In this document: piece after piece, positions 1-64,000 of the stretch | Numbering within the stretch: the stretch's first letter is position 1 | Layout: every line of letters begins with the position of its first letter | From: Planctomycetota bacterium | GTDB taxonomy: Bacteria > Planctomycetota > Phycisphaerae > FEN-1346 | Reading direction: 5' to 3' | Length of the DNA stretch: 64,000 nucleotides | Assembly (NCBI GenBank): GCA_030602705.1 | Contig: JAUVZF010000008.1 | Location: forward strand, 436-64,435 | Translations under genes and position numbers: made by a program | Notes under the pieces: model-generated | The model's database searches: none | Told to the model about the DNA's origin: nothing | The model's input: the letters and a program-made list of their open reading frames with translations, nothing else

Positions 1-2
1 CG

Positions 3-947
3 AAACTGGCAACCGACAGGTGGACGCGCAAGCACCTCCTGGGCCTCGAGGACACCACGGCCGACGAGATCCTGGCCGTCCTCGATACGGCCAACGAGTT
101 TTTCCCGTGCTGCACCGGCCGCCGGCCCGCGCCGCGCCTGCTCGAAGGCCGGACCATCCTGAACCTCTTCTGCGAAGATTCCACGCGGACGCGGACCTCC
201 TTCACGTTCGCCGGCGAACGCCTCGGCGCCCGCGTCTACCAGTTCCACGCCGCCACCAGCAGCCTGAAGAAGAACGAATCGCTGGCCGACACGGTCCGCA
301 ACATCGATGCGATGGGCCTGGACGCCATCGTCATCCGCCACCCGCAGCGCGGGGCGCCGCAGCGGGTGGCCGAATACGTCGGTTGCTCGGTCCTCAGCGC
401 CGGCGACGACGCCTACGAGCACCCCACCCAGGCGCTGCTCGACATGCTCGCCGTCCGCCGCAAGACCGGAAGGTTCGAGGGCCTGACCCTTGCCCTCGTC
501 GGCGACGTGCAGCACAGCCGCGTCGCACGGTCGAACCTGTTCGGCTGGTCGAAGTTCGGAAACCGCGTCGTCTTCGTCGGGCCGCAGGTCTTCACCCACG
601 ACCTGGACGTGGAGGTGGAGGTGACGGAGGATTTCGACGCCGTCCTGCCCGAGTGCGACGTCATCATGATGCTCCGCGTCCAGTTCGAGCGGCACGAGCA
701 CCTGGCGTTCGACATCGACGACTACATCCGCGACTACCAGTTGACGCCCGCGCGGCTGGCGAAGGCCAAACCGGGGGCGCTGGTCCTGCATCCGGGGCCC
801 ATCAACCGCGGCATCGAACTCGTCAACGAGGTCGCCGACGGGCCGCAGAGCCTCATCCTGTACCAGGCGACGTGCGGCGTGGCCGTGCGGATGGCGGCAC
901 TGAGCCTGTGCATCGCCGCACTCGACGCCGAACGCCAGTCTGGTTAG
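3..947 (+). CDS. pyrB: Aspartate carbamoyltransferase catalytic subunit (5' partial; the ORF is open from the window start)
   Basis: Frame upstream of ORF 312 reads KHLLGLED...FCEDSTRTRTSF; also EHPTQALLD, GDVQHSRVARS, MLRVQFER, LHPGPINRG; followed by pyrC. Confidence 0.95.
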   Translation, partial: KLATDRWTRKHLLGLEDTTADEILAVLDTANEFFPCCTGRRPAPRLLEGRTILNLFCEDSTRTRTSFTFAGERLGARVYQFHAATSSLKKNESLADTVRNIDAMGLDAIVIRHPQRGAPQRVAEYVGCSVLSAGDDAYEHPTQALLDMLAVRRKTGRFEGLTLALVGDVQHSRVARSNLFGWSKFGNRVVFVGPQVFTHDLDVEVEVTEDFDAVLPECDVIMMLRVQFERHEHLAFDIDDYIRDYQLTPARLAKAKPGALVLHPGPINRGIELVNEVADGPQSLILYQATCGVAVRMAALSLCIAALDAERQSG

Positions 948-969
948 CCGCCGCGCTTGCGCGGCGCGT
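944..969. repeat. Palindromic repeat family C (TTAGCCGCCGCGCTTGCGCGGCGCGT)
   Basis: Reverse complement of the core of the tandem units at 45323-45457; overlaps the pyrB stop. Confidence 0.75.
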
Positions 970-993
970 GCCGTTTACAGCAGGCAACACCCA

Positions 994-2295
994 ATGACCC
1001 GCATACTCCTGACCGGCGGCCGCATCATCGACCCCGCCTGCGGACGCGACTCGCCGGGCGACCTGCTCATCGAAGACGACCGCATCGCCGCCGTCGGCGA
1101 CGTGGGCGTTGGCGCCGAGGCCGGCACGGTTCTGGACTGCGCGGGCCTGCTCGTCGTCCCCGGGCTGATCGACCTGCACGTCCATCTGCGGGAGGCCCCG
1201 TTTTCTGAAAACCCGGACGATTTCGCCGAGACCGTGGCCGACGGGGCGGCGGCGGCGGTGGCGGGCGGGTTCACGACCGTCTGCGCCATGCCCAACACCA
1301 CACCGCCCCTCGACTCGGCCGACGCCGTCGCTTGGTACGTCGCCCGCGCCCGCGAAGCCAACCTCGCCCGCGTGCTGCCTGTCGGGTGCATGACGTGCGG
1401 CCGCCGCGGCCGCATCGTGGCCAACTTTGTTGCCATGCGCGACGCCGGCGCGTGTGCTTTCAGCGACGACGGCTCCGACGTGGCCGACGACGAGGTGTTC
1501 GAGGAGGCCCTTCGCGAGGCCGCGCGGATCGAGATGCCCGTCTTCTGCCACTGCGAAAACGCAGCGCTGGCGGCGGGCGGCGTCATTCACGATTCACCCC
1601 TCGCGACGGCCCTCGGGCTGCCCGGCCTCTCGCGCGACGCCGAGGACGTGGCCGTCGCGCGGGCCTGCGAGGCCGCAAGCCGCACAGGCTGCCGCGTCCA
1701 CATCCAGCACGTCTCGACCGAGGGGGCGGTCCAGGCCGTCCGACGGGCCAAGGCCGACGGGGCGCCCGTCACGGCCGAGGCCACGCCGCACCATCTGACG
1801 CTTACGGTGGACGCCCTCGCCGGCCGCAACACCGTTTTCAAGGTCAACCCGCCGCTTCGCAGCGCCCACGACACCGGCGCCGTGTTGGCCGCCGTCCGCG
1901 ACGGCACCATCGATTGCCTGGCGACCGACCACGCTCCCCACACGGCCGAGGCGAAGGCCCGGCGTCTGGGGGACGCCGCATTCGGCATGATCGGCCTGGA
2001 GTCGGCCCTGGGGGTTTGCGCGACCGCACTCGTCGAAACGCCGCTGATGACGTGGCCGGAACTCATCCAGCGCATGACGGCGGCCCCGGCGCACGTCCTC
2101 GGGCTCGACGCCGGCACGCTGGCCCCCGGCGCGCGCGCCGACGTAACGGTCATCGATCCGGCAGCGCGGTGGACGATCGACCCCGGGCGGTTCGCATCGA
2201 AGGCGCGGAACTGCCCGTTCGCCGGCCGCGAGGTCAAAGGGCGGGTGGTGCGGACGCTTGTCGGCGGCGGGATTGTTTACGAGGCGGCGGAGTAG
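994..2295 (+). CDS. pyrC: Dihydroorotase
   Basis: DLHVHLRE, GGFTTVCAMPNT, FKVNPPLR, ATDHAPH, SKARNCPF; adjacent to pyrB. Confidence 0.95.
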   Translation: MTRILLTGGRIIDPACGRDSPGDLLIEDDRIAAVGDVGVGAEAGTVLDCAGLLVVPGLIDLHVHLREAPFSENPDDFAETVADGAAAAVAGGFTTVCAMPNTTPPLDSADAVAWYVARAREANLARVLPVGCMTCGRRGRIVANFVAMRDAGACAFSDDGSDVADDEVFEEALREAARIEMPVFCHCENAALAAGGVIHDSPLATALGLPGLSRDAEDVAVARACEAASRTGCRVHIQHVSTEGAVQAVRRAKADGAPVTAEATPHHLTLTVDALAGRNTVFKVNPPLRSAHDTGAVLAAVRDGTIDCLATDHAPHTAEAKARRLGDAAFGMIGLESALGVCATALVETPLMTWPELIQRMTAAPAHVLGLDAGTLAPGARADVTVIDPAARWTIDPGRFASKARNCPFAGREVKGRVVRTLVGGGIVYEAAE

Positions 2296-2319
2296 CACCG
2301 GCAGGCTAAGCAGGGTCAG

Positions 2320-2520
2320 GTAAGTCTTTTGCCGTCGGGTGCCATGCCCACGCTTGCGTGTGCATGCCGTGGCGAGACCTGATTGGGCTCGTAGCCCAGG
2401 GGCTTGCGCCGCTTACTTACGTGCGCGGCTAGTTTTCTCACGGGGCTGGTCGGGCGCGAGTGTAAAATAGCCGCGAGCGTAAGCGAGCGGGTGCCGCTCT
2501 CGCCACAGCAAAAGACTTAC
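2320..2520. repeat. Intergenic segment bounded by a 13-bp inverted repeat, with nested hairpins
   Basis: GTAAGTCTTTTGC (2320) and GCAAAAGACTTAC (2508-2520); internal palindrome CATGCCCACGCTTGCGTGTGCATG. Confidence 0.55.
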
Positions 2521-2530
2521 GTAAGACCGC

Positions 2531-2857
2531 TTAGAACAGATCCAGCGCCAGTTCCTTCGCGAACTTCAGGGCCACGCCTGTGCCCATCTGCCCCGGCGCG
2601 GGACGGTCGCAGCGGATGACCTGGGCGTGGGCGGCGAACTGTTCCAGGAAGAACGTGTTGGCCGTGTCGCGCGGGACGGTCAACTGAACGTATACTTCGC
2701 GTCCGAGTTCCAGCCCCCTGTCCACGACAAAGTACACACCCCCATCGCAGACGTTGACCGTCCGGGCCCGCACGTCACCCCCACCGGGCGACTCGATGCG
2801 CAGCCGACAGGGAAGATCGAAACGGCGATGTTTGCGGCGTTCGGATGAGGTGGCCAT
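2531..2857 (-). CDS. Single-domain PilZ protein (putative c-di-GMP receptor)
   Basis: ATG at 2857 after AAGGAG; ERRKHRR (RxxxR) and NVCDGG (D/NxSxxG-like) motifs; 108 aa. Confidence 0.85.
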   Translation of the reverse strand: MATSSERRKHRRFDLPCRLRIESPGGGDVRARTVNVCDGGVYFVVDRGLELGREVYVQLTVPRDTANTFFLEQFAAHAQVIRCDRPAPGQMGTGVALKFAKELALDLF

Positions 2858-3065
2858 GCGAACGCTCCTTGTGCGCCCAGCCGCACGATATGCAGCCGAC
2901 GGGGAATACCCTCCATCGGCCGGACTTCCGACTCCTTCAGGGTACACTAACGTCCCAGGCTTTTCAAGCATAATCTTCTTCCGACGAGTGCCCATTATCA
3001 CCAACACGGGCCGACCCGCGCCTGCTGCCGCTCGCGGCGATGGACAGCAGCCGCGGGGAACGGGC

Positions 3066-3202
3066 AAAAAGGTTCCAGGAACCTTTTCTGCGTAGCACCC
3101 TCCGGGCCCTTCAGGGAAAAGGTTCCTGGAACCTTTTCCCGAAAAAGACCGATACACGGCCAGAAACGCCGAAACCGCGAAAAAGGTTCCTGGAACCTTT
3201 TT
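3066..3202. repeat. Family A cluster: three AAAAGGTTCCWGGAACCTTTT palindromes
   Basis: Palindromes at 3066, 3117 and 3180; the last two and their linker match the reverse complement of the units flanking the Y1 transposase. Confidence 0.9.
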
Positions 3203-3382
3203 GCCCTTACGCTCGTGATGCCAGCCGTATTCGCGCCTATGCCCGCCGGCACGGATGCCCGCGTGCCCCCGACGGGCCGTCCCAAGCGAAAGCATGGCGC
3301 CCGGCTAAGACTGGTGGGACGAGGCCGCTGCGGCCGCGTCACTGCCCTTCCGTGCAGCGGCGCGAGCCGGTACAATACCGCC

Positions 3383-4471
3383 ATGAGCGGCGAGAAGGTG
3401 GTGGTGGCGATGTCGGGCGGTGTGGATTCGTCGGTGGCGGCGCATCTGCTGAAGGAACATGGATACGAGGTGCTGGGCGTCTTCATGTGCGCGGGGCTGG
3501 GTCTGGAAGCGTCGGCCGGCGGTCCGCCGCGATGTTGCTCTCCCGAGGACAGCGCGGGCGCTCGGGCGGTGGCGGGGCAGTTGGGCTTTCCCTTCGCGGT
3601 GCTCGACTTCGCCCCGGACTTCGACCGTCTCATCGACCACTTCTGCACCGAGTACGGTCGCGGCCGCACGCCCAACCCGTGCATCCTGTGCAACCGCGAC
3701 CTGAAGTTCGGCCGCCTGTTCGAGTACGCCGACGCCATGGGGGCGCGGTGCGTGGCGACGGGCCACTACGCCCGGGTCGAGTGGGAAGCGGGCCAATGGC
3801 ACCTGAAGCGAGCCCTGGACCGTACGAAGGACCAGTCGTACTTCCTCTTTCCGATTCCGCCGCAGCGCCTGGAACGGGTGCGGCTGCCGCTCGGCGAGAT
3901 GACCAAGGATGCGACCCGCCGCCTGGCACGCGACCTGGGCCTGCCGGTCCACGACCGGCCGGAGAGCCAGGACATCTGTTTCGTGGAGCGCGGCGTCGGC
4001 GACCTCATACGAGCGCGTCGACCGGACCTGGTGCGGCCGGGGCCCATCCTCGACCTCGATGGCAACGAACTCGGGCGGCACGAGGGCATCGTGCATTTCA
4101 CGATCGGCCAGCGCCGCGGGCTCGGCATCGCGGTGGGCCGGCCGCGGTACGTCGTGGCGATACGGGCCGAGGACGCGGCGGTGGTCGTGGGACCGGCCGA
4201 GGCGCTGCGGTCGCGTGGCCTGGCGGCCGAGGAGGTGGTCTGGCACGAGACGGTGCCGGCCGAGCCGATTCGCGCAGACGTGCAGATACGCTATCGGCAT
4301 CCGGCGGCGCCGGCGTGGATCGCGCGGCCGGATGGGGAGACCGACGGGGGCGGCCGGGCCGAGGTCACGTTCGACGAGCCGCAGGCCGCCGTCACGCCCG
4401 GCCAGGCCGCCGTGTTCTATCGCGACGATCGCGTGCTCGGCGGGGGATGGATAGCCGAGGCGCGGGGGTGA
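3383..4471 (+). CDS. mnmA: tRNA 2-thiouridine(34) synthase
   Basis: AMSGGVDSSV, TPNPCILCN, ATGHYA, KDQSYFL, ESQDICF, TIGQRRGLG, VTPGQ. Confidence 0.96.
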   Translation: MSGEKVVVAMSGGVDSSVAAHLLKEHGYEVLGVFMCAGLGLEASAGGPPRCCSPEDSAGARAVAGQLGFPFAVLDFAPDFDRLIDHFCTEYGRGRTPNPCILCNRDLKFGRLFEYADAMGARCVATGHYARVEWEAGQWHLKRALDRTKDQSYFLFPIPPQRLERVRLPLGEMTKDATRRLARDLGLPVHDRPESQDICFVERGVGDLIRARRPDLVRPGPILDLDGNELGRHEGIVHFTIGQRRGLGIAVGRPRYVVAIRAEDAAVVVGPAEALRSRGLAAEEVVWHETVPAEPIRADVQIRYRHPAAPAWIARPDGETDGGGRAEVTFDEPQAAVTPGQAAVFYRDDRVLGGGWIAEARG

Positions 4472-4511
4472 GGGCGCCATGGCGATGGGAGGGGGCGGCG
4501 CGTGAGGGCGT

Positions 4512-4586
4512 GACCGGGAGCTTCCGCTCCCGGCTCGAACGACAAGACGGCCAAAACGCACGGCCGGGCAAGACCGGCCGTGGCAC
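4512..4586. repeat. Two adjacent palindromic repeats (family I at ~4512-4539; family B at 4559-4586)
   Basis: GACCGGGAGCTTCCGCTCCCGGCTCGAA resembles the reverse complement of 10399-10427; CACGGCCGGGCAAGACCGGCCGTGGCAC recurs at 4908 and 31457. Confidence 0.7.
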
Positions 4587-4605
4587 ATCTCGTTAGCGAA
4601 CAGGC

Positions 4606-5718
4606 ATGAAGCACATCGTCATCATCCACGCGGGGGCCGTCGGCGACCTGGTGCAGGCGCTGCCGGCGATGGCGGCCGTGCGGGCGGCGTGGCCGGAGGC
4701 GACGGTCACGCTGGTCGGCCGGCCCGAGCGTGCGGCGCTCGCGGTCCTGGCGGGGGCGGCCGAAAGGATCGTGGACCTGGAGACGTGCGGCCTGTGGCGG
4801 CTGATGGGTGAGGCCGCAGACGCCACTGCCCTGCACGTCCTGGACGGTGCGGACCTGGTGGTCGATCTGCTGACGAAGGGAGCGCTGGCGGCAGGGTTCA
4901 AGAAAAGCACGGCCGGGCAAGCCTGCCCTGAGCCCGCCGAACGGGGCCGGCCGTGGCACACCTACACCTGTCACCCCGAGCGAAGCCGAGGGGTCTCGCC
5001 TTTCGACACCGCCAGAAGCACAGACAACGGCGAGATTCCTCCACTCGTCCCGACTGCGCCGGGACTCGGTCGGAATGACAGGCTGGTGGTCTCGGTCGAT
5101 CCTTTGCCGCCGGAGGGATGGCACCGGAGCGCGGCGGCGTGGATCACGGGCCAGGTGTGTGAGGCCCTGAGTCTGGATGCACCATGCGAGACGCCGTGTA
5201 TCCGCCTTCCACAAACGGCCGAAGACGCGGCGCGCACGCTGCTGGCGTCGCGCGGCGTGGGGGAGCGTTTCGTCGCCGTCCATCCCGGAAGCGGCTCGAC
5301 GACGAAGAACTGGCCGCTGGATCGCTTCGAGGCAGTTGCGCGCCGTGTGCGGCAAGAGACGTCGCGCGGCGTGGTGTGGCTCATCGGCCCGGCCGAACAG
5401 GAACGTGGGACGCTGCCGCACGGGGCGAGCGGCGACACGGTCATGGCAAACCTGGCGCTCGTGGACGTCGCGGGCCTCCTGGCACTGGCCGACGCGTATC
5501 TCGGAAACGATTCGGGTATCACGCAAATTGCGGCGGCCGTGCGGCGGCGCGACGGCCGTACCACGCCGACGGTGGCGCTGTTCGGTCCGACGGACCCGCG
5601 TGTGTGGGCTCCGTGCGGCGAGCACGTGCGGGTCGTCGCGGCGGCGGCGGACGGGAAGATGGAGAGTATCGGCGTCGAAGAAGTCGGCGAGGCGGTGGCG
5701 GCGATGCTGATACGATAA
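4606..5718 (+). CDS. Glycosyltransferase family 9 (heptosyltransferase-like) with an in-frame repeat-derived insertion
   Basis: GAVGDLV, VHPGSGSTTKNWP, YLGNDSGITQIAAA, ALFGPTDP. Confidence 0.9.
   Translation: MKHIVIIHAGAVGDLVQALPAMAAVRAAWPEATVTLVGRPERAALAVLAGAAERIVDLETCGLWRLMGEAADATALHVLDGADLVVDLLTKGALAAGFKKSTAGQACPEPAERGRPWHTYTCHPERSRGVSPFDTARSTDNGEIPPLVPTAPGLGRNDRLVVSVDPLPPEGWHRSAAAWITGQVCEALSLDAPCETPCIRLPQTAEDAARTLLASRGVGERFVAVHPGSGSTTKNWPLDRFEAVARRVRQETSRGVVWLIGPAEQERGTLPHGASGDTVMANLALVDVAGLLALADAYLGNDSGITQIAAAVRRRDGRTTPTVALFGPTDPRVWAPCGEHVRVVAAAADGKMESIGVEEVGEAVAAMLIR
4908..5080. repeat. Composite palindromic repeat (B + 25-nt element + E) inside the GT9 CDS
   Basis: 4969-5080 (TGTCACCCCGAGCG...GGAATGACA) matches the reverse complement of intergenic 20968-21073, sharing ACGGCGAGATTCCTC and CGGAATGACA. 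Confidence 0.85.
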
Positions 5719-5774
5719 CCAGACGACGACAACAACACCCCCGATTACCATCGGGGGTTAGTCATGCTGCTTCT

Positions 5775-7787
5775 TCATGGACCACTGCGTCCGCCCGGCG
5801 GCTCACCCCGGGGCACGGCGGGCGGCTGCCACGTTTGCGGTTGGGTCCCCTCGCGCGCCGGGGCGCCCATAATGCCAGGCGGCGACATCAGCCCCCCGGC
5901 CATGGCCGCATGGAACCCATAGAACATCACACGGGCAAGGCCGTGCCGGATAACCGGGATGGTCCGCGTCAGTTCGGAGGCCGGCACGTCGAAATCGAGA
6001 CGGACGGTTCGGTCATCGACCCGGACGGCCACGAGCATCGGCTCGCCGATGGCCGGAACGTCGAGGCGCGGCAGGAGCGCCTCCTCGTAGCCCCGCTTCG
6101 CATAGGGCGGAAGCATCATGGGAAACACGCGCTCGAGCATCGTATCGACGAGGTATCCATAGGCGGGGAGCGAGACGAGCACAACGGCGCCGCTGCCGCT
6201 TGGGACGCGTGCCAGGGCGGCGCGAACCGCCTCCTGGTTCGCCAGGTCCGCATCCCCGGCTTGGAGGTTCTTGATGGCCCGAGCCATGACGTCGGCGCCA
6301 CCCATGGTCACGACGGCCCGGTCTCCGCAGACGGCGACGCGCATAACCAGCCCCTCCGGACCATAGATCCCGTCGATCATGCCCTTGAAGCCGGCACGGA
6401 CCTGGGGCGGCGCGTCCGCGGGCGGCGTCATGTCGAACTTGAAGCGGATCACGTCCACGGAGAGGCCCTCGATGGTCTCGGCGGCCTCGTGGTACTCGAC
6501 CCCCATGTCCATCTTGGGTGCGTCGGGCGTCTTGGGAATCATCCCGAGCATGGCCTTGTAGAACCCGTCGATGGTCTCCATGCTCTTTTTCATCAAGGCG
6601 CGATAGGCCGCGCCGTCCTTCAGGGCAACGATCTGGGTCATGCGGTAAACACCCTGATCGGCCTCGGGAATCTCCATGAGGACGGCAGTCTGGTCGCCGA
6701 GCACGTTGCCCTGCTCGTCGATCATGGCCCACATCTGTTTGACGGCTTTGTCCAGCGGCTGCATGACGGCGGGCGGCTGGGCGGCGTCCTGGCCGGCCGC
6801 CTGCTTTGCCATGGCCTTTTCCATCATCTCGAACACGGCGTCCATGACGGGCTCGAGGAAGGCCTTGAGCCGGGTTCCCGCCTCGGCCTGGTCGATGCGG
6901 CTCCAGGAGGCCAGGAGGAACCGATCGGTGGGCGGCAGCGCCGCCTCATAGGTTTCGATGGGCTTCAGGGTCTTGGCAATCGCCAGGAGCGATGCGTCCT
7001 GCCGCAGCGTCAGGCCGACGCGCAGCGCCCCGTGGCCGCCGTCCGCATCCAGAGCGATTTCGAGATCCTCGATCTGCTGGACCAGGTCTTCGAGCCACTC
7101 GAACAACTTGACCTGTTTCGACGGGGTCTCGGCGGTGTGCCTTTTCTGTAACCGCTCCTTCGCCCTCCGGATCTCGGGCAGGACCCTGTCGGCCAGCGGC
7201 TTGGCGTTGACGCGCACCCAGGCGAGGTTGGCGGCGATCCGGTCGGCCATCTGTTCGTCGGGGGCAAAGCGCGGCCCGGCCGCCTGGAACGCCTTCAGGG
7301 CCGCCGGCCCGCCGGAGAAGGCGACCCAGTTGTCCATCCGCATCGCAAAGATCGTGGGTGCGCTCCCCACGGCGGGCTTGATTTTGAGAATGCCGCCCTC
7401 AACCGTCTCGCCCTTCAGCCGCTCGCGATCTTTCAGATGCATCAGGAAGACGACGCCGGGGCCGTCCGGGCCTATCAGGACCGTCCATCCGACCGGTTGT
7501 TCCGGGTCGCCGACCCCGGGGGGCAGGAGGCTGAACGGAACGGCAACCAAGGTGGCGAGTTCGGGACCCGCAAAGGCGTTCAGATTGTCCACGAGCGCCC
7601 GCGGGCTCCGGAACGTGCCGACCAGGACGGCATCGGCCGGCGCCTGCGCTACCATTTCAAGGAGCGCCTTGCGAAGCGCCGGCGAGACGGCAGGGGCGGG
7701 CGGCGGCGGGGCGGGTTCCGATTCGCAACCTGCCACCAGCAGGGCCACGCCCAATACGGCGAACAGTCCCATTCGTGCCATCTTCAT
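5775..7787 (-). CDS. Hypothetical lipoprotein
   Basis: Long ORF with high GC3; N-terminus MKMARMGLFAVLGVALLVAGC has a lipobox. Confidence 0.75.
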   Translation of the reverse strand: MKMARMGLFAVLGVALLVAGCESEPAPPPPAPAVSPALRKALLEMVAQAPADAVLVGTFRSPRALVDNLNAFAGPELATLVAVPFSLLPPGVGDPEQPVGWTVLIGPDGPGVVFLMHLKDRERLKGETVEGGILKIKPAVGSAPTIFAMRMDNWVAFSGGPAALKAFQAAGPRFAPDEQMADRIAANLAWVRVNAKPLADRVLPEIRRAKERLQKRHTAETPSKQVKLFEWLEDLVQQIEDLEIALDADGGHGALRVGLTLRQDASLLAIAKTLKPIETYEAALPPTDRFLLASWSRIDQAEAGTRLKAFLEPVMDAVFEMMEKAMAKQAAGQDAAQPPAVMQPLDKAVKQMWAMIDEQGNVLGDQTAVLMEIPEADQGVYRMTQIVALKDGAAYRALMKKSMETIDGFYKAMLGMIPKTPDAPKMDMGVEYHEAAETIEGLSVDVIRFKFDMTPPADAPPQVRAGFKGMIDGIYGPEGLVMRVAVCGDRAVVTMGGADVMARAIKNLQAGDADLANQEAVRAALARVPSGSGAVVLVSLPAYGYLVDTMLERVFPMMLPPYAKRGYEEALLPRLDVPAIGEPMLVAVRVDDRTVRLDFDVPASELTRTIPVIRHGLARVMFYGFHAAMAGGLMSPPGIMGAPAREGTQPQTWQPPAVPRGEPPGGRSGP

Positions 7788-7925
7788 GACGACCCCCATT
7801 CTAGCGTCTGCGCGGGTGCATAGTTCCAGGCATCCTGTCGCGCCCAAGCGGCGCGAACCGACAAGACGCCCGTGTGACCATTATCCCACCACCGGCAAGC
7901 CGGAACAAGGGCGACGTTCGCTTGG

Positions 7926-7953
7926 GCGCGGCGGGTCGGGAGACCCACCGCGC
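7926..7953. repeat. Palindromic repeat family J (GCGCGGYGGG..CCCACCGCGC)
   Basis: Recurs at 23855-23906 and 27734-27761, with a variant at ~11428-11458. Confidence 0.7.
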
Positions 7954-7969
7954 CAAAGTCGGCGATTCG

Positions 7970-8284
7970 TTATCCGATGACGACGGCCGTGCCGTAGGCC
8001 AGCAGTTCGGCCGCGCCGCCCATGATCACCGACGTCGTGAACCGCATGCTGACGATCGCGTTGGCGCCCAAGCCCTCGGCCGCGGCTACCATGCGGTCGA
8101 TGGCCTGTTCGCGCGATTCGGCCATCAGTTTGGTGTATTCGACGACCTCGCCGCCTATCAGGTTCCGATACGCCGCCTTGATGTCGTGGCCGATGTGGCG
8201 GGCCCGAATCGTGTTGCCGCGCACCAGGCCCAGCGTCTCCTTGATCGTCTTGCCGGGCACCGTGGGTGTGGTGACGAGGATCAT
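7970..8284 (-). CDS. YbjQ / UPF0145 family protein
   Basis: MILVTTPTVPGK..LGLVRG..GGEVVEYTKLMAESREQA..AYGTAV; ATG overlaps the upstream TGA. Confidence 0.92.
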   Translation of the reverse strand: MILVTTPTVPGKTIKETLGLVRGNTIRARHIGHDIKAAYRNLIGGEVVEYTKLMAESREQAIDRMVAAAEGLGANAIVSMRFTTSVIMGGAAELLAYGTAVVIG

Positions 8285-8730
8285 CGTTCGACCTCCCTGG
8301 AGTACCGGTCCACCTTGCGGACGACGAGCCGCTCCCTGAGGAGCGAGACGAACAGGACGACCAGGCCGGCGATGAGGGCACAGACGCCGACCTTCAGGAT
8401 GACCGAGATGGCCGGGTCGCGGATCATCTCTTCGACGATCTTGAACGCACCGTAGCAGAGCGTGAGGATGGCGCCGGCCGAGAGCAGTATCCACCCGATG
8501 CCGCGCTCCAGGCGGTTGTACACTCCGGCCCAGTACCGCTGGAGTTCTTCATCGCCGGGTTCTTTGAACCGCATCATGTTCAGGTCCTCCGTCAGGCGTT
8601 TCAGTTCGGCCAGTTCCGTTCGGCAGGCGTCGCACGAGGCGAGGTGCTCCTCGAAACGTCGCCGCTCCTCCTCCGGCAGTTCGCCGTCGAGATAGGCGCC
8701 GGCCATCCGATTGAACTCGTTACAACTCAT
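8281..8730 (-). CDS. Zinc-finger (zf-HC2) membrane anti-sigma factor
   Basis: AYLDGEL...HLASCDAC (HxxxCxxC), two TM segments, coupled to an ECF sigma gene. Confidence 0.88.
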   Translation of the reverse strand: MSCNEFNRMAGAYLDGELPEEERRRFEEHLASCDACRTELAELKRLTEDLNMMRFKEPGDEELQRYWAGVYNRLERGIGWILLSAGAILTLCYGAFKIVEEMIRDPAISVILKVGVCALIAGLVVLFVSLLRERLVVRKVDRYSREVER

Positions 8731-9272
8731 GAAGATTCTCCTGCCAACGTCTCGCGCAGGGCCCGGCGCGCGCTGTGCAGCCGCGACATAACCGTGCCGA
8801 TGGGTATACCGAGCGCGGCGGCGATACCCTTGTATGACATCTCATGGAAATGCTTCATAAGGATGATCTCGCGGAAGGGGTCCGAGAGTTTCATGACGCC
8901 GCGCCACAGGGCGTCGCGACGCTCGTTTCGCTCGGCCAGGAGGACGGGGTCGCTGTCGCTGGAGGAGTCGCCGTGGCCGTCGGTCAGGGCGACCGTCCGG
9001 CGGCGTGCGCGGCGGCGGAGGCGGCTCCTGCACACGTTCCGCAGAATGGCCGAGTACCACGGATAGAACGGCGAGGAGGTGTTGAACCGCTTGATGTTCC
9101 GCCACGCGCGGACGAAGGCTTCCTGGGAAGCGTCGAGCGCCTCGTGGGGGCAACCGAGCAGCAGGCATGCAGCGCCGGAGGCGCGGCCGGCGTACTTCTT
9201 GACGACGAAACCGAAGGCGTCTCTGTCGCCCGCCCGACACCGCTCCAGCAGCGCCGTTTCGTTTTCGCTCAT
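8727..9272 (-). CDS. ECF RNA polymerase sigma-70 factor
   Basis: DASQEAFVRAW (region 2); SYKGIAAALGIPIGTVMSRLHSAR (region 4). Confidence 0.93.
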   Translation of the reverse strand: MSENETALLERCRAGDRDAFGFVVKKYAGRASGAACLLLGCPHEALDASQEAFVRAWRNIKRFNTSSPFYPWYSAILRNVCRSRLRRRARRRTVALTDGHGDSSSDSDPVLLAERNERRDALWRGVMKLSDPFREIILMKHFHEMSYKGIAAALGIPIGTVMSRLHSARRALRETLAGESS

Positions 9273-9376
9273 AGGTCTGCCTGCCGCCCGCTCGCCGCCA
9301 CACTATACCGACTCGGCGCGGCGCTTATTCGGAAAATTCGGGGGGGGCGGGCATTCCGGCGCTGCCACGCTTTTGC

Positions 9377-9405
9377 TTGACCTCCGTTTCGGGGCAACCT
9401 ATACT
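9377..9405 (+). promoter_or_regulatory. Sigma70-type promoter
   Basis: TTGACC-N17-TATACT, 24 nt upstream of ATG 9430. Confidence 0.6.
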
Positions 9406-9429
9406 GCGGCCGCGAGAGGTGGGGTAACC

Positions 9430-9921
9430 ATGAAGATCGGCGCGATTGCCGACACGCACGATAACCTGGCGGCCATCTCGGCTGCGATGAAGTATTTCGA
9501 GGAGCAAGGCGTCGAGGCCATCCTCCACGCGGGCGACTACTGCGCCCCCTTCGCCCTGAAACGGCTGCTCCAGACGCGCATTCCGTTCGAGGGCGTCTAC
9601 GGCAACTGCGACGGCGAGCGGGAGGGCCTGGCAAAACTGCTGCCGTCGCTGGCAGCCGGCCCCCGGCACCTTGAACTGGGCGGCAAGAAGATCTGCCTGA
9701 CACACGACCGCAGCCGCCTCCAGCACGATGCTCTCGAGGCCTCCGACATCCTCCTGTTCGCCCACACGCACGACCCGTTGGTCGAGCGTCAGGAGGGCCG
9801 GTTGGTCATCAATCCGGGCGAATGCGGCGGCTGGATGACCGGCCGGTGCACCGTAGCCGTCATCGACACCGGCACCCTGGCGGCCGACATCAAAGAAGTC
9901 TACCAGCAGGCAAGGTCCTGA
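9430..9921 (+). CDS. Metallophosphoesterase (YfcE/MJ0936 family)
   Basis: DTHDN, HAGD, GNCD, AHTH, NPGE motifs. Confidence 0.9.
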   Translation: MKIGAIADTHDNLAAISAAMKYFEEQGVEAILHAGDYCAPFALKRLLQTRIPFEGVYGNCDGEREGLAKLLPSLAAGPRHLELGGKKICLTHDRSRLQHDALEASDILLFAHTHDPLVERQEGRLVINPGECGGWMTGRCTVAVIDTGTLAADIKEVYQQARS

Positions 9922-9927
9922 CCGGCG

Positions 9928-10341
9928 ATGAAACGTGCAATCCTTATGACGGGGCTCCTGGCAACCGCGGCGCTGGGCGGCTGTTACGGACAGGTCCAGC
10001 GCACCATCACCATCGACTCCGAACCCAGCGGCGCACTGTGCTGGCTCAACGACAATGAAATCGGCCGCACACCCGTCACGGTACCCTTCACGTGGTACGG
10101 CACGTATGCCGTGCGGCTGGAGCATCCGGGGTACGAGGCGCTGGTGACCGAAGCGAAGGTGCGGGCGCCCGTCAGCCAGTGGATACCGCTCGACCTGGCC
10201 TTCGAGACGGTGGTGCCGGGCGTGCACTACGACACGCACGAGTTCCACTTCGCAATGCAAGAAGCCAAGCCGATCGATCCCGAGGCCCTGCGCCGCCGGG
10301 CCGAGAGCCTGCGCCGCGACGCCACAGTGGGCGGGCCGTAG
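9928..10341 (+). CDS. PEGA-domain lipoprotein
   Basis: LGGC lipobox; ITIDSEPSGA..IGRTP..YAVRLEHPGY. Confidence 0.82.
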   Translation: MKRAILMTGLLATAALGGCYGQVQRTITIDSEPSGALCWLNDNEIGRTPVTVPFTWYGTYAVRLEHPGYEALVTEAKVRAPVSQWIPLDLAFETVVPGVHYDTHEFHFAMQEAKPIDPEALRRRAESLRRDATVGGP

Positions 10342-10350
10342 GGGAACGAC

Positions 10351-10389
10351 AGTTCAAAGTCCAAAGTTCAAAGTCCAAAGTCCAAAGTC
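10351..10389 (+). repeat. Heptamer tandem repeat (AAAGTYC)n
   Basis: agttcaaagtccaaagttcaaagtccaaagtccaaagtc; short inverted copy at ~10834-10846. Confidence 0.8.
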
Positions 10390-10469
10390 ATGCACGCCTT
10401 CGAGCCGGGACCGGAAGGTCCCGGTCGCCTGACACTGCAGGGCGTTCCGAGACCGGCAGGAGTCTGCCT

Positions 10470-10740
10470 TTGCGCACCACCGCGCTTCTTGTAGCGCTCG
10501 CGATGTTCCTGGCCGGATGCGCCGGCCGCCGGCAACGTTCCGCCGCCGCAGCCGCCGGAGGAGTTCACGCTCGACAGCGGCCTGACGGTCATGCTGCGGC
10601 CGATGCAGGGCACCGAGAAGGTCGCCCTGGTGGTCCTGTACGCCGTGGGCGGGCTGCACGATCCGAAGGGGCAAAGCGGCCTGGCACACCTCGTCGAGCA
10701 CTGCTACGTGACGGCTGCGGCCGGCGCGACGCCCCAGCGT
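10470..10740 (+). pseudogene. M16 (pitrilysin) peptidase N-terminal fragment, frameshifted and truncated
   Basis: Lipobox LAGC in one frame; EEFTLDSGLTV..SGLAHLVEH (HxxEH) in another; similarity ends at the family A repeat. Confidence 0.78.
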
Positions 10741-10829
10741 AAAAAAAGGTTCCAGGAACCTTTTTCCGAAAAAGGCCCATACGCGGCCAGAAACGCCGAA
10801 CTGCGAAAAAGGTTCCTGGAACCTTTTTT
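10741..10829. repeat. Family A doublet, inverted relative to 11820 and 12611
   Basis: Two palindromes with the linker CCGAAAAAGGCCCATACGCGGCCAGAAACGCCGAACTGCG. Confidence 0.9.
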
Positions 10830-10855
10830 ACGATTGAACTTTGAACTGTGTGACC

Positions 10856-11821
10856 ATGCCTCGCTTCGGCGCGCATCTCTCGATACAAGGCGGCGTGGAC
10901 AAGGCGGTGGAGCGTGCGCTCGCTATCCGGGCCGAGTGCCTCCAGATCTTCCTGAAATCGCCGGCGCAGTGGCGGTTCGGGCCGCTCTCCGATGAGACGG
11001 TCGGCCGGTTCCGCGCCGCGGCGCGCGAGGCAGACCTCACGCCGCTCGTCGGCCACGCGTCGTACCTCGTGAACCTGGCGAGCCCCGACCGGGCGCTGTA
11101 TGAACGGTCGCGCCGGTGTATCCTCGAAGAATGGGACCGGTCCGAGCGGCTCGGACTCGACGGCCTCGTCCTGCATCCCGGAGCCCACACGGGCAGCGGC
11201 GAGGCGGCCGGCCTCGCGCGCATCGCGCGGGCCCTCGACTGGCTCCATCGTCGGCGGCCGGACCACGCCTGCCGCATCCTGCTCGAAACCACCGCCGGCG
11301 CCGGAACAACCCTGTGCGGGCGGTTCGAGCATCTACAGTATCTCGTCGAAACCTGCGACTCTGAGTGTGCCACGGCCGGGCGGCATGGGCACGCGCCGCG
11401 GCGTGGCCATGTTCCGCCTGCGAGAGACGCGCGCAGCGGACAGGACTGTCCACCGCGCGGCGGCGCGAGAGAACGCCTGGGCATCTGCATCGACACGTGT
11501 CACCTGTGGGCCGCCGGATATGACGTGCGGACGCGCGGGGGCTTGGACGAAACGCTCGGGCGGCTGGATGAGACGGTCGGCCTGGCGCGCGTGGCCGTCG
11601 TCCACGCCAACGACGCAAAGGGCGAACGCGGGTCGCACCTCGACCGTCACGAACACATCGGCCGCGGGCGGATAGGGCGGGAGGGATTCCGGCGACTGGT
11701 CAATCATCCGGCGCTTCGCGACCTGCCGTTCATCCTCGAAACGCCCAAAGAAGGCCCCCGCGGCCGCAAGATGGACCCCGTGAACCTCCGCACCCTCCGT
11801 CGCCTTGCCGCCAACGCGTAA
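10856..11821 (+). CDS. nfo: Endonuclease IV (AP endonuclease family 2) with an in-frame insertion
   Basis: GAHLSI, HASYLVNLAS, LHPG, LLETTAG, CIDTCH, HANDAK, DRHEHIG, ILETP. Confidence 0.93.
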   Translation: MPRFGAHLSIQGGVDKAVERALAIRAECLQIFLKSPAQWRFGPLSDETVGRFRAAAREADLTPLVGHASYLVNLASPDRALYERSRRCILEEWDRSERLGLDGLVLHPGAHTGSGEAAGLARIARALDWLHRRRPDHACRILLETTAGAGTTLCGRFEHLQYLVETCDSECATAGRHGHAPRRGHVPPARDARSGQDCPPRGGARERLGICIDTCHLWAAGYDVRTRGGLDETLGRLDETVGLARVAVVHANDAKGERGSHLDRHEHIGRGRIGREGFRRLVNHPALRDLPFILETPKEGPRGRKMDPVNLRTLRRLAANA

Positions 11822-11907
11822 AAAAGGTTCCAGGAACCTTTTTCGCAGTTCGGCGTTTCTGGCCGCGTATCGGCCTTTTTCAGGAAAAGGTTCCTGGAAC
11901 CTTTTTT
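11820..11907. repeat. Family A doublet, downstream flank of the transposase
   Basis: Near-identical direct repeat of 12611-12696. Confidence 0.92.
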
Positions 11908-12574
11908 ACAATCGCGGTCGGCCACGGGGACGGAGGGTGTTCTCAAGGCCGAGGCGTGCTGCGGCGTGCAAGACCCAGTCAGCCGAACCATAGGGCCGTC
12001 CGCGTCTTGCGCACAACCTGAGGGCCGCCAGTTCGTCCTGGTTCAAAGGCTGATTGACGAAATCCAACCAACCATCAGGCCGCGGCACGGGCCATTCACT
12101 GAGCAGGGCTGTTGCCTCCACCGTGCCGCGTTCGCGACACCAGAGACTACCCCATCGCCAGTGCTCTGCTCTGGTCACCAGGCCGGCTCGCAGGGGGTTA
12201 CGTTCGACGTAGCGACACACCGTCAGGAAATACCGGTCGCTCTGAACCGGGAAAGACTTGAATCTGCCCTGATACAGATGGCCGCAACCGCGCATCCCTT
12301 GAAAGACATGCCAGCGAAGCGAATGCGTTCGCGTAAGCCAAGCGAGGTGCCGCGAAAGGTGCCCGTCCCCCTCGGGATGAAGCACCATGTGCCAGTGGTT
12401 TGGCATCAGGCAATAAGCAAGGACGCGCATCGGAACACGATCCTGGGCTTCCGCTATTACCTTCTCGAAGGCAGCGTAATCTCCGGGCCGTTTGAAAATC
12501 TGCGCACGCCCATTGGCCCGGTTCAGGACATGATACACGACTCCACCGACGGCAATACGCGGGGCTCTTGGCAT
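11906..12574 (-). mobile_element. Y1 HUH transposase (REP-associated tyrosine transposase / IS200-like)
   Basis: YHVLNRAN, AYCLMPNHWH (HUH), QGRFKS, RYVERNPLRAG (catalytic Tyr), WRWGS; lower GC than neighbours. Confidence 0.92.
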
Positions 12575-12610
12575 ATCCAGCTAATAGCGTCAGAAACCCA
12601 CCGCGTCAAG

Positions 12611-12696
12611 AAAAAAGGTTCCAGGAACCTTTTTCGCGATTCGGCGTTTCTGGCCGCGTATCGGCCTTTTTCAGGAAAAGGTTCCTGGAACCTTTT
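12611..12696. repeat. Family A doublet, upstream flank of the transposase
   Basis: Near-identical direct repeat of 11820-11907. Confidence 0.92.
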
Positions 12697-12698
12697 AT

Positions 12699-13586
12699 TT
12701 ACGTCCTGCCCTTGTCGGCGGGAGGGTACTTCGAGCCGGGAACGCCCTTGGCGCGGACGGGCTTGGCGGGAACCGTGAACTCGACCTTGACGGGCTCTTT
12801 AAGGTCCTCGGAGATGACAAGCCCGCCGAGGCGCGGCTCAAACTGCCAGCCCCACGTCTGCCACTCGGCCTTCGAGACGCGGAACCGGTACAGGCACCGC
12901 GTCTTGAACGCCGTCCACGCGTCGTACTTCTTCTCATAGGTCCACTGTTCGATTCGCCAGGTGATCTCGTCGCCCTTGCGGCTGTGGAACGCCTTGTCCA
13001 TCATCAGTTCCACCAGCGCGACCGCCATGTCGGTCGAGCCCGAGATAAGCACGTCGGTGATCTTGTTCTCGTACCGCTTGACCTCGTGGATGATGCGGCG
13101 GATGGCCGCCCGGTCCTTCTCGGTGAACTCGCCCTCCGGCCGCAGCCCCATGTCCGGCGTCCGGTACTGGGGCGGGATCAGGATGTCGTACGGCGAGACC
13201 TTCGGCTCCATGTCGATGCCTTCGAGCCTGCCCCACGGCGTCCGGATGATAAAGTCGTACGTGCCGAACCGCAGGCCCTTGACCTCGAAGGCGCCCGTGC
13301 TCTTATCCACCCGCACGGGGATCTTCAGATCCATCGACCGCTCGATGAGGTGCGCTTCGAGCACCCGCTCCGGCGGCGTGAAGCGTCCGCGGATGGCCCG
13401 GACCTCCGGCGGCTGCTCCTTCTTCCCGGCAGCCGGCGCCGCTTGCTCACCGGCCGCCGATGCCTCCGATTTCGGTTTCGACGGCGCAAACGGGTTCCCC
13501 TGGGCCATGACCGAACCCTGCACCAGCCCGATAACCAAAAGGGCGACACAAGCAGCCACAAGGACGCCAAGCGGCAACCGTCTCAT
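12699..13586 (-). CDS. Hypothetical secreted protein
   Basis: Signal peptide MRRLPLGVLVAACVALL..; GGAGG upstream; coding-like composition. Confidence 0.72.
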   Translation of the reverse strand: MRRLPLGVLVAACVALLVIGLVQGSVMAQGNPFAPSKPKSEASAAGEQAAPAAGKKEQPPEVRAIRGRFTPPERVLEAHLIERSMDLKIPVRVDKSTGAFEVKGLRFGTYDFIIRTPWGRLEGIDMEPKVSPYDILIPPQYRTPDMGLRPEGEFTEKDRAAIRRIIHEVKRYENKITDVLISGSTDMAVALVELMMDKAFHSRKGDEITWRIEQWTYEKKYDAWTAFKTRCLYRFRVSKAEWQTWGWQFEPRLGGLVISEDLKEPVKVEFTVPAKPVRAKGVPGSKYPPADKGRT

Positions 13587-13746
13587 CAAGACAACCTCCA
13601 TTCCCGTCCATCGCCCATTTGACAGTGCCGAGGGACCTCTGGCAAGTCGAAACGCCGCTTGCGGGGGTATCTCCTTGACACCCGACCCATAAACCTTTAT
13701 CGTGATTCCATTGCCCGGCCGCACGCCGACGTCCGGGGAGATGCAA

Positions 13747-14532
13747 ATGGCCAAACGCAAAGCACAACGGGCGTTGTTCGAACTCCTGGCCAAGGAGCGC
13801 GGCCAGGCCAAGGCCAAACTGGATGCCGGCAGGGCAACGCGGCCGGTCGGCGGCGGCAAGATGCAGGCGCCGCCCCAACCGGCGGCCGAGGTGCCTCGAC
13901 GCGAGGAGCCCATGCCGATCACGCGGCGGCCCAAGCCCACCATCGTGACGCGAAAGGCCGCCATCATCGTCGGCGGCGTCAGGCTCACGTGGCCGTACCT
14001 GGCGGTCGCAGGCGTCGTCCTGCTTTGCCTCTGCTACCTGTTCTACGCGTTGGGCGCCCGGTCCCGCGGCGACGGCCTCCCGGTGACCGAGAAGCACCCG
14101 ACGATGAACGAGATTCAGGCCACCGGGCCGGCGCTGGGTCTCGTGGAGCCCGGCGCCAAGCCGCCCAAACTCGGCGCGAAGGTCCCGCCGAAACCCGCCC
14201 CGCCAAAACCGAAGCCCGGCGCCGAGGGCACGCAGCCGCCCACGCCGCCCGCCCCCGCCGGCCCGCAGTACCGGGTCCGCATCGCCCGGCTCAACGTCTC
14301 GAAGCCCGACGCCGTGGACGACCTGAGAGCGTTTCTCGCCAAGAGCGGCATCCAGACCGACCTGGTTACGCGCAGCGGCTTCCACATCCTGTACAGCCGC
14401 CGGCACTTTACGGACAAGACGGCGTCGGACACGCTGGCGCTCCAGATCAACAAGAGTTTAGGGGCGTTCGAGAAGGAGACCCGCCGGCCGACGTCGAAAG
14501 ACGCCTATACAGTTCAGATGAAGAAGGAGTAA
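13747..14532 (+). CDS. Membrane-anchored protein with a Pro-rich linker and a SPOR-like C-terminus
   Basis: One TM (YLAVAGVVLLCLCYLFY), Pro/Lys linker, YRVRIARL..DAYTVQ; SPOR call tentative. Confidence 0.6.
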   Translation: MAKRKAQRALFELLAKERGQAKAKLDAGRATRPVGGGKMQAPPQPAAEVPRREEPMPITRRPKPTIVTRKAAIIVGGVRLTWPYLAVAGVVLLCLCYLFYALGARSRGDGLPVTEKHPTMNEIQATGPALGLVEPGAKPPKLGAKVPPKPAPPKPKPGAEGTQPPTPPAPAGPQYRVRIARLNVSKPDAVDDLRAFLAKSGIQTDLVTRSGFHILYSRRHFTDKTASDTLALQINKSLGAFEKETRRPTSKDAYTVQMKKE

Positions 14533-14536
14533 GCGG

Positions 14537-14845
14537 ATGTCGTTGGACAAGAGTCTGAAATCCGGCGGCGCCTTGACCAGGCATCGCAACGTGCTGTCGC
14601 GGGCCGAGCGCGTCGAGCAGTTGGCCGACGAGGAGAAGTGGCAGGACGGTGACAGCGTGTTCGGCCTTCCGAAAGTGGTCCATCGCAAGGTCCAGGCCCG
14701 GAAGGCGAAACCGGCTGCGGCGACGGCTGAGACCGAGGCGCTCGCCGAAGGCGCCGAAGCGCCCGCCGAAGGCGCCGAGGCTGCCCCTGCGGCCCAAGCC
14801 GCCACCGCCGAAGACACGCCGCAGACCAAACAATCGAAACCATAG
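14537..14845 (+). CDS. Small basic protein, PVC-superphylum signature (TIGR04137-like)
   Basis: MSLDKSLK..RHRNVLSRAER..W..GDSVFGLPKV; AAGGAG RBS. Confidence 0.88.
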   Translation: MSLDKSLKSGGALTRHRNVLSRAERVEQLADEEKWQDGDSVFGLPKVVHRKVQARKAKPAAATAETEALAEGAEAPAEGAEAAPAAQAATAEDTPQTKQSKP

Positions 14846-14880
14846 GCCCGATCCCAAGCGGTCCGACACGAGTTCTGTGC

Positions 14881-14908
14881 GGTCCGTACCCGGTACGGGT
14901 CCGTATGG
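14881..14908. repeat. Repeat family G (CCATACGGRYCCGTA..)
   Basis: Related copies at 17526-17553, 19862-19903 (inside fabF), 34654-34672 and 40617-40647. Confidence 0.65.
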
Positions 14909-15035
14909 ACGGATCGCGCATCAAGGGCATGTCCGCGGCGGGTTCGGACTTCGGACGGGGCGTGTCTTTGACCCATCCCGCCGCTCGTGCGACCCCCGTG
15001 CAGGCTGGCTCAGACGCCGATGAAAGGAGCGAGGC

Positions 15036-16151
<1,116 letters not shown>

Positions 16152-16162
16152 GGCGGAGCAAG

Positions 16163-16272
16163 AAAAGGTTCCAGGAACCTTTTTTGCCTCGCCGGGTGGC
16201 ACGGCAGCCCGAAGGGCGGCCGTGTTGGACACTGGGGCGCACACGGCCGCCCTTCGGGCTGCCGTGCCACCC
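16163..16272. repeat. Single family A palindrome followed by a family F inverted doublet
   Basis: 16163-16185 is family A; 16194-16272 is GGGTGGCACGGCAGCCCGAAGGGCGGCCGTGT plus its inverted copy; related to 60581-60663. Confidence 0.85.
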
Positions 16273-16545
16273 TCGCGTAACTGAGGCGTTACACGGCCCG
16301 TGTTTTTGGCTTGCATGGGACGACAGGCTCTGCTAGATTTCGCTCCCTTCCGGCGGCCGGCGAACCCCGTCTCGTGTGTCTGTCGGCCACGGTACACGTG
16401 TCGGAAGTCCGGCCCCGTAGAGGCCGGCCGCAACGGGGTGGAAAGGCGGCCCCCGCAGCAAGGTGAGGCGCCGGCACAGGGCCGGCGCAAAAAGGTTTTG
16501 CAACCGCCGGACGGCCGGCGATACAATGCCGCACTGCAAAGAACC

Positions 16546-17043
16546 ATGAGATTCTTTCTGGTCGATCGCATCCTGGAATTGGAACCGCCCAAGCGGATCG
16601 TTGGGGTCAAGAACCTCAGCCTGGCGGAGGAGTATCTGGCGGACCACTTTCCGGCATACCCGGTGCTGCCCGGTGTCCTGATGCTCGAGGCGCTGGTGCA
16701 GACGGCCGCCTGGCTGGTCCGCGTGAGCACGGACTTCGCCAAGAGCCTGATCCTGCTGCGCGAGGCCCGCAACGTGCGTTACGGCAGTTTTGTCCGTCCG
16801 GGCGGGCAGCTCCGGATGGATGTCTCGGCGCTGGAGATCGCCGAGACCCGGAGCCGCTTCAAGGCCGTCGGCCGGTGCGAAGGCGAGGTGGCGGTGCAGG
16901 CCAGGCTCGTACTCGAACATCTGAACGTGGCCGACGAAGACGCCGACCTCGCGGAGATCGACACGGCCCTTCGGCCGTTCTGGCGCCAGCGGTTTCAACT
17001 TGTCGGGGGGCCTCAGGCGCTGGAGGCGGCCGGGAACGCATGA
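16546..17043 (+). CDS. 3-hydroxyacyl-ACP dehydratase (FabZ-like) 1
   Basis: MRFFLVDRI, KNLSLAEEYLADHFPAYPVLPGVLMLEA, VRPG. Confidence 0.9.
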   Translation: MRFFLVDRILELEPPKRIVGVKNLSLAEEYLADHFPAYPVLPGVLMLEALVQTAAWLVRVSTDFAKSLILLREARNVRYGSFVRPGGQLRMDVSALEIAETRSRFKAVGRCEGEVAVQARLVLEHLNVADEDADLAEIDTALRPFWRQRFQLVGGPQALEAAGNA

Positions 17044-17080
17044 CTGCCGAGAACCCCTCATTTCAGGGAGGTCAGACGAG

Positions 17081-17479
17081 ATGGCTTTGAGTCGCGACGA
17101 GATCACAGAGAAGGTCCGTGAGGCCATGGTCGATGCCCTGGGCGTTGACGAGGACGAAGTGACGCCGGAAGCCCGGATCGGGGGCGACCTGGGCGCCGAG
17201 AGCATCGACTTCCTCGACATCGTCTTCCGACTCGAGAAGGCGTTCAACATCAAGATCCCCAGGGGCGACCTCTTCCCCGACAACATCCTGACGAGCGACG
17301 AGTACGTCCAGGACGGCAAACTCACCGCCAAGGGGATCGAAGAACTCAAGGCCCGCATGCCGTATGCCGACCTCCAGGAGTTTGAGAAAAACCCGACGGT
17401 CCAGGACATCGTCGACCTGTTCACGGTCGATATGATCGTCGGCTACGTTGAGGCGAAACTGGGCGGCGAGGGCGACTGA
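17081..17479 (+). CDS. Acyl carrier protein, extended type (132 aa)
   Basis: DLGAESIDFLDIVFRLEKAF; long insertion before FTVDMIVGYV. Confidence 0.9.
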   Translation: MALSRDEITEKVREAMVDALGVDEDEVTPEARIGGDLGAESIDFLDIVFRLEKAFNIKIPRGDLFPDNILTSDEYVQDGKLTAKGIEELKARMPYADLQEFEKNPTVQDIVDLFTVDMIVGYVEAKLGGEGD

Positions 17480-17619
17480 CCCTTCAGCCCTATGATCCGC
17501 GGAGCCCCGCTCGTCCGAAAGCCCTGGCCATACGGACCCGTACCGGGGCCGTAAAGACCGACGGGCTGGCTGGATCCGTAACGGGCTTCGCTTTCCCAAA
17601 CACACAAAGCGGTGACGCG

Positions 17620-18123
17620 ATGCGCTGGATCTGGATCGACAAGTTCGTCGCATTCGAGAGCGGCCGGCGCGCCGTTGCCGTCAAGAACGTGACGCTCGCC
17701 GAGGAACACCTCCACGACCACGTGCCGGGGTACCCCGTTCACCCGCCGACGCTCATGATCGAGGGGTTCGCCCAGACGGCCGGCGTCCTGGTGGGCGAGG
17801 TCTTCGACTTCAAGGAGAAAGTCATCCTGGCCAAGGTTACGCGGGCCACGTTCCACCGTCACGTGGTGCCGGGCGATCAAATCCGCTTCGAGGCCAACGT
17901 CCTGGGCGAGGTCCGTCCCGAGGGCGCCTCCATCGAGGGGCGCATCACCTGCGGCGGCGACCTCGTGGCGGAGATCGAACTCATGTTCGCCCACCTCGAC
18001 CAGGCGCGCACGCCGGCGGAAATCGGCGAAGACAACTTCGTCTTCAGCGAAGACTTCATCCGCCTGCTCCGCATGCGCCACCTGGGCGGCCTGACGGAAA
18101 ACGCGGCACCCGACGACGCCTGA
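17620..18123 (+). CDS. 3-hydroxyacyl-ACP dehydratase (FabZ-like) 2
   Basis: MRWIWIDKF, KNVTLAEEHLHDH..LMIEGFAQTAG, VVPGD. Confidence 0.88.
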   Translation: MRWIWIDKFVAFESGRRAVAVKNVTLAEEHLHDHVPGYPVHPPTLMIEGFAQTAGVLVGEVFDFKEKVILAKVTRATFHRHVVPGDQIRFEANVLGEVRPEGASIEGRITCGGDLVAEIELMFAHLDQARTPAEIGEDNFVFSEDFIRLLRMRHLGGLTENAAPDDA

Positions 18124-18138
18124 CGCGCGGAGGAGGCT

Positions 18139-19473
18139 TTGGACCGTCGCATTGTCATCACGGGGATGGGCCTGCTCAGCCCGGCGGGTGACGGCCCCGA
18201 AGCGCTGGCCGAAGCGGTGCGCAATGGCCGCTCGGCCGTCGGCCCCATCACACGGTTCGACCCGGCGGGGTTCCCAAGCCGCATCGCGGGCGAGGTGCCG
18301 GAGTTCGACCCCGTCGAGGGGCTCCGCAAAGACCAGGGCCGCTACGTCAAGAAGAACGCCAAGGTGATGGCCCGCGACATCCAGTTGGCCATCGCCGCCG
18401 CCGCCCGGGCCATCCTCGACACCGGCCTGCCGCTCGGCGACGCGAAGGCCGGGGAGCCGGTCCTTCCGACGATAGACCACGCCCGGTTCGGCATGATCTT
18501 CGGCACGAGTTTCCTCCCGACGGAACTCGACGATCTGGCCGTCCCCGTCCAGGCCGCCCGTGCCGGCGGGGAGTTCTCGCTCGCCGGATGGGGCGAGCAC
18601 GGTATCCCCCAAATGTTCCCCCTGTGGCTGCTGAAGTACCTGCCGAACATGCACGCCTGCCACGCGGGCATCCTCTGGGACGCCCAGGGGCCCAGCAACT
18701 CGCTGACGTGCAGCGACGCGGGCGGTCTGATCGCCCTGGACGAAGCCTGCCGCATCCTCGCCCGCGGCGACGCCGACACCATGCTCGCCTGCGGCGGCGA
18801 ATGCCGCGTCAGCCCCGTCGTCGTCTTGCGGTGCTGCCTGCTGGACCGGGTGACCACGAGCAACGACGAGGCGGCGTCGGCGTGCCGGCCCTTCGACGAG
18901 GCCCGGCAAGGCTGGGTGGTTGCCGAAGGCGCCGCCGCCCTCATGCTCGAACCGCTGGATGCCGCCCAGGCACGCGGCGCGACCGTTTACGGTGAAGTCC
19001 TCGGCACGGGCGTCGGCACGACCACCGCCGGCGTCAACACCTGCGACGAAGACGGCCGCAGCGTGGCCGCCGCCGTCGGCCGTGCACTCCAGGCCGCCGG
19101 CGTGGACCCGTCGGACCTCGGCGCTGTTCTCGCCCACGGGCCCGCCCTCGACGTGCAGGACCGCAGCGAGACGGCCGGCCTGGCCTCGGCTCTCGGCCCG
19201 GCCGCACGCCAGGTCCCGGTCACGGCCACGAAGGGCGTTACCGGCAACATGGGTGCGGCCAGCGGCCTGGCGGACCTGGCGGCCATGTTGGTTCTGGCCG
19301 AAGACGGCCAAGTGCCGCCCATCCTCAACTGCGACCGGCCGGACACCGAAGCGGGCGTCAACCTCGTGACGGGCGGTCCGCAGCCGCTTGCGAGCGACCA
19401 CATCCTCGCGACCACAAACGCCATCGGCGGCCAGACCGCCGCCGCCGTGATTCGAGTAAATCGGCAACGGTGA
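18139..19473 (+). CDS. Ketosynthase-like protein lacking the catalytic Cys (chain-length-factor-like)
   Basis: IVITGMG, RPFD, VAEGAAAL, AHG; GPSNSLTCSDAGG puts Asp at the Cys position of the neighbouring KS. Confidence 0.85.
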   Translation: MDRRIVITGMGLLSPAGDGPEALAEAVRNGRSAVGPITRFDPAGFPSRIAGEVPEFDPVEGLRKDQGRYVKKNAKVMARDIQLAIAAAARAILDTGLPLGDAKAGEPVLPTIDHARFGMIFGTSFLPTELDDLAVPVQAARAGGEFSLAGWGEHGIPQMFPLWLLKYLPNMHACHAGILWDAQGPSNSLTCSDAGGLIALDEACRILARGDADTMLACGGECRVSPVVVLRCCLLDRVTTSNDEAASACRPFDEARQGWVVAEGAAALMLEPLDAAQARGATVYGEVLGTGVGTTTAGVNTCDEDGRSVAAAVGRALQAAGVDPSDLGAVLAHGPALDVQDRSETAGLASALGPAARQVPVTATKGVTGNMGAASGLADLAAMLVLAEDGQVPPILNCDRPDTEAGVNLVTGGPQPLASDHILATTNAIGGQTAAAVIRVNRQR

Positions 19474-19501
19474 CGCGGCGCGAGGGGTAAAATGTCGTAT
19501 C

Positions 19502-19525
19502 GAGCCCGCTGCGGAAGCAGCGGGG
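19502..19525. repeat. Palindromic repeat family H (GAGCCCGCTGCGGAAGCAGCGGG)
   Basis: Same core at 34078-34100. Confidence 0.75.
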
Positions 19526-19585
19526 CATCACCGAATAACAGCGCGACCTCAACACCGCGCACGAGCGCAAAGCGATGAAACGGCC

Positions 19586-20914
19586 ATGACACGACGCATC
19601 GTGATAACCGGAATGGGGTCCGTGAACCCGCTCGGCCCGACGGTGGAGGAGTCGTGGCAGAACCTGCTGGCCGGCAAGAGCGGCATCCGGCCGATCTTTA
19701 TCTTCGAGGCTTCAACGTTCCCGACGACCTTCGCGGCCCAGGTTCCCGATTTCGACCTGTCGCCGTACGTCCGCGACGCTGCGGCATTTGAGCAGGCCGG
19801 GCGGAACGTGCGGTTCGCCATGGCCGCCGCACGAATGGCGATTGAAGACGCCGGTTTTGCCGCCCATACGGGTCCATACGGAGGCGTACTGCCCCGTATG
19901 GCCGGCGGCTTTGACCCCGCGCGATTCGGCATCTATCTGGGCAGCGGCGAGGGCATCGTTGACTTCATCACCCTCGTCACCGCCATCGCCAACGGCACAC
20001 GCGCGGACAACACCGTCAGCACCGTCGGCTTTGCCGAAACGGCCCTCCGGCAATGCAACGCGATGCGCGAACTCGAGCAGGAACCCAACATGCCGGCCAA
20101 CCACCTGGCCTGCGAATACGGGCTCGAGGGGCCCGCCTATTCCTGCCTGACCGCCTGCGCCGCCAGCACGCAGGCCATCGGAGAGGCTGCGGATCTGATC
20201 CGCCTCGGCCGGGCCGACCTGATGTTGGCCGGCGGCACGCATTCGATGATTCATCCGCTCGGCGTCACGGGATTCAACCTGCTGACGGCCATCTCGACCG
20301 AACCGAAGGCCGAGCCGTGGCGGGCCAGCCGCCCCTTCGACCGCGGCCGCGCCGGGTTCGTCCTGGGCGAGGGCTCAACGATGCTCGTCCTGGAAGAACT
20401 CGAGCACGCTCGCGCACGCGGCGCGAAGATCTGGGGCGAGATCGCCGGCTACGGCTCCAGCGCCGACGCGTACCGCATGACCGACATCCATCCGGAAGGC
20501 CGCGGGCCGGCCGCCTCGATGCAGATGGCGCTCGAGAAGGCCGGCCTCCGGCCCGAAGAGATCGACTACATCAGCGCACACGGAACCGGCACCACCGAGA
20601 ACGACAAGGTCGAGACGCTCGCCGTCAAACTCGTCTTTGGCGAGTACGCCTGCAAGGTCCCCATCTCGAGCGTCAAGAGCCAACTGGGCCATCTGATAGC
20701 CGCTGCCGGCGCCACCGAACTGATGACCTGCATCCTGGCGATCCGCGACCAGATCGTGCCGGCCACGATGAACCTCGACGACCCCGACCCCCTGTGCGAC
20801 CTCGACTATGTACCGAACACACCGCGCAAGACACCGGTCGAGGTCTGCATGTCAAACTCGTTCGGATTCGGCGGTCAGAACGATTCTCTGGTAGTTCGCC
20901 GATTCGTCCCGTAG
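19586..20914 (+). CDS. fabF: Beta-ketoacyl-ACP synthase II
   Basis: TACAAS, AHGTGT, KSQLGHL, SNSFGFGG; Cys-His-His triad intact. Confidence 0.9.
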   Translation: MTRRIVITGMGSVNPLGPTVEESWQNLLAGKSGIRPIFIFEASTFPTTFAAQVPDFDLSPYVRDAAAFEQAGRNVRFAMAAARMAIEDAGFAAHTGPYGGVLPRMAGGFDPARFGIYLGSGEGIVDFITLVTAIANGTRADNTVSTVGFAETALRQCNAMRELEQEPNMPANHLACEYGLEGPAYSCLTACAASTQAIGEAADLIRLGRADLMLAGGTHSMIHPLGVTGFNLLTAISTEPKAEPWRASRPFDRGRAGFVLGEGSTMLVLEELEHARARGAKIWGEIAGYGSSADAYRMTDIHPEGRGPAASMQMALEKAGLRPEEIDYISAHGTGTTENDKVETLAVKLVFGEYACKVPISSVKSQLGHLIAAAGATELMTCILAIRDQIVPATMNLDDPDPLCDLDYVPNTPRKTPVEVCMSNSFGFGGQNDSLVVRRFVP

Positions 20915-20967
20915 AATGACTGCTCCACGGAAGATGGCGTCTTTGGCGCGGAGGGACGTGTTTAGCG

Positions 20968-21073
20968 TGTCATTCCGAGCGAGCGAAGCGAGTCGAGGAA
21001 TCTCGCCGTTATCCGTGTCCGGACGACGAGATTTCTCCGCTCGGTCGCCAAGGCGCCCTCGGTCGAAATGACA
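20968..21073. repeat. Palindromic repeat family E (TGTCATTCCGAGC...CGAAATGACA)
   Basis: Terminal inverted repeat; relative inside GT9 at 4969-5080. Confidence 0.82.
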
Positions 21074-21152
21074 GGCCCGCCCAGCCCTGGGCACAACGGC
21101 CCTGCCTGAAATCGTTGCCACAACCGCTTCCCGGTTTTGCGACCATTAGGAC

Positions 21153-21180
21153 TTGCCGGGGACTCGCAGATTGGTATAAT
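21153..21180 (+). promoter_or_regulatory. Sigma70-type promoter with extended -10
   Basis: TTGCCG-N16-TATAAT, preceded by TG. Confidence 0.5.
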
Positions 21181-21442
21181 GCCGCGCATGTCTGTGTTAT
21201 GCGGCACGGATTAGTACTACAAGGCAAGTTGTCTGTTTGTGCCCTCCTGGCGGCCTTCCCGGGCCGCCAGGAGGGTATGGCAGCAGAGTTTGACGGCGGC
21301 CTCGGAAGGCCGCCGCGCGGGAAGTTGGATAGTAGGATTACTCAAGTTTGTCCAATCGGGTGTTTTTTGCTTGTATTGATGGCGCTTACGATTTATTATC
21401 GTCGTCTCTCTCGGGGGGCAAGAAAAGGAAAGGGCAGGACCT

Positions 21443-21748
21443 ATGGCTAAGAAGATTAGTGCAGCAGCGAAAGCAGAGTTGTCGGAGTGGGCGCGCGGTT
21501 TTGCATTGCTCTCAGACCCCACCAGGCTGGGCGTTCTGAAGTTGCTGGCCGCCGGGCCGAGGAACGTGACCGCACTGTGCACCGCGCTGGGGCTGAAGCA
21601 GCCGACCATCAGCCACCACCTCGGACTGTTGCGGATGGGGCGTCTGGTCATTGGGACGCGCCAGGGCAAGTCGGTGGTCTACACGACCAACAAGAAGAAC
21701 CTGAAAGAACTGACCTCCGCGATTGCCAAACTCACGCCCTCCAAGTAG
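21443..21748 (+). CDS. ArsR/SmtB family regulator
   Basis: LSDPTRLGVL, KQPTISHHLGLLR, RQGKSVVY; TTGTAT-N17-TATTAT at 21371-21399. Confidence 0.9.
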   Translation: MAKKISAAAKAELSEWARGFALLSDPTRLGVLKLLAAGPRNVTALCTALGLKQPTISHHLGLLRMGRLVIGTRQGKSVVYTTNKKNLKELTSAIAKLTPSK

Positions 21749-22030
21749 GGCGTTGTAGGCGAGAAGATGTGCCTCGACGCGGCAGCGTTTGGTCGGGAAG
21801 GCGGGCGAGATATGCGCCGCCAGTGGGGGTGCAGGTTCTGGCTGCGCGCCGGGTGCCATGCCCGGTCGGCGGAACCGTCCGCGCCGAAGCGTTTGGATCA
21901 CGGCGGGCCTAGGGGCGGGCGCAGCGCGTCAAGCGACACCGTAACATGAGGGGACGGGGAAACCCGTCCTCTCGTCTTTCGTTACGGTTCGAAACGGGTG
22001 GAGGGCGACCGGCATGGGAGGAGGTGGCAG

Positions 22031-22222
22031 ATGAAAGTTCGCGTCGATGCCGATCTGTGCACGGGTTGCGGCCTCTGTGCGGACATCTGTCCGGAGGTGT
22101 TGGAGATTCAGGACGACATCTCAGTCGTCCTGGTGGACGAGGTGCCGGAGGAACAGGCGGATGCGGTCCGCGAGGCCGCCGAGGTTTGTCCCGTGGAAGC
22201 CATCATCGTTGAGGACGATTGA
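22031..22222 (+). CDS. Single-cluster ferredoxin
   Basis: CTGCGLCADICP...CPVEAI; GGAGG RBS. Confidence 0.92.
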   Translation: MKVRVDADLCTGCGLCADICPEVLEIQDDISVVLVDEVPEEQADAVREAAEVCPVEAIIVEDD

Positions 22223-22297
22223 GACCGCCGGCGGCCCGGAAGGATGGGCTTGGCGCACGGACCATTGCCCGAAACATCCGCGTGGAGGGCGCAGCCC

Positions 22298-23830
22298 ATG
22301 TTCCATCTTCGTGAGCATCGCACGACCGTCGGGTCGGAGGTGCGCGGCGGTCTCGTGACGTTCCTGACGCTTTCGTATATTATCTTCGTTCAGCCGGCGG
22401 TTCTCGCGGCGACGGGCATGCCGCCGGCCGACGTCTTCTTTGCCACTTGCGTGTGCTCGGCGCTGGCGTGTTTCCTGATGGGGCTGCTGGCGAACTACCC
22501 GTTTGCGCTGGCGCCGGCGATGGGCCACAACTTTTTCTTTGCCTATACCGTGTGCCTGGGGATGGGGTTCGCGTGGCAGGAGGCGTTGCTGGCCAACCTG
22601 ATCGCCGGGGGGGTGTTTCTGGCCCTGAGTTTCCTCGGCCTGCGTGAGGCGGTGATGCACGCGGTGCCGGAGGGGCTGAAGTATGCGATTGCCGTGGGCA
22701 TCGGTCTGCTGATCGCGTTTTCGGGCCTTCAGTGGGGCGGTCTCGTCCAGAACAGCGATGCGACGCTGGTGCAGTTGGGCCCGCTGACCAGCCCGGTGGT
22801 ACTGGTGTCGCTGGCGGGGGTGGCGTTGACGGCGGTACTGCTGGCGCTGCGGCTGCGGGCGGCGATTCTGGTCGGGATTGTGTGCACGGCGATTCTCGCC
22901 CTCGTCGTCACCGGTGATGGGCTTCGCTATCAGCCGGCGAACGGTCTGGAAGTTATCCCGGCCGCTCGCGTCGGCGAGCGGGCCGATGCGCTCGTCCTGG
23001 GCCGGGCCGACCCGGTTGAGCCGGTTCCGCTGGAGAAGGTGAAGATGACCCTTGCCAAGTGGCCGGGGACGTGGCACCTGCCGAAGTGGCCCGGCGAAAC
23101 CTTCGGCGCCGCCGTGACCAGCGGATGGGACCTCTTCCGCAACCGGGATTGGACCAGCATTCTGCTCGTGATCTTTATCTTCTTCTTTCTCGACATGTTT
23201 GACACCGTCGGAACGCTTATCGGCGTGGGTGAACGGGCGGGCTTTCTGGACGCACAGGGGCGCCTGCCGCGGGCCCGGTGGGCGCTGTTCTCCGACGCCG
23301 CCGGCACCGTCGCGGGGTCGCTCGTCGGGACGAGCACCGTGACGACGTACATCGAAAGCGCAGCGGGCGTCGAGTCCGGCGCCAGAACGGGCTTGGCGGC
23401 TATCGTGACGGGAATCTGCCTGCTGCTGGCCCTGTTCCTCTCGCCGCTCGTTCACGTGGTGGGAGCGGGGGTGGAGTTCGTCCGCGCCGAGACGGCCGAG
23501 CCGCTCGTCCAGGTGGCCGCCGGGACGGTTACGGTGGTTCCTCTGCGGCCGGTCATCGCGCCGGTGCTCGTCCTCATCGGCGTAATGATGGTGGGCAGCG
23601 TGGCCAAGATCAGGTGGAGTGACTACAGCGAGGCGATTCCGGCGTTCCTGGCGATTATCGTCATGCAGTTCAGTTTCTCGATTACCGACGGTATCGCGTG
23701 GGGATTCATATCGTACGCCCTTTTGAAGACCGTGACGGGGCGCGCTAGGGAACTGCACTGGCTGGTCGCGCTGTTTGCCGTGCTGTTTATCGGACAGTAC
23801 GTGGCCCGGGCGGTGCTCATCGGATCCTGA
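22298..23830 (+). CDS. NCS2 family purine permease (AzgA/PbuG-like)
   Basis: ALAPAMGHN, DMFDTVGTL, TTYIESAAGVESGARTGL, SITDGIAWGFISY. Confidence 0.92.
   Translation: MFHLREHRTTVGSEVRGGLVTFLTLSYIIFVQPAVLAATGMPPADVFFATCVCSALACFLMGLLANYPFALAPAMGHNFFFAYTVCLGMGFAWQEALLANLIAGGVFLALSFLGLREAVMHAVPEGLKYAIAVGIGLLIAFSGLQWGGLVQNSDATLVQLGPLTSPVVLVSLAGVALTAVLLALRLRAAILVGIVCTAILALVVTGDGLRYQPANGLEVIPAARVGERADALVLGRADPVEPVPLEKVKMTLAKWPGTWHLPKWPGETFGAAVTSGWDLFRNRDWTSILLVIFIFFFLDMFDTVGTLIGVGERAGFLDAQGRLPRARWALFSDAAGTVAGSLVGTSTVTTYIESAAGVESGARTGLAAIVTGICLLLALFLSPLVHVVGAGVEFVRAETAEPLVQVAAGTVTVVPLRPVIAPVLVLIGVMMVGSVAKIRWSDYSEAIPAFLAIIVMQFSFSITDGIAWGFISYALLKTVTGRARELHWLVALFAVLFIGQYVARAVLIGS
23751..23823 (+). repeat. 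73-bp direct repeat, copy 1 (3' end of the permease gene)
   Basis: Identical to 26072-26144. Confidence 0.93.
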
Positions 23831-24217
23831 TCCTACAACGCTGCGTGAACCTGTGCGCGGTGGGTCGGAGCCTGCCCTGAGCCTGTCGAACGGGGACTCA
23901 CCGCGCTGCTGTTAAAGCGCCGTTCTCGGCGCGGCGGGTCCGCCGGCCCACGGCGGCGCGCTCCGGACGCCCCGTCCGAATGCGCCCCTACAGTGGGCGC
24001 GGGAGGCGATTTTGCCTGGCCGAAAACTGAAATCGTTACACCGATAGACCCTGCAACTGTCTCTGGCTACCCAAGGCCGGTTCAAGGCCGGCGATTCGAT
24101 ATTAGAATGAATAAACCGCGCCCTCAGAAGGCAGGCGCGGCCTGCCGGGGCAACCCACAAAGGTCCGCGGCCGAAAAACCGTTTGACTTTCGCGATTCTT
24201 GTGGTATATTGCCACTG

Positions 24218-24531
24218 AGTAAGGGAACGAGCGCACCCGGTGTCAGATCGGGTTTCTCTTTCGCCATGGCTAACGCGTCGTGGAGGACCAGGACTACCTG
24301 GCGCGGGAAGTGCACCGCGCTGCGGGTCATCTTCCTGTCGCGTGAGAAGGGCGTGGCTTGGCGTTTGCCGCGGCGGAGTTCGGCTTCCAGCGCCTTGATG
24401 CGTTGCTTGGCGGCGTCGAGTTCGCTCTTCGCGATGGCGAGTTCGCTCTTCGCGGTGGTGAGGTCGCGTCGGAGCGTTCGGATCTCGCCGAGGAGTCTTC
24501 TGCAGTTGCGACATTCGGTGTGGCTACCCAT
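24218..24531 (-). pseudogene. Internally deleted IS66-like transposase relic
   Basis: CRNC, coiled coil, RRGKRQATPFSR joined directly to AVHFPRQV; GTAA-type end near 24218; recognised by resemblance only. Confidence 0.55.
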
Positions 24532-24606
24532 ATACAGGGTGTCGCTGCAAGCCCACGGCGCTCCAGACAAAATGGAAAAAAGACGGGGGGAAAACGGGAG
24601 GGGCCA

Positions 24607-26061
24607 ATGAGAAAGCAGTGTATTCACCCAGGGTTGGTCGCAATAATACTACTAGATGCGATTGTAATGTCCTTAATAACGCTTCTGCCGGCTGTTCAGC
24701 TCCGCGGCGAAGAACTTGAGGTTTGGGCAAGCTCATTACATGGTAGCGTGTATGAACTATGGGGCGGTCTCGGGCCCTGCCCGACAATGCAGAGGCCCTG
24801 GGGCCCAGTACCAGGATACTATAGGGCGCCCGAATACGGGTACGTTCAGCTGGACACGGCTACTGGGCACAAGGTTTTTGACATCACGGAATCCTATCCG
24901 TACTACGTCATCGGGACGCGGCGCGAGATGGCACTCGATGCTGTGCGTCTACCCAACGGGGAGTACCTAACGGGAGAGTCGCACGACCCATTAGCCGAGT
25001 GGGGCAATTCCCACCTCCCATTCGTTTTCGATGACGACGGACAGCTCGTGGGGAACCCGTTGGACTATGCCAGCGATACGTACCTGTGGGGTCCGCCAGA
25101 TGGGATGACGAACAACCTTGGGCATCCCCCCTGCATGGGGACGACAAATGAGATATTTGAGGGCTTCCTCACCTTCGAATGCCGCCCCAACCTGTATGGA
25201 TTGTTCGTCGGGTCGGACGACCCGTCCATCGGCATGAAGGGACAAACGGACGCCAAGAAGTCGTATCAGAAGTTTGCCGCGTTTGACATGTGGCAGGGTG
25301 GCGCGCGCCTTGATTTCATGTTCAACGCGTCGACGCCAACAGCAAAAAAAGACATTTTCAACAAATTAAAGACCGGAGAGCAGGACTTGCTTGCCGGTGA
25401 CGTCGTTGTGTTCTTTTATTCTGGCCACGGTGTAGGCTGCCTGGGGCCTGAGAAGATGGCTTATACGTCAAACAGCAACGAGTGGCTAACGGACGATTCG
25501 CTAGCGGCATGGTTTGAGGGAACGGCCGGCGTTGACGGGCAACGACTTGATCCCCAGATTTGGAATGCCGTCAATAAACTCTTTGTTTTTGACTGTTGCA
25601 GCGCCGATGGTTTCTGGGGACCGGGAGATGACGGCGATGACATCGCACGGTTGCCCAAAGCCGCCTTGCTGGCCGCCTGCTGCGAATGTTGTGGCACGGG
25701 TTTTGACGCAAACGGAGAGGGGTTCCTAGCGAAAGCGGTGCAGGCGGGCACCACCTTAGTCCCCTATGGGGATGGCAAGTTCGCCGCAGCTGATCTGGAC
25801 CATGACGGGCTTTCTTTCCCTGAGTTGGAAGCGTTCGTGCAACAGTACGGACAACAGTTTTATTCCCATCTCGAGGGGCTCGAAATGTACCTTAAGGATG
25901 CTGAAACCGCTCCATTCCATTGGGATTGCGTGGGCCAGGCATCTGGCGACTTTAACCTCGGAGTGATGGGCGAGCCGATGACCATGCCGGAGCCCGCCAC
26001 GCTCGCGCTGCTGGCCCTTGGTGGCCTGAGCCTGTTCGCGCGCCGGAAGAAAGGGGCCTGA
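24607..26061 (+). CDS. PEP-CTERM protein with a caspase-like (peptidase C14) domain
   Basis: DVVVFFYSGHG and FVFDCCS His/Cys dyad; C-terminal MPEPATLALLALGGLSLFARRKK; N-terminal hydrophobic segment; atypical low GC3. Confidence 0.82.
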   Translation: MRKQCIHPGLVAIILLDAIVMSLITLLPAVQLRGEELEVWASSLHGSVYELWGGLGPCPTMQRPWGPVPGYYRAPEYGYVQLDTATGHKVFDITESYPYYVIGTRREMALDAVRLPNGEYLTGESHDPLAEWGNSHLPFVFDDDGQLVGNPLDYASDTYLWGPPDGMTNNLGHPPCMGTTNEIFEGFLTFECRPNLYGLFVGSDDPSIGMKGQTDAKKSYQKFAAFDMWQGGARLDFMFNASTPTAKKDIFNKLKTGEQDLLAGDVVVFFYSGHGVGCLGPEKMAYTSNSNEWLTDDSLAAWFEGTAGVDGQRLDPQIWNAVNKLFVFDCCSADGFWGPGDDGDDIARLPKAALLAACCECCGTGFDANGEGFLAKAVQAGTTLVPYGDGKFAAADLDHDGLSFPELEAFVQQYGQQFYSHLEGLEMYLKDAETAPFHWDCVGQASGDFNLGVMGEPMTMPEPATLALLALGGLSLFARRKKGA

Positions 26062-26071
26062 CGCGCGAGGC

Positions 26072-26144
26072 AACTGCACTGGCTGGTCGCGCTGTTTGCC
26101 GTGCTGTTTATCGGACAGTACGTGGCCCGGGCGGTGCTCATCGG
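26072..26144 (+). repeat. 73-bp direct repeat, copy 2
   Basis: Identical to 23751-23823 and followed by its own in-frame TAG. Confidence 0.93.
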
Positions 26145-26238
26145 GCGGTAGGGCCGGGCGGCCGTTCCGCCGCAGGCGCGACGTGGTGCGCGCAGCGGCC
26201 AGACACGTCGCCGCACTCCAGGCGGCGAGCCCCACCGA

Positions 26239-26853
26239 TCATTTCAACCGGCCGGCGATCTCGTCGGCGAACTTGTCGACCTTTGCCTTGACCTCGTCGG
26301 CGCCGTCGCTTACCAGAACGATCGTGCTGGGCCCCGGCGTGCCGTTACAGGCCTTGACAATGCCCGCCACGGCCTCGACGGATTTCGCGCACTTCGGTTC
26401 GGACTTGCCCATGATGAGGGCGGCAAAAGGTTTCTTTGCGAGCCGCTCGCCCCCCGCGACGAAGATCTCGAAAAACCGCTCGTCGAACATCTTGTGCATC
26501 TTCCAACTGACATCGCCGAAATAGGACGGGCTGGCGAGCACGACCAGGCGCGCGCTGAGAATCTCGTCGCGGCTCTTGACCTCGCCGGCCGCTACGGCTC
26601 CGGCGCTGAGGCCTTTGCCGCGAAGGGCCGCGGCCGTCTGCTCGGCCAGGGTCTTACAGTTGACGGCCGCCGGGGTCGGGCACGAGACGGCATCCACGTT
26701 TGCCGGCGTGACCTTCTCGGTCACGGGGGTGCCGCCGGCGTGGATAATGAGGACGTCGGGCGGCTTCTCCTGAGCCGGCGCCAGGGGCGAACGCGTCGCA
26801 CAGCCGGCAATCAGTGCCGCCACAAGCAATCCGGGAATCATCGGTCGTTTCAT
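26239..26853 (-). CDS. Flavodoxin-like fold lipoprotein
   Basis: IAGC lipobox; VVLASPSYFGDVSWKMHKMFD. Confidence 0.7.
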   Translation of the reverse strand: MKRPMIPGLLVAALIAGCATRSPLAPAQEKPPDVLIIHAGGTPVTEKVTPANVDAVSCPTPAAVNCKTLAEQTAAALRGKGLSAGAVAAGEVKSRDEILSARLVVLASPSYFGDVSWKMHKMFDERFFEIFVAGGERLAKKPFAALIMGKSEPKCAKSVEAVAGIVKACNGTPGPSTIVLVSDGADEVKAKVDKFADEIAGRLK

Positions 26854-26889
26854 CGTTTTTGTCCTTTCGTGTTGGGTGGTCCGCAATTC

Positions 26890-27681
26890 TCAGAGCCCCA
26901 GGACGTCGGCCATGCTGTAGAGGCCCGGCCCGCGGTCGGCGACCCAGCGGAGGGCCCGCAGGGCGCCGCGGCCGAACGTCTCGCGGCTGTGGGCGACGTG
27001 CTTCAGTTCCAGCCGCTCGCCCAGCGCGGTGTAGTAGATGATGTGCTCGCCGACGATGTCGCCGCCGCGGATGGCGTGCAGTCCGATCTCGCCGGGCCGG
27101 CGCGGTTGATGGCCCGGCCCGCGACCGTGAACGGCCGCCTCGGCGAGGTTGCGGCCCGTGGCCTTGGCGATCTCCTCGGCGATCTTGATGGCGGTGCCCG
27201 AAGGGGCGTCTTTCTTGAACCGGTGGTGGGCCTCGACGATCTCGATGTCGTAATCATCGCCAAGCGCGCGGGCCAGTTCGGCCGCCGTGTGGAACAGAAT
27301 GTTGACGCCCACGCTCATGTTCGGGGCGAGGACGACGGCGGTCTCCTTGGCGGCCGCCTCGATACGCTCATGCTGCTCCTGCGAGAAGCCCGTCGTCCCG
27401 ACGACGCACGGCACGCAGGCCGCAGCGCACGTCTCGATGCGCTGGATCGATCCGTCGGGAAGCGAGAAGTCGACCAGCACGTCCGGTGCTTCCGAGAGGT
27501 CCTCGGTTACCTTCAGGTCCAGGTCCGCGGCGCCGCCGAGCACGCCGGCGCTCGTGCCAAGATACGGATGGCCGGGCGCCTCGAGGGCGGCCACGAGTTG
27601 AAGGTCCTCGGCTTCGGCGATGAGGCGGATGAGTGTGCGGCCCATGCGGCCGGCGGCGCCGGAGACGGCAACGTGAATCAT
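26890..27681 (-). CDS. dapB: 4-hydroxy-tetrahydrodipicolinate reductase
   Basis: GAAGRMG, GTTG, APNMSVG, EAHHRFKKDAPSGTA. Confidence 0.96.
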   Translation of the reverse strand: MIHVAVSGAAGRMGRTLIRLIAEAEDLQLVAALEAPGHPYLGTSAGVLGGAADLDLKVTEDLSEAPDVLVDFSLPDGSIQRIETCAAACVPCVVGTTGFSQEQHERIEAAAKETAVVLAPNMSVGVNILFHTAAELARALGDDYDIEIVEAHHRFKKDAPSGTAIKIAEEIAKATGRNLAEAAVHGRGPGHQPRRPGEIGLHAIRGGDIVGEHIIYYTALGERLELKHVAHSRETFGRGALRALRWVADRGPGLYSMADVLGL

Positions 27682-27826
27682 GGCTCACTCCTTGCGCGGC
27701 TGAGCGGTATCAGGTAAGTCTTGTCCACCTCCCGCGCGGCGGGTGTCCTCACCCACCGCGCAAAACTGGAGCCCGCCGGCATGATGTGTGCCGGCGGCCT
27801 GCCCGCGCGATGTGGCACGGGGCCGG

Positions 27827-29224
27827 TCACGCCTGGATGGCCGCAATGATCTCATCGAGGTTGTCCTCAACCAGGATGGGGCGGTTTCCGAACGTGGCGC
27901 CGCGCACGCCGTATCCGGCGTACGTGTCGGCCAGTTCTTCGTCGGTCCGGGTGTGATAGGCGACGGTGATGTTCGGGTCCTTGAGCGGGTGGCCGGTCAG
28001 GACACAGACGACTCGCTCGTCGGGGCCGATGGTGCCGGCCTGGCGGAGTTTCCGCACGCCGGCGACGCTGGCGGCCGATGCGGGCTCGCATCCGAACCCG
28101 CCCCGGCTGACCTGCGCCTTGGCGTCGAGGATCTCCTGGTCGCCCACCTTCTCGACGATGCCGTCGGTCCAGGCGAGGGCCCGGAGGCATTTCTTGAGGT
28201 TCACCGGCCGGTTGATCTCGATGGCCGAGGCCACCGTCCGGGCCCGCCGGTGCTCGGACTCCATCTGCCGGTAGAAGGCGGCGATGCGGGCGTCGTCCAC
28301 GCGGCCGTCGTTCCAGGTTATCTTCTCCTGGTTGACGATCCGGTAGAGCGTGTCGGCACCGGCGGCGTTGATGACGGCCATCCGCGGGATTCGCGAAATG
28401 AGGCCGAGACTTTTGAGTTCGCGAAACGCCTTGCCGAAGGCCGACGAGTTGCCCAGGTTGCCGCCCGGCACGACGACCCAGTCGGGCACGTCCCACAGCA
28501 GCCCCTCGATGATGCGGTACATGATGGTTTTCTGGCCTTCGAGGCGGAACGGGTTCAGGCTGTTCATCAGGTAGAGCCGGAGTTCCTTCGCCACTTCCTT
28601 GACCCGTTTCATGCAGGTATCGAAATCGCCCTGTACCTGGACGACCCGCACGCCGTAGTCAAGGGCCTGGGCCAGTTTGCCGTAGGCGATCTTGCCGCTG
28701 CCCACCAGCACCACCGCCGGAATCTGCCCGTCCACGGCGGAGTACATGGCCACCGACGCGCTGGTGTTGCCGGTCGAGGCGCAGATGGCTCGCGTGGCGC
28801 CCACGAGGTGGGCGTGCGTGAAGGCCGCCGTCATGCCGTTGTCTTTGAAACTGCCCGACGGGTTCATGCCCTCGTACTGGAGGAACAGGCGGCCACGGTT
28901 CATCCGCGCGTAGGGCGCCACCCGGTCGGCCTGCTGAAAGACGGTCTTGCCTTCTCCGACCGTGATGATGTGGTCGGGGGCGGCAAACGGCAGGAGTTCG
29001 TGGTACTGCCATACCCCGGAGAAGGCCAGCGGGTCGCCCACCACCGACCATTTCTCCTCGAACCCTTCAAGCCGCTCGGGCAGCACGGCCCGCGACCAGT
29101 CGTAGCCGACGTCGAGCAGGTCGCCGCACGTCGGGCACTCAAAGAGCGGTTCGTCCACGCCGAAGCGTGCGCGGCAATCGGCGTTGATGCACTCCTGGTA
29201 CGCGATGTCGGTCCGGATGGCGAT
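27827..29224 (-). CDS. thrC: Threonine synthase (probable non-canonical start)
   Basis: NPSGSFKDNGM, CASTGNT, NPFRLEGQKT, PGGNLGNS, CEPASAA, TGHPLKDP; the frame extends 22 codons above the GTG at 29158. Confidence 0.92.
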   Translation of the reverse strand: MAIRTDIAYQECINADCRARFGVDEPLFECPTCGDLLDVGYDWSRAVLPERLEGFEEKWSVVGDPLAFSGVWQYHELLPFAAPDHIITVGEGKTVFQQADRVAPYARMNRGRLFLQYEGMNPSGSFKDNGMTAAFTHAHLVGATRAICASTGNTSASVAMYSAVDGQIPAVVLVGSGKIAYGKLAQALDYGVRVVQVQGDFDTCMKRVKEVAKELRLYLMNSLNPFRLEGQKTIMYRIIEGLLWDVPDWVVVPGGNLGNSSAFGKAFRELKSLGLISRIPRMAVINAAGADTLYRIVNQEKITWNDGRVDDARIAAFYRQMESEHRRARTVASAIEINRPVNLKKCLRALAWTDGIVEKVGDQEILDAKAQVSRGGFGCEPASAASVAGVRKLRQAGTIGPDERVVCVLTGHPLKDPNITVAYHTRTDEELADTYAGYGVRGATFGNRPILVEDNLDEIIAAIQA

Positions 29225-29235
29225 GGCTCGAATCC

Positions 29236-29270
29236 TTCCCTATTCCCTGTTCCCCATTCCCTGTTCCCTG
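29236..29270. repeat. Heptamer tandem repeat (TTCCCYR)x5
   Basis: ttccctattccctgttccccattccctgttccctg; shorter versions near 45459 and 62785. Confidence 0.75.
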
Positions 29271-29274
29271 CCTC

Positions 29275-30663
29275 TCACAGCGCCCACGGCGCCCACGGTT
29301 TGCCGGCACGGGTCATCGGCGGGGGTGCCTTCTTGACCCGCTCTGCGATAGCCTTTTCCTCGGCGTTGTCGAACCCGAAGAGCCAGGCGGCCCCCAGGTT
29401 GCCGAGCAGGACGGCGGCGCCACGCCGCGCGACGGGCCGCCGCTCGTATGCCGCGACGAACTCGTCGCGGTCCGCGGGCGTGTCCCAGAGGGTGAACCAG
29501 ACGCCGCGGAGGTCCTTGAGCGTCTTGTCGGCCGCCACTCTCGACAGGCGAGTCGCCTCGGCGCTCGGACCGGAGGCGAGCAGATAGAACCGGTCGCCGC
29601 CCCAGCCGGTCGCCGCCGGGTTCGTCCAGGCATCGGCCATCTGCATCGTCATAAGGCTGCGCTGCCTTCCCGGCGGCGTGGTCAGGATCGCGCAGAGCAT
29701 CTCGCCGACCGTGTTGGTGTGGACCACCCATCGTCCCGGCCGATGGAGTATCTTGCGGGCGGCCGCGTCGTGCACCTCCACCGGCTCGTCTCGGGCTGCG
29801 GGGTTCCAGTACTTTTCCGGGTGGAGGATCTGTTCGGTGGACCGTGGCGGGTCTTTGGCGGCGGCCAGAAGGTTGCGGCCGATGGCCCGGTTATCGCCCA
29901 GCATGGCCGCCAGCAGGTTGCCCTTGGCCAGGAACTGCATCCCGCAGATGTAGGTTGCCAGGATGGTTGAGAAGTACCGCGGTGCGCTGGTGAAGACTTT
30001 GCTCCGCTCGATTTCGCCGGCGGCGTAGCCCTGGAGTTCGGCCAGGTTGAAACGGCCCGACAGTTGCGCCCGGGTCATGTACTGCATCATCAGCGACGTG
30101 GCCGACCCTTCGGCGACCGACGCGGCTACCAGGTCCAGGTCCTCGCTCTTGCCGATGAGCGATTTGAGGAACTTATCGAGCCCGATGTGCTGGTCGTCCA
30201 GGGCGTGGGTCAGTTCGTGGGCGAGCATGATCCGCACGACGAGTTCCGGCAGTTTCTCGTCCCGCGCAACGAGGTACAGCGCCTTGGTATCGGCGTCGTA
30301 GTAACCGCCCACTTGCTCTTCGAGAAGGCCGAGGAGCGTCTTCTTGAGGTCGCAGTCCGGCGGCAGCAGGCCGATGGTCCGAAGGAACGCCTGAATCTTG
30401 CGGATGCGCTCGGGCGGCACCTGCTCCTGGATCTGTTTCTTGACGTACGCCATGGCGTCCTGCGGCGTGCAGAACCGTTTCTCGACCACCTGCTTGAACG
30501 TCCACCCGCGAAGGGCCTCCACCTCCTTGGCGACCTCGTCGGCCACGCCCGCCAGTTCGTCGGACGCCGTCGCCGCAGCCGCCGTCGCGCCGGCGGCCGT
30601 TGGCACGCTCGCATAGAGCACCAGGGGGATGATGAGCAGATGCGGCAGGCGGAAACGCTTCAT
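29275..30663 (-). CDS. Secreted putative zinc metallopeptidase (HExxH)
   Basis: Signal peptide; GGYYD, AHELTHALDDQH, EGSA, PPRSTEQILHPEKY, GWGGD. Confidence 0.75.
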   Translation of the reverse strand: MKRFRLPHLLIIPLVLYASVPTAAGATAAAATASDELAGVADEVAKEVEALRGWTFKQVVEKRFCTPQDAMAYVKKQIQEQVPPERIRKIQAFLRTIGLLPPDCDLKKTLLGLLEEQVGGYYDADTKALYLVARDEKLPELVVRIMLAHELTHALDDQHIGLDKFLKSLIGKSEDLDLVAASVAEGSATSLMMQYMTRAQLSGRFNLAELQGYAAGEIERSKVFTSAPRYFSTILATYICGMQFLAKGNLLAAMLGDNRAIGRNLLAAAKDPPRSTEQILHPEKYWNPAARDEPVEVHDAAARKILHRPGRWVVHTNTVGEMLCAILTTPPGRQRSLMTMQMADAWTNPAATGWGGDRFYLLASGPSAEATRLSRVAADKTLKDLRGVWFTLWDTPADRDEFVAAYERRPVARRGAAVLLGNLGAAWLFGFDNAEEKAIAERVKKAPPPMTRAGKPWAPWAL

Positions 30664-30963
30664 GGGTCTTGCGGTCCTTTCGCCACCAGGTCCGAAACGT
30701 CCGACCGCACGATTCTAAGGCCGTGCGGCGCCAGGTTTCCAGCGTATTCCGCCTCACGCCACGAGTGGTTCGGGAAGGCCAGGATGTGGCAAGCGGATGA
30801 CGATGTGGGAAGAACCGATTGGGCAGGATGACCGCGCCGAGGAGGCGACTCCTCGGGCATCGGCCCGTGAGGGTTGCGCCCTGGTGCCCGTATAGCCACC
30901 GGGGTAGAAGGAATGTGAGCCTTCTCCGTTGCCGCCCTTTCCCCCGCCTCTTATAATGCTCCC

Positions 30964-32490
30964 ATGACGTGGAAACGGCCACTGCTCGTCTACCCGTACT
31001 CGCCCGACAAGAAGAGCGAGCAACTGTACGGTGGACTGGCGATCATCAATCCGATCGGCCTCGAGATCGTCGCGACGGCCTTGAAGCCTGCTGTCGAGGA
31101 CCTCAGGCTCGTTGACATGCGGTTGGAGAAGCGGCCGCTCGAGGACCTGGTCCGCGAGTTCCGGCCCGACATGATCGCCGTGTCGCTCATGTGGGGCCGC
31201 GACGACTACTCCGACGCGCTGATTCACAACCTGCCGCGCGACACAACGCTCGTGGTCGGCGGCCTGTACGCCACACGCCACGCCGACGAGATGGTCGAGG
31301 CGCTGCCCGAGATGGACATCCTCGCCATCGGCTACGGCGACGAGACGCTGCCTCGCCTCATCGAGCACGGCTCGCCGGAAGGCGTCGCAGGATTCTGGTA
31401 TCGCGACCGCGCCACGGCGTACCCGCCCGACCGGCGCAAGCCGCGCGCATCCAAGGCACGGCCGGACGAGACCGGCCGTGGCACGCGCCTATCCGAAACC
31501 GCCGCACACCTCATCAAGAACCCACTCTACCCCGGCCGCACCATCGACCACCTGCACATCGACCGCTCGATACGCCGGTACGATTACCCGTGGCTGACGC
31601 TCAAGGGCGACAACGTCATCACGAGCGTGGGCTGCCCCATGGTCTGCGCCTTCTGCAAGTGGCGTGAGAACATCTTCGGCGAGGCCCAGCCCTGGATCGG
31701 ACGCGAGGCCGAGGACGTCGTCGCCGAACTCGAAGAGACCGACGCAGACATCGTCCACATCGTCGATGCCAACTTCGCCGCCGATGCCGAACGTGTCGAG
31801 AGAATCTGCGACCTTCTGATCCAGCGCGACGTGCGGCACCTGTACGCCTGTGAGATCCGCGTCAACCCGCTCTACAAGAACGCCCGTCTCGTCCGCAAGA
31901 TGGAGCAGGCGGGGTTCTTCATGTTTATGGTGGGCCTGGAATCCTACCAGCCGCACCTGCTTAAGGCCATGCGCAAGGGCTACACCGTCAAGATGGCACG
32001 AAAGGCCTTCGAGCACCTGCGCGAGACCAAGATCCTGACGCTCGGCAACTTCCTCATCGGCAACCCCGGCGAGACCGAGGACCAGATGCTCGGCATCGCC
32101 GACTACGCCGCCGAACTGGGCGTCGATTTCATCAGCCCCAACAAGATCTACGCCTACGAGGACACCGACTTCGAGCGGTGGGTCCTCTCTCAACCCGGCA
32201 TGAAAGTGGCCGGCCGCCGCCGATACGTCGTCAGCGACTCGTGCAGCCTCGAGGACCTCCGGCGCATCCAGGCCGGGATCATGCTGCGGTTCCTTCGCAA
32301 ACACCCGCCGACTATCCCGTACCGAAAGGCCCTGGCCCATCCGATGGTGCGGAAGATCGGCCGCGAGAAGGTCCGACGGGCAATGCTCCGCAGCCTCTGG
32401 AACCACGTGTCCGACGTGACCTTCCGCCGGCGGGCCGTCAAGAAACTGGTGAAATACTTCCGTCGCCCTTCCCGCGCGGCCGCCGTGTAA
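30964..32490 (+). CDS. B12-binding radical SAM protein
   Basis: PIGLE, VVGGLYAT, GCPMVCAFC (CxxxCxxC), DANF, GLES, GNPGET. Confidence 0.9.
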   Translation: MTWKRPLLVYPYSPDKKSEQLYGGLAIINPIGLEIVATALKPAVEDLRLVDMRLEKRPLEDLVREFRPDMIAVSLMWGRDDYSDALIHNLPRDTTLVVGGLYATRHADEMVEALPEMDILAIGYGDETLPRLIEHGSPEGVAGFWYRDRATAYPPDRRKPRASKARPDETGRGTRLSETAAHLIKNPLYPGRTIDHLHIDRSIRRYDYPWLTLKGDNVITSVGCPMVCAFCKWRENIFGEAQPWIGREAEDVVAELEETDADIVHIVDANFAADAERVERICDLLIQRDVRHLYACEIRVNPLYKNARLVRKMEQAGFFMFMVGLESYQPHLLKAMRKGYTVKMARKAFEHLRETKILTLGNFLIGNPGETEDQMLGIADYAAELGVDFISPNKIYAYEDTDFERWVLSQPGMKVAGRRRYVVSDSCSLEDLRRIQAGIMLRFLRKHPPTIPYRKALAHPMVRKIGREKVRRAMLRSLWNHVSDVTFRRRAVKKLVKYFRRPSRAAAV

Positions 32491-32667
32491 AGCCGCCCGA
32501 GGGGCGCCGTGCCTCGGCCCGACCCGGGACTCGCCCCGGACACGAAGTGGCGGTTATGGCTTTTTGCTTGACTGTGCCGGCCGGCCTGCCTCTAATAATC
32601 GGTGTGGGTCATTGCAATCACGGAGTCTCGATAGACTAGGACCGCTCATCTGACGGAGGGCTCGCCC

Positions 32668-33921
32668 ATGTATCGGCTCGTGCTTATTCTAACCACCGCG
32701 GCCGCTTGCGCCGTCTGGGTCGGCGCCGACGCCTTCGCCCAGACAAACGAGTTCCAGTTGCCGCCGGTCAAACTCAAACCCGACCGGCCGACGAAGGTGA
32801 AACCGATTCCGCCGACGCCCGACGACCGAGAAACGCCCAAGGAAACCCCGCCGGCCGAAAAGCCGCTCAAGGCGCCGAAGAAAGCCCCACCGGTCCTCGC
32901 CAAACCGGCCAAGACGCCCAGAAAGGTGCCGCCGACCGGCGCCCCCGCCGAGCCCCCGGCCAAACTGCCCGGCCCCGCCAAGAGCCCCCCCAAAACGCCG
33001 CCAAAGAGCCGCGCACAGGCCGTCAAGGAAGCCGAGGAGTTCTTCGGCATCTCCAAGGAGAAACCGGTCACCCCGCCCAAGGACTCTACCGTGACGCCGG
33101 CCGATCTGCCGATGCCCAAGCTGGCAGTCGAACCGAAACCTAAACAGCCCGCCGTCCTGGCCGTCCCCGGCAAACCCAAACAGCCGACCCTGCCGGCCCC
33201 GCCCGGCGAGGCCAAACAGCCGCCGCGCCCCACCGATCTCCAGGCCGAGACGATCGAGGCCCAGATCGGACCCACCGTCAAGATGGACGTCGCGGGGCTC
33301 GGCGAAGTTGGTCTCGTCGAGGAAGTCGCCCGTATACGCAAAACGTACGGCCGGGCCCTCAAGGCGCTGAGGGACTTCTACACGGAACGCGGCACGGTCC
33401 ACAAACTCGAGTGGATCACGTCGGAGGTGACCGCCTTCGAGAAAGTGCCGAAGATCCAGTACCTGATCGTGCCGGAACTGGCCGGGCCGGACCTCAGGCC
33501 CACCCGCAGCATCGAGGCCGCCGACCAACTCTACGCCGAAGGCGTGCACTACAAGGACTATCCGGCCTTCCCGCCGGGCAAGAAGGGCTATCTGAAGATC
33601 GCCCTCGAGAAGTTCCGGACGGTCATCGAGAAGTACCCCGAGAGCGAAAAGATCGACGACGCCGCATTCCGCATGGGCGAGATCTACGGCGGATGGTACT
33701 TCCAGGACTTCGGGCGGGCCGTCCAGTCGTACGAGCGGTGTTGGCAGTGGAACCCCAAGAGCGAGCACCCCGCCCTCTTCAACGCCGCCAAGATCTATGA
33801 TGAGAAACTCAAGAACCGCGTCAAGGCGGTCGAACTCTACAACCGCGTCATCGCCGAAACCGCCGACGAGGGCAGGATCAACGAGGCCCAGAACCGTCTC
33901 AGGGCGCTGACGGGCAGATAA
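32668..33921 (+). CDS. Secreted TPR protein with a Pro/Lys-rich N-terminal region
   Basis: Signal peptide; low-complexity P/K tract; KYPESEKIDDAAFRMGEIY and ALFNAAKIYD TPR-like helices. Confidence 0.75.
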   Translation: MYRLVLILTTAAACAVWVGADAFAQTNEFQLPPVKLKPDRPTKVKPIPPTPDDRETPKETPPAEKPLKAPKKAPPVLAKPAKTPRKVPPTGAPAEPPAKLPGPAKSPPKTPPKSRAQAVKEAEEFFGISKEKPVTPPKDSTVTPADLPMPKLAVEPKPKQPAVLAVPGKPKQPTLPAPPGEAKQPPRPTDLQAETIEAQIGPTVKMDVAGLGEVGLVEEVARIRKTYGRALKALRDFYTERGTVHKLEWITSEVTAFEKVPKIQYLIVPELAGPDLRPTRSIEAADQLYAEGVHYKDYPAFPPGKKGYLKIALEKFRTVIEKYPESEKIDDAAFRMGEIYGGWYFQDFGRAVQSYERCWQWNPKSEHPALFNAAKIYDEKLKNRVKAVELYNRVIAETADEGRINEAQNRLRALTGR

Positions 33922-34160
33922 ACGTCACGCGGTGCTGCTTGCATCGAAAGGCACGGGCTGTGTCGGACGTCCTGGGGGCGGTCGGCGCAGCCCTTTCTGT
34001 TTGCTCGCACCGGGCTTTAGACATTGAAAACGCCGCACGCCGCGGATAAACTTCGCTTGAACTAAACCGAATGATCCGAGCCCGCTGCGGAAGCAGCGGG
34101 ACACCGGGTGCCGCGCATGAACGTTGCCGGGGGGCCGTTCGCTGAAATCCGGGGGCTGGG

Positions 34161-34646
34161 TTGACTCCACCCATTCGCGTCGGAATCGGCTTCGACGTTC
34201 ACCGCCTCGTCGAGGGGCGCCGCCTGGTCCTGGCGGGCGTGGAGGTGCCTTCCGACGTCGGCCCGGCGGCACACAGCGACGGCGACGCCGTCCTGCACGC
34301 CGTGGCCGACGCGATTCTCGGCGCCGCAGGCCTGGGTGACCTGGGCGAGCATTTTCCGGATACCGACCCGGCCTTCAAGGATGCAGCGAGCAGCGATATC
34401 CTCGGCCGCGTCGTCGAGATGGCCCGCGACGCCGGATGGGCCGTCGCCGGCGCCGACGTGAACGTTCTGTTGGAGCGGCCGAATCTCGCGCCGCACAAAG
34501 ACGCCATGCGTCAGCGGCTGACCGAACTGCTGGCCCTTGAGCCGGGCGCCGTAGGCCTCAAGGCCCGAACGCTCGAAGGGCTCGGCCCCATCGGCGCCGG
34601 CGAGGCCGTCGCCGCCCAGGCCGTCGTCGTTCTCAGCAGGATTTAG
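34161..34646 (+). CDS. ispF: 2-C-methyl-D-erythritol 2,4-cyclodiphosphate synthase
   Basis: RVGIGFDVH, HSDGDAVLHA, GDLGEHFPD, LKARTLEGLG. Confidence 0.95.
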   Translation: MTPPIRVGIGFDVHRLVEGRRLVLAGVEVPSDVGPAAHSDGDAVLHAVADAILGAAGLGDLGEHFPDTDPAFKDAASSDILGRVVEMARDAGWAVAGADVNVLLERPNLAPHKDAMRQRLTELLALEPGAVGLKARTLEGLGPIGAGEAVAAQAVVVLSRI

Positions 34647-34710
34647 CCCGCCGCCCATACGGGCCGTGTGGCCAGCACACGGCGGGTCGCGCGCCGCAAA
34701 AGGTTACATT

Positions 34711-36444
34711 ATGACGCTTCGCAAAAACAACCTGCACGTGACCAACACGCTCACGCGCAAGCGCGAGCCGTTCGAGCCGCTCAGGTCCCCGCACGTCGGC
34801 ATGTACGTCTGCGGGCCCACCGTCTACGGCGACGCCCACATCGGACACGCCAAGAGTTACGTCGCCTTCGACGTCATCCTCCGCTACCTCCGGTACCTGG
34901 GCTACCAGGTCACCTACGTCCAGAACATCACCGACGTGGGCCACCTCACGGACGATGCCGACGAGGGCGAAGACAAGGTGGAGAAGGCGGCCAAGGCGAA
35001 GAAGATCCACCCGATGGCCGTCGCCGAGACTTTCGCACGCCGCTACTTCGAGGACATGGACGCCTTGAACGTCGTGCGGCCGGACATCTCGCCGCGTGCA
35101 AGCGGACACATCGTCGAACAGATCGAGCACGTCAAACGACTTCTCGAAACCGGTCACGCCTACGAAGTGGGCGGCAACGTCTACTTCGACGTATCGAGTT
35201 TCTCGAACTACGGGCGCCTCTCCGGCCGCAACGTCGAGGACATGCAGGCGGGTGCACGCGTGGAGGCAAAGAGCGAGAAACGCTCGCCCGCCGACTTCGC
35301 ACTCTGGAAACGGGCCGAGCCGGGCCACATCATGCAGTGGCCCAGCCCGTGGGGCATGGGGTACCCCGGGTGGCACCTCGAATGCACCGTCATGAGCACC
35401 AAATACCTCGGCGAGACGCTCGACATCCACGGCGGCGGCATTGAGAACCAGTTCCCCCACCACGAGAACGAGATCGCCCAGGCCGAGGCCGCGAGCGGGG
35501 TGCCCTTTGTCAAATACTGGCTCCACAACAACATGGTCACCGTCGGCGGTCAGAAGATGGGCAAGAGCCTCGGCAACTTCATCACGCTGCGCGACGCCTT
35601 CGAGAAATGGGACCCCATGGTCCTCCGCCTCTTTCTCCTCCAGAGCCATTACCGCAGCCAGACGGACATCTCCGACGAGGCGCTTGACGGGGCCAAGGAA
35701 GGGTATGAAAAACTTCGCAAGGCACTATCGAGCATCGAACGCGGCATGGTTCTTCCGGTTGCAGGCCAGGCCGATCTCCCATTGCGGTACGCGGCCCGAG
35801 AGGCGCGGCAACGGTTCGCCGAAGCGATGGACGACGATTTCAACACGCCTGCGGCGATTGGCGTGCTTTTCGACTTGGCACGTGAAACCAACCGGCTAAT
35901 TGCCGAAGGACAGGCTTCGCACATTGGCTTAGGCATGGTTTGGTCTACCGTTATGGACCTTGCCGGCAGCGTCCTTGGGCTTGGTGATTTCGAACCCATG
36001 ACCTTTGAGCGCTACCTCGAAATCCAGAAGGAATTCGAGTCAGAGGGATGGACAGGCGACACGGTGATCAGACCTGGCGACCATCCCCAGTTCAAAGACG
36101 CCCTGAACGCCATCGCTGAGGTCGTGGGTGCGAATCCGGAAGATGGATTCACGCAGAGGTCGCTATCCGTCGGCCAGCGTGTCATACTTGGTCTCTTCCT
36201 GAAGGACCAAAAGGCCCCCGAACTTGCGCGGGCAGCACTGGCGGAACTGCAAGACGGCTCTCCTTCGGCAACTCGCGGCCGAAAGGGGATAACAAGCGAC
36301 CTTATCTATATTCTGGCCGACTTACGCAATGAGGCACGCAAGGCGAAGAACTTCGCCCAAGCCGATGGCATTCGCAAACGCTTGGCCCAAATGGGCATCG
36401 TCCTCGAAGATTCGCCCGACGGCACGACCTGGCGGTTCAAGTAG
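34711..36444 (+). CDS. cysS: Cysteine--tRNA ligase
   Basis: CGPTVY, HIGH, PGWHLEC, FPHHENEIAQ, KMGKS, MDDDFNT. Confidence 0.96.
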   Translation: MTLRKNNLHVTNTLTRKREPFEPLRSPHVGMYVCGPTVYGDAHIGHAKSYVAFDVILRYLRYLGYQVTYVQNITDVGHLTDDADEGEDKVEKAAKAKKIHPMAVAETFARRYFEDMDALNVVRPDISPRASGHIVEQIEHVKRLLETGHAYEVGGNVYFDVSSFSNYGRLSGRNVEDMQAGARVEAKSEKRSPADFALWKRAEPGHIMQWPSPWGMGYPGWHLECTVMSTKYLGETLDIHGGGIENQFPHHENEIAQAEAASGVPFVKYWLHNNMVTVGGQKMGKSLGNFITLRDAFEKWDPMVLRLFLLQSHYRSQTDISDEALDGAKEGYEKLRKALSSIERGMVLPVAGQADLPLRYAAREARQRFAEAMDDDFNTPAAIGVLFDLARETNRLIAEGQASHIGLGMVWSTVMDLAGSVLGLGDFEPMTFERYLEIQKEFESEGWTGDTVIRPGDHPQFKDALNAIAEVVGANPEDGFTQRSLSVGQRVILGLFLKDQKAPELARAALAELQDGSPSATRGRKGITSDLIYILADLRNEARKAKNFAQADGIRKRLAQMGIVLEDSPDGTTWRFK

Positions 36445-36462
36445 CCCACGTCGTTGGCCGTT

Positions 36463-36828
36463 GGCCGTAAGCCCCGCAGGGGCCACTGATCTGTAGCCCC
36501 GGGCGCGAGCCCGGGGTACGATGACGCCAACACGAACCGTGGAGCCCCGGCAGGGGCGACTGCATCGTCAACCGAAACGCGTCAATCGCCCCGATGGGGC
36601 TCAATGCAACGGCGTGGCCCCTCTTACCACGGGCTCGCGCCCGTGGCTAGAGGCCAACCGTGCCTCCGGCACGTGACGAGGCGCTAATGCGAATCCTAGG
36701 TAAGCCCCGCAGGGGCAACTGATCTGTAGCCCCGGGCGCGAGTCCGGGGTAGGATGCAACAAACGAGAATACCAAGAGCCCCGGAGGGGCGAATGAAGCG
36801 CCCTTCTCAATCGCCCCTCCAGGGCTCA
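36463..36828. repeat. Family D repeats, two copies with inverted halves
   Basis: GTAAGCCCCGCAGGGGC.ACTGATCTGTAGCCCCGGGCGCGAGYCCGGGGTA at ~36467 and 36700; third copy at 37177. Confidence 0.88.
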
Positions 36829-36895
36829 ACATAGCCGGGGTGGTCCCGTTCTGCACCGGCACCAATGTAGAGGAACTTCGAGAAAGGGGGACGCG

Positions 36896-37099
36896 ATGCG
36901 ATACCTGCTTGCCATTCTATTGCCGCCGTTGGCCGTACTCCTTTGCGGGCGCCCGCTCACGGCGCTGCTTAACCTACTGCTAACACTGCTGCTCTGGATC
37001 CCAGGAGTGATCCACGCAATGGTGATTGTCGCCGACTATAATGCGAATAAGCGCACCGACAAGGTTGTTGCGGCAGTGCGGCAACAGCAACAACGCTAG
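36896..37099 (+). CDS. YqaE/Pmp3 family membrane protein
   Basis: LLAILLPPLAVL..LLTLLLWIPGVIHA. Confidence 0.9.
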   Translation: MRYLLAILLPPLAVLLCGRPLTALLNLLLTLLLWIPGVIHAMVIVADYNANKRTDKVVAAVRQQQQR

Positions 37100-37172
37100 C
37101 GCACAGACGCAGGCGGGTGTTCCGTACCTACGCGGTTGCTAGGCGATTCAGTAGTCCGCCCCATCGGCCGAA

Positions 37173-37268
37173 GGCCGTAAGCCCCGCAGGGGCCACTGAT
37201 CTGTAGCCCCGGGCGCGAGTCCGGGGTAGGATGCGACAAACGAGAATACCAAGAGCCCCGAAGGGGCG
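37173..37268. repeat. Family D repeat, third copy
   Basis: Near-identical to 36700-36791. Confidence 0.88.
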
Positions 37269-37316
37269 GCCGGTCTGTCACAACGGGTGTCAGCATGGGT
37301 TGTGAGGCAAGCGGCC

Positions 37317-37598
37317 ATGACCGATGAGATCAGGCAAGTCGTTGAGCAGGCGGCCGCGGCTCTTAAGGAGGCCGGGGCACGCGAAGTGTATATCTTCGGA
37401 TCGGCTGCGACAGGACCGCTTCGCGAAGGCTCGGATATCGACCTGGCCGTCGAAGGCCTTCCGCCCGAGCGGTTCTGGGACGCCATGAGCCGCGCTGCGG
37501 ATGTCCTCCGCCGGCCGCTTGACTTGATCGATCTCGACGAAGACACGCCCTTCACCCGGTACCTGAAAGAGGCAGGGGAATTGGTCCGTGTGGGATAG
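37317..37598 (+). CDS. Minimal nucleotidyltransferase (MNT) antitoxin
   Basis: FGSAATG..SDIDLAV (GSx10DxD); DLIDL; overlaps the downstream HEPN gene. Confidence 0.88.
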   Translation: MTDEIRQVVEQAAAALKEAGAREVYIFGSAATGPLREGSDIDLAVEGLPPERFWDAMSRAADVLRRPLDLIDLDEDTPFTRYLKEAGELVRVG

Positions 37599-38052
37599 AC
37601 TCAACGCACAGATCGCGGTCGAGCGAGAACAACTTGGCCGGTTGCTCCAACACCATTCTTCCCTGCTGCAGAAATGCACCCAGCAAGCGCCTGACGCCAT
37701 CGAGCGATCGGCTCTGGCGGCCATGCTCCACTCGTTCTACACCGGAGTTGAGAACATCTTCAAACGCGTCGCGATTGAGTGCGACGGCGAGGCGCCCGCC
37801 GGTGATACCTGGCATCGCGACCTTCTCGACGCCATGACCCTGCCGACGCCGCAACGGCCTGCGGTCATCTCGGAAGACCTCCGCAATGCATTGCGGAAAT
37901 ACCTCAACTTCCGGCACGTGTTCCGCCAGGCGTACTCGTTTGAACTGCAGTGGGAGAAGATGTCTCCCCTCGTCCTCGAGTGCGAACCAACCTGGCAGCG
38001 CCTCGACGCCGAACTTCAGGCCTTCACAAAGCGCCTGCAAGAGGGAGGATGA
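37588..38052 (+). CDS. HEPN (HepT-like) toxin
   Basis: LHSFYTGVENIFKRVA, WHRDLL, RPAVIS, FRHVFRQAY. Confidence 0.85.
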   Translation: MWDRLNAQIAVEREQLGRLLQHHSSLLQKCTQQAPDAIERSALAAMLHSFYTGVENIFKRVAIECDGEAPAGDTWHRDLLDAMTLPTPQRPAVISEDLRNALRKYLNFRHVFRQAYSFELQWEKMSPLVLECEPTWQRLDAELQAFTKRLQEGG

Positions 38053-38577
38053 ATGAGAATCCTCGGCATCGATCCCGGCCTTCAGCGAACCGGCTACGGC
38101 GTCATCGAACTGGCGTCGCCGGGGGGAGACACCGCCCCCGGAATCGCCGTCGGCGCACCGCGGCTCCTGGAGGCCGGCGTCATAAGCACCAACCGCGCCG
38201 ACGACCTCGCGGACCGGCTCGTCGAGATCCGCTCCGGCCTTGTAGCCGTCCTGGACGAGTTCAAGCCCGACGTGGTCGCCGTCGAGACGCTGTACTCGCA
38301 CTACAAGCATCCGCGGACGGCCATCCTGATGGGCCACGCGCGAGGCATCGTGCTGGCGGCGGCGGCGGAGGCCGGCGCCGGCGTCGTCAGTTACGCGGCC
38401 ACGAAGATCAAGAAGGCGCTCGTGGGCAGCGGTCACGCATCGAAGCAGCAGATGCAGCGGGCGATTCAGAGCGCCTTTCGCCTCCAGGAAACGCCTCACC
38501 CGCCGGACGTGGCCGACGCACTGGCCGTAGCCCTCTGCCACGCTCACCACGCCCCGCGGGCGGCACACATACGATGA
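38053..38577 (+). CDS. ruvC: Holliday junction resolvase
   Basis: ILGIDPG..TGYG, AVE, HARG, IKKALVGSGHASK, DVADALA. Confidence 0.96.
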   Translation: MRILGIDPGLQRTGYGVIELASPGGDTAPGIAVGAPRLLEAGVISTNRADDLADRLVEIRSGLVAVLDEFKPDVVAVETLYSHYKHPRTAILMGHARGIVLAAAAEAGAGVVSYAATKIKKALVGSGHASKQQMQRAIQSAFRLQETPHPPDVADALAVALCHAHHAPRAAHIR

Positions 38578-39203
38578 TCGCACGGATTTCCGGACAACTC
38601 GAATCGCTCGCCGACGACCGGGTGACCGTCGCCGCAGGGCCGGTCGCCTATGAGGTTCTGGTCGCGCCCGTCACGGCCGACGAACTGCGGCCGCTCCTCG
38701 GCCGGCAGGTCACGCTCCACACGCTCGAGTACTTCGACGGCAACCCGGCGTACGGTCAGATGGTGCCGCGGCTGATCGGTTTCCTCTCGGAAACCGAGCG
38801 CCGGTTCTTCGTCCGGTACGTCAGCGTCCAGGGGATCGGCATCGCCAAGGGCCTGCGGAGTTTGGTGATGCCTGTCGGCCGCATCGCCGAGTACATTGAA
38901 TCGCGCGATGCGGCAGCACTGTCGCAACTGCCCGGCATCGGCCGCCGCACCGCCGACAAGATCATCGCGGAACTGTGCGGCAAACTCGACGAGTTCGCCG
39001 TGGCGGTGGGCGGAGGGCGGGCCCTGCGCGAAGAACCCGAATCGAAACGCGAGGCCATCGCCGTGCTGATGAGTCTGGGTCTTGCGCGGCCGGAGGCCGT
39101 CGAACGCATCGATGCCGCCTATGAGCGCCTCGGCGAGGATGCAGGAGTCGAGCAACTCGTGCGCGAAGCGTTTCACCAGGGCCCGACCAGCGCCGAAGGA
39201 TAA
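38574..39203 (+). CDS. ruvA: Holliday junction branch migration protein
   Basis: MIARISGQL, VQGIG, LPGIGRRTADKIIAEL; lies between ruvC and ruvB. Confidence 0.93.
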   Translation: MIARISGQLESLADDRVTVAAGPVAYEVLVAPVTADELRPLLGRQVTLHTLEYFDGNPAYGQMVPRLIGFLSETERRFFVRYVSVQGIGIAKGLRSLVMPVGRIAEYIESRDAAALSQLPGIGRRTADKIIAELCGKLDEFAVAVGGGRALREEPESKREAIAVLMSLGLARPEAVERIDAAYERLGEDAGVEQLVREAFHQGPTSAEG

Positions 39204-39318
39204 TCCAAGCAATACTTAGCCCCGGTGAACACACCGGGGGCAGTGAGAAAGTACGAACGCATCGCCGGCGCCGACTCCGGAAATCGAAGCACACGCGGGG
39301 GAGAAGGAGGCTGTTACC

Positions 39319-39516
39319 ATGCGAAGCGACCTGATGCGCCGTATGGGCATGTCCGTGGGCCTTGGAGTGCTGGCCGCCTCCATCGCCATGGCGATTAGCC
39401 AGAGCAACGAGACGATCGGGTTTTTCGCCTTCGTGGGCGCCGCCCTGTTGGGCATCTCGATTCCCCCGATCGTCGAGCCGGGCAGAAAGGAGATGCGAGA
39501 CCCCGATGCCGCGTGA
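39319..39516 (+). CDS. Small two-TM hypothetical protein
   Basis: Strong AAGGAGG RBS, two hydrophobic segments, stop overlaps the ruvB start region. Confidence 0.5.
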
Positions 39517-40570
39517 ACGCATCGTCAGCCCGGAATCCGCCGGCCCGGACGAAGAGGGATTCAGCCTGAGCCTGCGCCCCCGCCGCCTGGCAGAGGTCAT
39601 CGGCCAGCGCGACCTCAAGGAGAAACTCTCCATCGCGATTCAGGCGGCCAAGGCGCGCGGCGAGCCGCTGGAGCACATCCTCTTTCACGGGCCGCCAGGC
39701 CTCGGCAAGACCACCCTCGCCCACGTCGTTGCGGCCGAGATGGGCGCGGGTATCAAGACCACGAGCGGCCCGGCCCTGACGCGGCCGGCCGACCTGGTGG
39801 GCATCCTGACGAATCTTCAGGAGGGCGACGTCCTGTTCATCGACGAGGCCCACCGCCTGGGCCCCGTGGTCGAGGAGTTCCTCTACCCGGCGATGGAGGA
39901 GTTCCGCATCGACATCACGGTTGACCGCGGCTCGTTCGCGCGGACGATCAACGTGCCGCTTCAGCGGTTCACGCTCATCGGCGCAACGACGCGCGCCGGA
40001 TTCTTGAGCGCGCCGCTGCGGGAACGCTTCGGCATCTTCCACCACTTCGAGTTCTACCCCGAGCAGGACCTGCTCGAGATTGCCGCGCGCAGCGCCCACC
40101 TCCTCGCCGTTGAGGCCGACGCCGAATCGCTCGCCGAGATCGCCCGCCGCAGCCGCGGCACCCCGCGCATCTGTATCCGTCTCGTGCGCCGTGTCCGCGA
40201 CTACGCCCAGGTCAGGGGCGACGGCCGCATCACCTCCCCCATCGCCGCCGAGGCCCTCAAGATGGAGACCGTCGATACCAGCGGCCTCGACGAACTCGAC
40301 CGCAAGTTCCTCCGAGTCATCCTGGAGACGTACGGCGGCGGGCCCGCCGGCATCGAGACCATCGCCGCTACACTCAACGAGGAAGTCGATACGCTGGTCG
40401 ATATGGTGGAGCCGTACCTCTTGAAGATCGGCTACGTCGCCCGCACCCGCCAGGGCCGCACGGTTACGCCTGCGGCGTACGAACACCTGGGCGTTAGCGG
40501 CCCCCCGACGTCCCGAGGCAAATCGAAGAAGAAGCAGGCGACGGAAGCCGACCTGTTCGGCGAGGCCTGA
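39506..40570 (+). CDS. ruvB: Holliday junction branch migration helicase
   Basis: [38 protein letters not shown]. Confidence 0.96.
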
Positions 40571-40661
40571 CCGTTAGCCGGCGACCTTGGTCGCCGCGCA
40601 CCAAGCGGCGCGCCGGGCCCATACGGGCCCATACGGGTCCGTACTGGGACGAGCCCGGCGG

Positions 40662-41804
40662 CTAACGCTGCCGCCGGCCGAACGGCCGATACAGCGGGTC
40701 GCCGACGAAGCACATCTGCCACGAGACCTGGGCCTGCGACATGTAGGTCGCCTCGCCCCACGAGTACCCGCGAAGGAGCCGGTCGATGAGGATATCGACC
40801 CGCGGCGTACCGGTCAGGAACGGCTCGTACACCGCCCCGGCCGTCACGCAGGCGCCGGCCACCAGCAGCGGGCCCACCCAGTGGGCCTTCGGGTCGCGGA
40901 TGTTGGCCCCGCTGAAACTCTGGAGGTGGTACGCCACGGCGCCGCGGTTGAACCGGAAGTCGCGCTTCGTCATCGGCCCGACCGCCCTGTCGGTATACCA
41001 GCCGAGATAGACCGCCGGGTCGGGCATCGGATGGTTCAGGGGAAAGACCTCCGGCCGCTTATCGACTTCGGCCGGAAACCCGGCGCGATCGAGCAGTCGG
41101 GCCGCATGGCGCAGGGCCTTGTCGCCGGAGGCGTAATTCCCCTTCGTCAGACCCCTGGTGTCGATGTAGGCGCGGCCTTTGAGACCGTTGGCCTCGGCCC
41201 AGACGGCATCGTCAACGAGGCGCCGGGCGATGGCCGGTGTCGGCCCGTCCAGGCGCGAGACCAGGATCATCTGCGTGTCGAACGGCGGGCCGAACGGCAC
41301 GGCGGCGCCGAAATACGGGTTCGGCAGGCTGCCCACCAGTTTGTGCTTGCGCCCGGGCAACAGCGCCAGTTCCGAGTCTACCGCCGCCGCACGAGACATG
41401 TACATCGTCTTCACGTCCTCGTAACCGGTCACCTTGACGGGAACGCCGTAGACGGGCACGAGGTACTTGGGCCGGCGCCGGTCGAGTTCCAGTTGCACCG
41501 TGCCGTCGGGCAGGGCCACCTCCAGCCGCCCTCCCCAGTGGGCCAGGAACTCCAGCAGCGGCCGCCACAGCGTCGCGTCGAACTGCTCGCGTGTGATCGC
41601 CTCGGCGGCCGGCGCCTTGACCACGCACAGGTTCTGCCGCGGGATGCCGCGCGCCGCCATGTAATGACGCGCCACGTCCAGACCCTCGGGAACCGTCTCG
41701 GACGCCACGACGACCGTCCGGGCCGCATCGGGATGAGCCGCCCGAAGAACCTGTGCCGTCCCGAGCAGCAAGGCTGCCAGGGCGATCAAGGCGGCTCTAG
41801 GCAT
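40662..41804 (-). CDS. TIGR03790 family protein
   Basis: Signal peptide; ARHYMAARGIP, AAVDSEL, VSRLDGP, YLGWY, GAVAYH..SFS, GAVYEPFL, SWQM..VGDPLYRPF. Confidence 0.82.
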   Translation of the reverse strand: MPRAALIALAALLLGTAQVLRAAHPDAARTVVVASETVPEGLDVARHYMAARGIPRQNLCVVKAPAAEAITREQFDATLWRPLLEFLAHWGGRLEVALPDGTVQLELDRRRPKYLVPVYGVPVKVTGYEDVKTMYMSRAAAVDSELALLPGRKHKLVGSLPNPYFGAAVPFGPPFDTQMILVSRLDGPTPAIARRLVDDAVWAEANGLKGRAYIDTRGLTKGNYASGDKALRHAARLLDRAGFPAEVDKRPEVFPLNHPMPDPAVYLGWYTDRAVGPMTKRDFRFNRGAVAYHLQSFSGANIRDPKAHWVGPLLVAGACVTAGAVYEPFLTGTPRVDILIDRLLRGYSWGEATYMSQAQVSWQMCFVGDPLYRPFGRRQR

Positions 41805-41892
41805 AGGTGCTCCCACGAGACACTGCCGGCCAATCGGGGCAAGAACGCGGCCCGTACGGGCCGTGGCACATGCACGTCTCGACGGCACGCCT

Positions 41893-42318
41893 TCAGACGG
41901 TAAAGCCGAAGCCGGCCGTGCCCGGTCCGGCCACCTGGTCCAGCACGTGGTCCTCGACGAAGATGGGCGTGTCGTTCGCCACCGCCAGTGCAATGGCGTC
42001 GGACGGCCGCGAATCGATCAGGATCTCGTCGCCGTTGCGCTCGACGACCAGGCTGGCGTAGAACGTGTGGTCCTTCAGGTCGGTCACGATGATCCTGGCC
42101 AGGCGCCCGCCCATCTGCTCGATGACCGACGCCAGCAGGTCGTGCGTCATCGGCCGGGGCAGCATGTGGCCCTTGATGCGCCGGTCGATGGCGGCGGCCT
42201 CGAAGAAGCCGATGACGATCGGGAACACCCGCTCGCCGTCCGTCTCCTTGAGGACAATGACCTGGCCGTCCTCGGTTTCGCTGATCATAATCCGAATCAG
42301 TTGGCAGCGAATCTGCAT
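41893..42318 (-). CDS. Bifunctional nuclease (DUF151) family
   Basis: FPIVIGFFEA, RPMTHDLL, DSRPSDAIALA. Confidence 0.92.
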   Translation of the reverse strand: MQIRCQLIRIMISETEDGQVIVLKETDGERVFPIVIGFFEAAAIDRRIKGHMLPRPMTHDLLASVIEQMGGRLARIIVTDLKDHTFYASLVVERNGDEILIDSRPSDAIALAVANDTPIFVEDHVLDQVAGPGTAGFGFTV

Positions 42319-42460
42319 CGGACGTTCCTTGCCATGATACTCCAACCATTCTACCGCGCCGCGGCGGCAGGGCAAGTCGCGAAAACGCGGGTACGTGCCG
42401 CGCGCCCAAGCGCTCAGGCCGGGAGAAGATGTCCCCGACCTCCCGGTCGGGGCTCGGCAA

Positions 42461-45295
42461 CTAGCCCAACTCGGCGGCGCGCTTCTGGAGCGCGTCGATG
42501 GCGGCGCGGGTCTCCTCGGCCAGGGCGCGCTGGTGCTCGACCACCTCGGCCGGCGCCCGCTCGGTGAACTTCGTGTTCGCGAGTTTCTTCTCGGCGCCGG
42601 CGAGCAGACGTTTCTTGTCCGCGATCTCCCTGGCAACGCGCTGCCGTTCCTGCTCGACCTTTTCCTGGGGCATCGGCACGTACACGCTGCCTCCGAGCGA
42701 CGCCACGTAATGCGACGCGCACACCTGCCCGTCGGCCGGCGCCTCGCCGATGTGCACCTCGGTCACGCCCGCCAGTTGGCCGTAATCGGCAAATGTGGCG
42801 GCGATCAACTCTTCCTGGCCGCCGGGCTCGGGGAAATACGCCGGCGCCGCCGAGGCCGACTGGCCGCTTTCGGCCTTGGCCCGCCGCACGCCGTCGATGA
42901 GGTCACGCCGCAACTCGAACGCCTGCTCGGCCTCTTCATCGAGTAGCGCGTCGCAGGCGTCAGGCCACGCGGCGGCAATCAATCGCTCGGAGGGCGGCGC
43001 TTCGGCCAAGCGGGCCAGGCTCCGGTCCGCCACGGTCGCGTTCAGCCCTTCCCATGCGGCCTCGGTGATGAACGGCATGAACGGGTGCAACATCCGCAGC
43101 GCCCGGTCGAGTACGAACGCCAGGACCCGCTGCGCCGTGCCGCGCTGGTGCGCGTCGGCCATGCGCGGCTTGACGGCCTCGAGGTACCAGTCGCACAAAT
43201 CGTGCCAGAAGTAATCGTACAGGGCCATGACCGACGCCTGAAAGTGGAACGCTTCGAGTTCCACCTGGACCTTGCGTCCGATGTACTCGGTCCGCGAGAG
43301 GATCCAGCGGTCTTCCAGGCGCATCGCCGCAGCGTCGAACTCGGCCTCGGCCGCGCCGTCCAGATTCATCAGGGCGAAGCGGACGGCGTTCCAGAGTTTG
43401 TTGCAGAAGTTGCGGCCCATGTCGAACTTCGGCGACGTGTTGCGGCCGGTCTCCGGGTCCATCTCGACGGGCATGCGCACGTCCTGCGTCTCGGTCGTCA
43501 TGTATGCCAGCGTGAACCGCAGGGCATCGGCCCCGTGCGTTGCGATGACCTTGAGCGGGTCCACGCCGTTGCCGAGGCTCTTCTGCATCCGCCGGCCCTG
43601 CCCGTCCTGGATCATCGCATGGATGTAGACATCGCGGAACGGGACCTTCCGCTTGGGGTCGTCCGAATCGACCGGGTTGATGTACAGGCCCATCATCACC
43701 ATCCTGGCGACCCACAGGGTGACGATCTCGCGGGCCGTTATGAGAACGTCGGTCGGGTAAAACACCTTCAGGTCGTCCGTCGGCTCCGGCCAGCCGAGGG
43801 TCGAGAACGGCCAGAGGGCGGAGGAGAACCAGGTGTCGAGCACGTCGGGGTCGCGCTCCAGCGTATGGCCGCGCACGGCGTCGGGCGCGAGGTCTGCCGG
43901 CGAGCAGATCAACCAGCCGCCCCGCGACTCGTCCTCGCGCCACGCCACGTCGTCGCGGTCGGCAAACGCCTCCTTCAAGTCCTGCTCGGAGCACGTCGCG
44001 CAACTCCAGATCGGAATCTGGTGGCCCCACCACAGTTGCCGGCTTATGCACCAGTCGCGTTTCTGGCTGAGCCAGTCGAGGTACGTCCGGGCGTACCGTT
44101 CGGGGTGGAAGCGCAGGTGGCCGTCGCGCACGGCCTCCATCGCCCGCTCCGCGAGGAGCGCCATCCGGACAAACCACTGCTCCGACAGGTACGGCTCGAT
44201 GGGCGTCTTGGAGCGGTCGGAGTGGCCGATCTCGGTCTCGTACGGCTCGATGCTTTCCATGAGGCCCTGGGCCTCGAGGTCCTCGACGACTTTCACCCGG
44301 GCCTCGAACCGGTCGAGCCCCTCGTACGGTCCGCCGTTTTCATTGATGCGGCCGTCGGGCGTCAGGATGTTGATCATCTCCAGGTCGTGCCGCAGGCCTA
44401 CCTCGTAGTCGTTCGGGTCGTGGGCGGGCGTGACCTTGACGCACCCCGAGCCGAACTCCGGGTCCACCAGTTGCCCGTCGGCGATGACCGGCAGTTGGCG
44501 GTCAAGCAGCGGCAGGATGACGGTCTTGCCGATGAGTCCCGAGTACCGCTCGTCGTTCGGATGGACGGCCACGGCGGTGTCGCCGAGCATCGTTTCGGGC
44601 CGCGTGGTCGCGACGGTGACGAACTCGCCCGGCTGATCCTTAATGGGGTACTTGATGTGCCACATGTGCCCCGCCACCGTCTCGTGGTACACCTCGTCGT
44701 CGGCGACGGCGGTCTGAAGGTGAGTGTCCCAGTTCACCAGGCGGAGGCCGCGATAGATGAGTCCGTCGCAGAACATCTTGTAGAAGGCCGTGCGGACGGC
44801 GCGGGCGCACGTCTCATCGAGTGTGAACCGGGTGCGTGTCCAGTCGCAGGAGCATCCGATTCGCCGCAGTTGATTCAGGATGATGTCGCCGCTGCGCTCG
44901 CGCCAGGCCCATATTCGCCGCACGAGTTCGTCGCGGCCGACGTCGCGGCGGGTCTTGCCTTCCTCCTCAAACATCCGCCGCTCGACCACCGCCTGCGTGG
45001 CGATGCCGGCGTGGTCGGTGCCGGGAAGCCAGAGCGTCTTGCGGCCCTGCATGCGGCGCCAGCGGATGAGGATGTCCTGGAGGGCGTTGTTCAGCGCGTG
45101 ACCCAGGTGCAGCCGGTCCGTAACGTTCGGCGGCGGAATGACGATGGTGAAGGGTTCTTTCGGCGCCTTGGCGTCGGGCTCGAAGAACCCGCCCTCTTCC
45201 CACGCGCGGTAGATGCGGTCCTCGACCGACGCGGGGTCGTAGACTTTCGGCAGCGCGCCGGCGCCGGCCCTCTCGTCACTGGTCCCTGCTGACAC
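42461..45295 (-). CDS. valS: Valine--tRNA ligase
   Basis: PPPNVT..HLGH, ATTRPET, DWCISRQLWWGH, DTWFSS, RMQKS (KMSKS variant), C-terminal coiled coil; GTG after GGAGG. Confidence 0.96.
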   Translation of the reverse strand: MSAGTSDERAGAGALPKVYDPASVEDRIYRAWEEGGFFEPDAKAPKEPFTIVIPPPNVTDRLHLGHALNNALQDILIRWRRMQGRKTLWLPGTDHAGIATQAVVERRMFEEEGKTRRDVGRDELVRRIWAWRERSGDIILNQLRRIGCSCDWTRTRFTLDETCARAVRTAFYKMFCDGLIYRGLRLVNWDTHLQTAVADDEVYHETVAGHMWHIKYPIKDQPGEFVTVATTRPETMLGDTAVAVHPNDERYSGLIGKTVILPLLDRQLPVIADGQLVDPEFGSGCVKVTPAHDPNDYEVGLRHDLEMINILTPDGRINENGGPYEGLDRFEARVKVVEDLEAQGLMESIEPYETEIGHSDRSKTPIEPYLSEQWFVRMALLAERAMEAVRDGHLRFHPERYARTYLDWLSQKRDWCISRQLWWGHQIPIWSCATCSEQDLKEAFADRDDVAWREDESRGGWLICSPADLAPDAVRGHTLERDPDVLDTWFSSALWPFSTLGWPEPTDDLKVFYPTDVLITAREIVTLWVARMVMMGLYINPVDSDDPKRKVPFRDVYIHAMIQDGQGRRMQKSLGNGVDPLKVIATHGADALRFTLAYMTTETQDVRMPVEMDPETGRNTSPKFDMGRNFCNKLWNAVRFALMNLDGAAEAEFDAAAMRLEDRWILSRTEYIGRKVQVELEAFHFQASVMALYDYFWHDLCDWYLEAVKPRMADAHQRGTAQRVLAFVLDRALRMLHPFMPFITEAAWEGLNATVADRSLARLAEAPPSERLIAAAWPDACDALLDEEAEQAFELRRDLIDGVRRAKAESGQSASAAPAYFPEPGGQEELIAATFADYGQLAGVTEVHIGEAPADGQVCASHYVASLGGSVYVPMPQEKVEQERQRVAREIADKKRLLAGAEKKLANTKFTERAPAEVVEHQRALAEETRAAIDALQKRAAELG

Positions 45296-45322
45296 GCTGT
45301 GCTCCCTCCGCGTTTTTGCATG

Positions 45323-45457
45323 ACGCGCCGCGCAAGCGCGGCGGCTAACACGTCGGTAGTGATGCACTCATTACGCGCCGCGCAAGCGCGGCGGCTAACA
45401 CGTCGGTGGTGATGCACTCATTACGCGCCGCGCAAGCGCGGCGGCTAACACGTCGGT
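45323..45457. repeat. Tandem array of family C units, 50-bp period, 3 cores
   Basis: ACGCGCCGCGCAAGCGCGGCGGCTAACACGTCGGT at 45323, 45373 and 45423; linkers RGTGATGCACTCATT. Confidence 0.92.
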
Positions 45458-45462
45458 GTTCC

Positions 45463-47022
45463 CTATTCCCGATCTTTCGTGAGTTTGTAAGCGATGCTGT
45501 CGACAAGCGCTTGCCAGGAGGCATCGATAATGTTCTCCGAGACGCCGACCGTGCCCCAGTGCTCGTCGCGGTCTCTGGACTCGATAACGACGCGCACGCT
45601 GGCGGCCGTGCCGGCGCCCGAGTTGATGACCCGGACCTTGTAGTCCGTGAGGTTCATCTCGGCAAGGTTCGGGAAGGCCGGATGCAGGGCCTTGCGCAGT
45701 GCGGCGTCGAGGGCGTTGACGGGGCCGTCGCCCTCTGCCACGGTGTGCTGCCACTCACCGGCCACCTTGAGTTTGACGGTCGCCTCGGTGACGGCCTCGC
45801 GGTGCTCGTCCTTCTTGATAACGACGTTGTAGTGGTCGAGTTCAAAGAACGGTTCGGCGAGCCCGGCCAGCCGCCGCACGAGCAGGGCAAAGGAGGCCTC
45901 GGCCGACTCGAACTGGTAGCCGGCGTTCTCGAGGCGCTGGACCTCGTCGAGGACCTTCTTCTGAAGTTCGGCGTCCTCTTCGAACCGCGTGCCGGCGACC
46001 TTTGCGAGGATCGTTCCGCGGCCCGAAAGTTCGCTCACAAGGATCCTCCGCGTGTTCCCCACCAGCGCCGGGTCCACGTGCTCGTAGGAGCCCCGCTGCC
46101 GCGCGACGGCCGCCACGTGCATCCCGCCCTTGTGCGCGAACGCTCCGGGGCCGACGTACGGCTGTCCGGGCACCATCAGCATGTTCGCCAAGTCGTAGAC
46201 GAAGCGCGAGGCATCGGTCAGTTTCGCCAGGCCCGTGGGGCCGAGGCACTCGGCGCCCATCTTCAGTTCCAGGTCGGGCGCCACCGCACACAGGTCCGCG
46301 TTGCCGCAACGTTCGCCTAAACCGTTGATGGTGCCCTGGACCTGGGTGCACCCTGCGCGCACGGCCGCGAGCGTGTTGGCCACCGCCAGCCCGGAGTCGT
46401 TGTGGCAGTGGATGGCGAGCGACCCGCCGACCTCGCGGACGACCGCCGCCACGGTTGCCTCGATCTCCTCCGGCAGGCACCCGCCGTTCGTATCGCACAG
46501 GACGAGCCAGTCGGCCCCCGCTTCCAGTGCCGCACGCAGCACGCGCATGGCGTACTCGCCGTCGGCCTTGTATCCGTCGAAGAAATGCTCTGCGTCGAAG
46601 AAGACGGTGCGGCCGGTGGCTTTGAGAAACGCGACCGAATCGCGGACCATCGCCAGGTTCTCCGCGAGGTTGGTCCGCAGAACCTTCGTCACGTGGAAGT
46701 CCCACGCCTTGCCGACAACGGCCACCGCCTCGGTCTTGGTGGCAAGGAGGCCCTGAAGTGTGGCGTCTTCGCCCGGCTCGACGCCGACGCGCCGCGTCAT
46801 GCCGAAGGCGACCGGCACGGCACGGGCGAGCGGTTCACTTGCCAGGGCGTCGAAGACCGCCTCGTCCTTGGGGTTCGAGACAGGGTACCCCGCTTCGATA
46901 TAATCGACGCCGAGATCGTCGAGACGGCGGGCGATGTCGATCTTGTCGTGGAGGCTGAAACTGATGCCCTCGCCCTGTGTGCCGTCGCGCAACGTCGTGT
47001 CGTAAACGGTTATTGTTTTCAT
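45463..47022 (-). CDS. cimA: Citramalate synthase
   Basis: [63 protein letters not shown]. Confidence 0.9.
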
Positions 47023-47098
47023 GGCTTGCGCCTCGTCTGCTGTGTGCATCCTCGGGCCGAGGACGCCAGATTGCCGTGTCCGACCCGTCTGACGCCAC

Positions 47099-47128
47099 AA
47101 AAAAACCCGGAGCCGTCGGCCCCGGGTC
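47099..47128 (-). terminator. Intrinsic terminator in the cimA leader (attenuator)
   Basis: Minus strand ACCCGGGGCC-GAC-GGCTCCGGGT followed by a T run, ~75 nt before the cimA ATG. Confidence 0.8.
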
Positions 47129-47148
47129 CGTCACTGGCTTGGCCGCGT

Positions 47149-47259
47149 CTAGCCCCGGGGCCCTCCTGCCGCTACGACGACCACGACAATACCGGCGCGT
47201 GCGGCACCCGGAGCCCCGGCGAGGCGTGTTTCGCTGCCTCGATGTCCGTGTGCCGACAC
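47149..47259 (-). CDS. Ile/Val-rich leader peptide (36 aa)
   Basis: AAGGAGG RBS, GTG start, ends ..AGIVVVVVAAGGPRG*, ~20 nt before the terminator. Confidence 0.72.
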   Translation of the reverse strand: MSAHGHRGSETRLAGAPGAARAGIVVVVVAAGGPRG

Positions 47260-47324
47260 GCAACGTCCTCCTTGCGGCGGGTCGCCCGGCCGCACTGGCC
47301 GACCGGACGCAGATGACGCGTCAA

Positions 47325-47352
47325 AGTATACCATCGGCTCGGAGCAGGTCAA
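47325..47352 (-). promoter_or_regulatory. Sigma70-type promoter of leader-cimA
   Basis: TTGACC-N16-TATACT with TG extension. Confidence 0.6.
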
Positions 47353-47387
47353 ACGTTTATTGAATCCCCCCGCCGCCCGGCGGTCCG

Positions 47388-48071
47388 TCAGCGGTTCTTC
47401 GCGTACTTGACGCTGCAACCGTACGGCCTTGTCTCGGGCTGCGAGACGGGCTTGCCGGTCAGGATCTCTTCCAGCGCCTGGGCGGCGTAGTTGAGGGGCT
47501 CTTCCTTGTTGCCCCCGGGGTCGTTGTCGATGGCCCCCTGGTAGGCGAGCGTGCCGTCGGGCGCCTTGATGAAGATGTGCGGCGTGGTCTTGGCGCCGTA
47601 GATTCTGCCGACCTTCCCCTCATGGTCATCGAGGATCGGATACGGCACTTTGTACTTCTCGGCCGCCTGCTTGTTGCGTTCGACGGTCCAATAATTGGTG
47701 CTGTTGATGGCGAGCCAGACGACCTTCTGTTTCTTTCCGCGTTTCCTTCTGCTCGGCGGTTGCGGCTGTGTCTGAGCGGGTTTCGCGCCTGGGACACCGT
47801 ACTTGTACTTCTTGCAGAGTTCCCTGAAGGTGCCCTTTTCGTAGTGCCGCCGCGAGAACGGGCAGTCGAAGTTCACCCACTCGAGCACGACGACCTGGCC
47901 GCGGAACTGCGACATCATCACCTTGTTCCCGTCCTGGTCGAGGAGTGTGAAGGCGAACGCCTTCTTGACCTCCTCCTTCTCGGTCGGTTTCTCCGCCGCC
48001 GGCGACCATCTGGCAACGATCGCCGCCACGCCAACAGCCGCAACGAGAACGATCAGCAGGGATTTCCGCAT
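47388..48071 (-). CDS. Redoxin (AhpC/TSA-like) secreted protein
   Basis: FTLLDQDG, LEWVNFDCPF, YGAKTTPHIF, YQGAID, PYGCSVKY. Confidence 0.88.
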   Translation of the reverse strand: MRKSLLIVLVAAVGVAAIVARWSPAAEKPTEKEEVKKAFAFTLLDQDGNKVMMSQFRGQVVVLEWVNFDCPFSRRHYEKGTFRELCKKYKYGVPGAKPAQTQPQPPSRRKRGKKQKVVWLAINSTNYWTVERNKQAAEKYKVPYPILDDHEGKVGRIYGAKTTPHIFIKAPDGTLAYQGAIDNDPGGNKEEPLNYAAQALEEILTGKPVSQPETRPYGCSVKYAKNR

Positions 48072-48185
48072 GGCTCATCTCCTTACCCGACGCCGAGGAA
48101 CGGTGCGCCTCCATTATACGAAACCCGGCCGGTCAGCGGGGGTTCCGTTTTCGTCGGCAGAGGGTGCGCAGGCGGCGGTAAAGAA

Positions 48186-48259
48186 TGGCTGCCCCCCAGG
48201 GATTCGAACCCCGACTAAGCGGTCCAGAGCCGCGCGTGCTACCATTACACCAGGGGGCA
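48186..48259 (-). tRNA. tRNA-Gln(CTG)
   Basis: TGCCCCC/GGGGGCA acceptor stem, TGGTGTAATGGTAGCAC D-arm, CT-CTG-GA loop, GTTCGAATC, encoded CCA. Confidence 0.95.
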
Positions 48260-48484
48260 GCCCGAATGCAAAAGGGCCCCAACCCCGCCCTTGGCCTCCG
48301 GACCGACATGCCGTAGTATACGCACACACGCCCCGGAATCAAGGCATTAGTGAGGGCGCCATTGCCGGAACCGCTCATGCTGGTACAATACGCGAGAACC
48401 GCCCCCTGCGGTCGAAACCGGCCATGGCGCAGGCTGCCCTGAACGCGTCCACAGGAGGCAAGCAGGGAAGGGCAGGTGACGGGA

Positions 48485-49444
48485 ATGAACAGAGCAGTCA
48501 ATCGCCGGGATTTTCTCAAAGGGACGCTCGCGGCTGCGGGGGCGGGCGCCATGGCGCTGAGTCTGGAAGAGCAGGCGCTGTTGGCCGGGACTGCCTCCAT
48601 GCCGTCCGGGCCGGCGTCGCAGAAATCGGCCGACCTGCTGCCCACGGGCAAGATCGGTAACCGGAAGGTCACGCGGTTGATCTGCGGCGGGAACCTCATC
48701 AGCGGTTTCGCCCACAGCAGGGACCTCATCTACGTCTCGTCCATGCTCCGGCACTACTTCACCGATGAGAAGATCTGGGAGACGCTTCACCTGTGCGAGG
48801 AGTTCGGCATCAACACCGCTCTGCTCCGGACCGACGACCACGTGATGAAGATTCTGGACACCTACTGGAACAAGCGAGGCGGCAAGATCCAGTGGTTGGC
48901 CCAGGTGTATCCGAAGGAAGGCGACACCCGCACCAACATCAAGAAGGCCGTCGACGCCGGGGCAATCGCCTGTTACATCCAAGGGAACATCGGCGACCGG
49001 TGGGTGAAGGACGGCCGCGTTGACCTCATCGAAAAGGCGCTCGGGACCATCAAGGACGCCGGCGTGCCGGCCGGGGTGGGCGGCCATTCGCTCAGCGTGC
49101 CGATGGCGATCGAAGCGGCGGGGCTGGAACCCGATTTCTACATGAAGACGCTCCACCGGTCGGACTACTGGTCGTATAGCAAAGAAGGCAAGCACGACAA
49201 CAGTTGGTGCGAAGCGCCGCAGGAGACCATCAAGTTCATGGCCGAGGTGAAGCGGCCGTGGATCGCCTTCAAGGTTCTGGCCGCCGGCGCGATTCACCCG
49301 CGAGTCGGTTTCCGGTACGTCTTTGAGAACGGCGCGGATTTCGCCTGCGCGGGGATGTTCGATTTCCAAATCCGCGAAGACGCCGCCATCGCAAAAAAGA
49401 TCCTGTCCGGCAACCTGAAACGGGAGCGGCCGTGGCAGGCGTAG
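48485..49444 (+). CDS. Tat-exported protein, TIM-barrel/aldo-keto-reductase-like
   Basis: NRRDFLK Tat motif; TRLICGGN, WIAFKVLAAGAI, GADF..GMFDFQ. Confidence 0.75.
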   Translation: MNRAVNRRDFLKGTLAAAGAGAMALSLEEQALLAGTASMPSGPASQKSADLLPTGKIGNRKVTRLICGGNLISGFAHSRDLIYVSSMLRHYFTDEKIWETLHLCEEFGINTALLRTDDHVMKILDTYWNKRGGKIQWLAQVYPKEGDTRTNIKKAVDAGAIACYIQGNIGDRWVKDGRVDLIEKALGTIKDAGVPAGVGGHSLSVPMAIEAAGLEPDFYMKTLHRSDYWSYSKEGKHDNSWCEAPQETIKFMAEVKRPWIAFKVLAAGAIHPRVGFRYVFENGADFACAGMFDFQIREDAAIAKKILSGNLKRERPWQA

Positions 49445-49593
49445 CGGCCCGAAACGCCGGCGCCGATGAATCCGACGCCCAGCCGCTCGGCCGCGCCACG
49501 GCCGACGCGGCTGACGCTGAAGGCGGCTGCGGCTGCGGCGCCCTGGATGAACCGGCGACGCGTCGCGCGGAATGAACGCTGGTCACTCGACAT
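49445..49593 (-). pseudogene. N-terminal fragment of a Tat-exported Gfo/Idh/MocA oxidoreductase
   Basis: AGGAG RBS, TRRRFIQ Tat motif, ERLGVGFIGAG Rossmann start, then runs into the antisense of the convergent gene. Confidence 0.65.
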
Positions 49594-49641
49594 GGCCTGA
49601 ACTCCTTTCTGACCTTTCTGGACGAACCCGTCTCGTGGCGG

Positions 49642-50589
49642 CTACGGCTTCGCCGCCAGAGCGACCCACCGGCGGTAGATCTTCTCGATCTCCTCGGCGC
49701 TCGTCTTGCCGTCCCACAGGGCCACGCCGTAGGTCAGGCTGAGGGTCTGGCCGGCCCGGAGGGTCATCGGCTGGCGGTGGAGGTTCAACGTGGCCGACAG
49801 GTACGCGAACGGGGCGGTCATGGTGAACCACGTCGCCGGGTGCCGCGGGTTATCGGGATGGTCGAACATGGCCACCGTGACCTGCTTGCCGTCGATCGCC
49901 GCATGGTAGGCGCACCAGTCGGCGCGGACGAGTTTCTCGGTGCCGCGGACGGTCTCGCCACCCTTGCCGGTGGGGTTGACGAACGTGCCCTTGTCCATAG
50001 CCCGCACCGGCCGCAGACCCAGGCCGAAGTAATGCCGCGAGGGGGCAAGTTTCACCGCATCCTTACCTTCGGCAGGGCGAAGGCGGCTCGACCACGTCAG
50101 CAGCGTCGCCTGGACGCCCTTTGGGTCATCGAGGGCGATCCGGCGGCGTTCCTCGAGGACCGGCTTGCCGTCGGAGCCGGTCCAGTCGAGCACGTGCTCG
50201 ATGGTCGCTCGCCGGCGGCCGCCGTCTTCGGTCACGCTCACGGCGGCATCGGAGCGCGGCACCTGCTTGCCCACTTTGTTCTTTGGCGCGTCGGCCCAGA
50301 AGTCCACGCCGTCGGCGGCGATGGCGTACATCAGGGCGTGATGGTGGATGTGGTCGTGCGGCGAATCGAGCAGCACCTGGAGGCCGCCCGGCGTGTAGAG
50401 TTCCTTCACGTACACCTTAAACGGTCCCGGCGTGCGGCGATAGACCAGCAGCGTCCGGTCGCCGACCTTGATGGAGATGGTGTCCTTGTCTTCGGCGCAC
50501 CGCATCTCCTGGGCCGGAGCGACCGCCGACGTGGCCAACACGGCTACCGCGATCGCGCCAAGCGTTAAGGCACGGGGCTTGCTCTGCAT
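49642..50589 (-). CDS. DUF6807 / PmoA-like secreted protein
   Basis: Signal peptide; SPHDHIHHHALM, VDFW, YFGLGLR, MFDHPDNPRHPATWF. Confidence 0.78.
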   Translation of the reverse strand: MQSKPRALTLGAIAVAVLATSAVAPAQEMRCAEDKDTISIKVGDRTLLVYRRTPGPFKVYVKELYTPGGLQVLLDSPHDHIHHHALMYAIAADGVDFWADAPKNKVGKQVPRSDAAVSVTEDGGRRRATIEHVLDWTGSDGKPVLEERRRIALDDPKGVQATLLTWSSRLRPAEGKDAVKLAPSRHYFGLGLRPVRAMDKGTFVNPTGKGGETVRGTEKLVRADWCAYHAAIDGKQVTVAMFDHPDNPRHPATWFTMTAPFAYLSATLNLHRQPMTLRAGQTLSLTYGVALWDGKTSAEEIEKIYRRWVALAAKP

Positions 50590-50932
50590 GACGGTTCCTT
50601 TCTCTGCCGTTCACCACACTGGCCCGCGCGGGTGCTTGATTCTGCTCTCGGTCCGCGCCGCCGCGCTCAGATTCGCCGCCGCGACCTTTGCCGGCCGGCC
50701 CGCATGAGTATACCACCGAGAGCAGCGCCGGCAAGCCAACGTTGCAGGTGGGTGCGTTAGCGTTTTGGATGTCGGCGTCAAGGCGGCTTGCGCGGCCCGT
50801 ACGGGCCGCGCGAAGTGGCGGCTGACCATGCCGGCCAACTTTACCACCAAAACGTTAATGCGGCGCTCTGGCCGGTTCTTGTTGCAAAACCTGCCTCGTG
50901 CGCGTAGGCTGTACCCCGACCGTGGAGACAGC

Positions 50933-51832
50933 ATGACCCTCTTGCGGCGTCACCTCGTAGCCATCATCCTCTTCCCGCTGAGTATCATCCTGGTCTCGCT
51001 GCCGCTTCTGGTGGCGTTCGTCTTGTATGCGGAATCGCCGTCCATCCCGCCGGCCGCCGTCCTGGTGCTGCCGTTTGTGACGTCAGCAGCGCTGGCGCTG
51101 CTCCTGGGTCTGTGCCTGTACCGCCGCGACGCCCGCGCCTGGTCCGAGTGGTCGGCGCTGGCGCCGGTTCTCGGAGCGGCCTTCGTCCTGACGATGTACT
51201 GGAACTGTATCGTCGGCAACCTCTGCTGGGGACCGCGAGGGGTCCTTGCCTCGCCGGTCACGACGGGGCCCGCCGTCCTGGCGGGCGTCTGGGCGGTCAC
51301 CATCGCGCTGGTGTGCGGAGCGGCGGCGTGCATCTGGATGAGCCGGGCCGAGAGCGGCGGCCGGGCCGCCGGCATCGGGCGCGAGGTGGCCACGGTGGCG
51401 CTGCTGACGGCCCTGTGCCCCTGGCCGCGCCTGCTCGGCGTGGAGGTCGCCGAGTCGATGGGCTGGGGCTTCGGCCCGACCTTCAAGGCCACTCTGGCCG
51501 ACACGCATCTGCGCCTTGCGGCCGAGGGCGCCTTCGCCATCGGCGGGATCCTGGTCCCCTGCCTTCTCGTCCTGCTGCTGTTCTGGCACGGAACAGACCT
51601 GGGCGGCCGCGCGAGGGCCCTCGCTCTCGTGAGCGTGTGGATCCTCGTCAACGACTGGCTGGGCCATCTCTATCGTTACATGGTGGAGTTCGAGCGTTAC
51701 AACTGGGTGCAGGCCCTCGTGTTCGGCACGATTGCGGGCATGGCCGCGCTTGGCTACGTGCGACTTGTGGTCGTGCCACTTTGGCGCCGCGCCCGCCGCG
51801 CAGCCCCGACGGAGGCGGCTACCGGGCCGTAA
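50933..51832 (+). CDS. Hypothetical multi-pass membrane protein
   Basis: GGAG RBS; about 8 hydrophobic segments. Confidence 0.65.
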   Translation: MTLLRRHLVAIILFPLSIILVSLPLLVAFVLYAESPSIPPAAVLVLPFVTSAALALLLGLCLYRRDARAWSEWSALAPVLGAAFVLTMYWNCIVGNLCWGPRGVLASPVTTGPAVLAGVWAVTIALVCGAAACIWMSRAESGGRAAGIGREVATVALLTALCPWPRLLGVEVAESMGWGFGPTFKATLADTHLRLAAEGAFAIGGILVPCLLVLLLFWHGTDLGGRARALALVSVWILVNDWLGHLYRYMVEFERYNWVQALVFGTIAGMAALGYVRLVVVPLWRRARRAAPTEAATGP

Positions 51833-51904
51833 CCGCGACCCAGTCCACGGGTTTGAAGGAGTGTCGCCACATCCGACAGACGGCGACAGGGAAAGGAGAC
51901 TCTC

Positions 51905-53626
51905 ATGCACAGGATCACCCTTACGCTGGCACTGGTAGCACTGATCGCAGCAGGCTGTACCGTGGGCACACACGGCCGGCAGGAGGTCCGGCGCCTGCCC
52001 GTCACCGAATACGTCAGCAAGATGAAGGCGGGCTGGATCGGCCAGATGGCCGGCGTCGGATGGGGCGCACCGACGGAGTTCAAGTTCAAGGGCAAGATCA
52101 TCCCGGAAGACCGCATGCCGAAGTGGAAGCCCGGCACGATCAACCAGTTTCGCCAGGACGACATCTACGTTGAGATGACGTTCCTGCGGACGCTGGAGGT
52201 GTACGGTCTGGACTGCTCCATCCGCCAGGCGGGCATCGACTTCGCCAAGTCCGGCTACCGATTGTGGCACGCCAACAACGCCGGGCGAACCAACCTGCGA
52301 AAAGGCATCGCACCCCCCGACTCGGGCCACCCCCAGTTCAACAAGCACGCCGACGACATCGATTACCAGATCGAGGCCGATTACGCCGGCCTCATCGCGC
52401 CCGGCATGCCGAACCTCGTCATCCGGTTGGGCGAAAAGTTCGGCCGCCTCATGAACTACGGCGACGGCGTCTATGCCGGCCAGTTCGTCGGCGGCATGTA
52501 CGCCGAGGCGTTCTTCGAGAACGACATGGTCAAGATCGTCGAGGCGGGCCTGAGGTGCATCCCCCCCCAAAGCCAGTACGCCGAGTGCATCCGCGACGTC
52601 CTGAAATGGTACCAGGCCAATCCCGATGACTGGCCCAAGACCTGGAACCTCATCGAGGAGAAGTACCACAAGAACCCGGCGTACACGCACGGCCTGTGCT
52701 CGAAGCCCGGCGGCGAGGGAGCCTTCAGCATCGACGCCAAACTCAACGGCGCCTACATCATCATGGGACTGCTCTACGGCAAGGGCGACCCCGACCAGAC
52801 CATCATCATCTCGACCCGTTGCGGCCAGGACTCCGACTGCAACCCCTCCAACGCCGGCGGCGTTCTCTTCACCACGATGGGGTTCGAGAAGATACCCGAC
52901 CGGTTCAAGTCGGCCCTGGACCCGGAGGGCAAGTTCAGCCACACGCCGTACAACTTCCCCGCGCTCATCGAGGTCTCGAAGAAACTCGTCCGCCAGGCCG
53001 TCGAGAAGGCCGGCGGCAAGATCGAGATCGACAACACGGGCCAAGAGGTCTTCGTCATCCCCGTCACCGAACCCAAGCCCACCAAACTGGAGCACGTCGG
53101 CAAGCCCGGCCCAATCGCCAACTCGAAGTTCACCGACGAGGAGATGGAGCGGATCAAGGCGCCTGCCCCTAGCGGCGGCAAGAGCGCGGCGAAGATCGAC
53201 ATCTCGAAGGCCGTGGCGACGGTCGCACCCGGATGGAAGGTCGCCAACTGCGGCGCCGACATGGACCCCGGCCTGCGGCGGGAATGGGGCGGCAGAAAGA
53301 ACGTCCTCGTCACACACCCCCTCAGCCGGACCACCGGATGCACACTCTCAAAGAAGGTCGAGGTCCCCGCCGGCAAAAAGACGCACCTGCGTCTGGTCGT
53401 CGCCCACGACCCGCGCGGCGACTGGACACTCATCGTCAAGGCCGGCGGGGTGCAACTCGCCAGGCAGAAGATCAGCAAGAGCACCGCCAAGGACGGCTGG
53501 ACCGACGTGACGGTAAACCTCTCGCCCATGGCCGGCAAGACCGTCAACCTCGAACTCCTGAACCAGGCCGACGGCTGGTTGTGGGAGGCCGGCTTCTGGG
53601 CCGAGATCCGGATCGCCAGCGAATAA
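51905..53626 (+). CDS. ADP-ribosylglycohydrolase-family lipoprotein with a C-terminal beta domain
   Basis: AAGC lipobox; GWIGQMAGVGWGAPTEF, QDDIY, DDIDYQIEAD, GQDSDCN. Confidence 0.82.
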   Translation: MHRITLTLALVALIAAGCTVGTHGRQEVRRLPVTEYVSKMKAGWIGQMAGVGWGAPTEFKFKGKIIPEDRMPKWKPGTINQFRQDDIYVEMTFLRTLEVYGLDCSIRQAGIDFAKSGYRLWHANNAGRTNLRKGIAPPDSGHPQFNKHADDIDYQIEADYAGLIAPGMPNLVIRLGEKFGRLMNYGDGVYAGQFVGGMYAEAFFENDMVKIVEAGLRCIPPQSQYAECIRDVLKWYQANPDDWPKTWNLIEEKYHKNPAYTHGLCSKPGGEGAFSIDAKLNGAYIIMGLLYGKGDPDQTIIISTRCGQDSDCNPSNAGGVLFTTMGFEKIPDRFKSALDPEGKFSHTPYNFPALIEVSKKLVRQAVEKAGGKIEIDNTGQEVFVIPVTEPKPTKLEHVGKPGPIANSKFTDEEMERIKAPAPSGGKSAAKIDISKAVATVAPGWKVANCGADMDPGLRREWGGRKNVLVTHPLSRTTGCTLSKKVEVPAGKKTHLRLVVAHDPRGDWTLIVKAGGVQLARQKISKSTAKDGWTDVTVNLSPMAGKTVNLELLNQADGWLWEAGFWAEIRIASE

Positions 53627-53654
53627 CGCTCCGAACACACCCAACCGGCAAGAG

Positions 53655-53770
53655 GATGGTGGTGATGCGACTCAGCCTGGCCGTGGTGCTCGCACTCCTT
53701 GCGGCCGCCGCTTCCGTGTCGTGGTGCGCGGAAGAAGCAGGCGGGGCCAAGTCAAAACCCCGGGGCGGCC
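53655..53770 (+). pseudogene. Orphan signal-peptide gene start
   Basis: AGAGG then MVVMRLSLAVVLALLAAAASVSWCAEE; composition changes abruptly after ~53770. Confidence 0.4.
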
Positions 53771-53958
53771 CGCTTGACACGCGAGGCCCTCCGCTTGAAT
53801 GTTCTGGAAAACATGCTTGCTACAACAGCAGCGAGGGCGGTATGTTGCACCCTAAAATTAAGTTTGGATGTTCCGCGCTGGGCACGCCCGCCCGGCTTGC
53901 AGAGCATCCGAGGCCCTAAAAGGGCCTGAACGGTTACCTTTTATGAAAGGACGATCCG

Positions 53959-55227
53959 GTGCGCCGAATCACAAAGATGCTTCTTGCGGTGACCTTCTTC
54001 GTGTTACTCCTGGGGTCCACGGCCGAGGCCGACCCAAAGGTCCGGCGCCTGCCCGTCACCGAATACGTCAGCAAGATGAAGGCGGGCTGGATCGGCCAGA
54101 TGGCCGGCGTCGGATGGGGCGGCCCCACGGAGTGGAAGAAGCGCGGGGAGATCTTCCCCGAGAACCAGGTGCCCGTGTGGAAGCCCGGCTTGATCAACCA
54201 GTTCGAGCAGGACGACATCTACGTGGAGATGACGTTCCTGCGGACGCTTGAGGTTCACGGCCTGGACGTTTCGATCCGCCAGGCGGGAATCGACTTCGCC
54301 AATTCCGGGTACCGCCTCCACTGTGCGAACAACGCCGGCCGGATGAACCTCCGCCGCGGCATCGCGCCGCCCGATTCGAGCCACCCCCGGTTCAACAAGC
54401 ACGCCGACGACATCGATTACCAGATCGAGGCCGACTATTCGGGTCTCATCGCGCCGGGCATGCCCAACCTCCCGATCGAACTGGGCGAGAAGTTCGGGCG
54501 GCTGATGAACTACGGCGACGCCATGTACGCCGGGCAGTTCGTCGGCGGCATGTACGCCGAGGCGTTCTTCACCGACGACATGGTGAAGATCGTCGAGGCG
54601 GGCCTGCGGTGCATCCCCAAAGAAAGCCAATACGCCGAGATGGTCCGCGACATGCTTCGCTGGCAGGAGAAGAACCCCGACGACTGGCAAAAGACCTGGC
54701 AGTGGATCGAGGAGAAGTATCACAAGAACCCGAAGTACCAGCACGGCCTGTGCCACCTTACGAAGCCCGGCGGCAAGGGCGGCCAAAAGAACATCGACGC
54801 CAAACTCAACGGGGCCTACATCCTCATGGGCCTCTTCTACGGCAAGGGCGACCCCGACCGGACCATCGTCATCTCGATCCGTTGCGGGCAGGACTCCGAC
54901 TGCAACCCGTCCAACGCCGGCGGCATTCTATTCACCACCATGGGGTTCGAGAAGATACCCGACCGATTCAAGTCGGCCCTGGACCCGAAGGGCAAGTTCA
55001 GCCACTCGCCGTACGACTTTCCCACGTTGATCGAGGTCTCGAAGAAACTCGTCCGCCAGGCCGTTGAGAAGATGGGCGGCAAGGTCGAGACGGCGGGCGG
55101 CCGAGAGGTCTTCGTCATCCCGGTCAAGAAGCCGAAGCCAAGCGCCGTCATGAAGAGCTACGACCCCGGTCCGATCGCGAACTCGAAGTTCACTGACGAG
55201 GAGATGGAGCGGATCAAGGCACCTTGA
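53959..55227 (+). CDS. ADP-ribosylglycohydrolase-family paralog 2, C-terminally truncated
   Basis: Highly similar to 51905-53626 up to EEMERIKAP; the stop TGA comes from foreign sequence. Confidence 0.82.
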   Translation: MRRITKMLLAVTFFVLLLGSTAEADPKVRRLPVTEYVSKMKAGWIGQMAGVGWGGPTEWKKRGEIFPENQVPVWKPGLINQFEQDDIYVEMTFLRTLEVHGLDVSIRQAGIDFANSGYRLHCANNAGRMNLRRGIAPPDSSHPRFNKHADDIDYQIEADYSGLIAPGMPNLPIELGEKFGRLMNYGDAMYAGQFVGGMYAEAFFTDDMVKIVEAGLRCIPKESQYAEMVRDMLRWQEKNPDDWQKTWQWIEEKYHKNPKYQHGLCHLTKPGGKGGQKNIDAKLNGAYILMGLFYGKGDPDRTIVISIRCGQDSDCNPSNAGGILFTTMGFEKIPDRFKSALDPKGKFSHSPYDFPTLIEVSKKLVRQAVEKMGGKVETAGGREVFVIPVKKPKPSAVMKSYDPGPIANSKFTDEEMERIKAP

Positions 55228-55346
55228 CCTTGTACCCATTGACTGAACAGTTGAAGCGGTGCGTTAAGGTGTAACCGTCTCCAACAGGCCCAGCGTTGCT
55301 GCTGCGGAGGGAGCCCGAAGGGCGACCGGAGCGGCAGCAACGCTCA
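55225..55346 (+). mobile_element. Possible IS3-like end remnant
   Basis: Starts TGACCTTGTACCCATTGACTGAACAG; long hairpin around GAGGGAGCCCGAAGGGCGACCGGAG; replaces ~160 bp present in paralog 1. Confidence 0.4.
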
Positions 55347-55652
55347 CGGCGCCGGACCACCGGATGCACCCTTTCCAGGAAGGCCGAGGTCCCCGCCGGC
55401 AAAAAGACGCACCTGCGTCTGGTCGTCGCCCACGACCCGCGCGGCGACTGGACACTCATCGTCAAGGCCGGCGGGGTGCAACTCGCCAGGCAGAAGATCA
55501 GCAAAAGCACCGCCAAGGACGGCTGGCTCAACGTGGACGTCGACCTCTCGTCCCTGGCCGGCAAGACGGTAAACCTCGAACTCATCAACCAGGCGGACGC
55601 TTGGTCGTGGGAGGCCGGCTACTGGGCTGAAATCGCCGTCGAGAGCAAGTAG
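55347..55652 (+). pseudogene. Detached C-terminal domain of ARH paralog 2
   Basis: RTTGCTLSRKAEVPAGKKTHLRL..AGYWAEI matches 53325-53626. Confidence 0.8.
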
Positions 55653-55706
55653 CCGCCCGCTGGACAGCACACAAACGGCCTGTCACAAAGCGGAAAGGAG
55701 AACACC

Positions 55707-58163
55707 GTGCGATACGTATGCGTCCTGCTGGCTCTAAGCCTCGGAGCGGCAGCCGTCTGCTCAGCCGCCCTTGCCGGGGCATCCGCGCTCGCCGGCGAGG
55801 CCCCCGCCGAGGCGGGGTTCAAGGAAGGGCCGATCATGCTGGCCCCGTCCGACCCCGCCCGCCGGCCCGTCTGGCGCGGGTGGCTCGCCGAGTGGCGCGA
55901 GCGCACGCGCCACGGACTCGCCTATGACGATTCGCTTTACGAGAAGGAGGCCTTCCGCTGGGCCGCCTCCTGCTATACCTGCTGCTTCGCCATGATGGGC
56001 GACCTCGAGTTCTACGACCCGGAGGCCGGCCGGTACACGCCGGAGGAGTTCGTGGCGTCGGGCGAGCGCGGCTTCGGCGGCTACGACGCCCTCGTCCTCT
56101 GGCACGCCTACCCGCGCATCGGCTTCGACGACCGGAACCAGTTCGACTTCTACCGCGACATGCCGGGCGGCCTGGACGGGCTTCGCGACCTCGGCCGGCG
56201 CCTCCGGGAGCGCGGCGTCCGCGTCTTCATCGACTACAACCCGTGGGATACCGGCACCCGCCGCGAGGGCACGAGCGACGTCGACGCCCTGGCCGCCTTG
56301 GTCGCCGCCATCGAGGCCGACGGCATCTTCCTCGACACGCTGCACCACGGCAGCAAGGACCTGAGGCCGCGGCTCGACGCCGTCCGCCGGGGCGTGGTCC
56401 TGGAGTCGGAACTCGACATGCCCGTCCGCGAGATCGCACGCCATCACATGTCGTGGGCCCAGGGGTTCAAGGACAGCCCCGTCCCGGGCGTCCTGCGGAA
56501 CAAGTGGTTCGAACGCCGCCACATGCAGCACCAGACTCGCCGATGGCAGCACGACCACACGGGCGAACTCCACTCGGCCTGGATGAACGGCAGCGGCATG
56601 ATGGTGTGGGAGAACGTCTTCGGCACGTGGGTCGGCTGGAACGGGCGCGACCGCTCCATCCTCCGAACGATGGTGCCCATCCAGCGGCACTACGCCCGCG
56701 TCTTCGTCGGCGAGAAGTGGACGCCCCTCGTCCCCACCGAGGCTGAGGACGTCTACGCCAGCCGGTGGGAGCGCGAGGCCTTGAGGCTCTGGACCCTCGT
56801 CAACCGCGCCGGCGAGCCGCGCGACGGCACCCTGCTGGAGGTGAGGCACGAGCCGGGCACGCGCTACGCCGACCTGGTCCGCGGCGTGGAGATTGAGCCG
56901 GAGTCGCGGGACGGCCGCGCGAGGCTCGCGGGTACCATCGCTCCGCGCGGCATCGGCTGCTTCCTAGCCGCGCGGCCGGATGCGCTTGATGAGGACTTCG
57001 CCGGCTTCCTCCGCGAGCAGCGCCGGACCCACGCCCGCCGCCACTTCTCCACCACGTTCCCGAAGCGGCAGGAGAGGCTCCGGCCCGTCCGGCCCACCAA
57101 GCCCTACGCCCCTGCCGACCTGCCTGAGGGCATGATCGCCATCTCCGGCGGCGAGGTCCGCATCGAGGTCACGTTCCGCAAGCGCGAGTGCGGCACGTAC
57201 GCGGCGCCGCTCAAGCGCACGGTCACCCTCTCGCCGTACGCCATCGACGCGGTGCCCGTCACGAACCGGCAGTTCGCCGCCTTCCTGGAGGCCGCCGGCT
57301 ACGAGCCGCGGCACAAGAAGAACTTCCTGAAGCACTGGGTCGACGGCCGGCCGCCGCCCGGCCGGGAGGACCACCCCGTGGTTTACGTCGACTTGGCCGA
57401 CGCCCGGGCCTACGCACGCTGGGCCGGCAAGCGGCTGCCCACTGAGGACGAGTGGCAGCACGCCGCCCAGGGGCCTGAGCGATGGAAGTATCCGTGGGGC
57501 GACGAACTCGACCCCCAGCGGTGCAACCACGGCCAGACGGACGGGACTACGCCGGTCCGGGCCTTCCCGAAGGGCCGCTCTCCATTCGGCTGCTGGGATA
57601 TGTGCGGCAACACGTGGGAATGGACCGAGAGCGAACGCTCCGACGGCCGGACGCGGTTCTGCATTCTCAGGGGCGGCTCTTGGTACAAGGCGAAAGGCTC
57701 GCGCTGGTACGCCGACGGCGGCCCGCAGCCGACACACCGCGCGGCCAAGTTCCTGATGATGTGGCCGGGCCTGGACCGCTGCGCGACGATCGGCTTCCGC
57801 TGCACCTTGGATATGGCGGCGGCGCCGGATCACCGGATGCACCCTTTCCAGAAAGGCCGAGGTCCCCGCCGGCAAAAAGACGCACCTGCACCTGGTCGTC
57901 GCCCACGACCCGCGCGGCGACTGGACGCTCATCGTCAAGGCCGACGGGGTGCAGCTCGCAGTCAGTCAGTGGGCAGCGTGGGGCGATTCAAATCGCTATC
58001 AGTCTTACGAATTTCGCGACTCTCGCGGCAGGTCCTTGACAGTCTCTACGGCCTCACGGTAAGATCATGGGCAGCGTGGGGCGATTCAAATCGCTATCAG
58101 TTACCCCGGGCTTCGCAGTGGAACGCCTTCGGCGTAGCGCACGGCGTGGTAGGTCGAAAATGA
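55707..58163 (+). CDS. Secreted protein with a TIM-barrel-like N-terminus and an FGE-sulfatase (SUMF1) C-terminal domain; tail after ~57820 is repeat-derived
   Basis: HPVVYV, KRLPTEDEWQHAA, YPWG, DMCGNTWEWT, RGGS, IGFRC. Confidence 0.82.
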   Translation: MRYVCVLLALSLGAAAVCSAALAGASALAGEAPAEAGFKEGPIMLAPSDPARRPVWRGWLAEWRERTRHGLAYDDSLYEKEAFRWAASCYTCCFAMMGDLEFYDPEAGRYTPEEFVASGERGFGGYDALVLWHAYPRIGFDDRNQFDFYRDMPGGLDGLRDLGRRLRERGVRVFIDYNPWDTGTRREGTSDVDALAALVAAIEADGIFLDTLHHGSKDLRPRLDAVRRGVVLESELDMPVREIARHHMSWAQGFKDSPVPGVLRNKWFERRHMQHQTRRWQHDHTGELHSAWMNGSGMMVWENVFGTWVGWNGRDRSILRTMVPIQRHYARVFVGEKWTPLVPTEAEDVYASRWEREALRLWTLVNRAGEPRDGTLLEVRHEPGTRYADLVRGVEIEPESRDGRARLAGTIAPRGIGCFLAARPDALDEDFAGFLREQRRTHARRHFSTTFPKRQERLRPVRPTKPYAPADLPEGMIAISGGEVRIEVTFRKRECGTYAAPLKRTVTLSPYAIDAVPVTNRQFAAFLEAAGYEPRHKKNFLKHWVDGRPPPGREDHPVVYVDLADARAYARWAGKRLPTEDEWQHAAQGPERWKYPWGDELDPQRCNHGQTDGTTPVRAFPKGRSPFGCWDMCGNTWEWTESERSDGRTRFCILRGGSWYKAKGSRWYADGGPQPTHRAAKFLMMWPGLDRCATIGFRCTLDMAAAPDHRMHPFQKGRGPRRQKDAPAPGRRPRPARRLDAHRQGRRGAARSQSVGSVGRFKSLSVLRISRLSRQVLDSLYGLTVRSWAAWGDSNRYQLPRASQWNAFGVAHGVVGRK
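57820..57959 (+). repeat. Third, partial copy of the ARH C-terminal segment
   Basis: ~140-bp near-identical direct repeat of 55347-55486. Confidence 0.88.
57970..58101 (+). repeat. 34-bp direct repeat x2 around a promoter-like spacer
   Basis: TGGGCAGCGTGGGGCGATTCAAATCGCTATCAGT at 57970 and 58068. Confidence 0.9.
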
Positions 58164-58396
58164 GACTCCCCGAGGTGAACTCAGGCGCTTCCGCTCGATG
58201 GATAGGCCAGCCTGGCGCCTGTCCTTTCGTCCTATTCGCCATTCATCATTGCCCCCCCGAACTCCAGTCAATCCGGGAATTTCCGACTTGGGGGTTTGAC
58301 ACGGTTGTACCGAATGACTATGAATGAACGTGTGCTGCGGCACCTGGATTTGCGATGACGAGCAGAACCATGTCATGTTCTCCTGACCGTGCGAAG

Positions 58397-60454
58397 ATGA
58401 GCCACCCAAGTCCGTCCCGCGTCGCATTGATCGCGGTGGTCCTCGTCGGCGGCGCGGCGGCAGCCCGCGCCGCGGAAATTCAGTCGCGTCCGGAAGGCGT
58501 CGAGGAAATCGTCTTCGCTGTCCGCGCCTTTGGGACCGACGGACACTACTACGCCAACTTCGGCTACTTCGACAACAATCCGCAGAGGTGGGCCTATGGG
58601 CCGGGAGGCGGACAGCTCTGCAAACTCGACCTTCGCACCGGCAAGGTCAGCGTCCTGCTCGACGACCCGCAAGGCGGCGTTCGCGACCCTTGCGTGCATT
58701 ATGATGGCCGCAAGATTCTCTTCTCCTATCGAAAGGGCGGACAGAATCACTATCATCTTTACGAAATCGACGCCGACGGCACGAAACTGCGGCAACTGAC
58801 CGACGGACCTTACGACGACATCGAGCCGATCTATCGGCCCGACGATCACATCGTTTTTTGCTCGTCGCGCTGCAACCGCTTTGTTGCTTGTTGGTACACT
58901 CAGGTGGCCATCCTCTATCGCTGCGACGGCGACGGACGAAACATCCGCCCGTTGTCGAGCAGCATCGTCCACGACAACACGCCCTGGATGCTGCCCGACG
59001 GCCGCATTCTCTACACGCGCTGGGAATACGTCGATCGCAGCCGCGTGCGCTACCATCACCTTTGGACCATCGGCCCCGACGGTACGGGCCAGATGGTCTA
59101 TTTCGGAAACATGCATGGTGGCACCGTGATGATCGACGCCAAGCCGATTCCCGGCACGAACAAGGTCGCCTGCATCTTTTCTCCCGGCCACGGGCGCAAA
59201 GAGCATTCCGGCCGGATGACGATCGTCGATCCCAGCGAGGGCCCCGACAGCCAAGCCCGCGTGCAGCGACTTGGGACCGGCAGCGACTATCGTGACCCGT
59301 ATCCGCTCAGCGAGGACTCGTTTCTGCTCGCCGAAGGCAACCGTATTCTCTGGATGAACGGCCGGGGCGAAACGCACGTTCTGCATGCGTTTGATGGCGG
59401 CAAGACGATGCGCGTCCACGAGCCGCGCCCCTTGCGCCCCCGCGATCGCGAGCCGTTACTTCCCTCGACCGTCGACCTTAGCCGAGCCATCGGCCAACTG
59501 GTCCTGGCCGACGTCCGCCATGGCCGCCGGATGCAAGGCGTGGCAGCGGGCGAAATCAAACGGCTCCTGGTGCTGGAGCAACTGCCCAAGCCGGTGAATC
59601 TCAACGGCACCATCAGTCACAACACGAGCATCGGCGGCACGTTCACCCTCAAGCGCATCCTCGGCACGGTGCCCGTGGAGGCCGACGGCTCGGCGAACTT
59701 CGAAGTGCCGGCGCTGCGGAACATTTTCTTCGTCGCCCTCGACGAGAACGACCTAGCCGTCAAGCGTATGCAGAGCTTTGTGACTGTGCAGCCGGGTGAG
59801 ATGTTCTCGTGCGCCGGCTGCCACGAACATCGCACCGATGCGCCGCATTCGCGTGCCTCGCCGACGCTGGCCGCGCTCCGCCGGCCGCCCAGTCACATCG
59901 AGCCGATCGCCGACGTGCCAGACGTGATCGATTTTCCCCGCGACGTGCAGCCGATTCTCGATCGCCATTGCGTTTCCTGCCATGGCGGTGAACGGCTCGA
60001 CGGCAAGATCGACCTGAGTTCCGCGCCCAGCGGCCACCGCGTCTTCTCGCGCAGCTACCACACCCTGATGACGGTCAAGGGGCTGGTTTCGCACGGGAAC
60101 GACGCCGACGGCAATCGCCCGCCGCGAAGCATCGGCAGCGCCGCGAGCCGCCTCATGGCGACGCTTGTGCCCTCGCATTTCGACGTGAAGCTTTCCGAAC
60201 GCGATCGCCGACTGGTGCGGCTGTGGATCGAGACCGGAGCGGCCTATCCGGGCACCTGCGCGGCGATGGAAGTCAAAGCCGCGGCCTATCATCTGACCGG
60301 CTTCCGCCCTAATGAGCATTACGTTCGCGAGATGAAGCGCTTCGGTATCCTGCCGGCCGAGTTCGATTCGACGCGGGATCCCATCGACGTGTACGCCACC
60401 GATCAGGCCTATTGGCAATCTTTTTGGCACTGGCCGAGAGAACAAAAGCCATGA
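58397..60454 (+). CDS. HzsA-related beta-propeller protein with two c-type heme motifs
   Basis: DGHYYANFGY, LRQLTDGPYDDIEP, YTRWEY, ILGTVPVEADGSA, CAGCH, CVSCH. Confidence 0.85.
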   Translation: MSHPSPSRVALIAVVLVGGAAAARAAEIQSRPEGVEEIVFAVRAFGTDGHYYANFGYFDNNPQRWAYGPGGGQLCKLDLRTGKVSVLLDDPQGGVRDPCVHYDGRKILFSYRKGGQNHYHLYEIDADGTKLRQLTDGPYDDIEPIYRPDDHIVFCSSRCNRFVACWYTQVAILYRCDGDGRNIRPLSSSIVHDNTPWMLPDGRILYTRWEYVDRSRVRYHHLWTIGPDGTGQMVYFGNMHGGTVMIDAKPIPGTNKVACIFSPGHGRKEHSGRMTIVDPSEGPDSQARVQRLGTGSDYRDPYPLSEDSFLLAEGNRILWMNGRGETHVLHAFDGGKTMRVHEPRPLRPRDREPLLPSTVDLSRAIGQLVLADVRHGRRMQGVAAGEIKRLLVLEQLPKPVNLNGTISHNTSIGGTFTLKRILGTVPVEADGSANFEVPALRNIFFVALDENDLAVKRMQSFVTVQPGEMFSCAGCHEHRTDAPHSRASPTLAALRRPPSHIEPIADVPDVIDFPRDVQPILDRHCVSCHGGERLDGKIDLSSAPSGHRVFSRSYHTLMTVKGLVSHGNDADGNRPPRSIGSAASRLMATLVPSHFDVKLSERDRRLVRLWIETGAAYPGTCAAMEVKAAAYHLTGFRPNEHYVREMKRFGILPAEFDSTRDPIDVYATDQAYWQSFWHWPREQKP

Positions 60455-60580
60455 ATCCGTCGGCACATAACCACACAACACCCGAGGCCTGCAGCCGAGG
60501 CTGGGGTTCTGGTGTCCTGAGTTCAAGGCGTGGTGTAAGCGGAAAGGCATCCGTCCACGGGTCGGGGTATGTGTTTAGCA

Positions 60581-60663
60581 GGGTGGCACGGCCACGCGCA
60601 GCGTGACCGTGTGCTCCTCGGTGCGGCGTGACACACGGCCTCCGTACGGATGCCGTGCCACCC
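60581..60663. repeat. Family F inverted doublet
   Basis: GGGTGGCACGGC...GCCGTGCCACCC ends as at 16194-16272; lies between convergent genes. Confidence 0.75.
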
Positions 60664-60709
60664 GCCTATCAGGGGCGAGGCGCAGTTGACAAAGTAGCGC
60701 TTGCCGGCC

Positions 60710-62518
60710 TCACCCCTTCGCCTTTTCGAGACGGGCCGACCACTTCTCGGCCTCGGCCGCCCGCCCGGCCGCCGTCAGGGCCGCCGCATACTTACTGACG
60801 ACGTGTTTGTAGGTGGGGTTGGTCAGTTTGAACCGCTCGTTGAAGGCCGACTGAAACTCGGGCACCTTCTCGGCCACCATGTTCATGTACTTGAGCATGA
60901 GGTCGGTCTTGCCGTCTTCCTTCAGCAGTCGGATGGCCCGGTCGTAGAGGCGGACGAAACCGAAATGCTCGGTGGCGTACTGCTCGGAGGCCATGACGTA
61001 GAGTTTCACGGCCTGTTCCCTTCGTCCGTTGGCCTCGAGATACCGGCCCTGGAGGTATCGGAGGTTAACGGCCAGATCGGGCCGCTGTGACCGGGCGTAC
61101 AGGCCGTGGGCGCCGTCCAGGATTCGCAGGTTGGCGGTGATCTCCCTTTCGGTCGGCTTCTTGTCCGGGCTGAAGCGTGGTTCCAGGATCATCGCCAGCA
61201 CGCGGAACGTCAGGTCCGGGTACGCCGCGAAGGATTTCATCATCTTGGCGTACATGGCCTCGCCCCGCTTGGCGGGGATGACGCCCTTGGCGCAGTCGGC
61301 CGCCATCATGCGCCACGAGACACTGCAATACGGGTTCTGCCGGATGGCTCCGTCCAGCAGGCCCGTCGCCTTGGCCCGCTTCTGGTCGTCGAGCATGGCG
61401 TAGGTGCGGCAGGCGGCGATGGCGTTGAGGTACCCGGGATAGGACCGGAGCATGGCGGCCACGTCGAGTTGCACGTCGCGGTCCAGGACGTACTTGCGCG
61501 TCACCGGATCGAACACGGTACCCGTGTAGTACTTGTCGTAGTCGAAGCGTCCCGTGAACAGCAGGTCGGCCGTCTTCCCCTGTCGTCCGACCCAGGCCAC
61601 CCAGGCGTGCCCGCCGCGCGCCCCGGAGCCGCAGTCGTACAGACTCGGCACGCCGAGCGACTTGAAGACACGACTGGCGTAGTAGCTTCGATGGGCACAC
61701 ACGCCGCCGCACGACAGAATGTTCGCAAGCGTTCGAGGCTTATCCCCCAGTTTCCCCTTCTTCTCCTTTCCGACGGCCGAATTGTCGTACGGCACGTCGT
61801 AGTACAGGCTGCCGTACGTCATAGGCGGCCTCGCGCCGTACCGGGCCACGGCCCACTTGCGTTCGGCGAGCGGCAGGTCGTTGTCGGCCACGAAGATGAG
61901 CACCGGCCAGGGCGTCGTCTTCAACGACATCTTCATCGTCTTCTCGTTCTTCAGATAGTACTCGAACGACTCCATCATGGAGGGGACCTCGCGGCCCTTC
62001 TCGACGTAGTTAAGCCGGCCCTCACGGATCGACTTCGTTCCCGCATAGCCGTACACGATGGCAAACGCCATGGCCAGGTGAGGATAGTTCCGGAGCCTGT
62101 CGCCGAACTTTTCGCGCAGCGCGCCCAGGCGGCCGAGCACGGCCAGGTCCCTCTCGTTCTCGGGGTGAAGGCCCACCAGGACGGCCTCACGGAGGTCCTG
62201 GTTCGCGAGGATCCAGTCCCACAGGTCCTTCGAGATGGCCTTCGGCACGTACCGCTCGCGGACGCGGGCGACGGCGTAATCGCGGAACAGTTTCAGCAGG
62301 GCGCCAGTCAGTTTGCCCTCGGCTGCGGCGGCCAGCAATTCGGCCTTCAGGTCTGCCGCCGCCTTCACGACGACCGGCGCCGCCGGCTCCGTTGCGCCCG
62401 CTCCGCTCTTCGGCGCCACGCGGCTGGGACCGAGAGCGACCGCCCCATCCAGGCTGCCGGCGAGCACCGCCGCAACGAGGATCATTCCAACGAACGTTCT
62501 AAAGAGATGGCTCATCAT
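60710..62518 (-). CDS. Secreted protein with a transglutaminase-like Cys/His motif and a helical C-terminus
   Basis: Signal peptide; GGVCAHRSYYA..KSLGVPS..GHAWV. Confidence 0.68.
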   Translation of the reverse strand: MMSHLFRTFVGMILVAAVLAGSLDGAVALGPSRVAPKSGAGATEPAAPVVVKAAADLKAELLAAAAEGKLTGALLKLFRDYAVARVRERYVPKAISKDLWDWILANQDLREAVLVGLHPENERDLAVLGRLGALREKFGDRLRNYPHLAMAFAIVYGYAGTKSIREGRLNYVEKGREVPSMMESFEYYLKNEKTMKMSLKTTPWPVLIFVADNDLPLAERKWAVARYGARPPMTYGSLYYDVPYDNSAVGKEKKGKLGDKPRTLANILSCGGVCAHRSYYASRVFKSLGVPSLYDCGSGARGGHAWVAWVGRQGKTADLLFTGRFDYDKYYTGTVFDPVTRKYVLDRDVQLDVAAMLRSYPGYLNAIAACRTYAMLDDQKRAKATGLLDGAIRQNPYCSVSWRMMAADCAKGVIPAKRGEAMYAKMMKSFAAYPDLTFRVLAMILEPRFSPDKKPTEREITANLRILDGAHGLYARSQRPDLAVNLRYLQGRYLEANGRREQAVKLYVMASEQYATEHFGFVRLYDRAIRLLKEDGKTDLMLKYMNMVAEKVPEFQSAFNERFKLTNPTYKHVVSKYAAALTAAGRAAEAEKWSARLEKAKG

Positions 62519-62659
62519 CGTCGGTTCCCCTGTTCCCGGCCTGTTATACGACCGTACTGTAAGAAACGCCGGCGCCGTCGGTGTTTCCCGTCCGGCCCTT
62601 CGCTCCAATCGTACCCCGGCCCCCGGCACCGGTCAATGGGCACCTGTCGTTCGGCCGGA

Positions 62660-62688
62660 TTGACGACGCCCCGTTGTGCCGATATACT
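62660..62688 (+). promoter_or_regulatory. Sigma70-type promoter of secA
   Basis: TTGACG-N17-TATACT. Confidence 0.55.
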
Positions 62689-62812
62689 CTGGGAGCGCCC
62701 GCACAGCGAGGAGGAGTGTCGGGGAAGGAACCGGCTGGTTGGCGCCGGAGGGGATGGTGCGTGCCGTGCTTTCGCGTGTCCGGTCCCTGTTCCCTAATCC
62801 CTGTCGATTACC

Positions 62813-64000
<1,188 letters not shown>

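Follow-up and report, generated by a model that had tools for sequence, protein, structure and literature searches.

Within the window, by which we mean the whole 64,000-nucleotide stretch of Planctomycetota DNA analyzed here, three dispersed families of palindromic repeats are piled into a permissive surface loop of a GT9 (heptosyltransferase-like) gene, where they are probably tolerated as a predicted disordered loop with no function of its own. The gene occupies positions 4606-5718 on the + strand, 3' of mnmA, and encodes 370 aa in a frame that stays open through the insert. The original prediction had described about 57 codons of stacked palindromic repeats inserted in frame, built from three repeats that also occur outside genes; positions 4908-5080 do translate into the peptide quoted there, and outside copies of all three repeats, here called B, N and E, were located at 4558-4588, around 23870 and around 20968, respectively, the copy at about 23870 being itself nested in another palindrome. 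The arrangement can be refined in two respects: N sits inside B, not adjacent to it, and E is an inverted pair of arms. The window lies within contig C34 of its own assembly (3.88 Mb, 93% complete), which is designated G000 below; G001 and G004 designate related genomes, L-numbers DNA loci, and P-numbers homologous proteins.

Comparison of the region with the assembly by blastn resolved four repeat blocks. Repeat B (4907-4961, + strand) is a REP-like hairpin with a 9-bp stem and 53 genome matches; it is split by N but folds as a perfect hairpin once N is removed, and it is probably the oldest layer in the window's allele. Repeat N (4922-4945, + strand) is a 24-nt element in the loop of B that adds eight codons and has 18 matches in the genome. 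A 7-nt link separates the end of B at 4961 from the start of repeat E at 4969. E itself (4969-5080, + strand) is a 112-nt inverted pair of hairpins of the CGTC/Ssn type, with TGTC tags facing outward and a 27-nt spacer: the left arm (4969-5000, + strand) has the stem ACCCC/GGGGT, and the right arm (5028-5080, - strand) has the stem ATTCC/GGAAT in its minus-strand fold, with an inner 7-bp hairpin. The extragenic copy of B at 4558-4588 (+ strand) lies just 5' of the GT9 start, where G001 and G004 have other repeats instead. Profile searches of the whole assembly, which recovered the matches to B and N given above, also returned 95 and 147 matches for the two E arms, with none for any profile in the reversed genome, and 69 full E pairs of 102-166 nt. 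The E-arm stems covary across the genome (40 with ATTCC/GGAAT, 17 with ACCCC/GGGGT). The insert has a coding score of -0.27 against 0.33 for the core of the gene, and a GC3 of 0.71 against 0.84.

The insert is not an assembly error, because contigs from two public runs cross it without a gap (X1 record 2, which may come from the same sample as the window, and X3 record 18, which shows 43 differences) and because the homologous protein P0001, at 94% identity, carries the same three layers B, N and E; an assembly artefact was ruled out on these grounds. The full insert was found again in two independent assemblies, whereas the exact 24 nt of N are absent from run contig X8 record 11. The best-matching public runs are sediment metagenomes, and the source names of the homologs are Phycisphaerae/Planctomycetota.

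Assignment of the protein to GT9 is supported by a match to PF01075 (E 3.5e-20, 72.8 bits against a cut-off of 22), while it falls below every NCBIfam equivalog cut-off for heptosyltransferases I, II, and III, the best score being 69.5 against 185.3. A search with the predicted model in Foldseek gave GT9 chains as its nine best matches, including GT9 3tov, WaaF 1psw, and WaaC 2h1h. As stated in the original prediction, the GT9 motifs are preserved: D14, KNW, NDSG and the invariant GT9 residues are intact, D14 aligning with the WaaC aspartate that we take to be the catalytic base. The AlphaFold2 model, calculated from an alignment of 49 sequences, has a mean pLDDT of 83.9, with residues 105-156 below 50, and places the insert between the helix 93-104 and the strand 160-163; the surface loop that had been anticipated is thus predicted, and predicted to be disordered. 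Helix-to-strand connections of Rossmann domains normally point away from the catalytic cleft.

The gap that had likewise been expected on alignment with homologs was found at the insert: 76 aa separate the flanking motifs in the window's protein compared with a median of 19 aa, calculated from the 101 of 120 homologs with parsable motifs, so that the loop is longer than the homolog median by about 57 codons. The lengths in the 15 closest homologs are 76, 68, 41 (twice), 39 (three times), 30 (seven times), and 20. All 15 carry a repeat-derived loop of some kind, with B in 11, E-derived sequence in six, N in one, and a different nested repeat in two; the insert peptides tested occur in none of the other 105 homologs, and the loop is short in other genera. 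The states observed are B alone, B with another repeat, B with E, half of E, and a remnant, always in frame, and close relatives differ among themselves in at least six loop states, whose peptides are unrelated. A tree calculated from 23 proteins with the loop left out (P0011, P0013, and P0021 were omitted, their motif being unparsed) is partly unresolved and contains three well-supported sister pairs with different loop states.

A comparison of G000 with G004 points to exchange between relatives: E differs at 1 of 114 nt and the core at 87 of 894 (p 3e-4), and the closest paralogous full E pair in either genome has only about 80% identity. This reads as a probable recent homologous swap of the loop region between relatives, in a GT9 gene that looks mosaic overall. 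In a second subclade both the stem variant of the right arm of E and its 3' flank are different, and E-type repeats may therefore have entered the GT9 loop twice. The B variant of G004 was searched for elsewhere in its genome, and its exact pattern occurs only at the GT9 locus, which led us to reject the idea that it was drawn from that genome's own repeat pool. The near identity of E in two genomes that are about 10% divergent in the core is also what co-option would look like, that is, a loop that alters acceptor range, partner binding, or localization, and a long allele that spreads by selection; the presence of E-bearing contigs in several public runs and the repeat-derived loop in 15/15 closest homologs could be read in the same way. 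We consider co-option decidedly unlikely: the low divergence of E includes zero synonymous changes, indicating recent shared ancestry rather than protein-level selection, and the nearest homolog has changed residues within the insert, the coexisting loop states are unrelated in peptide, and the loop is predicted to be disordered.

The comparison with P0001 also bears on the insert as a peptide: 3 of its 59 residues have changed, against 17 of 281 elsewhere in the protein. The insert peptide changes at about the rate of the core and shows no sign of conservation as a peptide. Relaxed selection on the gene had been named at the outset as a point to check, and no relaxation specific to the long-insert alleles was found: nonsynonymous differences to five outgroup alleles number 76-88 for L001 and 84-93 for L002, both with long inserts, and 80-98 for L003 and 73-90 for L025, short-loop alleles of similar coverage. 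Ratios of dN/dS, obtained by a simple counting method on GC-rich sequence, are 0.40, 0.57, and 0.69 for the core in the closest pairs and 0.26-0.36 in more distant pairs, compared with 0.13, 0.17, 0.21, and 0.45 for mnmA in pairs with G000, and the higher values for the core show the GT9 gene to be just moderately constrained.

These elevated ratios, together with the tendency of this GT9 subfamily to gather insertions at several sites and with two RNA runs that yielded no contigs, are points for a gene in decay, relaxed or silent, in which repeats pile up as the protein no longer matters. Such decay is very unlikely, given that every length change seen is in frame, the invariant residues are retained, long-insert alleles evolve no faster than short ones, and mnmA still precedes the gene in same-genus loci. 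The 60 DNA loci examined showed no frameshift: 40 have both motifs in one open reading frame and 20 were aligned in a single frame, three of these with one stop inside the match. Palindromic inserts of other repeat families are present at about six further sites in the GT9 proteins of relatives; in-frame inserts of such unrelated families, mostly right after the AAVR motif, were seen at L007, L015, L016, L026, L037, L055, and other loci.

Across the genome, copies within genes are exceptional. Genes were called with a custom program (2,894 genes, 80% coding), which misses some of them and treats a gene broken by a repeat as intergenic. By this count, only 3 of 175 clusters of B, N, and E lie deep in genes, compared with 130 in intergenic regions and 39 at contig ends, although gene interiors make up 64% of the assembly. 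For the abundant families, counted with 32 overlapping seeds of which 29 had matches, the 2,122 matches divide into 1,789 between genes, 317 at the ends of contigs, 11 close to gene ends, and 5 deep in genes. A k-mer census of 1,417 short repeated elements placed 58 of them deep in genes, seven of these being ordinary protein repeats. Because in-gene copies are so rare (3/175), the insert is best seen as probable debris that a permissive loop tolerates, and not as protein innovation. The claim that repeats are creating new protein sequence in this lineage therefore stands in a restricted form: repeat peptides do occur in frame in other genes and at other GT9 loops, as a recurring yet small minority, but an adaptive or lasting sense is not supported, given the turnover of the loop among relatives, the core-like rate of change of the insert, and the near exclusion of the abundant families from gene interiors. 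Loose regular-expression counts of B, E, and the GTGGCACC motif in genes were dropped, as reversed controls were equally high.

One low-copy family, whose core is CCATACGG..CCGTAC, stands apart, with 35 of its 108 matches deep in predicted genes (reversed control, 3), and it may be coding-tolerant and RPE-like; examples are L111, in the linker of an alanine racemase, L115, and L120. Of 34 candidate genes selected by hand, 32 match Pfam families, and the repeat lies inside or between domains in 17 or 18 of them, including, as judged from the G000 sequence alone, alanine racemase, SMC hinge, MnmE, SelB, TrpE, and endonuclease IV genes. In the window, an in-frame stretch starting with a B-like repeat tail interrupts the Pfam match of the endonuclease IV-like gene (10895-11821, + strand) at residue 157, and a gene at 30964-32490 (+ strand) has one copy of B near 31455, in frame between its B12-binding and radical SAM domains. 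Copies of N lie in frame, outside any B, in the SMC hinge (L126) and in other genes (L127, L137).

Repeats in this genome land preferentially in and beside other repeats. Deleting exactly 24 nt restores a known repeat at 7 of 18 copies of N compared with 2 of 300 control sites, and E clusters abut another repeat in 64 of 80 cases against 62 of 300 controls. Next to an Ssn-like gene of Saccharibacteria, in the upstream flank of L256, the loop of an E-type arm contains an N-like hairpin, indicating that N-like nesting is not confined to the window's lineage. Given this preference, the first insertion in the GT9 loop was likely the landing site for later ones. B would have come first, into the helix-to-strand loop, the E pair would then have landed directly behind it, and N would have dropped into the loop of B, an order deduced from few alleles and a partly unresolved tree; alternatively, B with E may be the ancestral state, followed by repeated losses. 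That a ready-made B+N copy from elsewhere in the genome took the place of B is disfavored, because the base after N is G, as in the resident ortholog allele, and is A in the other B+N copies.

The precedent of Rickettsia palindromic elements, brought forward in the original prediction, proved closer than claimed there: in the survey of Di Nocera 2013 (PMC3733652), CGTC repeats of R. conorii encode similar CH..S.G and ..RGND peptides, which look like the ends of the E peptide. Intragenic REPs are reported there as singles, as dimers, and as clusters that encode 43-82 aa, and some REPs lie inside other palindromes. In-frame clustered and nested palindromes are thus already published (PMC3733652; Rickettsia RPEs), and, the class of event being known, the finding alone changes little. 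What differs from the cases set out there is the nesting of three unrelated families in a single loop, together with the allelic series across relatives. A literature search, with most subscription journals outside its scope, found no report of such inserts in Phycisphaerae. Like the RPEs (reviewed in PMC10969869 and PMC3184786), the repeats reported here are palindromes fused in frame in unrelated housekeeping genes; unlike RPE-1, which the former source describes as a single unit of about 150 bp whose peptide is conserved and whose copies lie in genes in nearly half of cases, they are mixed units of 24-112 nt and nearly all extragenic. A mostly intergenic distribution with an in-frame minority is shared by the repeats here and the CGTC/GTAG REPs, including Rickettsia RPE-4/RPE-6, of PMC3733652.

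E resembles the CGTC REPs of that survey, for which TGTC is given as a variant tag, in having a TGTC tag on both arms, a tags-outward heterodimer, and a spacer of 27 nt, within the range of 20-100. It differs from CGTC families 1-4, described with an 8-9-bp stem starting AT, a loop of 4-5 nt, and a CCA tail, in its 5-bp outer stem followed by a fixed mismatch, a left arm starting AC, and a CTC tail. E is accordingly placed, on its sequence features, in the architecture of the CGTC superfamily and outside the four described families; the survey gives no CGTC family for Planctomycetes and presents CGTC REPs as lacking a dedicated transposase. B, in turn, has a short perfect hairpin, an unpaired tag, and about 50 dispersed copies, as is the case for REP/BIME/REPIN elements. 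Its 9-bp stem is preceded by GTGC on the minus strand. GTAG REPs have a GTAG-like tag next to a 6-13-bp stem; in the passages of PMC3733652 consulted, GTGG appears as a variant of that tag and GTGC does not. In contrast to REP/RAYT systems (for RAYT biochemistry, see PMC8266576), B has no flanked cognate RAYT among 53 Y1 loci.

None of these 53 Y1/RAYT loci, in fragmented assemblies, has B, N, or E at both of its flanks, and a B match within 500 nt was found at two of them, each one-sided. G000 has eight Y1-transposase matches, several of them flanked by repeats of their own and one by a GTGG-tagged family resembling the end of B; the search for an enzyme cognate to B or N yielded none. For E a candidate emerged among small stand-alone GIY-YIG genes, 30 of 35 matches being covered by the flank test: E arms lie on both sides of seven of the eight members of one clade and of none of 22 other GIY-YIG loci. 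The arm-nuclease-arm element of G004 measures 467 nt, and its two arms agree in type and order with those of the 112-nt GT9 pair, which is probably a gene-less form of such an element. Further GIY-YIG relatives have a GTCA-tagged hairpin within 400 nt in 78 of 80 cases and on both sides in 62 of 80 (controls, 2 and 0). The G004 protein, encoded at L198, matches an NTS-flanked 94-aa open reading frame of Neisseria (tblastn, E 3e-22, 50.5% identity), with residues Y6, Y17, and E64 of the latter mapping to Y5, Y17, and E64; from its length, these residues, and its NTS flanks, the Neisseria frame is probably SsnA, and the product of L198 is a putative single-domain nuclease of about 95 aa in the Ssn family.

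The Ssn enzymes are described by Chenal et al. 2025 (PMC11893778) as GIY-YIG single-strand nucleases that cut their own repeats, SRM/NTS, with mobilization put forward there as a hypothesis. E-type repeats resemble SRM/NTS in having a GTCA-tagged hairpin followed by C around a GIY-YIG gene of 94-98 aa in which three catalytic residues are kept. The published SRM pattern has no exact match in E (the left arm fits with one position relaxed, the right arm does not), matches none of the 80 flanks of GIY-YIG relatives, and occurs in its strict form in G000 at chance level (37 vs 30), as do the counts for Phycisphaera mikurensis in the published table; it misses a large subgroup. Because the same arms bracket small GIY-YIG genes, and given the Neisseria homology and the GTCA-hairpin flanks, E is classed here as an Ssn-type repeat pair, though outside the published pattern. 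An E-flanked nuclease gene was not found in G000, which is 93% complete and has 35 of 324 contig ends within E.

The NTS of Neisseria are likewise rare inside genes (2%), and SsnA and its repeats together influence how genes close by are transformed (PMC11893778). This influence, together with the mosaic appearance of the G000/G004 gene, raises the question of whether the hairpins act in the GT9 gene at the level of DNA or RNA, through mRNA stability, pauses in translation of the N-terminal domain, or nuclease sites tuning recombination of a surface-polysaccharide gene, the peptide being a by-product. The insert region does fold strongly as RNA (-90.7 kcal/mol, z -3.4 against shuffles) and its arm stems covary, but both are expected for any copy of these families, E is absent from the majority of alleles (9/15), and no cognate nuclease was found in G000; a role of this kind is highly improbable. 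An Rfam search for known structured RNA gave one chance-level match, outside the insert.

Tolerated accumulation, the preferred reading, can be cast as a tentative mechanism. E was likely spread, or at least recognized, by a small Ssn-family GIY-YIG single-strand nuclease, and B resembles RAYT-associated REPs; selection would purge events that break the frame or a domain and let pass changes by multiples of three at exposed loops, and deletion and homologous recombination between relatives would then reshuffle the loop alleles. A stronger version, possible but with the odds somewhat against it, is that the loop is a self-feeding landing pad whose cassettes are exchanged between species, yielding a fast-turnover library of loops of 20-76 residues. 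If so, the genus would hold a natural time series of the birth of protein sequence de novo, in which the first in-frame hairpin attracts other families, one of them served by a putative Ssn-type nuclease subgroup. A single loop with at least six alleles already displays gain, nesting, loss, and swapping of repeat-derived peptide, and can be assayed allele by allele. The arm-nuclease-arm element and its candidate gene-less derivative offer a concrete case for whether Ssn nucleases spread CGTC-type repeats, a matter left open in both PMC3733652, where no dedicated transposase is given, and PMC11893778, where mobility is only hypothesized.

Three further observations concern mobile or duplicated DNA. 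A Y1 (RAYT-like) transposase gene in the window (11906-12574, - strand) lies between paired AAAAAGGTTCCAGGAACCTTTT palindromes, a family with about 287 genome matches. At 51984-57959 the window contains long blocks paralogous to one another, two or three in number, which share 84-95% identity and are spaced by about 2 kb. Of the remaining small stand-alone GIY-YIG genes of this family, most adjoin a tRNA gene (L192, L197, and L201 in G000, L193, L199, L200, and other loci), several of them sitting between the tRNA and its partial duplicate, and these loci look like minimal tRNA-targeting elements.
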